In this document: one piece after another, positions 1 through 32,000 of the stretch
Layout of the letters: the number at the start of each line of letters is the position of its first letter
How positions within the stretch are numbered: the first letter of the stretch is position 1
Source: Caldimicrobium thiodismutans
GTDB lineage: Bacteria > Desulfobacterota > Thermodesulfobacteria > Thermodesulfobacteriales > Thermodesulfobacteriaceae
Direction of reading: 5' to 3'
Length of the DNA stretch: 32,000 bases
NCBI RefSeq assembly: GCF_001548275.1
Contig: NZ_AP014945.1
Span: 480,001-512,000 of the forward strand
Made by a program: the position numbers and the translations under genes
The notes under the pieces: model-generated
Database searches by the model: none
The model's input: the letters and a program-made list of their open reading frames with translations, nothing else
What the model was told of the DNA's origin: nothing

Positions 1-447
1 CCTTCAAAAGACTGGCTTTATGAACTTGAAAATATTGAGAGGTATTTAGAAAAAGAAAAAAATGATTTTTTTAAATTCAGCCAGTTCTTTAAAAATTTTT
101 CTCTACAGGAGTTGCAGGAAGAATACACCAATCTTTTTATCTCCTCATTCCCCACCCTTCCATGCCCTCCCTATGAGGCCTATTATAGGGAGGGCCTTCT
201 TCTTGGTGAAACCTCTCAAGAGGTTTTAGATTATTATGAAAAAACTGGATTTCAATTTTTCAAAGAAGGCGAGGCCCCTGATCATATTGCTGTGGAACTG
301 GAATTCTGCGCCCTTACCGAGGACCTTACCTTTATTAAAAGGATTAAAAATTGGTTTAACGATCTAAAAGAATGTGTAGAAAAAAGTTCTCAAATTTATA
401 GTAAGATTGTAAAATTTATAAGTGAAGAATTAAAAAAGTGGGAATAA
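1..447 (+). CDS. TorD/DmsD-family redox-enzyme maturation chaperone (5' end outside window)
   Basis: Frame 1 is open from base 1 (PSKDWLYELENIERYLEK...) into listed ORF 112..447. The blocks EEYTNLF, PCPPYEAYY, VLDYYEKTGF and APDHIAVELEF match the conserved blocks of the TorD / nitrate-reductase-delta chaperone family. Confidence 0.75.
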   Translation, partial: PSKDWLYELENIERYLEKEKNDFFKFSQFFKNFSLQELQEEYTNLFISSFPTLPCPPYEAYYREGLLLGETSQEVLDYYEKTGFQFFKEGEAPDHIAVELEFCALTEDLTFIKRIKNWFNDLKECVEKSSQIYSKIVKFISEELKKWE

Positions 448-449
448 AA

Positions 450-1040
450 ATGCCAAAAAAAATTTCCATTTCAGAGGAAGATATTTTATCTGCTATGAAA
501 TCTCTGGGAACATACATTGATATTACTCCCGAAGATTTCAAAAAATTATATGAAATTGTCTGGCAGAAAGTTAAGGAAAAATTTCTGTATGAAACTAAAG
601 CCAAAGATATTATGAATCCCGAAGTTTTATATGTTTTTCCTGAAGATAAACTTGAAGAGGTTATAATCCAGATGGCAGAGAGAGGAGTTTCTGGGGTGCC
701 TGTAGTAGAAAAGGAGAAGGTGATGGGTATTCTTTCGGAGAAGGATATCCTAAAGGGTATAGGGATTAGTAAATCCATAGGACTTTTATCAGCATTGGCT
801 GAATGTCTTAAAAGGAGTGAATGTTTATTAGAAGAAGTTTTAACTAAAAAAGTAAAAGATTTCATGACCTCGCCTGCCATTACTGTTAATCTTAACGATC
901 CTGTAGTCAAAGTAATTGAATTATTCAAGAAAAAAAGGATAAACCGTGTGCCAGTGATTGATAATGAGGGAAAACTTAAAGGTATTATTGCCCGAGGAGA
1001 TATATTTCTTTTGCCCTTTTTTGAAGAGGAACTTTCATGA
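450..1040 (+). CDS. CBS domain-pair protein
   Basis: ORF 438..1040. There are two CBS-like modules (DIMNPEVLYVFPEDKLEEVIIQMAERGVSGVPVV and VKDFMTSPAITVNLNDPVVKVIELFKKKRINRVPVID...GIIARGDI). ATG at 450 (MPKKISIS) is preferred over GTG at 438. The stop overlaps the next start (ATGA). Confidence 0.8.
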   Translation: MPKKISISEEDILSAMKSLGTYIDITPEDFKKLYEIVWQKVKEKFLYETKAKDIMNPEVLYVFPEDKLEEVIIQMAERGVSGVPVVEKEKVMGILSEKDILKGIGISKSIGLLSALAECLKRSECLLEEVLTKKVKDFMTSPAITVNLNDPVVKVIELFKKKRINRVPVIDNEGKLKGIIARGDIFLLPFFEEELS

Positions 1041-1579
1041 CTCTTGGTGAGTATTTTTCTAAAATGAAAGGAGGAGCCAAGTCTCCTCCCAGGGTAAGTC
1101 TTTTAGAGGTCTTCTGGTCCTTTGTGGGAAGTTTTCTTGGGATTGGTCTTGTAGCCTTTATTCACAGTTTTTATGTTGAGCCCCGGGGACTTTTTTTGGT
1201 AATAGCCTCATATGGGGCTTCAGCGGTTTTAATTTATGGAGCACCCCATAGTCCTCTTGCTCAGCCAAGAAATCTTTTAGGAGGACATTTATTATCAGGA
1301 TTTGTGGGCGCATTGATTGCCAAACTTGTCCCGTTTTATTTCCTTGCCTGTGCCTTGAGTGTTTCCCTTGCCATTGTGGTTATGCATCTAACCAAAACCC
1401 TTCACCCTCCAGGAGGAGCAACAGCCCTTTTTGCAGTGATTGGAGGAGAAAAGGTGCAAAGACTCGGCTTAATTTATGCCTTATTCCCTGTTCTAACAGG
1501 AGCTATTCTTATGCTAATAATTGCCCTTCTTGTGAACAATCTTTCTAAGGTAAGAAGATATCCTGAATACTGGTGGTGA
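1037..1579 (+). CDS. HPP family membrane protein
   Basis: 180 aa with four or more hydrophobic segments. It carries the diagnostic HPPGGATAL motif and is translationally coupled to the CBS gene. Confidence 0.85.
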   Translation: MTLGEYFSKMKGGAKSPPRVSLLEVFWSFVGSFLGIGLVAFIHSFYVEPRGLFLVIASYGASAVLIYGAPHSPLAQPRNLLGGHLLSGFVGALIAKLVPFYFLACALSVSLAIVVMHLTKTLHPPGGATALFAVIGGEKVQRLGLIYALFPVLTGAILMLIIALLVNNLSKVRRYPEYWW

Positions 1580-1581
1580 TT

Positions 1582-2016
1582 TTAAGAAGGGCTCCTAAAG
1601 AGAAGGTATATACCAAGAGCGATTAAAAAGGTTCCGATGATTTTGCTTAAGGTTAGAGGTTCTTTCAAGATAAGGATGGCAAGAAAGGTGGCTACAAGGG
1701 GATAAGTTGCGGTAAGAGGAACAATTTGAGAAGCTTGGTGCATCTTAAGAAGGGAAAAGTAAAAATACATTCCAAGAAAGCCTGCGGTTATCCCTGAAAG
1801 GCATAGATAAAATAGATCCCTTTTTTCAAGGATTTTTAAAGCTTGAAAGGAAGAGGTAAAGAGAAGGGCAAGGGTAATTCCAATAAGGGCTGAAAGGGTT
1901 CTAATCCAGAGGCCAATAAGGGGCTCAACTTTTTTTAATCCCACCTTTTCAAGGGTTGGGCTTATGCCCCAGAAAAAGAGGGTAAGAAGCCAAAGTATCA
2001 AAGTCTTTTGATCCAT
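1582..2016 (-). CDS. EamA/DMT-superfamily small membrane transporter (single EamA domain)
   Basis: 144 aa, about five hydrophobic helices. The composition is EamA-like (WGISPTLEKVGLKK..., LKEPLTLSKIIGTFLIALGIYLL). Confidence 0.7.
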   Translation of the reverse strand: MDQKTLILWLLTLFFWGISPTLEKVGLKKVEPLIGLWIRTLSALIGITLALLFTSSFQALKILEKRDLFYLCLSGITAGFLGMYFYFSLLKMHQASQIVPLTATYPLVATFLAILILKEPLTLSKIIGTFLIALGIYLLFRSPS

Positions 2017-2047
2017 GGTTGAATTAATTTAGCATCAGACTTGAAGA

Positions 2048-2367
2048 TTACAAGATAGTGTATGCGTCCGTATCTTTTTAAGACTCAAATCTGCCCCTAC
2101 ATCCAATCCAAGTCAATCATTTTTTGAATAATTTTTATCGAATTTTCATTTCATAGTAAGGGCAAACCTATGTGTTTACCATCTTTTAGCAAACCTATGT
2201 CTTTGCCAGTTGTGTGTTCGTTTAAACTATTAGGCAGATACGCAAGGATTGGGTAGACACTATAGATTTGCCCCTTCTTTAACCTCTCACATCTTACCAC
2301 CCTTCCTTTTTCTTGTAAGGATAAGGTGCTGAACTTATGCAGATCTGAACTTATGCAGTCTTGCAAA
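2048..2367 (-). repeat. Mosaic intergenic repeat, copy A (element reads on the minus strand toward the EamA start)
   Basis: Hand alignment of rc(2294..2322) with 31550..31578 gives 27/29 identical. rc(2348..2367) vs 31502..31521 gives 19/20. rc(2156..2216) aligns with 10251..10304. rc(2058..2086) matches 24/28 plus a 1-nt indel to 31683..31710. It contains an internal direct repeat ctgaacttatgcag at 2329..2342 and 2345..2358. Confidence 0.7.
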
Positions 2368-2379
2368 TAAACTAAATAG

Positions 2380-2400
2380 ATCCGGGCCAGAGGCCCGGTC
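2380..2400 (-). terminator. Putative rho-independent terminator of the 2408..3184 gene
   Basis: GC-rich hairpin with arms ccgggcc (2382..2388) and ggcccgg (2392..2398) and a 3-nt loop, about 10 nt after the stop. On the minus strand it is followed by the T-rich tract tctatttagtttattt. Confidence 0.6.
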
Positions 2401-2407
2401 AAATTCC

Positions 2408-3184
2408 TTATTTTTTCATTTTGGGTGCTTCAGGAATGTTTGATCCGTGACATTCTCCACAATTTTGCTGAGCTGTAATACCAAAGGTTCCAGCTGGGGA
2501 CCATTTTACCCCTTCATGAAATTTTCCATCCTTCCAGGCATTAAGCATCATAGTCAATTGATAGGCAACGCTTGCTGCAACTCTTGCACATCTATCCTTT
2601 CTTTCAGGACTTGCCAGTGCAAACCCCGAGGCCTTCATCCACTTACCAACTGAGATATGACAAAGAGGGGAACCACTCATCGTTTGCACAATGCGTTCTT
2701 TGTTTGCTTTAGGATTTTTAGGTTTGTATGTGGGTAAATCGGTATTACTATACCAGTCTAAAAGATTAGTAGAGATAATGTGTCCTACCTCGGAACCACT
2801 GATTCTTGGACCGCAGATACAGTTGGCAACAACGGCTGCGCCGTTAATTGAGCCACAAAGAGTTCCCCAGCCAGCAAGCCCTCCTTCCTGAATAATAAAG
2901 GCGTCTACTGGAAAGGAAGCATAAGGCTCGCCTATTTTTTCAGCTAATTGAGAAAAAATAGAACTAATTACTGCAGCTCCACAAAAGACCCTATACCATT
3001 CATTGTAAGCAATTTCAGCTGTTTTCTCAGGATCCAGTTTTTCATAAGGCCAGGGCCATTTTTGAGTTTTCATCTTAGCTTCTGCAGAAGTAACCAGATC
3101 AATTTGAAAGGCTTTAGAAAGCAAAAGCCCGGCACTAAAAAGTCCAGACCCAATTAAAAAATCCCTTCTGCTCACATCTCCCAT
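2408..3184 (-). CDS. Tat-exported C_GCAxxG_C_C-type redox protein with C-terminal CxxCH haem motif (split-Soret cytochrome c-like)
   Basis: 258 aa with a twin-arginine signal SRRDFLIGSG. Cysteine blocks are VFCGAAV, LCGSINGAAVVANCICG, SPLCHISVG and DRCARV, with C-terminal NCGECH. A strong SD (aaaggaggtg) precedes the ATG. Confidence 0.8.
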   Translation of the reverse strand: MGDVSRRDFLIGSGLFSAGLLLSKAFQIDLVTSAEAKMKTQKWPWPYEKLDPEKTAEIAYNEWYRVFCGAAVISSIFSQLAEKIGEPYASFPVDAFIIQEGGLAGWGTLCGSINGAAVVANCICGPRISGSEVGHIISTNLLDWYSNTDLPTYKPKNPKANKERIVQTMSGSPLCHISVGKWMKASGFALASPERKDRCARVAASVAYQLTMMLNAWKDGKFHEGVKWSPAGTFGITAQQNCGECHGSNIPEAPKMKK

Positions 3185-3371
3185 ACTAACACCTCCTTTT
3201 AATTTTTAAGGTTATTAAAAGTAAAAATATAAAAATAAAATTGTCAAGAGAAAAAGTATTTAAATTTTTAAATTAATGATTAAATGAATTTTTAAGATTC
3301 TCAATAAGAGAATTATGCAATAAGATTTCTCTTGTTTTTTTTTAATTAAGGGCTATATTTATAAAATACAT

Positions 3372-3445
3372 GCGCCCGTAGCTCAACTGGATAGAGCATT
3401 GGACTACGAATCCAAAGGTTGCAGGTTCGAGTCCTGCCGGGCGCG
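3372..3445 (+). tRNA. tRNA-Arg (anticodon ACG)
   Basis: Folded by hand as a cloverleaf: acceptor gcgcccg/cgggcgc, D stem gctc/gagc, anticodon stem ttgga/tccaa with loop ctACGaa, T arm gcagg-ttcgagt-cctgc, discriminator G. CCA is not encoded. Confidence 0.93.
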
Positions 3446-3589
3446 TGTTTTTTGGTTTTCAAGGCCTGGTTCAGTAAAAAGTGTCAGTGAGCCCTTTTTG
3501 TGCCACTTAAAAATCGGGTGTAATTGTCTTTTTTTGACTTTGATTTCTGGGGGTTGTTTAATTATAAATATGGTATGGGGCTTTTCTGA

Positions 3590-4045
3590 CATTGTGGGGA
3601 GTGCAAAAAACATGTCAAATTTGGGTCTGTTTGTGGATGTGGTAGAAGTGAGGGAAAAGCAAATGGATATCTGGTAAGGGTTAAATTTGAGAATGTAGTA
3701 ATTAGAAAATTTTTTAAAGATTTTGAAGTCGCAAAGGCAGTAGATGTAGAGCTTGAGAGAAGGAAAGAGCTTTCAAAGCTTGCCAGGAAACTGAAAGGTG
3801 TAGATGATGGTTTAGCAAGAGTTCTTGGAGTTGAGGAAGAGGAAAAAGGGAAATGGGTAAAAGTAAAAATCTTCTGGGCTAAGTATTATCAATGGCTTGT
3901 TCTTCATAAAAAGCAATCTACATTGCGAGAAAGACTTTCACGATGGAAAACGGTGATAAAGCCATATTTTGGAGAAAGATTTCTCAGTGAGATAACTCCT
4001 TCTGATGTGGAAAAATTTCAATTCTTGGGATTAAATTTCTTCTAA
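3590..4045 (+). pseudogene. Tyrosine recombinase (phage-type integrase) N-terminal fragment, no start codon, catalytic domain missing
   Basis: Frame 2 is open from 3590 to the stop at 4043..4045 but has no ATG/GTG/TTG. It reads ...KANGYLVRVKFENVVIRKFFKDFEVAKAVDVELERRKEL...WAKYYQWLVLHKKQSTLRERLSRWKTVIKPYFGERFLSEITPSDVEKF. This resembles the arm-binding plus SAM-like core-binding N-terminus of integrases. It ends about 150 aa in, and nothing downstream resembles an R..HxxR..Y catalytic domain. Confidence 0.55.
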
Positions 4046-4309
4046 CAAAGAGTGAATTAGCTTTTGAGAGTGAGCTCAATCAGAATTTTTTATAGTTCCT
4101 ATTTTCAGTTGTCCTTCTCCAAAGCCTGGGTATCTTAAAAAGAACTATGAAGATTCTTATTCTTACAATAATAAATAAAGCCTCTATATTGGCGGAGAAG
4201 TTTTGGGTAAGATGTCTAACTGAATTAATAAAAGCTTAACAAATTTTTAACTTTTATTTAATATACAGGATTTATAATCAAATCATAAAAAAATGAGAAG
4301 AGGCGCAAT

Positions 4310-5863
4310 ATGTTAGGGAGAAGAGATTTTTTAAAACTTTCCTTAGCAAGTTTTATAACCTTAGTTGCTCCTTCAAGGGAAATTTTTGCAAGGGTTAATT
4401 TTTCAGAAGGTTCAGCTACGAAAGGGATTATTTTTTTAGTTGGTGATGGATGGCCTCTTGGAGTAATGAAAGTAATGACAGAATTTATGACTATGAAGTT
4501 TAAAGAAGAAAGCAATCTTTCTATCTTACTTAGAAACTTAAATACCAGAGTTTTACTTCAGAATACCTCTTCATTATCTTCTGTTGTAACAGATTCTGCT
4601 CCTGCTTCAGTTGCTTGGGCTACTGGTTCAAAGACAGTCAATAGATCACTTTCAAGTTTACCTGATGGAAGAAAGCTAACCACAATTTTTGAACTTGCAA
4701 GGCAAAAGGGAATTGCATATGGCTTTGTAACAACAACGAGGGTAACACATGCAACCCCTGCAGCATGGTATAGTCACAATCCAAACAGGGATGATGAGGA
4801 CAATATTGCCCTTGATCTTTTAAATTCAAATGTAATGGTAGCTATGGGTGGAGGAGATAGACATTTTAATGGAACAATTAGAAAAGATAGAAGAGATCTA
4901 TATGGGATGTTCAGAGAAAAAGGATTTAGAGTTGTTAGAACCAGAGAAGAGCTTGTAGCCAGTCTTAATGATGAAAACCCAATTCTTGGTATTTTTGCTT
5001 CCTCACATATGAGTTACTTTGTAGATAGAGTAAATGATAAAAGATTAAGGGAAAGCGAACCATCTCTTCCAGAGATGACTGCAGTTGCACTTCAAAAATT
5101 ATCTAAAAATAAGAAGGGTTTTATTTTACAGATTGAGGCTGGAAGAATTGATCATGCCTGTCATAGCAATGATATGTATGGAGCAATGATGGATTGTTAT
5201 GAATTAGATAAAACTTTAGCTGTTATTTTGGAGTTTATGGAAAAAAATCCCAATGTGCTTTTAATTGTAACATCAGATCATGGAAATTCAGGTTATGGAA
5301 TTAATGGAACAGGGCCTGAATATAATGATTCAACCGAGGCTTTGTTGAGTTATAACAATAAAGCCTCTTTTGAATATATGAAAAGATTAATGAGAGGTCA
5401 GGATGCAAAAAACATAAGAGATATTTTTGAAAATTATACTGGACAGAAAATTTCATTAGAAGAGGCAGAGGAAATCTATAGAAAATTAAATGAAAAGAAA
5501 ACAGTAGTGATTAATGATATTTGGTATGAACCAGATTATACAATGGGAAGAATATTAGCAAAAAGTGTTTATAAATATGAAAATGAGAATCTCTTTAAAC
5601 CAGCTATAGAAAGGAGAGGAAATGTTGGTTTTACATCTACAAATCATACCGCTGAGGATCAGATTGTAATAATTTATGGAGAACAAATTCCTCAAATGAG
5701 AGTAAAAAGTCATATTGATAATACAGAACTTTTCCAAATTATATGTAATTATTTAAGAATTTATCATATAAATCCAAAGATGAAAAAGGAAGAAGCTATA
5801 GCTTTCATAAAATCTATTACAAAAGAAGAATGGAAAAAACATTTAGAGTTACATATTGCCTAA
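4310..5863 (+). CDS. Tat-exported alkaline phosphatase family protein (PhoA-type)
   Basis: 517 aa with twin-arginine signal GRRDFLKLS. The nucleophile block is VVTDSAPASVAWATGSKT. Metal-ligand blocks are AGRIDHACHSND and TSDHGNSG. Confidence 0.88.
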   Translation: MLGRRDFLKLSLASFITLVAPSREIFARVNFSEGSATKGIIFLVGDGWPLGVMKVMTEFMTMKFKEESNLSILLRNLNTRVLLQNTSSLSSVVTDSAPASVAWATGSKTVNRSLSSLPDGRKLTTIFELARQKGIAYGFVTTTRVTHATPAAWYSHNPNRDDEDNIALDLLNSNVMVAMGGGDRHFNGTIRKDRRDLYGMFREKGFRVVRTREELVASLNDENPILGIFASSHMSYFVDRVNDKRLRESEPSLPEMTAVALQKLSKNKKGFILQIEAGRIDHACHSNDMYGAMMDCYELDKTLAVILEFMEKNPNVLLIVTSDHGNSGYGINGTGPEYNDSTEALLSYNNKASFEYMKRLMRGQDAKNIRDIFENYTGQKISLEEAEEIYRKLNEKKTVVINDIWYEPDYTMGRILAKSVYKYENENLFKPAIERRGNVGFTSTNHTAEDQIVIIYGEQIPQMRVKSHIDNTELFQIICNYLRIYHINPKMKKEEAIAFIKSITKEEWKKHLELHIA

Positions 5864-5905
5864 TATTTATAGGTTCTCTGATTTAATATAAAAAAACTAT
5901 TATAA

Positions 5906-5944
5906 AAGCCTTCTTGGTTATTTAAAAAGAAACCAGGGGGGCTT
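5906..5944 (+). terminator. Possible terminator hairpin after the phosphatase gene
   Basis: aagcc-tt-cttggtt [loop atttaaaaaga] aaccagg-ggg-gctt. The stem is imperfect with one G:U pair, and the downstream T tract (tttatttgaatttt) is weak. Confidence 0.35.
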
Positions 5945-6395
5945 AAAGTTTATTTGAATTTTAATTAAAATATAAACTAACTTTCAGAATTATCTTATTA
6001 TCTCAACTTCCTTTTCTTTTGGTGATTTTGACAGTATTTGTGTTTTTTTTTGTATATAAGAATATTCCAAAGGTTATATAAAAATTTTTTTGCAGAAAAG
6101 GTAATGGCTTTATGAAAAAAGTTTTGAGTTTTGTGGAGAGATTTTCTAAATCCTGGGAGGAAGTCGGGAGTGCTTTTAAATAGTTGAAGAATAAAGAGGA
6201 TATGAAGGGGAGGGCAATGGAGGGGAAAGGAAGGACTTTTGGGGAGATAAAGGTTGATACTGAGATTGGGATAGGAGCAATTCTTTGGATTATTGGTTTT
6301 AGAGAAGTTTTAGGTTTAAGCAGGCTTAAGCTTTTTAATAAGGGATTTTAATAAGGACTAATAAGGATATGCGGGTCTTTACTTTTTTAAAAAAT

Positions 6396-6424
6396 TTGTA
6401 AAATTTACATAGTGAGATTATAAG
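6396..6424 (+). promoter_or_regulatory. Sigma70-like promoter candidate for the 6454 gene
   Basis: TTGTAA (6396..6401), 17-nt spacer, TATAAG (6419..6424), about 30 nt upstream of the ATG with SD aaggaggtg. Confidence 0.35.
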
Positions 6425-6453
6425 TTAAAGAATTTTACAGAAGGAGGTGAAGA

Positions 6454-6663
6454 ATGTTTGAATTTTTTTCAGGTTTGTTTGGAATTTTATTTTTTATACT
6501 TTTTATTGTTCCTTTTGTGCTATGGATTTGGGCACTTGTTGATATCCTTAAAAGTGAATTTACAGGATATAACAAAATAATTTGGTTATTGCTTGTAATC
6601 TTCCTTCCCCTTCTTGGCTTAATTTTATATTATTTTATTGGTAGAAAACAAAAGATAAAATGA
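6454..6663 (+). CDS. PLD-nuclease N-terminal domain (PLDc_N) small membrane protein
   Basis: 69 aa with two TM helices. The motif WIWALVDILKSEF...NKIIWLLLVIFLPLLGLILYYFIGRK is typical of the PLDc_N family. Strong SD. Confidence 0.8.
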   Translation: MFEFFSGLFGILFFILFIVPFVLWIWALVDILKSEFTGYNKIIWLLLVIFLPLLGLILYYFIGRKQKIK

Positions 6664-6683
6664 AAATTTCAGGGGGAGGGAAA

Positions 6684-6896
6684 ATGAGGAAGGTTCTTTT
6701 AAGCCTTGTTTTTGTCCTGGTTTTTATAGCTTCTTCTTATGCCCAGTTTTATATTGATTTATGTTATACCTATTTAAACGCAGGGGATTATCAGAGGGCC
6801 ATTGAAGCAGGAAAACAGGCTGTAAAATTAAATCCTAATGATTCAGATTCCTATTATTGTCTAACACTTTTGAGTGATACTTATTTTATAAAGTAG
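6684..6896 (+). CDS. Small secreted TPR-repeat protein (possibly truncated)
   Basis: ATG at 6684 is preceded by gggggaggg. There is a signal peptide MRKVLLSLVFVLVFIASSYA, then a single TPR-like unit (YLNAGDYQRAIEAGKQAVKLNPNDSDSYYCL). Only about 1.5 repeats occur before the stop. Confidence 0.5.
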   Translation: MRKVLLSLVFVLVFIASSYAQFYIDLCYTYLNAGDYQRAIEAGKQAVKLNPNDSDSYYCLTLLSDTYFIK

Positions 6897-6910
6897 TTTA
6901 TAATTCTTGA

Positions 6911-7423
6911 TCAAACTCCTTCAAGGCCCCAGTGCTCTTTAAAAGTATACCAGGAGCTTGGATCCCTCAAAAATTCCATAGTATCAAAAATAGAAAGATA
7001 GTGCCCCCATTCTTCTTGAATTAAGGCTAAAAGGAAACGTTTAACCTTGAGGTCTTTACTTTTATCGGAAAGAGACTGATAATATTGGATAGATTTTTCT
7101 TCAAGTCTTAAAGCTTCTTCTAAAGCAGCAAGATCTGTAACTACAGAAGCTACTTTTTCTATTTCCTTAGGATCAAAAACAGGGCTAATCTGTTTTTGGG
7201 AAATTTTGGTAACATAGGCAGGAATGTTCTTTTTTGCTTGAAAGGTTTGATAAATTTCTCTTATTTTTATACGATGAAACTCTTCAGCCTCCGCTAACTG
7301 TTTAAATAAATCTTTAACAGATGGAATATGGGCTTTTTCCGATGCATCAAGATAAAATTCTTTACCCTGTATTTCCAGTTCTTCTGCTTTTAGAAAGGCC
7401 TCTAATAAATTTTTTTCAGCCAT
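6911..7423 (-). CDS. Ferritin-like / rubrerythrin-family diiron four-helix-bundle protein
   Basis: 170 aa with two pseudo-repeats, each carrying E...ExxH ligand patterns (EELEIQGKEFY ... AEAEEFH; ALRLEEKSIQYY ... IQEEWGH). SD gagggggg precedes the ATG. Confidence 0.8.
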   Translation of the reverse strand: MAEKNLLEAFLKAEELEIQGKEFYLDASEKAHIPSVKDLFKQLAEAEEFHRIKIREIYQTFQAKKNIPAYVTKISQKQISPVFDPKEIEKVASVVTDLAALEEALRLEEKSIQYYQSLSDKSKDLKVKRFLLALIQEEWGHYLSIFDTMEFLRDPSSWYTFKEHWGLEGV

Positions 7424-7494
7424 AAATTACCCCCCTCAAAAATTTTTTTATAATTATTATTTTAATCATTAACCTTATAATGGCAATGCTTTTT

Positions 7495-8688
7495 TTAAGG
7501 GATTACATCTGTTAATAAGGTAGTATAGCCATATGGAAAATAAAGATTTTTAGGGTCTAAGTTCAAGGCTTTAAATATTTTTAAAATTTCAGGAAAACTC
7601 TCCTTCACTATCCTTACAAATTCTCTGGTAAGTATGCAATATTGTTTGGCCCTTACAGGAGAGACTTTGATTAAAACCGGGCATCTTCCTCCACAATAAA
7701 ATTCTGCCTGGCACTCTTTGCATCCAAAATAATCCTTATAAAGAACTAAGTTTTTAAGTTTTTCCATGGAAGATTCTTTATCCATATAGACCCCATTATC
7801 CTTAGAAACTCCACCCAAGATAATTTCTTCTCCGTAGTCAGCACAGGGTAATATTTTGCCTCCTTGAATATCAAAATTTCTTAATTTTTCAACTCCGCAG
7901 GCAGTATGTCCTCTGCGGATTCCCTGCATCAAGAAAAAGATAAGTTCGCAGAGGGGTAAGAGGGGGAGAACTTTTCCATCAGAAAGATGCTGTAAAAATA
8001 CTTCTATGAGGATTTGCAAGTCCTTGCTATAACTAATTTTAAATCTCTCAAAGTCTTTGACAGGCTCATTGCCCTCTAAAAGATGCCAGAAAAAATAGGA
8101 AGTCTTATCTTCCCTGTAAAGACTCAAAAATTCCTCTAAACAATCTAAGAGACTCATATTTTCTCTAATAGTTGACCACATAAGAACTGGTAAAGGGACT
8201 TCTTTTTTCAAAAGGCCTAAGTTTTCCTCAATTTTCTTTAAATTTGTCCCCTTTCTAAAGGTATTATGCTGTTTTTCCCGTCCGTCTATGGAGACAATTA
8301 AAAGATTAAGACCAGCAAAAAAATCTTTTTCATGGGGTAGATATTTGTCTATAAGTAGACCATTCGTGTAAAGGATAAAGTTGAGGGATTTATGAGCAAA
8401 TTTTTCCTTCAGGGTATACATAATGGTCTTTAATTTTTCAAAGGATAAGAGGGGTTCCCCTCCATAAAAGGCTATATAAAGGGGATTTGTGTTTTCGTAA
8501 GTAATAAGATAGGTTAATAATTTGAGATCCCTTTCAGGATCTGTTTCCCAATCTTTAAAAAAGCCCTTTCTATCACCATAAATAAGGCTATTTATACAAC
8601 CATCACAGGAGGCATTGCACCTTCCGGTAACAGTAAGGTGGAAAATTCTTGGATAAGTAGTTCCGAGAAAGTCTTCCAGTAACACCAT
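7495..8688 (-). CDS. Radical SAM enzyme with C-terminal SPASM domain
   Basis: The CxxxCxxC motif is GRCNASCDGC and the SAM-binding block is FYGGEPLL. The C-terminal segment has CGVEKLRNFDIQGGKILPC followed by an exact CX2CX5CX3C (CKECQAEFYCGGRC) and a later YC. Confidence 0.9.
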   Translation of the reverse strand: MVLLEDFLGTTYPRIFHLTVTGRCNASCDGCINSLIYGDRKGFFKDWETDPERDLKLLTYLITYENTNPLYIAFYGGEPLLSFEKLKTIMYTLKEKFAHKSLNFILYTNGLLIDKYLPHEKDFFAGLNLLIVSIDGREKQHNTFRKGTNLKKIEENLGLLKKEVPLPVLMWSTIRENMSLLDCLEEFLSLYREDKTSYFFWHLLEGNEPVKDFERFKISYSKDLQILIEVFLQHLSDGKVLPLLPLCELIFFLMQGIRRGHTACGVEKLRNFDIQGGKILPCADYGEEIILGGVSKDNGVYMDKESSMEKLKNLVLYKDYFGCKECQAEFYCGGRCPVLIKVSPVRAKQYCILTREFVRIVKESFPEILKIFKALNLDPKNLYFPYGYTTLLTDVIP

Positions 8689-8812
8689 ATGGTTTTAATT
8701 ATAACATCAAATTTGATTTTAACAATATATTTTTCACAAAAACTTAGGGCCAGATGAATGTAAATCCCTGAAAAATGTGATAATATTTATGTTTTTAGGG
8801 GGGTTACCAAAA

Positions 8813-9631
8813 ATGAAAAAGTTTAAAATTTTTTTGATTTTACTTTTGATACTATTTCTGGGTTATGTCTTTGTATATCCCTGGTTTATTCCTCTTGAAT
8901 ATCTGAAAAGAGAAAATCCAGGGCTCACTGCTATGATGAAATATCGTCAAAAGCAATGGGAAAGGGAGGGAAAGAATATAAAGCTTAGACAGAGCTGGGT
9001 GCCTCTTAAAAAGATTTCTCCCTATTTGATTAAAGCAGTTCTTATAGCTGAGGATGATAAATTTTACAGGCATGCTGGTTTTGATCTTGATGCCCTTGAA
9101 AAGGCCCTGGAAAAAAACTTGCAGGCAGGTAAAATTAAATATGGCGGAAGCACTATTTCTCAGCAGACAGCTAAAAATCTTTTTTTGAGCCCCTCTAAAA
9201 ATCCCATAAGAAAGATTCAAGAGGCTATTTTGACTTTTCGTCTTGAGAGGACCTTAAGCAAGAAGCGTATCCTTGAGATTTATTTAAATATTGCAGAGTG
9301 GGGGCAAGGAATCTTTGGGATTGAAGAGGCCTCGAAGTTCTATTATCGTAAATCAGCATCAGGGCTAACTCCCTGGGAATCAGCAAGATTAGCCTCTGTT
9401 TTACCTAATCCCTTGAAGTATAATCCCCTTGGGAATTCTCCTTATGTGGAAAAGCGCTCCCGACTCATTTATTATATCATGAAAAAACGGGGTATAATTA
9501 AAGAGGAGTATCAGGAGATTGAGAAAGAGGCTGAAAAGGAGGCAGAAAGCGATAAAGTTGAACAAGGTTCTGGGGTCCTCCAGCCAGCTATTCCGCCCTC
9601 TAATTCAACAGAAGAGGGTAAAACTCCTTGA
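8813..9631 (+). CDS. mtgA: Monofunctional peptidoglycan glycosyltransferase (GT51)
   Basis: GT51 motifs AEDDKFYRHAGFD, GGSTISQQTAKNLFL and RKIQEAILTFRLE are present, with an N-terminal TM helix. ATG at 8813 (MKKFKIFLILL) is preferred over GTG at 8777. The C-terminal tail is acidic and low-complexity. Confidence 0.85.
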   Translation: MKKFKIFLILLLILFLGYVFVYPWFIPLEYLKRENPGLTAMMKYRQKQWEREGKNIKLRQSWVPLKKISPYLIKAVLIAEDDKFYRHAGFDLDALEKALEKNLQAGKIKYGGSTISQQTAKNLFLSPSKNPIRKIQEAILTFRLERTLSKKRILEIYLNIAEWGQGIFGIEEASKFYYRKSASGLTPWESARLASVLPNPLKYNPLGNSPYVEKRSRLIYYIMKKRGIIKEEYQEIEKEAEKEAESDKVEQGSGVLQPAIPPSNSTEEGKTP

Positions 9632-9643
9632 GCTTTCCATGAA

Positions 9644-10075
9644 TTAAAATATGGTTTTTCCTTCCCACTCTTTTTCGAGTTCCTCTGCAGCTTTTTCCTT
9701 TTCCTTAACCATTAATTCCCAATCTGTTCTTTTTTCAAAAAGGGAGACCTCGGTGCGGATTAGATTCTGGCGAAAATGCGGGCGTGAAAGATAAGGAAGA
9801 ACTGCTTTTAAAAAGTTTTGCTTTATACTTTTATAGACCTCCCAGACCTCTTCTTCGGGAATGAAGGTTCTTTCCTTGCGATATCTGTAATAGAGGTTCC
9901 CATCCGTATTTTCTAAAAAATACCGGTAATAAAGCTCATCTGAAAAGTCTTCTCTCTCAGGAGTAACCCGGATTTGAGCAAGGAAGCCAACCAACCAGCG
10001 ATCTCCAGCAATTTTTCTTGAATAATCCCAGATTTCAAGGGTAAGGCCATTTTCAAGCTGAATTTTTTCTAACAT
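9644..10075 (-). CDS. Hypothetical cytoplasmic protein, no family recognised
   Basis: Listed as ORF 9644..10132. The internal ATG at 10075 (MLEKIQLENG...) has a strong SD (gggaggg) 5 nt upstream, so I call the shorter 143-aa form. Composition is protein-like. Confidence 0.65.
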   Translation of the reverse strand: MLEKIQLENGLTLEIWDYSRKIAGDRWLVGFLAQIRVTPEREDFSDELYYRYFLENTDGNLYYRYRKERTFIPEEEVWEVYKSIKQNFLKAVLPYLSRPHFRQNLIRTEVSLFEKRTDWELMVKEKEKAAEELEKEWEGKTIF

Positions 10076-10164
10076 TTTTCCCTCCCATTTAGGGTCAGAA
10101 CCAGCGCAAGGAGGCAGCCAATTGTAACCCATAATTTATTTAAAAATACTACTCTGCTCCAGAT

Positions 10165-10394
10165 TTTCAAGTCGCCTTATCCTTTAAGTATATTCACCAT
10201 CAATATAGGGGACAACTCTAAAGTGCCTGCCCTAATGGTGCAAAGGAAAACACAACGGGCAAATACTTCGCCACAAAGGGGCAAACACATAGGCTTGCCC
10301 CTACAAAAAAATACAGGTTCATTTTCCTGCAACCGAAGTAGGAGAAAAATCTTCTTAAGTCTCAAAAGATATGGACTTATACATATACTTGAAA
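10165..10394 (+). repeat. Mosaic intergenic repeat, copy B (upstream of the HlyD/ABC operon)
   Basis: 10251..10304 aligns with rc(2156..2216), including the hairpin gggcaa-acacataggc-ttgccc. 10357..10384 is 26/28 identical to 31683..31710. The element is bounded by an exact 8-nt inverted repeat, tttcaagt (10165..10172) and acttgaaa (10387..10394). Confidence 0.65.
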
Positions 10395-10422
10395 GATTAA
10401 GAGGAAAAGGTATATTTGGTTT

Positions 10423-11529
10423 GTGCGAAAAATTTATATTTTCTTTGGAATTACAATTCTTGCTTTAATCCTTCTTATAATTTTCTCTCAGAAGCTCTTT
10501 AATAAGTCATATCAAAAAGTTGAGATAAGACCAGTTAAAAAATTAATTTATGCTTCTGGTTATGTTAAACCTTTAAATTATGTTTTAATTAAGGCGGAGG
10601 TATCAGGGTATGTAAAAAGACTTTATGTAAAGGAAGGAGATTATGTTAGAAAGGGAGAGATCCTTGCTGAACTTGAAGTTAAGGGGCTACCTTCAAGGAT
10701 TGCAGAAATAGAGGCTAAACTTGCTTTAATAGAGGAGCGGTTAAGATCAGATTCTGATTTTCAAAGAGGTCTAAAGCGGGAAATAGAGATAGCTAAAACA
10801 AATCTAATTAATGAAGAAAAGAAACTTTTGCGGAGAAGAGAGCTTTTCAAAGAGGGTCTTTTACCTAAGGAGTCCTTGGATGAGGCAGAGAGAAGCTTTT
10901 ATAATGCCAAAGATTATTTTGAAAGGCTTAAAAATTCCTTTGAAGACACCCTTAAAGGTCTTAAGGCGGAAAAACATGCTCTTTTACAGCAAAAGAGGGC
11001 TCTTCAAGAAGAGGTCTCCAAGTATTATGTGCAAGCTCCAGTAGCAGGTTTTATACTTAAAAAATATGTAGAGCTCGGAGATTATGTAAATGCCCTCTCC
11101 GGAGAAAACCGGCTATTTAGCCTTGGCAGTTCTGATTTTGAGGTAGTCCTTGAAGTAGACGAAGAATATGCTGGGCTGGTAAAGGAGGGACAAAAGGTTT
11201 TTTTGGCCTTTGATGCTTACCCAAATGAACTTTTTGAAGGGGAAATTATCCTTGTGATAAGGGAGGTTGAAAGGAACAAGAGAAGTTTTTTTGCCAAGGC
11301 AAAACTTTTAAGGCCCCTTGAGCTTCCAGCTCAAGCAACTGCTGAGGCAAATATAGTTCTTGAGGAGCGAGAGGCCCTGGTTATTCCTTTAAAGGCCCTT
11401 CAGAAAGACAATACTGTTGAGGTAAAGGGCAGGGGTAAAGTTCGTATCCAAGTAGGAGAAAAGTTTGGGGATTATGTGGAGGTGATTTCAGGACTTAAGG
11501 CTGGTGAGGAGGTTAGGATTTTTGAATGA
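10423..11529 (+). CDS. HlyD/MacA-family periplasmic adaptor (membrane fusion protein)
   Basis: 368 aa with an N-terminal TM. The lipoyl-like block is GYVKRLYVKEGDYVRKGEILAEL. A long coiled-coil hairpin follows, then beta-barrel blocks (VQAPVAGFILKKYVELGDYV). GTG start; the stop overlaps the next gene. Confidence 0.85.
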   Translation: MRKIYIFFGITILALILLIIFSQKLFNKSYQKVEIRPVKKLIYASGYVKPLNYVLIKAEVSGYVKRLYVKEGDYVRKGEILAELEVKGLPSRIAEIEAKLALIEERLRSDSDFQRGLKREIEIAKTNLINEEKKLLRRRELFKEGLLPKESLDEAERSFYNAKDYFERLKNSFEDTLKGLKAEKHALLQQKRALQEEVSKYYVQAPVAGFILKKYVELGDYVNALSGENRLFSLGSSDFEVVLEVDEEYAGLVKEGQKVFLAFDAYPNELFEGEIILVIREVERNKRSFFAKAKLLRPLELPAQATAEANIVLEEREALVIPLKALQKDNTVEVKGRGKVRIQVGEKFGDYVEVISGLKAGEEVRIFE

Positions 11530-12770
11530 GATATGTCCTTTTTATAGTCCTTGCTTTTATCAAAAAACGCCGGAAACAGACCTTGGTCTCAATCCTCGGT
11601 GTAGCTATAAGTGTTACCGCCTTTATTGTAATGAGTTCTATTATGTTTGGTTTCCAAAAGTATTTTGTTCAACAGGTTATAGATATTGAAGCTCATTTAA
11701 CCATCAAGCCCAAGGAAGAGACTTCTGAAGAGAGACTAATCCGCAGGGTGGATGAAAAAAGTTTAGTAAAGGTCTATGGCAATAAGCCTAAAGAAAAGGA
11801 TAGAATCCTTGGCTGGCGCGAGATTATGAAGATGGTTGAAAAGTATCCTGAGGTTCTTGGAACAGCCCCACACCTTGAAAGTAAAGGAATTTTAAAATAT
11901 GGAGCCAAGGAAAAACCCGTAAGTCTCATTGGAATTCTTCCTCAACTTGAGAGCAAAACCACCGTTATTGAGCGTTTTACCGAATTCAAAAGGCTTAAGG
12001 CCTTTGAGGTGGACAAAAATACATTAATTATTGGAAGGGTTATTGCAAGGGACCTTGGCATTAATGAACTCAATAAAAAAGTGGTTCTCACCCTACCCAA
12101 TGGTGAGACCAAGATCTTCAAGGTTGTTGATTTTTTAAATTCAGGTATTACAAACATAGATTCCACAAGAGTGTATATCCCCCTTCAGACCCTTCAGGCC
12201 TTACTTGATAGAACAGATGAGGTGAATGCAATCCTGATCAAGATTAAAGATGTTAATAAAGCCGAAGCCTTAGCAAGAAAACTTCAAAGAGAAATCAAAT
12301 ACGAGGTTGAGTCCTGGCAAAAGGCCTATTTAAATTTCCTGAAAATCTTTAAAATCCAAAGCATGATTACCTATATGATTGTTTTTGCTATTATCACGGT
12401 CTCTGCCTTTGGAATCTTTAACATTATTATGATGACGGTAATGGAAAAAAGAAAAGAGATTGCCATACTTATGGCTATGGGTTACAATCCCCGTGATATA
12501 ATCAGTATTTTTCTCTCTTCTGGCTTGATTATTAATATAATTGGTGGAATCCTTGGTTTTATTATGGCCTATGGGATTCTTGAATTTTTGGCTAACCTTG
12601 AGCTAAATATTGAGGGACTTTTGAGGAGCAAAGGATTTATCCTTGATAGGTCCTGGAAGTATTATTTCACAGGGTTTTTTCTTTCTTTTATTTTTTCATT
12701 ATTAGCAAGTTTTTACCCTGCCTATCGGGCAAGTAGGTTAAATCCTGTGGAGATATTTCGGAGTCTCTAA
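11526..12770 (+). CDS. ABC transporter permease, FtsX/MacB/LolCE-type
   Basis: 414 aa with TM1, then a periplasmic domain of about 220 aa, then three C-terminal TMs ending in the typical YPAYRASRLNPVEIFR motif. Confidence 0.9.
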   Translation: MRYVLFIVLAFIKKRRKQTLVSILGVAISVTAFIVMSSIMFGFQKYFVQQVIDIEAHLTIKPKEETSEERLIRRVDEKSLVKVYGNKPKEKDRILGWREIMKMVEKYPEVLGTAPHLESKGILKYGAKEKPVSLIGILPQLESKTTVIERFTEFKRLKAFEVDKNTLIIGRVIARDLGINELNKKVVLTLPNGETKIFKVVDFLNSGITNIDSTRVYIPLQTLQALLDRTDEVNAILIKIKDVNKAEALARKLQREIKYEVESWQKAYLNFLKIFKIQSMITYMIVFAIITVSAFGIFNIIMMTVMEKRKEIAILMAMGYNPRDIISIFLSSGLIINIIGGILGFIMAYGILEFLANLELNIEGLLRSKGFILDRSWKYYFTGFFLSFIFSLLASFYPAYRASRLNPVEIFRSL

Positions 12771-12772
12771 GG

Positions 12773-13453
12773 GTGACTCTCTTAAAACTTTTAAAGATTA
12801 ATAAGTGGGTAGGAGGAGAGAGGATTCTTAAAGATATCTCTCTTGAGATAGTAGAAGGTGAATTCATAGCGATAATTGGGCCATCTGGTTCAGGCAAAAG
12901 TTCTCTTTTGTATATTATGGGTTTTTTAGATTGTCCAAGTTCTGGTGATATACTTTACAGAGGTAAGCCCATAAATTTTGCCGAAGCGAATACAATTTCA
13001 AGGCTCAGAAACGAAAAGATGGGATTTGTTTTCCAGTTTCATTATCTTATTCCAGAGTTAAATCTTATTGAAAATGTTATGGCTCCTCAAATTAGAAAGG
13101 GGATATCTCCAAAGGAGGCTAAGGAAAGGGCAGAAACCCTTTTGGTTAGATTGGGCCTTAAGGGAAAAGAAAAAAGACAGGTCTTTGAGATTTCTGGTGG
13201 AGAGATGCAGAGGGTTGCCATTGCAAGAGCTCTGGCCAATTCTCCGGAGATTTTACTATGCGACGAACCTACGGGAAATCTTGATTCCAAAAATACCGAA
13301 AAGGTTATGGAGATTTTTGAAGAAATCAATCAGGAAGGCACAACAATTGTGCTTGTTACCCATGATCTTAGTTTAGCCAGAAGAGCAAAGAGAATTATAG
13401 AGATGAGAGATGGTGAAATCCTCAAGACAACTCCTCTCAATGGAGCGCTATGA
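12773..13453 (+). CDS. ABC transporter ATP-binding protein (MacB/LolD-type)
   Basis: Walker A is GPSGSGKSS, the signature is SGGEMQRVAIARAL, Walker B is LLCDEPTGNLD, and the H-loop is VTHD. Confidence 0.95.
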   Translation: MTLLKLLKINKWVGGERILKDISLEIVEGEFIAIIGPSGSGKSSLLYIMGFLDCPSSGDILYRGKPINFAEANTISRLRNEKMGFVFQFHYLIPELNLIENVMAPQIRKGISPKEAKERAETLLVRLGLKGKEKRQVFEISGGEMQRVAIARALANSPEILLCDEPTGNLDSKNTEKVMEIFEEINQEGTTIVLVTHDLSLARRAKRIIEMRDGEILKTTPLNGAL

Positions 13454-13721
13454 ATTTTTTTTAAAATTCCTTGACGAAAAAGATAGGATCTATCTAAAAG
13501 AACTTTTTTATTTTGAGCCTGATTGTGCGGAATTTATTTCTCGTAGGCTCAATATTGACTTGAAAGAAATCAAAGGGCGTCTTAAATTTTTAGAAAATTT
13601 AGGTATCATTAAAAGGGTTTTTATTAAAGAAAACTATATTTATTTTGAAATAAGGCCTGAGTGGAGGGCATTTTTACGAAAATATTATATGGAAGGGAGA
13701 GATGATGAATCAAGAGGTTGA
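13440..13721 (+). CDS. Small hypothetical protein, possible winged-helix fold
   Basis: The ATG at 13440 ([10 protein letters not shown]...) overlaps the ABC ATPase end by 14 nt, and the 3' end overlaps the lon start. The segment [42 protein letters not shown] looks like HTH plus wing. I recognise no family. Confidence 0.5.
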
Positions 13722-16068
13722 AGAGACTTTAACAGAAGTTCAGGAAGGAGAAATCATAGATGTCCCTGAGGTTTTACCCCTTATGGCAATAAGGGACATG
13801 GTTTTATTCCCCTCTATGGTCGTCCCCCTTTTTGTAGGGCGAACCAAATCTTTGAAGGCTATTGCGGAAGCCTATGAGAGAGAAAAACTTATTGTCCTTG
13901 TTACTCAGAAGAATTCGCGGCTTGAAAATCCCAAGGAAAAGGATCTTTACCGCATTGGAACCCTTGCCTTAATTCTCAAAACGATTACTCTTTCTGAAAT
14001 TCGTAAAAAAGTAATTGTCCAGGTTATTTCAAGGGTTGAGATAAAGGAGTTTTTAAAAAGTGAGCCCTTTTTTGAGGTAAGAATTGAGCCCTGTAAAGAA
14101 AGGGAACCTGAGGCTATAACCCCTGATATTGAAGCCCTCATGCGCTCCATTAAAGAAAATACTGAGAAACTGCTCAATCTTAAAGGGCTCCTTAACCCTG
14201 AAATATCTCATGTAATTCAATCTATAGAAGAACCAGGCAGACTCTCAGACCTTGTCAGTGCATACCTGAAACTTAAAGTCTCTACAGCTCAGGATCTTCT
14301 TGAGACCTTGGATGGCTTTGAGAGACTGAAAAAGATATCTAAGATACTTCTTGAGGAGATTGAGATAACCACTCTTCAAAATAAGATTCAGAGCGAAGCG
14401 CAGGAAGAGATGGGAAGAACTCAGAGGGAATATTTCTTGCGTCAGCAGTTGCGAGCCATAAAACGGGAACTTGGTGAGGAAGAGGACATTGAATCTGAGA
14501 TTATTGAAATTCGTAAAAAGATTAAAAAGGCCAAAATGCCCAAGAAGGTTGAAGAGGAGGCCTTCAGACAGCTTAAACGCTTAGAGATGATGCACCCTGA
14601 ATCAGCTGAAGCTGCAGTTTTGAGAAATTATCTTGAATGGTTGATTGAGCTTCCCTGGAGTATCTCTACCACCGATAATTTAGATCTAAAACATGTGAAA
14701 GAGGTGCTGGATGAGGATCACTATGATCTTGAAAAAATTAAAGAGAGGCTCCTTGAGTTTTTAGCAGTTAAGAAGATTAATCCCAAGGCTAAAGGAGCTA
14801 TTATTTGTTTTGTTGGTCCACCAGGGGTTGGAAAAACAAGTCTTGGAAGGTCGATTGCTAAGGCCTTAGGTAGAAAGTTTGTGAGAGTTGCCCTGGGTGG
14901 AGTTAGGGATGAGGCAGAAATTAGAGGTCACAGGAGAACCTATGTGGGGGCTTTGCCTGGAAGAATTATCCAGGGTATTAAGCAGGCTGGGGTAAACAAT
15001 CCTGTTTTTCTCCTGGATGAGATTGACAAGCTCTGCATCTCCTTTCAGGGAGACCCTTCCGCTGCACTTCTTGAGGTGCTTGATCCTGAGCAGAATAAAG
15101 AATTTATTGATCACTATCTGGATGTGCCCTTTGATTTATCCAAGGTGCTTTTTATTGCCACTGCAAATATGGTTGAGCCCATTCCGCGGGTTCTCCTTGA
15201 CAGGATGGAGACTATTTATCTCTCTGGCTATACTTACAAAGAAAAACTTGAAATTGCCAAAAGGCACCTTCTTCCCAAATTGTTAAAGGAGCACGGGCTT
15301 AAAAAGAAGAATTTTCAATTGAAGGATGAGGTTATTTTACGGATAATAGAAGAATACACTTCTGAATCAGGTGTTAGAGAACTTGAAAGAAAACTTGCTG
15401 CCCTTTGTAGAAAGATAGTTCGTAAGATGGCGGAAGGTGAAACAGGGCCTTTTGAGATAAAAGAAGAAAATTTACCTGAATTTTTAGGTCCTCCAGAGTT
15501 TATTGAGGATCTGAGACTTACTCAGGATGAGATAGGTGTTGCAACAGGACTTGCCTGGACTCCTTATGGAGGAGAAGTTCTCTATGTAGAGGCAGTGATC
15601 ATGCCTGGAAAGGGTAATCTGATTTTAACGGGTTCCTTAGGAGATGTAATGAAAGAGAGTGCTCAGGCAGCCCTTTCTTATATTCGCTCGCGCTGTGATG
15701 AGCTTGGAATTGATCCAAAGTTTTATACAAAATACGATTTTCATGTCCATGTTCCTGCGGGGGCCATCCCTAAGGATGGACCAAGTGCAGGGGTTACCAT
15801 AGCTATGGCTTTAATCTCTTCTCTTATAAAAAAGCCCCTTTCTAAGGACTATGCTATGACTGGAGAGATAACCTTGAGGGGAAGAATTCTTCCAGTAGGA
15901 GGGATCAAGGAAAAGGCTCTGGCTGCTTTAAGAAAGGGCATAACCCGTGTAATAATTCCTGCTCAAAATGAAAAAGATCTTCAAGAGATACCAGAGGACT
16001 TAAGAGATCAGATTACATTTATAAAAGTTTCACATTTAGATGAAATCAGAAAATTGGTGATAAAATAA
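13702..16068 (+). CDS. lon: ATP-dependent Lon protease (LonA)
   Basis: 788 aa with the LON N-domain ([23 protein letters not shown]), Walker [10 protein letters not shown], Walker B FLLDEIDK, and the protease serine motif KDGPSAGVT with a downstream K (GGIKEK). Confidence 0.97.
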
Positions 16069-16073
16069 AAAAT

Positions 16074-16631
16074 ATGGTAGAAGGAAAAAAGAGAGGGCGA
16101 AAACCTAAGGAGAGCCTCGATAGAATTAAGAGAGAACCTCTTGAGATTGTAGATGAAAATTGTGAGCCCCTTGGAGTGCTCTCAAGAGGTGAGGTTCATG
16201 CTCGGGGACTTTCTCATAAAGCTGTGCATATCTTTATATTTAATTCAAAGGGAGAGATATATCTTCAGAAAAGGAACTTAGATAGAGAGGAGCATCCAGG
16301 TCTCTGGAGCTCTTCAGCCTCAGGACATTTAAGCCCTGGGGAGCCTTTACTCCTTGCTGCTCAGAGAGAACTAAAAGAAGAGCTCAAACTTAAAGTTAAG
16401 CTTGATGAGGCCTTTAAGGTTAAACCTTGTGCTGAAACCAACTGGGAGTGTACAACCCTTTTTGTAGGAAATACCGATAAACTTCCTAAACCTAATCCCT
16501 CTGAGATTTCAGAGGGAAAATTTTTCTCAATCTCCGAACTTGAACGACTTATTGCAGAAAGCCCTGAGATATTTAGCCCTACTTTTATTTATCTCTGGAG
16601 GATTTATAAAGAATATTTAGCTCAGGAATAA
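16074..16631 (+). CDS. NUDIX hydrolase
   Basis: The Nudix box is GHLSPGEPLLLAAQRELKEELKL (G-x5-E-x7-REUxEExGU pattern). The fold is similar to IDI/YfcD-like members. Confidence 0.85.
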   Translation: MVEGKKRGRKPKESLDRIKREPLEIVDENCEPLGVLSRGEVHARGLSHKAVHIFIFNSKGEIYLQKRNLDREEHPGLWSSSASGHLSPGEPLLLAAQRELKEELKLKVKLDEAFKVKPCAETNWECTTLFVGNTDKLPKPNPSEISEGKFFSISELERLIAESPEIFSPTFIYLWRIYKEYLAQE

Positions 16632-17265
16632 GTTCAGAAAGCCCTTCCTTTTCAAGAAGAGTAATTAAAAATGTAAAATCGCCATTTTTTATATATTCGG
16701 GAATCGGGGCTAAGGCAAAGGTCTGAAGTTTTCTTTCTTTTTCCTCAGGGGATAAGCGACTTTCCAGGATTTTTTCTCTAATTTTACGCATAAGTATAAG
16801 ATAAATTGTATATTCTTCTCCAAAAAAGGATTCCAGTTTTTCCCGAATTCTTCTTGCCACAGCCGGGCTTGCTCCACCTGTAGAAATGGCAATTAGAAGA
16901 TCACCTCTTTGAACTTTTGAGGGCACAATGAAGGAACAAAGCTCAGGTTTATCCACCACATTGCAGGGGATTTTTCTTGCTTCAGCTTCTTGGAAAACCT
17001 TTTTTTGCACCTCTGGTGAATTGGTTGCAGAGATAACAAGAAAGGCCTCTTTAAGGTCTCCCTCTTGATAGGGTCTTCCTTCCCATTGAAGATTATAATC
17101 CCTAATGATTTTCTTAAGTGCTTCAGTGACCTCAGGCGAAATAATCTTAACCTTTGCACCGGCTTTAACTAAGGAAAGGACCTTTCTTTCTGCAACCTTC
17201 CCCCCCCCTATAACTACACATAACCTGTTTTTAAGGTTTAAAAAGATAGGATAATACTCAGTCAA
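16585..17265 (-). CDS. Precorrin-2 dehydrogenase / sirohydrochlorin ferrochelatase (CysG N-terminal / SirC-Met8 type)
   Basis: 226 aa. The N-terminus YPIFLNLKNRLCVVIGGGKVAERKV (Rossmann GGGxVA) is typical of the siroheme synthase N-domain. TTG start with SD gaggggtggggag; it overlaps the ligase gene end by 8 nt. Confidence 0.85.
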   Translation of the reverse strand: MTEYYPIFLNLKNRLCVVIGGGKVAERKVLSLVKAGAKVKIISPEVTEALKKIIRDYNLQWEGRPYQEGDLKEAFLVISATNSPEVQKKVFQEAEARKIPCNVVDKPELCSFIVPSKVQRGDLLIAISTGGASPAVARRIREKLESFFGEEYTIYLILMRKIREKILESRLSPEEKERKLQTFALAPIPEYIKNGDFTFLITLLEKEGLSELIPELNILYKSSRDK

Positions 17266-18409
17266 CTTCTCCCCACCCCTCTAATTTTTGTCCCCAGAAC
17301 TGGGTTGCCCTTGGATAGATTTTTTTAAATTCTACAAGGAAATAGCCATTTTCCCAGCTCTGTTTTATTATCTCAATATTTACTCTGGCCTGTTTAAAAT
17401 GAGCAAGAAGAGCATGATAGTTTTCTAAGTTTTTAAACCTTACCCTGAAAACTTCGTCAAAGACCTTTTTTTCTTTTATTGATTTAAGAGCCTCCTCAAA
17501 GAGGTTAGTTCCCAGAGTTTTATAGACTTCATCCTTGAATTCTTCAAATTCATAAAGATTTAGCAGGAGCCTTATCAATCTCAAACTAATGAAGTGAGGA
17601 TCTACCTCTCCAAGATAAGGAAAAACTACCTTTAGATCAGTCAGATTTGAATAGGGTGTTACATATTTTACCCTTGTGCCCTTTTCCTCAGGTTTAAAAA
17701 CAAGACCTTCTCTACCTTCTCTGTGATATCTCCGAATAAGGTCTTTGATTTTTTCATAATCTTTTTCTGGATGAAAGGGGCCTGAGATCTCAGGATGATT
17801 CAGCTTGAATTTCTGCAAAAGGTTTATTTTTCTTGAGCCTGGTAAAAACTCTCCTGTCCCCTTTTGGGCAAAGTCAAAGACAAAGAAATGGATGTCCCTT
17901 TTAAGATAAGGGGGCCATTCACTTACAAAGGGATTTTCTGGACCAGCTACCTCACAACATATTACAAAATCAGGATATTTGTTCAGGAAATTTGGAATAG
18001 TTGGTAAAAAGTCTTCCCAGCGATCTGTAGCAAAGGGGCAGACATATCCCCTGCGTGTAAAGGCTAAGATGTCCTTTCCTATCTTAACCAGCCTAACATT
18101 ATAGCCTTCAATCTTTTCTTCTGCATAAAAGGGATAGCTTAAGTATCTTATGAGACCAGTTTTGAGAACATAAATTCTCGGGATGGAAGGATAACCCCTA
18201 ACAAAAAGAGACTCATTGAAAAAGGTGCCTACTGGATAAGCTTTAAAATCTTTATTTATTCTGAAAAAGGAAAGATCTTTCCAGGTGGAAAAGATTACTT
18301 TGCCAGCATCATAAGCCTTTTCCCAGTCTTCCCAGTTATACTTTTTCAAATAGGGATTTTTTTCCCAGCAGGCCTTGAGATAGATTTTAATTTCTTCATG
18401 TTCTCTCAA
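17258..18409 (-). CDS. ATP-dependent RNA ligase, Rnl3 (Pab1020/MthRnl) family
   Basis: 383 aa with nucleotidyltransferase motifs: I EEKIEGYNVR (lysine nucleophile), Ia FTRRGYVCPFAT, III ICCEVAGPENPF, IV HFFVFDF, V REGLVFKP...RVKYVTP. The N-terminal extension and C-terminal dimerisation-like domain resemble archaeal Rnl3. TTG start with SD aaggagagg. Confidence 0.85.
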   Translation of the reverse strand: MREHEEIKIYLKACWEKNPYLKKYNWEDWEKAYDAGKVIFSTWKDLSFFRINKDFKAYPVGTFFNESLFVRGYPSIPRIYVLKTGLIRYLSYPFYAEEKIEGYNVRLVKIGKDILAFTRRGYVCPFATDRWEDFLPTIPNFLNKYPDFVICCEVAGPENPFVSEWPPYLKRDIHFFVFDFAQKGTGEFLPGSRKINLLQKFKLNHPEISGPFHPEKDYEKIKDLIRRYHREGREGLVFKPEEKGTRVKYVTPYSNLTDLKVVFPYLGEVDPHFISLRLIRLLLNLYEFEEFKDEVYKTLGTNLFEEALKSIKEKKVFDEVFRVRFKNLENYHALLAHFKQARVNIEIIKQSWENGYFLVEFKKIYPRATQFWGQKLEGWGEVD

Positions 18410-19445
18410 GAAATACCTCTCCTTTCTCTTTCAACTTTCCTTCAATTCTAATCTTTATTTTATCCAGAAATTGTGGAATTAACCAGCCTTGAGTTAAAAG
18501 ATGCATGGTTATACAAGAAACAGTGTAAGAAAATTTACTGGAGGGGCTTTCAAGAAGGGCCAGGCTTGCTGGTAAAAGAAGCTGGTCTCCTAAATGTTCT
18601 TCGAACTGGGTTTTAGTTTCCAGAAACTTTAAAAAGGCAAGGGCAGAGGTCTTGCCCACTTCTTCAGCAGGAAATCCCTTTTTACCAAGGGTGGAAAAGC
18701 CTGCTCTTTTCTCCCCGTCCGTTGCTGTTATGAAAAGCATAGTGCCTGGAGAGAGGCTTTTTAATGTCTCATATTTGACCTTTGACTCTAAATTTTCCTT
18801 TGAAAGAATAGTTAGAGCAGATTTTGCCTGTCTTTCAAGAATATGAGAAGGAAGATTATCAGTAATAAAACTTAGGATTTCTATTTCATCTGGGGTAAAG
18901 CCATAAGTTAGAAAGGGAAGCTTGAGTTTTTCTTTTTTTTCTATTTGTGAAAAGACAATTCCCTCACCTTGTGGGTAAAAACCTGGTCTTTCAAGCTTAA
19001 GATTCCCTCTGAATCCAAAATTTTTTATCACTGGAAGCCAGACCTTTTCAAGATAATGATAGGTAGGGGAGTGGGGCACATGGGTTCCACCTTTAAGGTA
19101 AAGGGTAGCACCCTCGGAAAAGGAAAGGGGATAAAAGAGAGTTTGAAGAAGGAGGGAGGTTGAGCCAGCAGTCCCAATGTCAAAGGTATAGGTCTCCTTT
19201 TGAGGTTTTTTTTGTGGGATAAAGATAAGTTCCTGGGAATGCAAAGTATCTCCCTCTGTTATAGCAGAGGATATAATTTTAGAGGCCTTTACACAGGCCA
19301 GATGCTGAGGTTGAAGGCCTGGTTTTTGTCTTCCAGCTCGGATTTTAATTATTTTAAAGGGTTTCTGAAGAATTAGGGAGAGGGAAAGGGCTGTGCGAAG
19401 AATCTGGCCTCCACCTTCTCCATAAGATCCATCAATGATGAGCAA
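18396..19445 (-). CDS. rtcA: RNA 3'-terminal phosphate cyclase
   Basis: The N-terminus IDGSYGEGGGQILRTALSLSLIL is a near-canonical RtcA signature. Length is 349 aa and the late histidine region is present (ITMHLLTQ). TTG start 3 nt after the fabG stop. Confidence 0.92.
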   Translation of the reverse strand: MLIIDGSYGEGGGQILRTALSLSLILQKPFKIIKIRAGRQKPGLQPQHLACVKASKIISSAITEGDTLHSQELIFIPQKKPQKETYTFDIGTAGSTSLLLQTLFYPLSFSEGATLYLKGGTHVPHSPTYHYLEKVWLPVIKNFGFRGNLKLERPGFYPQGEGIVFSQIEKKEKLKLPFLTYGFTPDEIEILSFITDNLPSHILERQAKSALTILSKENLESKVKYETLKSLSPGTMLFITATDGEKRAGFSTLGKKGFPAEEVGKTSALAFLKFLETKTQFEEHLGDQLLLPASLALLESPSSKFSYTVSCITMHLLTQGWLIPQFLDKIKIRIEGKLKEKGEVFLERT

Positions 19446-19448
19446 GGA

Positions 19449-20192
19449 TTAGCCCCGGAAAAGGCCTCCATTTATGTGAAAAACTGTGCCAGTTATATAA
19501 CTTGCCTGGTCACTTGCTAAAAAAACAGTTAAATAAGCAACCTCCTCAGGAAGCCCAGCTCTTTTAAGGGGAATCTCCTGTAAAAAGGCCTCTTTTACCT
19601 TTTCTGGCAATTTTTCTGTCATATCTGTCTCTATATATCCCGGAGCAATAGCATTAACTGTGATATTTCTTCCAGCAACTTCTAAGGATAGAGCCTTGGT
19701 AAAGCCAATTAGCCCTGCTTTAGCAGTTGCATAATTGACCTGTCCGGGATTTCCAGTAAAGGCAACTACTGAAGAGATGTTAATTATTCTTCCCCATCTG
19801 GTTTTAAGCATCATAGGTAAGACCGCCTGAGTAACATAAAAGGCAGAAAAAAGATTGGTCTTAAGCACAGCGTCCCAGTCTTCTTCTTTCATTCGAATAA
19901 AAAGGGTATCCCTTGTAATACCAGCGTTGTTAACCAAAATATGAATGTTACCGAGGGTTTCCTCAATTTCTTTAAGGGCCTTTTTTACTTCCTCTGGCTT
20001 GGATACATCAAAGCGAGATAGATGGGCTTTTCCTCCTATGGCCTCAATAGAGTCTTTTACCTCTTTGGCCTTATCTTCTGAACCAAGATAGTTTATTACT
20101 ACCTCAGCACCAGCCCGAGCAAGCTCTTTGGCTATTGCCCTTCCGATTCCCCTTGAAGCACCTGTAACAAGTGCAATCTTTCCTTGAAGCAT
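19449..20192 (-). CDS. fabG: 3-oxoacyl-[ACP] reductase (SDR)
   Basis: The cofactor motif is TGASRGIG, followed by NNAG and the catalytic S...YxxxK (NYATAKAG). 247 aa, with the FabG-like C-terminus GTVFHINGGLF. Confidence 0.88.
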   Translation of the reverse strand: MLQGKIALVTGASRGIGRAIAKELARAGAEVVINYLGSEDKAKEVKDSIEAIGGKAHLSRFDVSKPEEVKKALKEIEETLGNIHILVNNAGITRDTLFIRMKEEDWDAVLKTNLFSAFYVTQAVLPMMLKTRWGRIINISSVVAFTGNPGQVNYATAKAGLIGFTKALSLEVAGRNITVNAIAPGYIETDMTEKLPEKVKEAFLQEIPLKRAGLPEEVAYLTVFLASDQASYITGTVFHINGGLFRG

Positions 20193-20203
20193 TTTCCCTC
20201 CTC

Positions 20204-20668
20204 CTACAGAAGGTTGAACTTTCTTAAAATTTCCGCAAACCTTTGATCCTCTTTAGCAAACTCTCTTAAGGCCTCAAGAACCCTCTTCAAGGTCCCATCT
20301 TTCTCAAGGGCTTCAAGAGCCTCCCTTCTTGCCTCTCTCAACATTGTCCTCCTATCCCATAAGGCAAGACCAATAACTGCTACAACTAAGGCTGTAAATA
20401 TCCCAGAAAGAATCCATAGAAAATTTCTAAGCTCTTCAAACCTTTTGTCAATTTGCTCAAACCTTTTGTCAATCTGTTCAAACCTTTTGTCAATCTGTTC
20501 AAACCTTTTGTCAAATTCCGTAAGTTTTGCCTCTACCCTGATAAGTCTATCCCTATCCTCAAGGGTAAAGGGCACCTCCTTTGCAGAATAGGATACCCCA
20601 TATAAAGTCATCTCAAAAAATATTAAAAAAAGAAATCCAAAGAAAACTTCTTTAAATTTGCTCTGCAT
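20204..20668 (-). CDS. Membrane protein with four tandem heptads (DKRFEQI), function unknown
   Basis: 154 aa. An N-terminal hydrophobic segment is followed by the coiled-coil FDKRFEQIDKRFEQIDKRFEQIDKRFEEL, then a TM (FLWILSGIFTALVVAVIGLALW) and a helical tail. SD aggagga. It is the first gene of the minus-strand operon. Confidence 0.75.
   Translation of the reverse strand: MQSKFKEVFFGFLFLIFFEMTLYGVSYSAKEVPFTLEDRDRLIRVEAKLTEFDKRFEQIDKRFEQIDKRFEQIDKRFEELRNFLWILSGIFTALVVAVIGLALWDRRTMLREARREALEALEKDGTLKRVLEALREFAKEDQRFAEILRKFNLL
20445..20528 (-). repeat. 21-bp tandem repeat x4, in frame within the 20204..20668 CDS
   Basis: The units are ttcaaaccttttgtcaatttg, ctcaaaccttttgtcaatctg, ttcaaaccttttgtcaatctg and ttcaaaccttttgtcaaattc, arranged head to tail. 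Confidence 0.95.
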
Positions 20669-20701
20669 TTTCCATCCTCCTGTTTATCTATTTAATCAAA
20701 T

Positions 20702-20729
20702 ATTTTACTGAATTCCTCTGGAATATCAA
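20702..20729 (-). promoter_or_regulatory. Sigma70-like promoter candidate for the membrane-protein/fabG/rtcA/rnl operon
   Basis: On the minus strand: TTGATA (20729..20724), 16-nt spacer, TAAAAT (20707..20702), about 34 nt upstream of the ATG at 20668. Confidence 0.35.
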
Positions 20730-20840
20730 GTAAAAGTATGAGGCCAGGTCTTTACTACCTAAGCACGAAGGTGAGACTAAAATCTGCTTTTTTGGGAGAT
20801 AAATCTTACAGAGCACCTACCTGCATACATATAAAAGTTC

Positions 20841-22388
20841 TTAAATTCTTTCCCAGTTATAGGAAACTATGTTTTTGGTATCTTTACTAAAATCAAAGCC
20901 AAGGAGATAGAGCTCTTTGAACTTCCCTCTATATTTTTCGTGATACCCCTTTTCTTTAAGCTGTTCTATTGCCTTAGGGCTTTCTCCTTCCATCTCAACC
21001 ACCTTAAACTCAACTATAAAACATCTCTCCTCAAAAATTATTGTTAAATCAATCCTTCCAAGGCTTGTATAATCCTCAAGGATTACCTCAAAGCCTGCCC
21101 CTTCAAGAAAACTATAAACCACACTGGCATAATACCCTTCATAACCTGCTATTTCATTACTTCTATACCACTCATAGGGAATCCCTAAAAAAAGGGTCTT
21201 TAAAACCTCTCCAAAGGCGGAAACCCTTCCCTCCCTCAATGCCCTGGTTAATTTAAGGGTAAGCCTTGCACTCTCAGGCCCCTTCCTTGTCAAATAATCC
21301 ACTATGTAATTATTCAGGGAAACTTTAACCTCTTTATTGGGATAACTAAGATAATAGAGGTATCCCGATGGGATTTCTTCAACACCTTTTATGGTGAGAT
21401 AGCCTGTTTGAAAGAGAAGGTTTTCTGGTTCAATAAAGTCCACATCAAAGCTTCCAAGGAGGCGCTCTGAAGCCATAAGCTCTGAAAGCTGGGGGATATA
21501 AAATTTCTTTTCCACAAGGAGTTTAATAAGAAAACTGGGAGTTCCTGTCTCAAACCAGTAGGGGTGAAAGGTTCTTTTCTTAAGATAGAGAAGCACATCA
21601 AAGGGATTGTAAACGGGTTCACCAAGCCAGGAATAACCATTATACCAGCATTTTATAAGCTTTAAGTCTTTATCTTCTAATTCTTCTCTGAAGACCTCTT
21701 CAAGCTCTTTCTGAGTGTATCCACAGATTTCTGCAAATCTCTTATCAAGGGTAATGTCATTTAACTGATTTAGCCCTGAAAAAAGAGAGACCTTTGAAAA
21801 TTTGGAAACCCCTGTTAGGAAAACAAATTTTAAATAAGCATCAAGGGGCTTAAGAACACTATAAAAGTTCTTGAGGACATCTCTTATTGCCTTTGCGGTC
21901 TCTCTATCCTCAATGCAATCAAGAATGGGTTTGTCATATTCATCAACAAGAACTACCACTTTAGATGCATATTTTTGAGAAAGTTTTAAGATTAGTTCCC
22001 TGAAACAGGCATGATAATCATCTTTCCATTTACAGGTAATATCATAAAGATTTTGATGTTCCTCAAGTTGCTGAAGAATCCATTTCTCAAGGGCTTCTAT
22101 ACCTTTAACCTCTCCTCCCCCAAAATCAATATGAATAACAGGATACCTGACACTCCAGTCCCAGTTCTTTTCAAGATAGAGCCCCTGGAAAAGCTCCTTT
22201 CTTCCAAGAAAGGCCTGCTTTAAGGTGTCCACGAAAAGGGATTTTCCAAATCTCCTTGGGCGAGAGAGAAAATAGTATTTTCCTTCGGAGACAAGTTTGG
22301 CTACAAAATGAGTTTTATCCACATAATAATAAGGCTCTGAGCGAATCTCCACAAAGCTTGAAATTCCAATGGGAAGTTTTTTCTCCAT
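20841..22388 (-). CDS. AAA-ATPase-like domain protein with C-terminal PD-(D/E)XK nuclease domain (PF09820/PF08011-type architecture)
   Basis: The N-terminus KLPIGISSFVEIRSEPYYYVDKTHFVAKL...YFLSRPRRFGKSLFVDTLKQAF is the hallmark of the predicted AAA-ATPase family. Walker-B-like VVVLVDEYDKP is present. The C-terminus has GRIDLTI...FIVEFKV (D...ExK). Confidence 0.88.
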   Translation of the reverse strand: MEKKLPIGISSFVEIRSEPYYYVDKTHFVAKLVSEGKYYFLSRPRRFGKSLFVDTLKQAFLGRKELFQGLYLEKNWDWSVRYPVIHIDFGGGEVKGIEALEKWILQQLEEHQNLYDITCKWKDDYHACFRELILKLSQKYASKVVVLVDEYDKPILDCIEDRETAKAIRDVLKNFYSVLKPLDAYLKFVFLTGVSKFSKVSLFSGLNQLNDITLDKRFAEICGYTQKELEEVFREELEDKDLKLIKCWYNGYSWLGEPVYNPFDVLLYLKKRTFHPYWFETGTPSFLIKLLVEKKFYIPQLSELMASERLLGSFDVDFIEPENLLFQTGYLTIKGVEEIPSGYLYYLSYPNKEVKVSLNNYIVDYLTRKGPESARLTLKLTRALREGRVSAFGEVLKTLFLGIPYEWYRSNEIAGYEGYYASVVYSFLEGAGFEVILEDYTSLGRIDLTIIFEERCFIVEFKVVEMEGESPKAIEQLKEKGYHEKYRGKFKELYLLGFDFSKDTKNIVSYNWERI

Positions 22389-22429
22389 AGTTTTATTTTA
22401 AGGCTTCTTTTTTCAAAATCAATGTTAAT

Positions 22430-22453
22430 GCTTATGTAGAGGCATACATAAGC
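22430..22453. promoter_or_regulatory. Perfect 9-bp inverted repeat (operator or hairpin) in a divergent intergenic region
   Basis: gcttatgta (22430..22438), loop gaggca, tacataagc (22445..22453). It lies 42-65 nt from the ATG of the AAA-ATPase-like gene. Confidence 0.4.
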
Positions 22454-22580
22454 GCTAATATTATAATTTTAGAAGACTATTTGCAAAGGCAGTGATGGGG
22501 ATTAAATCTTGTAAGGAAGGGACCTTATGCAAAAACAGCAAAGATATTTGCCTTAAGATTCTTTTTGAGTTAAAATATCA

Positions 22581-23159
22581 ATGATGCTCAAAATAGTTAA
22601 GGGCTTTACCTTAATTTTCCTTGGAATCCTTTTGATTGCCTGTGAAAAAGGCAAAATAACAAGTTCTTTAAGTGATTTTAAGGATACCACTCTTGAAAAG
22701 GTCAAAGCCAATCTTTCCGGTCTTCCTTTTCTTGGTAGGTTTATCAAGCTTCATCCCGCTCCTAAGGAGCTTTATAAAAAGACCGAGGAAAAGATGGCCC
22801 TTCTTAATCTTTCTCAAGCTAAGGATCTCTATCCTCAGGAGTATGCTGAATTATCCAAAAAATGGGAAAGAGCTAAGGCCTATTATAAAAAGAAATATTT
22901 TCTTTCAGCTGAAAAGGTCTTAAAGGAAGTTTTAAAATCTGCAGAGGAGCTATTAAATAAAGTTGAGGATTATAATAGAAATTTAAAGGAAAAGGCCCTT
23001 TTAAAATATAAAGAAAGGGAAAAAGCCCTTCTTGAAAAGTCTCTCAAAGGAGAAAAAGAAATTGTTAAGGTCAGGTTGTATCTCTGGAGGCTTAAAAATC
23101 TTATAGAACTTGGAAAATATGATGAGTTTGAGAAGGAACTTGAAAAAACCCCTTTTTAA
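22581..23159 (+). CDS. Lipoprotein, K/E-rich helical, unknown function
   Basis: The signal peptide has a lipobox (LGILLIAC). The remainder is lysine/glutamate-rich with predicted coiled-coil character. Confidence 0.7.
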   Translation: MMLKIVKGFTLIFLGILLIACEKGKITSSLSDFKDTTLEKVKANLSGLPFLGRFIKLHPAPKELYKKTEEKMALLNLSQAKDLYPQEYAELSKKWERAKAYYKKKYFLSAEKVLKEVLKSAEELLNKVEDYNRNLKEKALLKYKEREKALLEKSLKGEKEIVKVRLYLWRLKNLIELGKYDEFEKELEKTPF

Positions 23160-23616
23160 AAAGGACTGGTTTCACCTTTTTTTTGCAACAGGCGCCTTTG
23201 TAGGATTCATTCCTCCCTTTCCAGGCACCCTGGGGGCTTTGGAGGGGATTTTCCTCTATCAAATAACTCTGGAAATGGCCTTATATGTAAAACTTCTTTT
23301 AAGTATTTTTTTTATTTTGATTGGCCTTTTATCCTCCAGCTATGTATCCGTCCTTTTAAATAACAAAGATCCTGATGAAGTTGTTATTGATGAGGTTGCT
23401 GGAGCATATATTGCCTGCCTGGGTAAGACCACTATATTAGAACTTGTCCTTGTATTTATTTTATTTAGAATTATAGATATAACAAAGCCCTTTCCTTTAA
23501 AGAGACTTGAGAGTCTCAGGGGAGGATGGGGGATTATGCTTGATGATATCCTTGCGGGTATTATGACCAATCTCATTGTAGGTCTTATAATTATATTTTC
23601 TAAGGTGAGTTTATGA
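23119..23616 (+). CDS. pgpA: Phosphatidylglycerophosphatase A
   Basis: PgpA blocks ATGAFVGFIPPFPGTLGAL, VVIDEVAG, DITKPFPL and GWGIMLDDILAG are present. The start is uncertain (TTG 23110, ATG 23119 or 23122) and overlaps the upstream gene end. Confidence 0.85.
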   Translation: MMSLRRNLKKPLFKKDWFHLFFATGAFVGFIPPFPGTLGALEGIFLYQITLEMALYVKLLLSIFFILIGLLSSSYVSVLLNNKDPDEVVIDEVAGAYIACLGKTTILELVLVFILFRIIDITKPFPLKRLESLRGGWGIMLDDILAGIMTNLIVGLIIIFSKVSL

Positions 23617-24887
23617 GGGGGGCTCTTCTTTTTATAGGTGATGAGCTTATTTCAGGGAGGATTTTAAACACTAATGCAGAGTTTGCAGGAAAAATCCTTT
23701 CCGCTACAGGGCTTAAACTCACAGAAATCGTAACCGTTCCTGATGAGGAACCTCAAATTATTAAGACTTTCAAGCGCCTTTTAGAGGAATATGACTTTGT
23801 TATAACCTCAGGTGGCCTTGGGCCAACAGAGGATGATCTAACCACTGAGGCAATTACTAAGGCCCTAAATCTTGAACTCAAAGAGAGTAAAACCCTTCTT
23901 TCTGCCATTCTATCCTCAGGTGAATATAAAGGAACTTTGGGTATGGCCAAAAAGATGTCTATGCTTCCAGAGGGTGCTGAAATCCTCTCTGAGGACTCAA
24001 AGATGCTTGGTTTCTATTTGCACTATCAAGGGAAAAAACTTTTCTTTCTCCCAGGCGTTCCTGAACAATTTAGATTTCTTTTAAAAGATCGTGTTATTCC
24101 CCTTCTCTGTGAGGTAAGAGGTGGTGAAAGAGGTATTTGTAAAGAAGAAAGGATCCTTAAAAATTTTATTTTCTTTGATCTTAATGAGACGGATCTCAAT
24201 CAATTTATTTTGAGTCTTAAAGGCAAAGAAGAGATAAAAATTGGTTATTATCCTCTTATTCCTGAGGTTAGATTAGTTCTTCTTGGGGATAAAGAAAAGG
24301 TTGAGGAGGTTGGAAATCAGATTAAGGAGAGGTTTAAAGTTAATTTGATAAGTGAAGAAGACGAATCTTTACCTGTGATTACTGGAAAAATTTTAATGGA
24401 GAGAAGGCTTACTTTAGCAACTGCTGAATCCTGCACAGGGGGGTATCTGGCAAGTTTAATCACATCTATTTCAGGATCTTCAGCCTATTTTGAAAGAGGT
24501 TTTGTGACCTATAGTGCCCAGAGTAAAATAGAGCTTTTAGGTGTGAAAGAGGAGACCCTTAGAGAAAAAGGGATTTACAGCTTTGAAACAGCTCTTGAGA
24601 TGGCTTACGGGGCAAGATTAATAGCGAAAACAGATTTTGCCTTATCTACAACTGGCATTGCTGGTCCAACAGGAGGAACTGCAGAAATCCCTGTAGGTAC
24701 AGTCTTTATCGGTCTTTCCGTCCCCCACAGGGTCTTTGCCCTGCACTTTCGTTTTGAGGGAGATAGACAGACTATCCAAAGGATGGCCAGTTACACAGCC
24801 CTTGATCTTTTAAGGAGGTATCTCCTGTATGGTGAGAGCCTTTTTAGCTATAGATTTGCCCTCGGATTTAAAGAAAGAACTTTTTAA
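23613..24887 (+). CDS. cinA: CinA: MoCF-binding domain plus nicotinamide-nucleotide amidohydrolase (PncC) domain
   Basis: The N-terminal domain has FIGDELISGRILNTNA...ITSGGLGPTEDDLT. The C-terminal domain has LATAESCTGGYLAS...STTGIAGPTGG. Confidence 0.9.
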   Translation: MRGALLFIGDELISGRILNTNAEFAGKILSATGLKLTEIVTVPDEEPQIIKTFKRLLEEYDFVITSGGLGPTEDDLTTEAITKALNLELKESKTLLSAILSSGEYKGTLGMAKKMSMLPEGAEILSEDSKMLGFYLHYQGKKLFFLPGVPEQFRFLLKDRVIPLLCEVRGGERGICKEERILKNFIFFDLNETDLNQFILSLKGKEEIKIGYYPLIPEVRLVLLGDKEKVEEVGNQIKERFKVNLISEEDESLPVITGKILMERRLTLATAESCTGGYLASLITSISGSSAYFERGFVTYSAQSKIELLGVKEETLREKGIYSFETALEMAYGARLIAKTDFALSTTGIAGPTGGTAEIPVGTVFIGLSVPHRVFALHFRFEGDRQTIQRMASYTALDLLRRYLLYGESLFSYRFALGFKERTF

Positions 24888-25410
24888 ATTAAGTAAGCTC
24901 ACTTTACCTGAGGGACTTAAGGTGAAATGGGTAGAGGAGGCGAATTTTCATCTTACCCTTCACTTTTTTGGTAACCTACCTGAAACTCTGATTGAAAAAA
25001 TATCCAAAGGAGGTCAAAGGATTTTTGAGCCTATAAGTCCCTTTACTTTAAATATTGATGAGGTTGGGATTTTCCCAGTAGGTGGCAACCCAAGGGTTCT
25101 GTGGATAGGTCTTAAGGATCAGTCTAATATTTTAAAGGAAATAGATAAAAAATTAAGAGAACTTCTTAAAAAGTTAAAGCTTGAAAAGAAGGAAAAATTT
25201 CATCCCCATATTACCCTCTTCCGAATTAAAGAATTACACGATATCAGGGCCTTTCAAGATTATTTTAAGAGATTACAGGAGGAGACCCAAAAGATAAAGG
25301 GCTTTTCCTTCCCGGTTAAGGAAATTGTTTTTTTTAAGAGTGAACTGAAACCACAGGGTCCTGTTTATACGCCTTTAAGGGTTTTTCCTTTGAGGGGAGG
25401 TGCCTTATGA
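24829..25410 (+). CDS. thpR: RNA 2',3'-cyclic phosphodiesterase (2H family, LigT/ThpR)
   Basis: Two HxT motifs are present (FHLTLHFFG and HPHITLFR), the N-terminus is RAFLAIDLP, and the length is 193 aa. Confidence 0.9.
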   Translation: MVRAFLAIDLPSDLKKELFKLSKLTLPEGLKVKWVEEANFHLTLHFFGNLPETLIEKISKGGQRIFEPISPFTLNIDEVGIFPVGGNPRVLWIGLKDQSNILKEIDKKLRELLKKLKLEKKEKFHPHITLFRIKELHDIRAFQDYFKRLQEETQKIKGFSFPVKEIVFFKSELKPQGPVYTPLRVFPLRGGAL

Positions 25411-25892
25411 ATCTTCAAAACTATTTTCTTAAACTTTATACCTTAAGTATAAGATTTACTTATAATCTGGCTATCATCATTTTAATTTTGGTTTTAGCTG
25501 TAATTCTAATAAGAATAGTTTTTGATCTTGGATTTCTTATTTCTGAAAAGACAATACGCTTAAGTATAAAGGAACTACTTGTTAATGTTTTATCTCTTAT
25601 AGTAATTTTGGAGCTTGTCAGGGCCTTTGTTGAATATTTTGAACATCATCGTCTTCGCATGGAGGTCCTCCTTGAAACTCTTATTGCCTTTAGTATAAGA
25701 GAATTTATGATCTTTCTTTTTGAGGGACATGCTAAGGAAATTGAGATCTTTTATTGGACCTTAGGTATATTTTTACTGGTTTTAGCAAGGAGTTTGGCTA
25801 TAGTAATTAAGCCTTCCTTAAGTAAGGGCAAAAGAATATCTCCAATAAGGAGCTTTAGGAGAAATCTTAAAGGGATAACCGGTGAAAAATAG
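25407..25892 (+). CDS. PsiE-like (phosphate-starvation-inducible E family) membrane protein
   Basis: 161 aa with four hydrophobic helices. The central block LIVILELVRAFVEYFEHHRL is similar to the PsiE family. The family call is tentative. Confidence 0.6.
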   Translation: MNLQNYFLKLYTLSIRFTYNLAIIILILVLAVILIRIVFDLGFLISEKTIRLSIKELLVNVLSLIVILELVRAFVEYFEHHRLRMEVLLETLIAFSIREFMIFLFEGHAKEIEIFYWTLGIFLLVLARSLAIVIKPSLSKGKRISPIRSFRRNLKGITGEK

Positions 25893-27516
25893 AAAATTTT
25901 TAAAAGTTATTCTTATTTTCTTAGGTTTTTTTCTTTTATTGATCTCTTATGTATTTTCAAAAGAGGCTACCCAGTCCTCAAAAGCTCCTGATTATGGAGA
26001 TACGCTGATTATTGGAACCATTGCAGATGCAAGCATACTTGTGCCGATGCTTGCAACAGATGCTATGAGTCATATTGTGGCTGGGAATATTTTAAGAGGG
26101 GTAGTAAAGTATGCTCCTGATCTTACCATTGTTGGAGATCTGGCAGAAAGGTTTGAAATCTCAAAGGATCAAAGGGTAATTACTTTCTATCTCAAAAAAG
26201 GGGTTAAGTGGGAAGACGGGGTAGAGGTAACTGCTTTTGATGTTGAATTTGGCTTTAAACTTATTACAAATCCCAATATCCCCTCAGCCTATGCCAGTGA
26301 TTTTCTTGAGGTCAAAGAGTTCAAGGTGCTTGATAAATATACTTTTCGTGTGACCTATAAGAAGCCCTTTGCCCTTGCTCTTTCATCCTGGGGAAATTTA
26401 GTTGTTTTGCCCAAGCACCTTCTTGAAGGTAAGGATTTAAAATATATTCAGAGTGTTTTCGGAAGAAGACCTGTGGGAAATGGCCCCTTTAGGTTTGAAG
26501 TCTGGGAGCCTCAGACTCAAATTAAACTAAAATTTAACCCCCTTAACTTTGAAGGGAGACCCTATCTTGATCGTATCATCTATCGGGTTATTCCTGATCC
26601 TTCCACACTATTTATGGAACTTCGTTCTCAAGGTATTGACTGGATAAGTCTTACCCCTCTTCAATACAAAAAGCTTCAAGAGGAGACTATTAAAAGGGAC
26701 TTTCAGATTTATCGCTATCTTGCCTTTGCTTATACTTACATTGGCTATAATTTAAGGGAGCCTCTTTTTCAGGATAAAAGAGTAAGAAAGGCCCTGTGTT
26801 TTGCCATTGACAAGAAAAAAGTTGTTATGGGAGCTCTGCTTGGACAGGGTATCCCAGCCTATGGTCCCTATAAGCCCGATGCCTGGTTTTATAATCCAGC
26901 TATTGAAGGGTCTTGTTCTTATAATCCTGAAAAAGCCTTGAATCTTCTATCTGAGGCCGGTTTTAGAAAGGGAAGAGATGGTCTTTTATATAAAGATGGC
27001 AGACCCTTTGAATTTACTCTTCTTACCAATCAGGGGAACCTTTCAAGGCTCCTTACCGCCCAGATTATTCAACAGGAACTTGCCAAAGTTGGCATAAGGG
27101 TAAATATCCGGGTTATGGAATGGACAACCCTAATCCACCAATTTATAGATAAAAGAAGATTTCAGGCGGTGATTCTTGGCTGGACCACAGGCCCTGACCC
27201 AGATCTTTATGATATCTTTCACTCTTCAAAGATCCAGAGTCCAGGCCTTAATTTTATAGGCTATCAAAATCCTGAAGTTGATCGTTTACTTGAAGAAGGA
27301 AGATACACCTTGAATAGAGAAAAGAGAAAAAAAATTTATTATAGACTTCAGGAAGTCCTGGCAGAGGATCAGCCCTATACCTTTCTTTATATCCCTATGA
27401 GTCTTGAGGCTATTCATAAAAGGTTTCGTGGTATTCAGCCTTCAAGTCTTGGTATATCCTATAATATTGAGAGATGGTGGGTTCCTAAGGTAGAACAAAA
27501 ATATTTAGTTCCATAG
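25882..27516 (+). CDS. ABC transporter substrate-binding protein, family 5 (peptide/nickel type)
   Basis: 544 aa with a signal peptide. Typical SBP_bac_5 blocks are present (TFYLKKGVKWEDG, GNGPFRF, NQGN...AQIIQQELAKVGI, LGW). GTG start. Confidence 0.9.
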   Translation: MKNRKFLKVILIFLGFFLLLISYVFSKEATQSSKAPDYGDTLIIGTIADASILVPMLATDAMSHIVAGNILRGVVKYAPDLTIVGDLAERFEISKDQRVITFYLKKGVKWEDGVEVTAFDVEFGFKLITNPNIPSAYASDFLEVKEFKVLDKYTFRVTYKKPFALALSSWGNLVVLPKHLLEGKDLKYIQSVFGRRPVGNGPFRFEVWEPQTQIKLKFNPLNFEGRPYLDRIIYRVIPDPSTLFMELRSQGIDWISLTPLQYKKLQEETIKRDFQIYRYLAFAYTYIGYNLREPLFQDKRVRKALCFAIDKKKVVMGALLGQGIPAYGPYKPDAWFYNPAIEGSCSYNPEKALNLLSEAGFRKGRDGLLYKDGRPFEFTLLTNQGNLSRLLTAQIIQQELAKVGIRVNIRVMEWTTLIHQFIDKRRFQAVILGWTTGPDPDLYDIFHSSKIQSPGLNFIGYQNPEVDRLLEEGRYTLNREKRKKIYYRLQEVLAEDQPYTFLYIPMSLEAIHKRFRGIQPSSLGISYNIERWWVPKVEQKYLVP

Positions 27517-27526
27517 GAGGAATGCC

Positions 27527-28567
27527 ATGTCAGAAAAAATAGTTTTTTTTGAGACCAAGGATTGGGAAAAGGAAAAATTAATAGAATTTATTAAAAGAAG
27601 GCTTTTAAAGGAGTTTCCAGATTTAGAGATAGAATTTGTCTCATCCCCTTTAAGGGAAAGTAATGCTTCAAAATATAAGGATATTACAATTGCGGTTATT
27701 TATCTAAACTCACAGATCAATGAAAAGGTTATTAATGAGCTTTCTTCATTGAAATTTATTTCAACAAGAACAACAGGGGTGGATCACATTGATATACTTT
27801 GCTGTAAAAAAAGGGGGATTGAGGTTGCCAATGCCCCCTATTATGCCAGTATAACAGTCGCTGAACATACCTTTGCCCTGATCATGGCTTTAGCCAGGCA
27901 CTTAAGGAAAAACTTTGAAAAGCTTGAAAGATTTGACTTTACCCGTGAAGGTTTGATTGGTCTTGATTTGTATGGAAAAACCCTCGGTGTAATTGGAACT
28001 GGAAATATTGGAAGTCATCTCTGTAGGATCGGTTTTGGGATAGGAATGAAGGTTATAGCTTATGATATTAATCCTTCACTAGAGCTCATTGATAAATATC
28101 AGGTTAGTTATGTCTCCCTTGATAATCTTTTACAGGAAGCTGATGTCATTACCCTTATGGTTCCTTATAATCCTAAGACCCATCATCTTATAAATATGTA
28201 TAATATAAAACTGGTTAAGGAAAAGGCCATGTTAATCAATACTGCCAGAGGGCCAGTTGTAGATACACATGCCCTTATCTGGGCCATTGAAAACGGAAAA
28301 CTCAGAGGCGGAATTGCCCTTGATGTCTTTGAAGGAGAGAGAATGCTTTTGGATGAATCCTATTTAAAAGAGGAAATACCTTCAGATATTGCTCAAAGGG
28401 CCTTATTAACTTTACATCTTCTTAAATATGAAAATGTAATACTTACTCCTCACATTGCCTATTATACTGAAGAGGCTATGGAAAGATTAATAGAAAGTGT
28501 TATAGATGAGCTGAGACACTATTTGAAATATAAATCCACTAAAAGTTCCTTTGAAAGTTTTTTTTAA
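27527..28567 (+). CDS. D-isomer-specific 2-hydroxyacid dehydrogenase (D-lactate dehydrogenase-like)
   Basis: The NAD fold is GVIGTGNIGSHL. Catalytic blocks are NTARGPVVD, LDVFEGE and TPHIAYYT. Confidence 0.9.
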   Translation: MSEKIVFFETKDWEKEKLIEFIKRRLLKEFPDLEIEFVSSPLRESNASKYKDITIAVIYLNSQINEKVINELSSLKFISTRTTGVDHIDILCCKKRGIEVANAPYYASITVAEHTFALIMALARHLRKNFEKLERFDFTREGLIGLDLYGKTLGVIGTGNIGSHLCRIGFGIGMKVIAYDINPSLELIDKYQVSYVSLDNLLQEADVITLMVPYNPKTHHLINMYNIKLVKEKAMLINTARGPVVDTHALIWAIENGKLRGGIALDVFEGERMLLDESYLKEEIPSDIAQRALLTLHLLKYENVILTPHIAYYTEEAMERLIESVIDELRHYLKYKSTKSSFESFF

Positions 28568-29541
28568 ATTAAAATCTCTTCAAGCCTTTGGAAGACCTCT
28601 TCAGGGGAGACATTTTTAAGACATTCATAATGCCCTTTTGGGCATTCCCTTTTAAAGCAAGGGCTACAGGGTAAATCCTTTTTTATAACAATTGCTTTTG
28701 GATTAAGTGGCCCTGTAAGGATTGGGTCCGTTGATCCAAAGATAGCAATCTGAGGGATTTTAAGAGCTGCTCCCAGATGCATAAGCCCTGAATCATTAGA
28801 AATCAAAGCCATGCTAAGGGTAAAGATTCCTGCAAGAATAGTAATTTCAGTTTTTCCACAAAGATTTATAGCATCTTTTAAGCCATGGCAGATGAAATCT
28901 CCATCTTGAATTTCCTTTGAGCCTCCAACTATAAGGACCTTTATTCCCTTTTTAATAATATTTTCCGCCAAGCTTTTGTAATATTCCACTGGCCATTTTT
29001 TAGCAGGCCCAAATGCAGCTCCAGGCGCCAGTAAAACCATCTTATTTTGATGGGGATTTATTCCAAGCCCTTTTAAAAAGGACTTAGCTTGGTTTATTTT
29101 TTCTTCTCTTAAATAGAGAATTAAATCTCTTTTTGACGCTGAATAACCCAATTTTTCAAGGAGATAGAGATATTTATCTCGCTGATGCATTCTTTTAGGA
29201 GGTGGAGGGACCTTCTTCGTAAGAAGAAGTCCTCGTGCATCTGTAGAAAATCCCATTCTCTCTTTAAGACCTGCTCTAAAAAAAAGCCAGGCAGAAGAAA
29301 AAGAATTGGTGAGAAGTAATCCCCTTTCTTTTTTATAAACCTTTAAATTCTGTAAATTCTGTAGATTCTTCTTAGAATCTTTGGAATAAAAAGGCAGAAT
29401 TCTACAATTGGGAAAATCTTCAAAGAGATTGATAAAAGAGGCAGGCCCAAATAAAATCAATTCTTCCTGATCTTTTAGATTTTCGTAAACAGGAGAAGAC
29501 ATAAGGGCATCCCCAAGCCAATTAGGAAGGCGAATGAGCAT
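28564..29541 (-). CDS. waaF: ADP-heptose:LPS heptosyltransferase II (GT9)
   Basis: The N-terminus is IRLPNWLGDALMSSPV. GT9 blocks are PGAAFGPAKKWP and ISNDSGLMHLGAAL. Confidence 0.8.
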   Translation of the reverse strand: MLIRLPNWLGDALMSSPVYENLKDQEELILFGPASFINLFEDFPNCRILPFYSKDSKKNLQNLQNLKVYKKERGLLLTNSFSSAWLFFRAGLKERMGFSTDARGLLLTKKVPPPPKRMHQRDKYLYLLEKLGYSASKRDLILYLREEKINQAKSFLKGLGINPHQNKMVLLAPGAAFGPAKKWPVEYYKSLAENIIKKGIKVLIVGGSKEIQDGDFICHGLKDAINLCGKTEITILAGIFTLSMALISNDSGLMHLGAALKIPQIAIFGSTDPILTGPLNPKAIVIKKDLPCSPCFKRECPKGHYECLKNVSPEEVFQRLEEILI

Positions 29542-30694
29542 AAAAAAGCCTCTTTATTATTAAAGTAGCATAGCTTCCTTTTTCAAGAAAAAACTTTATT
29601 TTATAGGTCTTGTCTGCCAGCTTTTCACAGGTTAAATCAATAGGAAAGATTATGGCTGGTCTGGGATAGGATTTAAAGATAAGGCCTTTAATAAAGCTTC
29701 TCAAGGCCTTAAAATCCTCTAAACCTTCTCTTTTAAAAATTTTAAGATAAAGGCTATAAAGAGGAATCTGAGGAGTATCCTGAACCTGCATTTTGGGGGA
29801 AGGATAGGGGATTTTAAGGTTTCTCAAGAGATCTAACTTTTCTTGGGAGAGGTCTTTATAAAAGTAAAGTTTCTCAAATAAAAAAGGTATGGCTATATCT
29901 GTAAGATCTAAATGAATTAAAACCTCTTTTAAAACTTCATTCCAGAGATAACTTTGATAAACATTTCCCAAGAAAAAGAGATATTCCCGATCAATAAGAT
30001 GTAAAGCCCTTTTAAAGGTCCTCTGCGAGGGGTTATGGGAGGCCAAAAATTGTAAAAGATTTTTTTCCCAGTTGAGATTGGCAAAGGGAAGACATTCCTT
30101 CCATTTTCTCCAGTTTTTTTTAAGGCAGTCTCTCAATTTTCTGGAATAAGAAAATTCATCCGGGCTACTTAAAGCAAGTATTAGATAAAGGGCGGATTCA
30201 AAATTTCCTTTAATAATCTCTTTGACTGCAAATTTTTTACATTCCTTTACAGAGGAAAAGCGCTGTTCATCAAAGTAATTCGGGATACCATATCTTTTGA
30301 TCTCTTCACTTCTTTTATAAAGTTCATTAGCTTCAATTTCAGCCTCTCTAACCACAATTTCAAAATTATTCCCCAAGAGATGGGTCTTTCCAAGGGGGGA
30401 TATACTTTTACCAAGATAAGTTAGTTCCAGATCTTTTTTAATAAAATCTCCCTTGGGTCCATTTTTTATTGTTATATACTGAAAGGTAATTGCATTTTTA
30501 TCCTTTAGACCTCCATAACCAAAGTATTTCAGAGGTAAATGCCATTTTTTGGCAATCTGACCTAAGGCATCCCAGGTGCTAAGATTTTTCTTCTTTAAAA
30601 GATAGAGGGAGTATTCTCCACTCTCGGAAGGGGTAAGACTGACTACTTCAGAGACAATAAAGTCTTCCGGGTAAACTTTTATTTTATAGGACAC
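29522..30694 (-). CDS. truD: tRNA pseudouridine(13) synthase
   Basis: TruD blocks FGYGGLKDKNAIT (catalytic Asp region) and IPNYFDEQRF are present. 390 aa. Confidence 0.88.
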   Translation of the reverse strand: MSYKIKVYPEDFIVSEVVSLTPSESGEYSLYLLKKKNLSTWDALGQIAKKWHLPLKYFGYGGLKDKNAITFQYITIKNGPKGDFIKKDLELTYLGKSISPLGKTHLLGNNFEIVVREAEIEANELYKRSEEIKRYGIPNYFDEQRFSSVKECKKFAVKEIIKGNFESALYLILALSSPDEFSYSRKLRDCLKKNWRKWKECLPFANLNWEKNLLQFLASHNPSQRTFKRALHLIDREYLFFLGNVYQSYLWNEVLKEVLIHLDLTDIAIPFLFEKLYFYKDLSQEKLDLLRNLKIPYPSPKMQVQDTPQIPLYSLYLKIFKREGLEDFKALRSFIKGLIFKSYPRPAIIFPIDLTCEKLADKTYKIKFFLEKGSYATLIIKRLFYAHSPS

Positions 30695-30698
30695 TCAA

Positions 30699-31448
30699 TT
30701 ACCGATTAAGAGCTTCCATAATGTTTTCAGGGATATCAAAATTAGCAAAAACCTGTTGCACATCATCAAGATCTTCCAAGGATTCCATAAGTTTGAGAAG
30801 ACTTTGAGCTGTGCCTTCATCCTGAATGGGAACTAAATTCTTAGGAACCATGGTGACCTTAGCAGAAATAATTTCAATGCCAGCTTTCTCTAAGGCAGAT
30901 TTAATGGTCTCAAAGTCTGTCGGGCTTGTGATGACCTCAATTTCACTCTCATACTCCTTAGTATCTTCAGCCCCATTTTCAATGGCAATCTCTAATACTT
31001 TTTCTTCCTCTTTTTTGGGAACAACAATCAACCCCTTTTGCTCAAAGATCCAGGCAACTGCCCCTGGCTCAGCTAAATTTCCCCCAAATTTACTAAAAAG
31101 ATGCCTGATATCCGAGACAGTTCTTTTACGGTTATCTGTAATAGCATTGATTAAGACCGCAACCCCTCCTGGACCATATCCCTCAAAGACAACTTCTTCA
31201 AATTGAGTACCTTCCTCTTGACCAAGGGCCTTTTTTATAGCCCTTTCAATATTTTCTTTGGGCATATTAACTGCCCGGGCAGACTGAATAGCAGTCCTTA
31301 AGCGAGGATTCATTTCAGGGTCTCCGCTTCCCCCCTGTCTTACGGCAATTACAATTTCCCGGACAATTTTAGTAAAGACCTGGCCTCTTTTGGCATCCTG
31401 GGCAGCTTTTTTTCTCTTAATTTGTGCCCAATGAGAATGTCCAGCCAT
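30699..31448 (-). CDS. YebC/PmpR-family transcriptional regulator
   Basis: The N-terminus MAGHSHWAQIKRKKAAQDAKRGQVFTKIVREI is essentially invariant in this family. 249 aa. Confidence 0.95.
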   Translation of the reverse strand: MAGHSHWAQIKRKKAAQDAKRGQVFTKIVREIVIAVRQGGSGDPEMNPRLRTAIQSARAVNMPKENIERAIKKALGQEEGTQFEEVVFEGYGPGGVAVLINAITDNRKRTVSDIRHLFSKFGGNLAEPGAVAWIFEQKGLIVVPKKEEEKVLEIAIENGAEDTKEYESEIEVITSPTDFETIKSALEKAGIEIISAKVTMVPKNLVPIQDEGTAQSLLKLMESLEDLDDVQQVFANFDIPENIMEALNR

Positions 31449-31501
31449 AAAATCTAACCCCTTGGAAAAACTTTTTCTAAAATATAATTAATTTTCCAGG
31501 G

Positions 31502-31720
31502 TTTGCAAGCCTGCATAAGTTTTTATTCTTTCAAGGTGCATAGGTTCATATCCTTAGAAGAAAAAGAAAGGGTGGTAAAAAAGCCCCATGTAGGGGTCTA
31601 AAATTTTAAACCTCTACTTAAGGAAAGATTTTGCAGATTATTTATCCTTTCTTTCCAAAGGGGAATGGGCATAGTGTCCATAGAGTCTCAAAAGATATGG
31701 ACTTATACACACCTCTTGTC
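31502..31720 (+). repeat. Mosaic intergenic repeat, copy C (upstream of the ATP synthase beta gene)
   Basis: 31502..31521 is 19/20 identical and 31550..31578 is 27/29 identical to the reverse complement of copy A. 31658..31678 (aaggggaatgggcatagtgtc) resembles rc(2256..2276). 31683..31710 is 26/28 identical to copy B. Confidence 0.7.
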
Positions 31721-31752
31721 TTATTATAAAAATTTTTATATAATTTTTAAAA

Positions 31753-32000
31753 ATGGAAGCAACCTACAAAGGGTATATTAGGGCTATTCATGGCCATATT
31801 ATTGAAGCTTTCTTTCCAGAGAATATACCTCCTATTCGCTCTATATTATTTCATAAAAATGAAAAAACAGAACATCTCTTTGAAGTAGAGACTCATTTAG
31901 ATCATCAAAGGGTGCTTGCTTTATCCCTTGGACATACAGAGGGATTGAAAAGAGGCCTACCCCTCTATACTTACAATAATCCCCTTTTATTCCCTGTGGG
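31753..32000 (+). CDS. atpD: F-type ATP synthase beta subunit, N-terminal barrel domain (3' end outside window); possibly N-ATPase type
   Basis: GYIRAIHGHIIEAFFP...LFEVETHLDHQRVLALSLGHTEGLKRGLPLYTYNNPLLFPVG follows the beta-subunit N-terminal pattern (G.V..V.G.V.D..F ... EV..HLG...VR.IA...T.GL.RG..V...G.P..VPVG). The sequence is divergent. Confidence 0.65.
   Translation, partial: MEATYKGYIRAIHGHIIEAFFPENIPPIRSILFHKNEKTEHLFEVETHLDHQRVLALSLGHTEGLKRGLPLYTYNNPLLFPV

Follow-up and report, generated by a model that had tools for sequence, protein, structure and literature searches.

Insertion immediately upstream of promoters has been described for TnGBS, ISLre2 and some ISKra4-group elements, which insert approximately 16 bp upstream of the sigmaA -35 box and have their right inverted repeat beside the promoter (PMC3942029). 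The orientation of these insertions is set by the asymmetry of the inverted repeats (Guerillot et al. 2014, PMC3942029). The p-MULT elements, which include the TnGBS ICEs, ISLre2 (p-MULT 3) and ISKra4 (p-MULT 4), are promoter-targeting and of the prokaryotic Mutator-like DDE type, and theirs is the described behaviour that comes closest to that of the repeat family reported here (PMC3942029).

The family can also be compared with short repeats of other kinds. Like bacterial MITEs, such as the Correia/NEMIS elements of Neisseria and the RUP elements of Streptococcus pneumoniae, it is made up of intergenic, non-coding sequences of 200-300 nt with terminal inverted repeats. It shares with them a presence/absence polymorphism in close relatives, internal deletion variants, and ends that are better conserved than the interior. 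It differs from MITEs generally in its strict position and orientation at a pre-existing promoter and in the tandem duplication of the left end, which is seen in copies A and C. REP/BIME units are palindromes of 20-40 nt, usually located after genes and without long inverted repeats. The present family is likewise intergenic and has imperfect palindromes of about 20 nt (GGCAAAC-ACATAG-GTTTGCC), sometimes two in tandem. However, its palindrome is internal and dispensable, being absent from copy C, and what defines the family is 16-26-nt terminal inverted repeats with a 270-nt backbone, placed before promoters and not after genes. The suggestion of a BIME-like module, made in a preliminary description of this DNA, is not supported for the element as a whole; only one internal 20-nt palindromic unit resembles REP. 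The PATE derived from IS200/IS605 have subterminal hairpins at both ends, a conserved 5' target motif, and no terminal inverted repeats. This class does not fit: pairing here is between the two ends and not local, 60-100 nt separate the hairpins from the right end, and the TTTGCAAGNC left flank is absent from copies D and E.

Copies of the repeat in Caldimicrobium

The window analysed, a 32,000 nt stretch of the Caldimicrobium thiodismutans genome with a G+C content of 37%, contains three dispersed copies of the repeat, referred to as A, B, and C (Table 1). Its EamA and YebC products match C. thiodismutans proteins at 100% identity (THC_0480). Near-identical contigs are present in a JGI metagenome (L009; 98.5-99% over 21 kb) and in the mixed assembly GCA_017880035.1 (L001). 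Homology between three intergenic regions had been noticed in the preliminary description, and the matches are far beyond chance. The right-end blocks of B and C share an exact 26-mer (26/26; 10358-10383 and 31684-31709; blastn E = 4e-9). Block 2, which is conserved in A, C, D, and E, is identical at 28/30 positions between A (2294-2323) and C (31549-31578). A hairpin unit is shared by A and B at 17/18 positions (2160-2177 and 10283-10300), inside a 46-nt stretch at 74%. The 10-nt extension TTTGCAAGAC together with the next 10 nt of copy A (2348-2367) agrees at 19/20 positions with the left flank of copy C (31502-31521), where the counterpart of TTTGCAAGAC is the native -35 of yebC.

Several details of copy A are as originally described. 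Its 3' block, read from the sequence, matches C at 24/28 positions plus one indel, it has CTGCATAAGTTCAG twice in tandem (2344-2358 and 2328-2342), it starts after the terminator of the upstream gene, and there are 42 nt from its last shared base (2059) to the EamA start codon. Its extent has been revised: in place of about 320 nt at 2048-2367, the element proper covers about 299 nt of the (-) strand, and the 10-nt extension at 2358-2367 is sequence that is also found to the left of C on the (+) strand.

Table 1. Features of the repeat copies, their neighbouring genes and the predicted promoters; positions are those of the window
Feature	Position	Strand	Description
EamA gene (144 aa)	1582-2016	-	Downstream of copy A
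C_GCAxxG_C_C gene	2408-3184	-	Upstream of copy A; terminator 2382-2398
Copy A	2059..2357	-	299 nt; from outer left inverted repeat TGCATAAGTTCAGATC to right end ...GATACGGACGCATACA
10-nt extension left of copy A	2358..2367	-	TTTGCAAGAC; -35-like TTGCAA plus 3 nt
Two tandem left-end units, copy A	2325..2357	-	TGCATAAGTTCAGATC (2342-2357) and TGCATAAGTTCAGCACC (2325-2341); duplicated left terminal inverted repeat
Block 2, copy A	2294..2323	-	TATCCTTACAAGAAAAAGGAAGGGTGGTAA; conserved left end together with the repeat
Internal palindromic units, copy A	2161..2207	-	GGCAAAGACATAGGTTTGCT (2188-2207) and GGTAAACACATAGGTTTGCC (2161-2180)
Right-end block (right inverted repeat), copy A	2059..2085	-	AGTCTTAAAAAGATACGGACGCATACA; most diverged version of the block
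Native EamA promoter	2026..2053	-	-35 at 2048-2053, -10 at 2026-2031; ATG 9 nt on at 2016; flank CTATC 2054-2058
Copy B	10174..10383	+	About 210 nt; left inverted repeat truncated, block 2 missing
Right-end block, copy B	10358..10383	+	AGTCTCAAAAGATATGGACTTATACA; 26/26 with C, 25/26 with UBA6232 locus L003
macA promoter	10389..10416	+	TTGAAA-16-TATATT; GTG at 10423
Divergent promoter of 162-aa gene (9644-10132)	10143..10170	-	TTGAAA-16-TATTTT; -35 is 3 nt from copy B left edge
Copy C	31512..31709	+	198 nt; outer degenerate left unit 31512-31536, inner left inverted repeat TGCATAGGTTCATATCC from 31537
Right-end block, copy C	31684..31709	+	26/26 with B
Promoter of N-ATPase-type atpD operon	31716..31744	+	TTGTCT-17-TATAAT; ATG at 31753
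yebC promoter	31481..31508	-	TTGCAA-16-TATATT; -35 is 3 nt from copy C left edge; conserved in L011 and L012
Right junction, copy A			Right end CATACA; flank CTATC; -35 TTGTAA; spacer 16; -10 TAAATT
Right junction, copy B			Right end TATACA; flank TATAC; -35 TTGAAA; spacer 16; -10 TATATT
Right junction, copy C			Right end TATACA; flank CACCTC; -35 TTGTCT; spacer 17; -10 TATAAT
Right junction, copy D			Right end TATACA; flank GGGGC; -35 TTGACA; spacer 17; -10 TATTAT
Right junction, copy E			Right end TATATA; flank AAGCAC; -35 TTGACT; spacer 17; -10 TAAAGT

The gaps that contain the copies are 391 nt for A, between the C_GCAxxG_C_C gene and EamA, 290 nt for B, before the HlyD/MacB/ABC operon (10423 onwards), and 304 nt for C, from yebC on the (-) strand to the beta-subunit gene that opens an N-ATPase-type operon. 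The identities previously assigned to these genes (EamA, HlyD/MacB/ABC, and the N-terminus of an ATP-synthase beta subunit) were confirmed.

Two further copies, D (9949-10218) and E (18391-18627), were identified in a 20-kb locus on a contig from a related Caldimicrobium lineage (L035). This contig was reached by using an 83-aa ORF of copy A as a probe against 1.84 billion proteins, the match being a 94-aa 'protein' that mixes A-like and B-like segments. D and E both align to A, B, and C, and are 69% identical to one another over 269 nt. Both are 5' of genes: D precedes an rRNA operon (Rfam) and E precedes a flavin reductase gene, the product of which clusters with the TF1 protein at 90% identity without being identical to it. 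The genes downstream of the five copies (EamA, macA(B), N-ATPase atpD, the rRNA operon, and flavin reductase) are unrelated. Co-orientation with the downstream gene, as first reported, is true of 5/5 copies. The tie to transport and energy operons is not, since the copies before the rRNA operon and the flavin reductase gene indicate an association with promoters in general.

The sequences of the five copies and the L009 version of A were aligned, and an nhmmer profile made from these six recognised every copy at E = 1e-26 to 1e-74 (A, 3e-71; B, 3e-41; C, 2e-26). Compared to the full-length copy D, A is 76% identical over 200 nt and B 81% over 166 nt. In C it is the two ends that match, D 1-42 corresponding to 31537-31578 at 93% and D 247-270 to 31686-31709 at 100%. 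No further copy was found by the profile in approximately 240 kb of Caldimicrobium loci. A strict scan for the right-end block in 185,579 species genomes, a set that does not include that of C. thiodismutans, gave a single match, in UBA6232 (L003), and a strict scan of the JGI metagenomes gave none. Block 2 had 42 matches in metagenomes, all by chance, a viral scan gave 21 chance matches, and plasmids had no match by blastn. An HtrA-like coding sequence (L066) agrees with block 2 at 30/31 nt, but the likeness has no extension and was treated as a chance occurrence in purine-rich sequence. A literature search found no description of MITEs in the Thermodesulfobacteria; the RepRanger paper has the genome only as a table entry.

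A common backbone

The six-way alignment has a backbone that starts with the left end TGCATARGTTCAKATCC-TTACAAGAAAAAGGAAGGGTGGTAAGAGG, continues through a middle carrying a direct repeat of about 20 nt (..GTGTCTGCCCAAT..), two palindromic units of the type given above, and a linker, and finishes with the 26-nt right end AGTCTCAAAAGATATGGACTTATACA. This alignment shows A, B, C, D, and E as apparent descendants of a single ancestor of approximately 270 nt, with present sizes ranging from 173 to 299 nt. In copy C, the inner left repeat is followed by block 2, then by a middle that is deleted or replaced, and then by the right-end block. Copy B is without the first 9 nt and block 2, and retains the middle, the hairpin GGGGCAAACACATAGGCTTGCCCC (10278-10302), the linker, and the right-end block. 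Copy A has a different linker and a tandem-duplicated left unit, which is single in the 99%-identical strain (L009; a 22-nt indel). Because a common backbone can be recognised in the alignment, the 'mosaic' of blocks is to be read as differential loss and is, judging from the aligned copies, the product of differential deletion and duplication. Deletion of the middle in C, truncation of the left repeat in B, and tandem duplication in A would then have taken place after insertion.

Between the window and the L009 strain (98.5-99% identical) copy A has 14 substitutions and the 22-nt indel in approximately 300 nt, while about 120 nt of its flanks are identical. The right-end block is conserved relative to the interior, with 1 mismatch in 26 between B and D against 19% divergence, and 2 in 26 between D and E against 31%. 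The block of copy A has drifted (21/26 plus an indel) and differs further between the 99% strains.

Terminal inverted repeats and coding capacity

The terminal dinucleotides of the element are TG on the left and CA on the right. Its terminal inverted repeats are imperfect (TGCATAGGTTCATATC / rc TGTATAAGTCCATATC, 13/16). When anchored over 16 nt, the identity is 13/16 in D and the inner unit of C, and 10-11/16 in the outer units of A and C; for E it is 11/16 by hand in a corrected register. The chance of a match of at least 12/16 is approximately 9e-5. The helix formed by the inverted repeats was found by RNAalifold in 6/6 sequences and is the sole long-range helix kept in all six.

There is no convincing coding capacity within the element. 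ORFs running through the copies have no Pfam match at E <= 10 and the reading frame is not kept between copies. The HMMER search of 1.84 billion proteins described above returned only the pseudo-ORF of another copy and a low-complexity protein. With these results and no Pfam match, the pseudo-ORFs were rejected as gene remnants. An ORF stub before the L003 copy was considered as the C-terminus of a transposase and rejected, having no Pfam or NCBIfam match and one spurious PDB match. There is no transposase within the window, and no autonomous element with matching inverted repeats was found in the genome, metagenome, and plasmid scans.

Sites without the element in relatives

Copy A is absent from two loci that have the same flanking genes and an EamA that is 88% identical (L004/L005), where the gap is 92 nt against 391 nt in the window. 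This gap contains the terminator and 28 nt, followed by ATTGTAAT-16-TAAATT-10 nt-ATG, so the terminator, the CTATC, and the promoter are all retained. By comparison with these loci, the right boundary of copy A falls within ...GCATACA / CTATC TTGTAA, at the slash. Copy A is also absent from L006/L007 and L008, where the promoter is kept. For the other two copies of the window, the comparison is with loci where the neighbouring genes differ: L010, with a MacA that is 76% identical, is without copy B, and L011 (YebC 97%) and L012 (92%) are without copy C before yebC. In L013, the whole N-ATPase operon is absent from this place.

The flanks of copy D have GGGGC on both sides, which is possibly a 5-bp target duplication. 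The katG homologues in the same 90% cluster end in ...GA, and this agrees with an empty site of GGGGC-TTGACA in which the stop codon is the TGA within TTGACA. Neither A nor E shows a target duplication, and B and C, with their rearranged left ends, are uninformative in this respect. The targets reconstructed for A, B, and C, as read from the sequence, are near-palindromes of the form TTKCAAG-N6-7-CTTGNAA.

Position relative to promoters

In 5/5 copies, the right end is followed 5-6 nt downstream by a -35 hexamer that is co-oriented with the downstream gene (Table 1). These promoters are predictions and the docking is based on five loci from two lineages. In each case a TTGnnn hexamer begins 5 or 6 nt past the right end, and a -10 box follows it after a further 16-17 nt. 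Promoter-like sites of this sort occur at 0.0007 of all positions and at 0.002 of intergenic positions in the window. An independent promoter scan recovers those of B, C, D, and E. The promoter at D is the first of three in tandem before the 16S rRNA gene (rRNA P1; Rfam), and that at E is followed by a Shine-Dalgarno sequence and the flavin reductase gene.

The predicted promoters of EamA (copy A) and macA (copy B) demonstrably predate the insertions. The arrangement TTGTAA/TTGCAA-16/17-TAAATT-9/10 nt-ATG is present in L004, L006, and L008, all of which are without the element, and macA in L010, also without it, has TTGCAA-16-TATATT-7 nt-GTG. At B and C, the element fills a gap of 8-9 bp between back-to-back -35 boxes. 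The position there would be constrained by any mechanism, so only A, D, and E are informative with regard to distance; at these three there is more room available and the offset is unchanged. The constant distance of 42 nt to the start codon arises because the -10 boxes at A, B, and C are only 6-9 nt from it.

Other promoter readings were tried and rejected. Sigma-54, ECF, and sigma-32 promoters do not agree by eye with the spacings in the blocks. The idea that the right-end block is itself a promoter (TTAAGT-17-TATACA) was dropped upon seeing that the native promoters 5-6 nt downstream are conserved in relatives. The outer TTTGCAAG/CTTGTAA is not a part of the inverted repeat that supplies the -35 of a hybrid promoter, since the -35 is native in L004, L006, L008, L010, L011, and L012.

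It is in this placement that the family resembles TnGBS, ISLre2, and ISKra4. It has the fixed distance and orientation upstream of a sigma-70/sigmaA -35, the right repeat at the promoter, the asymmetric inverted repeats, and a targeted promoter that is left intact. Yet the offset is 5, 5, 6, 5, and 6 bp here, as opposed to 15-17 bp with a peak at 16 bp in those elements, and the possible duplication is 5 bp rather than 8-9 bp. Also unlike them, the copies are non-coding derivatives of approximately 270 nt and the host phylum is the Thermodesulfobacteriota. Among the repeats listed in the inverted-repeat tables of PMC3942029, none matches TGTATAAG/TGCATAAG. With a different offset, inverted repeats that are unmatched among those listed, and no transposase found, membership of p-MULT is not claimed.

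Alternative explanations and proposed mechanism

It seems probable that the repeats are a MITE-like element that inserts, or survives, only directly upstream of promoters and in one orientation. The inverted repeats, the lack of a convincing coding or Rfam signal, and the empty sites in relatives all argue for an element of this type. The MITE-like mobile module put forward in the preliminary description is supported by these and also by the copies at unrelated loci and by change that is faster than in the flanks.

The repeats are probably not a regulon module. In such an explanation, which is unlikely, the element, or at least the right-end block (26 nt, about -41 to -66), would be a portable upstream promoter module, UP-element-like or activator-binding, that has been copied and selected, and the TGCATAAGTTC-type sites, direct and inverted, would bind one DNA-binding protein. 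This would account for the phasing to the -35, fixed in 5/5 copies, for a motif that recurs 3-5 times per copy, and for the position of one copy, which coincides exactly with that of the UP and Fis-type sites of rRNA promoters. It would also account for a right-end block that is near-invariant (26/26 between B and C; 24/24 aligned and 25/26 by eye in D; 25/26 in another species, L003) and barely changes while the interiors differ by 19-31%. Conservation so far above that of the interior could reflect a host function instead, and with the recurrence in UBA6232 at 25/26 suggests that the block could be a co-opted upstream promoter element or protein site. However, the EamA and macA promoters keep their geometry in relatives without the element, there is no function common to the downstream genes, and the element is absent from relatives with flanking proteins that are 88-97% identical. 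Further, the right block of copy A has drifted and is still changing between 99% strains, the block is not A/T-tract-like, unlike UP elements, and there is no promoter after the L003 copy. What stands of the duplicated cis-regulatory module suggested earlier is a possible role for the right-end block; the unrelated downstream genes and the absence in close relatives speak against such a module.

Segmental copying without a transposase is improbable. Promoter regions would in this case have exchanged sequence by gene conversion or by recombination, illegitimate or microhomology-mediated, with the similar -35 surroundings (C-TTGnAA) as junctions. Copy A carries the left flank of C, including the -35-like TTGCAA (19/20), and the presence beside A of TTTGCAAGAC, which at C is the native -35 flank of yebC, is more easily explained by copying that included flanking DNA than by clean transposition. 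The near-palindromic targets reconstructed for A, B, and C, the absence of a clear target duplication at A or E, and the failure to find a transposase agree with this. Against it, the TG...CA ends of D and E are clean and lack the TTTGCAAG extension, the match between the terminal inverted repeats is significant, five unrelated flanks are joined on the right to the same base of the element, and GGGGC is duplicated at D. A structured non-coding RNA or 5' leader, whether riboswitch-like or an sRNA gene family, is very hard to reconcile with the data. Single-sequence folds do beat shuffles (z = -3.2, -3.6, and -1.9), and one hairpin has a compensatory change: at the third stem pair of unit 3 (columns 185/200), B and E have C-G, L009-A and D have T-A, and the copy A of the window has T.G. 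The folds are, however, more stable than shuffles because the ends pair as inverted repeats. The covariation check proposed for a structured RNA, made with RNAalifold on six sequences, gave a weak consensus (-11.4 kcal/mol), and its covariation term was unfavourable. Copy C has lost the middle, and the element has no Rfam match at the gathering score or at E <= 1, a tRNA-Arg being the only match in the window. The leader RNA that had been considered is contradicted by position, since no copy reaches the -35 of the gene that follows it, and all are outside that mRNA.

As a MITE-like element, A, B, and C would be copies of a lineage-specific, non-autonomous, and non-coding transposable element of approximately 270 nt with imperfect terminal inverted repeats, 5'-TG...CA-3'. 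The better conserved ends, some 45 nt on the left and 26 nt on the right, would presumably be bound by a transposase acting in trans. This transposase would select both position and orientation, so that the right end comes to lie 5-6 bp before a sigma-70-type -35. Orientation would be set by the asymmetry between the inverted repeats, as it is in the promoter-targeting DDE transposons TnGBS, ISLre2, and ISKra4. We infer transposition of the DDE type, active targeting over selective retention, and a 5-bp target duplication.

Implications

A lineage-specific MITE on its own would be routine. The same offset and orientation before promoters in 5/5 known copies is not. A more speculative proposal, made here tentatively, is that Caldimicrobium has a promoter-reading transposition system that docks a 270-nt element, always in one orientation, at a distance from the -35 of exactly one 5-bp stagger, perhaps through contact with sigma region 4 or RNA polymerase. 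The right end (26 nt), at the position of an UP element, may in turn be co-opted to tune promoters, among them those of rRNA P1, an efflux pump, and an N-type ATPase. To our knowledge, promoter-targeted insertion has so far been documented for one transposase superfamily only, with another offset. If the proposal is true, bacteria would have a second, geometrically distinct kind of promoter-targeted transposition, found for the first time in a MITE and in a thermophilic lineage of the Thermodesulfobacteriota. Having a second geometry would help to explain how a transposase recognises a promoter or the polymerase bound to it.

For annotation, the element accounts for several of the unusually long intergenic regions in C. 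thiodismutans and advises caution against calling the 80-94-aa ORFs that run through its copies. Elements such as these add DNA to the UP-element and activator zone and leave the promoter intact, and would thereby offer a route to regulatory change in a very compact genome, including at the rRNA operon.

Start codons and downstream operons

Several operon-first genes in the window lack a Shine-Dalgarno sequence and have a -10-like hexamer 4-10 nt before the start codon (see the table), while clear GGAGG sites are present at other window genes. Because a Shine-Dalgarno sequence is missing and the -10-like hexamer lies so close to the start codon, leaderless mRNAs are suggested to be common in the window.

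The operon following copy C has an N-ATPase-type gene order, in which the beta subunit gene comes first, followed by two small ORFs and then by those for a, c, b, alpha, and gamma. In the locus of a relative, L013, yebC and the cytochrome b/RuvABC block have no N-ATPase-type operon between them, and the block is itself inverted there. From this comparison of sequences, the operon looks like an accessory island.

Coordinates of the features discussed
Sequence	Position	Strand	Feature
Window	2016	-	EamA start, no Shine-Dalgarno
Window	10423	+	macA start (GTG), no Shine-Dalgarno
Window	31753	+	atpD start, no Shine-Dalgarno
Window	8688	-	radical-SAM gene start, no Shine-Dalgarno
Window	10132	-	162-aa gene start, no Shine-Dalgarno
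Window	22388	-	AAA/PD-(D/E)XK gene start, no Shine-Dalgarno
Window + L001	31753-32000 + 3642-9695		N-ATPase-type operon
Window	3371-3446		tRNA-Arg
Window	3463-4016		tRNA-Arg-adjacent segment
L009	3463-3598		unrelated replacement
Window	20429-20533		21-nt tandem repeats
Window	20204-20668	-	ORF with tandem repeats
L035	12416-16178		23S rRNA gene
L035	14725-15189		LAGLIDADG ORF
L066	3469-3498		block 2 match
L003	40-460 and 640-710		CRISPR array and solitary right-end block
Window	10322-10346		stem-loop, copy B
L035	10157-10181		stem-loop, copy D

Other sequence features

Immediately 3' of tRNA-Arg is a 554 nt segment, probably what remains of an element that had integrated at this tRNA gene. In its place, a 99%-identical strain (metagenome contig L009) has an unrelated 136 nt. 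Read by eye, the segment includes what seems to be the N-terminal portion of an ORF resembling a tyrosine integrase (...WVKVKIFWAKYYQWLVLHKKQSTLRERLSRWKTVIKPYFGERFLSEITPSDVEKF). Elsewhere in the window, a repeat search identified four to five in-frame 21-nt tandem repeats (CAAACCTTTTGTCAATCTGTT) within a gene for a 154-aa hypothetical protein.

Three of the contigs compared (L001, L008, and L035) belong to the public 'genome' GCA_017880035.1. Over copy C, L001 is ~99.7% identical to the window, and its YebC does not differ from the window's; in L008 the EamA is only 84% identical and copy A is absent. On its contig sequences, GCA_017880035.1 is a mixed bin from at least two Caldimicrobium lineages. 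The Caldimicrobium 23S rRNA gene in L035 spans 3.76 kb and has within it a LAGLIDADG ORF, presumably an intron-encoded homing endonuclease.

Isolated blocks and the stem-loop

A 30/31-nt match to block 2, part of the left end of the element (CTTACAAGAAAAAGGAAGAGTGGTAAGAGGT), is present in the JGI metagenome contig L066. It does not extend further and was taken as chance; it is within a sequence that, by eye, reads as HtrA/DegP-like coding sequence (..LKEKGRVVRGYLGV..).

The Thermodesulfobacteriaceae MAG UBA6232 (L003) has a solitary 26-nt right-end block (25/26), ~200 nt past a CRISPR array (repeat GTTGAAACCTGCCCTGGTTCTCAAGGGATTGCGAC) whose end is degenerate. A perfect 8-bp inverted repeat, ATACTCAG...CTGAGTAT, brackets this block, which has no promoter after it.

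A 9-bp stem-loop, TTTTCCTRCAACCGARGTAGGAGAA, is common to copies B and D, with a G.T pair in B as against A-T in D. It is directly before the right-end block and was flagged as terminator-like in a scan. This stem-loop could block read-through into the downstream promoter.

Follow-up and report, generated by a model that had tools for sequence, protein, structure and literature searches.

Conserved adjacency of genes for a predicted RNA 3'-terminal phosphate cyclase (RtcA) and a predicted Rnl3-family RNA ligase in Thermodesulfobacteria

The window, i.e., the whole stretch of DNA that was analyzed, covers 32 kb of the 1.81-Mb genome of Caldimicrobium thiodismutans TF1. Two open reading frames on its minus strand are the subject of this analysis: rtcA, for an RNA 3'-terminal phosphate cyclase of 349 aa (18396..19445, TTG start), and rnl3, for an Rnl3-family ATP-dependent RNA ligase of 383 aa (17258..18409, TTG start). 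They lie within a co-oriented run, where a gene for a transmembrane protein is followed after an 11-nt gap by a fabG-type reductase gene (19449..20192, minus strand; TIGR01830, 353 bits), whose stop is 3 nt from the rtcA start. At the other end, a sirC/cysG-N-like gene (16585..17265, minus strand; TIGR01470, 171 bits) overlaps the last 8 nt of rnl3, and rtcA and rnl3 themselves overlap by 14 nt (18396..18409, minus strand), so the tight junctions described in an earlier note on this DNA were confirmed. Upstream of the gene that opens this run, a sigma70-like promoter candidate (TTGATA-16-TAAAAT; 20702..20729, minus strand) was found to match 10 of 12 positions, and this is weak evidence, with promoter-like sites in the region totaling no more than the shuffled expectation. 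When the window was scanned with Rfam for a candidate RNA substrate, a tRNA-Arg alone was detected.

The rtcA product gave 322.2 bits against TIGR03399 (cutoff 250.05) and contained the Pfam domains RTC and RTC_insert, and its score against the Rcl1 model TIGR03400 was 38.8 bits, far under the cutoff of 227.95. The best solved relative was the Pyrococcus horikoshii RtcA (4O89, E 3e-61), and the motifs EGGGQILR and RAGRxKPGLxxQH were conserved. Upon alignment with the E. coli and P. horikoshii proteins, the segment TMHLLTQ matched the E. coli segment SCHLLTN, and H315 (codon at 18501..18503, minus strand), the histidine that would form RtcA-AMP, corresponded to E. coli His309 in the literature numbering. 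Similarly, E10, R17, R36, R39, Q47, and H48 aligned with E. coli E14, R21, R40, R43, Q51, and H52 of the same numbering; these E. coli residues are reportedly essential, according to mutagenesis by the Shuman laboratory. The original assignment was thus upheld and, as judged from sequence, 18396..19445 encodes a genuine RtcA that belongs to the canonical class I cyclases and has its catalytic residues intact. In a 99%-identical MAG, rtcA had been called at 282 aa and looked truncated; this was an artefact of start-codon choice, and the open reading frame is intact.

For the ligase, the score against TIGR01209 was 296.5 bits (cutoff 136.9), and the Pfam domains RNA_ligase (E 1.6e-22) and Lig_C, the 'Pab1020 C-terminal region' (E 2.3e-35), were both found. 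Solved relatives included the Aquifex protein 3QWU (E 1.8e-71), Palaeococcus PpaRnl (8UCE, E 4.9e-67), Pab1020 (2VUG, E 7e-61), and MthRnl (5D1O, E 1.8e-32). In an alignment of 15 diverse family members, K99, G102, E153, F176, D179, E234, G235, K239, and K248 were invariant, and the nucleotidyltransferase motifs I (KxxG), III, IIIa, IV, and V were all intact. The motif I lysine, K99, located in EEKIEGYNVR and encoded at 18113..18115 (minus strand), would form ligase-AMP. These data identify the product of 17258..18409 as a genuine Rnl3 (Pab1020/MthRnl-type) ATP-dependent RNA ligase with intact catalytic residues, and the family placement proposed in the earlier note held in the HMM searches. 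Its description as archaeal-type was only partly appropriate: the family is correct, but it is also widespread in thermophilic and halophilic bacteria, and its published partner, which the earlier note does not mention, is HARP (Seshadri & Gopalan 2025, PMC12153264).

Within the 3' end of rtcA, a Shine-Dalgarno-like GGAGAGG (18416..18422, minus strand) precedes the rnl3 TTG by 6 nt. The same nucleotides encode a conserved G-E-V of the RtcA C-terminus, and the conservation of this stretch thus has two possible causes. The 14-nt overlap was identical in 22 of the 37 linked loci described below, and the remaining ones ranged from about -56 to +64 nt; in the window and 27 related junctions, an overlap or very short gap recurred across the class, together with a GGAG-type motif ahead of the start of the ligase gene. 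The overlap alone proves little, since the genome is compact and many tight junctions, such as fabG-rtcA and rnl3-sirC, join unrelated genes. Taken with the motif and its position, it makes the translational coupling claimed for the pair plausible, and rtcA and rnl3 are probably coupled in this way.

A neighborhood survey of the class Thermodesulfobacteria found rtcA directly upstream of rnl3, on the same strand, in 37 of 43 species-level loci; one of the other six had a single open reading frame inserted, four had lost the linkage, and one was not classifiable. The pair persisted down to 45% identity of the ligase and about 42-48% identity of RtcA, and its surroundings varied: upstream, fabG, a creatininase-like gene, or two ABC ATPase genes were found, and downstream, sirC, a MiaB-like gene, or a convergent permease gene. 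Of the adjacencies in the region, rtcA-rnl3 was the sole one to survive across the class, with flanks differing in at least three ways. The earlier note had named restriction of the adjacency to this genome as grounds for refutation, and the survey did not bear this out. The fabG gene, outside this conserved core, preceded rtcA in Caldimicrobium-type loci alone, sirC was conserved only within Thermodesulfobacteriaceae, and the heptad membrane protein was unique to this genome, as was an AAA/PD-(D/E)XK gene. Thus, the five-gene 'odd operon' seen earlier as a module was rejected, the genes for the heptad membrane protein and the AAA/PD-(D/E)XK protein being singletons and fabG and sirC lineage-specific neighbors. 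In the neighbor-joining tree, the linked ligases formed one clade with the unlinked ones nested inside, indicating secondary loss of linkage; the four related genomes that retain the ligase without an adjacent rtcA nevertheless count against a two-gene module. Fusions of RtcA and Rnl3 were absent from the best 120 homologues of either protein. A full-text literature search, which did not extend to Burroughs & Aravind 2016 (NAR 44:8525), returned no prior description of the pairing.

Outside the class, the adjacency was found in 0 of 37 loci. The ligase gene was there usually convergent with that of HARP, a protein-only RNase P. In the genome scan, HARP was near the ligase in 26 of the 37 non-class loci, and the same held for four of five further non-class contexts. 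HARP (PF08745, PIN_5), for which co-localization was taken as a gene within 5 kb of the ligase, was detected neither in the 32-kb window nor in any Thermodesulfobacteria locus; in agreement, Table S1 of PMC12153264 lists C. thiodismutans TF1 with one HARP, ligase present, and the two not co-localized. Beyond the class, the closest relatives of RtcA were encoded by stand-alone genes, and no adjacent RtcA was found in the three Thermococcus loci examined. Two Aquificota loci (L051 and L063) with the order rtcA, gyrA, purQ, rnl3, and then a convergent HARP gene were considered as a bridging case and set aside: rtcA and rnl3 are 3.2 kb apart, the intervening genes are housekeeping ones, and the proximity is probably coincidental. 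The presence of the pair in 37 of 43 class loci despite varied flanks, and in none of the 37 loci outside, shows that the linkage is real, lineage-specific, and selected.

The earlier note had stressed that the ligase stands in for rtcB. Neither an RtcB domain in the open reading frames of the window nor a tblastn match to E. coli RtcB in the window and about 950 kb of related loci was detected, and no RtcR-type gene (CARF plus sigma54 activator) was found in the 32 kb; apparent 'RtcR' matches were generic AAA+ domains of NtrC-type activators. The sigma54 consensus TGGCAC-N5-TTGCW gave 11 matches against 9.3 expected by chance, and none of them was both correctly oriented and ahead of the operon. 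Domain, tblastn, and consensus searches therefore agree that rtcB, rtcR, and a sigma54 promoter are missing from the window, but the anomaly had been overstated, as linkage of rtcA with rtcB is itself exceptional. The thpR gene (24829..25410, plus strand; TIGR02258, 145 bits, cutoff 65.7) is a genuine ThpR gene, as previously reported. It was rejected as a third component of the system: it lies 5.4 kb off on the opposite strand, within a separate pgpA-cinA-thpR-psiE cluster, and its proximity to the pair was confined to the window and two close Caldimicrobium relatives (L022 and L031). No gene for a 5'-kinase, phosphatase, or Tpt1 was found in the window or the annotated related loci.

On balance, the reading that we favor, with somewhat better than even confidence, is that of a co-transcribed, probably coupled rtcA-rnl3 core of a single origin, whose products serve a shared RNA pool. 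This core would have arisen once at the base of the class, where it would stand in place of the HARP-Rnl3 linkage of most other Rnl3 lineages. By analogy with characterized relatives, both predicted enzymes would spend ATP to place AMP on an RNA terminal phosphate. RtcA, via His315-AMP, would activate a 3'-phosphate, and attack by the neighboring 2'-OH would generate a 2',3'-cyclic phosphate; more slowly, it could adenylylate 5'-phosphates. Rnl3, predicted from its homologues to be a homodimer, would activate a 5'-phosphate via Lys99-AMP for attack by a 3'-OH, mostly intramolecular, which would yield circles. We infer that the two genes are co-transcribed and that their proteins cooperate, being made jointly in a fixed ratio and acting on one pool of processed or broken RNAs. 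Here, 5'-P/3'-OH RNAs may be sealed or circularized by Rnl3, and 3'-P (and 2'-P) ends, which Rnl3 would be unable to join and would adenylylate unproductively, may be made cyclic by RtcA. These cyclic ends would be inert to Rnl3, consistent with the behavior of MthRnl, which circularizes RNA and is blocked by cyclic ends (PMC5599603), and would pass to a cyclic-phosphate-specific route. This could be ThpR, whose product, a 3'-OH/2'-P end, suits a classic ligase (PMC4201822), or RtcB if it is encoded in the genome.

Inherited synteny, in which independent RNA housekeeping enzymes became adjacent by chance in small, gene-dense genomes and have never yet been separated, is an unlikely alternative that several observations nonetheless accommodate. 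The unrelated fabG and sirC sit in the same co-oriented run with equally tight junctions, the linkage is limited to one class, and the ligase was kept where the linkage was lost. Moreover, the known chemistries of the two enzymes have no direct connection: the main RtcA product, a cyclic phosphate, is not an Rnl3 substrate, and there is thus no obvious linear pathway. Against chance stand the survival of this adjacency alone across the class despite at least three replacements of both flanks, and the maintenance of the overlap and ribosome-binding-site geometry. RtcA is, in addition, statistically enriched in archaeal genomes with HARP and Rnl3, its insert domain (PF05189) being among the top five enriched functions after HARP in HARP-positive archaea, alongside Rnl3 (PMC12153264, supplement). 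That paper goes no further than this genome-level enrichment in archaea and does not describe an rtcA-rnl3 operon.

We are similarly doubtful of a stronger version of the favored reading, in which RtcA would have taken over from HARP the role of dedicated Rnl3 partner in Thermodesulfobacteria, and RtcA and Rnl3 would form a physical or kinetic complex performing a reaction that neither does alone. One candidate reaction is an RtcA-assisted circularization or sealing of bacterial RNAs, via hand-off of AppRNA or via cyclic ends opened by ThpR.

A still less likely possibility is that the enzymes cap RNA ends rather than join them, both protecting termini against exonucleases and tailing at high temperature, with RtcA cyclizing 3'-P/2'-P ends and Rnl3 trimming a 3'-A to a cyclic end and making AppRNA from 5'-P. 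MthRnl indeed strips a 3'-A leaving a cyclic phosphate and converts 3'-P to cyclic phosphate, and its authors suggested App-RNA>p products (PMC5599603); with PpaRnl, adenylylation is dominant and ligation weak. RtcA also adenylylates 5'-P ends, and a protective 5' cap is one of the published scenarios for this activity (PMC3854526). These precedents for Rnl3 activity are, however, archaeal, and in archaea the loss of Rnl3 leads to loss of circular RNAs in vivo. Furthermore, two enzymes with overlapping capping activity would be partly redundant.

The least probable reading, and one that we regard as improbable, is that 5'-adenylylation (step 2) falls to RtcA, with the role of Rnl3 limited to phosphodiester formation (step 3) on the pre-adenylylated end, since the ligase retains its motif I lysine and all adenylylation motifs, so that an external adenylylase is unneeded, and 5'-adenylylation by RtcA is slower than its 3'-P cyclization. 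Rnl3 enzymes are able to join pre-adenylylated donors, and the MthRnl variant K97A, a motif I lysine mutant, is presumably the one used to join pre-adenylylated adapters. In favor of this reading, Chakravarty and Shuman raised the idea that the AppRNA which RtcA generates might be joined 'by a separate repair enzyme' (PMC3854526).

Whichever of these readings applies, the pairing of rtcA with rnl3 is a testable clue to the roles of two poorly understood enzymes in heat-loving sulfur bacteria, and it offers a tangible system of two proteins in an organism that has been cultivated and completely sequenced. With it, published but as yet unanchored ideas can be put to the test, such as the sealing of RtcA-made AppRNA by a separate ligase or the healing of ends by ThpR for a classic ligase, and it refines the 2025 picture of HARP, as in one bacterial class the physical neighbor of the ligase is RtcA. 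In extremophiles, RtcA, Rnl3, and HARP may be parts of a single functional network. If the two proteins did act as a complex, this would be the first dedicated bacterial pathway of enzymatic RNA circularization or repair built on a classic ligase, and would provide an RtcB-independent physiological role for RtcA. The thermostable RtcA and Rnl3 may also be useful as reagents.

When compared with known systems, the ligase resembles archaeal Rnl3 enzymes (Pab1020, MthRnl, TkoRnl, and PpaRnl), associated with circularization of C/D box sRNAs, in its catalytic motifs and its Pab1020-type C-terminal domain. Bacteria are not known to have C/D box sRNAs. The HARP-Rnl3 association (Seshadri & Gopalan, mBio 2025, PMC12153264) involves the same ligase family (PF18330/TIGR01209) and similar extremophile hosts, but the neighbor of the Thermodesulfobacteria ligase is RtcA, whose gene is co-directional and overlapping rather than convergent, and HARP is not nearby. 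As in the E. coli rtcBA operon, rtcA encodes a canonical class I cyclase and is adjacent to and co-oriented with an RNA ligase gene. The partner belongs, however, to an unrelated family: Rnl3 is ATP-dependent and joins 5'-P to 3'-OH, whereas RtcB of the E. coli type is GTP-dependent and joins 3'-P or cyclic ends to 5'-OH. In addition, rtcA comes first here, the window lacks RtcR, a CARF domain, and a sigma54 promoter, and the pair sits among housekeeping genes, unlike the stress-induced operon of E. coli. Finally, the co-encoding of an end-modifying enzyme with an ATP-dependent RNA ligase recalls the heal-and-seal systems (T4 Pnkp-Rnl1, bacterial Pnkp-Hen1, and fungal/plant Trl1), although the rtcA-rnl3 pair has no linked kinase or phosphatase gene; the healing enzymes of those systems eliminate the cyclic phosphate or open it, and add a phosphate to the 5'-OH, whereas RtcA does the reverse by producing cyclic ends.

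Five co-oriented minus-strand ORFs form a single run in the window, encoding, in run order, a 154-aa membrane protein (20204..20668), FabG (19449..20192), a 349-aa product (rtcA, 18396..19445), a 383-aa product (rnl3, 17258..18409), and a SirC/CysG-N-like protein (16585..17265). The successive junctions are gaps of 11 and 3 nt, followed by overlaps of 14 and 8 nt. The sequence GGAGAGG was found at 18416..18422, ahead of the ligase start, and a sigma70-like site, TTGATA-16-TAAAAT, at 20729..20702, preceding the membrane-protein gene that opens the run; sites of this type were not enriched in the region. The 154-aa protein, predicted to have a hydrophobic segment at the N terminus and a membrane segment at the C terminus, contains the repeated heptad FEQIDKR, encoded by a 21-nt tandem repeat at 20435..20514 (3.8 copies, 94% match). 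No counterpart was found at this position in related species, and among the fetched loci only L086, a MAG (GCA_017880035.1) with a ligase 99% identical to that of the window, carried one.

The 349-aa product scored 322.2 bits against TIGR03399 (cutoff 250.05) and contained the RTC and RTC_insert domains, while the score with the Rcl1 model was far under threshold; judged by these profiles, it is an RNA 3'-terminal phosphate cyclase (RtcA). Its closest solved relative was Pyrococcus horikoshii RtcA (E 3e-61), followed by the Escherichia coli enzyme (E 2e-44; 34% identity). The histidine for adenylylation, H315 (in TMHLLTQ), is conserved, and so are the motifs EGGGQILR and RAGRxKPGLxxQH. The 383-aa product scored 296.5 bits against TIGR01209 (cutoff 136.9) and matched Pfam RNA_ligase and the Pab1020-type Lig_C, which places it by sequence in the Rnl3 family. 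It also matched the solved structures 3QWU (Aquifex), 8UCE (Palaeococcus), 2VUG (Pab1020), and 5D1O (MthRnl), and an alignment of 15 diverse homologues showed that K99 of KxxG and the residues of motifs III, IIIa, IV, and V were invariant. Among the matches listed, the nearest ligase homologues all came from Caldimicrobium, Thermodesulfobacterium, and related genera. The pair has no unusual sequence feature and is no new protein family. The HMM check upheld the Rnl3 assignment made in the earlier note, and coordinates and profile scores bore out all the particulars of its observation, i.e., the ORFs, the families, and the overlap.

Conservation of the pair was analyzed in 80 loci retrieved with a ligase profile from a set with a single genome for each GTDB species, each locus being searched with the proteins of the window. 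The Thermodesulfobacteria-clade set (hereafter, the class) comprised 43 loci, L006-L048, with ligase identity of 45-83%, and rtcA was immediately upstream of rnl3 on the same strand in 37 of them; the adjacency is therefore real and conserved beyond the window genome. Among the others, rtcA was not found within the available flank of four loci (L032, L034, L037, and L040), the upstream DNA was too short for a call in L041, and a single 511-aa membrane-protein ORF separated both genes in L018. This last gene, at 4415..5950 of L018 (a Thermodesulfobacterium-type genome), encodes a multi-pass, glycosyltransferase-like protein; it shares the strand of the pair, and its junctions are tight; in other loci, rtcA and rnl3 overlap as a rule. 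Of the 37 linked loci, 22 have a start codon that reproduces the 14-nt overlap of the window, and in the rest the junction lies between about -56 and +64 nt. In most loci, a GGAG-type motif was present 6-9 nt ahead of the ligase start, and because it also encodes conserved RtcA residues, its conservation has two possible causes.

When flanks were compared by ORF clustering and Pfam names, three architectures were observed: fabG, rtcA, rnl3, and sirC, followed by convergent nudix and lon genes (Caldimicrobium type); divergent MiaB-like, creatininase-like, rtcA, rnl3, and sirC (Thermodesulfobacterium type); and two ABC ATPase genes, rtcA, and rnl3, followed by a MiaB-like gene or a convergent permease gene (Thermodesulfatator/Thermosulfurimonas type). 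Throughout the class, the rtcA-rnl3 adjacency was the only one of the region to be kept. In a neighbour-joining tree, the RtcA-linked ligases formed one clade and the unlinked ones were nested in its Thermodesulfatator branch; this nesting therefore indicates a secondary loss of linkage. The ligase of L041 (JAMOVR010000164.1, labelled as a Candidatus Heimdallarchaeota MAG), 47% identical to that of the window, nests in the same branch, and bin contamination, not an archaeal gene, is the probable explanation for this contig. The public rtcA call in L086 (2166..3014) is only 282 aa long because a TTG start was not used; truncation was rejected, as the full 349-aa ORF is intact (98.6% identity).

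Outside the class, none of 37 loci (Aquificota, Nitrospirota, Methylococcales, Acidobacteria, unclassified 'Deltaproteobacteria', and Thermococcus) had an adjacent rtcA. A gene for HARP (PIN_5), the protein-only RNase P, was directly downstream of and convergent with the ligase gene in 26 of them, and HARP had this same placement in four of five further non-class contexts (P0103, P0069, P0120, and P0100); within 8 kb of the fifth, P0076 (L003), there was neither HARP nor rtcA. Two Aquificota loci carry rtcA 3.2 kb upstream of the ligase with gyrA and purQ between, which is probably coincidental. Just past the convergent HARP gene, several Aquificota loci carry a gene for an NtrC-type response regulator with a sigma54-activator domain (L051, 6964..8328; L065, L070, L078, L080, L082, and L083). 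It may regulate the HARP-Rnl3 pair, and this neighbour is not mentioned in PMC12153264. The 5.3-Mb replicon carrying the ligase-HARP pair of L068 (NZ_CP194902.1, Methylocaldum sp. GT1BB) is titled 'plasmid unnamed' and is probably a mislabelled chromosome.

The HARP association is known: Rnl3 was the function co-occurring most strongly with HARP (Seshadri & Gopalan, mBio 2025, PMC12153264), and the two were co-localised in 80% of bacterial cases. In Table S1 of that study, genomes of Caldimicrobium, Thermodesulfatator, and Thermosulfurimonas appear as HARP-positive, ligase-positive, and 'co-localised: No', and in its supplement the RtcA insert domain is one of the four Pfams that rank next by enrichment in HARP-positive archaea; an rtcA-rnl3 operon is not described there. 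The main text gives HARP as PF09745, likely a typographical error, while the supplement and our domain hits give PF08745 (PIN_5). A full-text literature search, which left out the survey of Burroughs & Aravind (2016), returned no paper describing the pair.

Among the other ORFs of the window, Pfam annotation revealed no RtcB, RtcR, HARP, polynucleotide kinase/phosphatase, or Tpt1. With E. coli RtcB as query, tblastn gave no match either to the window or to the fetched loci (~950 kb), matches to sigma54 promoters in the window were at chance level, and Rfam detected a single tRNA. The thpR gene (24829..25410, plus strand) belongs to its own pgpA-cinA-thpR-psiE cluster, and L022 and L031, both close relatives, were the only other loci in which a ThpR gene was 6 kb or less from the pair. 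The listed cinA-like ORF (23613..24887) overlaps thpR by 59 nt (24829..24887), so the real thpR start is further downstream, unless this is an uncommonly long overlap. Just upstream of the operon, 20841..22388 (minus strand) encodes a protein of 515 aa that combines AAA-ATPase_like (PF09820) and PD-(D/E)XK nuclease (PDDEXK_9) domains; it looks like a lineage-specific insertion because it is missing here in related species loci, and L086 has a PDDEXK_9 gene at this position. The interpretation in the earlier note held in part: the pairing is conserved, and the window lacks rtcB, rtcR, and sigma54-promoter matches above chance. The contrast with rtcB was overstated, since the nearest non-class RtcA homologues (42-44% identity) are stand-alone genes adjoining neither RtcB nor Rnl3; thpR and the 'odd operon', whose flanking genes change among architectures, are extraneous, and the HARP link had been missed.

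The data as a whole support a physical linkage between two intact enzymes that is specific to the lineage and under selection. By analogy with homologues, from which all the enzymology is drawn, both would use ATP to adenylylate a phosphate at an RNA terminus, the 3' terminus for RtcA and the 5' terminus for Rnl3. The pair would not be a simple two-step pathway, because a cyclic phosphate blocks Rnl3: MthRnl circularises RNA, cyclises 3'-P ends, and creates a cyclic end by removing a 3'-terminal A, and it is unable to ligate cyclic ends (PMC5599603). We prefer, by a small measure over an even chance, a co-translated module handling RNA ends. Rnl3 would seal or circularise RNAs with 5'-P and 3'-OH, and RtcA would convert 3'-P and 2'-P ends, which Rnl3 could not join and would only adenylylate wastefully, into cyclic ends; these would be taken out of the reach of Rnl3 and handed to ThpR or RtcB. 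ThpR converts cyclic ends to 3'-OH/2'-P, which, as its authors remarked, would be fit for sealing by a classic ligase in an organism possessing one (PMC4201822). A synteny inherited without any cooperation between the enzymes is unlikely; the linked ligases do form one clade, and theirs is the one adjacency that outlasted the changes in flanking genes. Joint end-capping, with RtcA and Rnl3 generating App and cyclic-phosphate termini, agrees with the cyclising activity of MthRnl, and seems less likely still. A hand-off of AppRNA from RtcA to Rnl3 is improbable, even if 5'-adenylylation by RtcA for 'a separate repair enzyme' is an earlier proposal, repeated in PMC3854526.

The pair offers a tractable two-protein system for the roles of RtcA and bacterial Rnl3. 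It is of the same kind as known systems in which an RNA-end enzyme is encoded with an RNA ligase, and it differs from HARP-Rnl3 in that RtcA is here the alternative partner of Rnl3.
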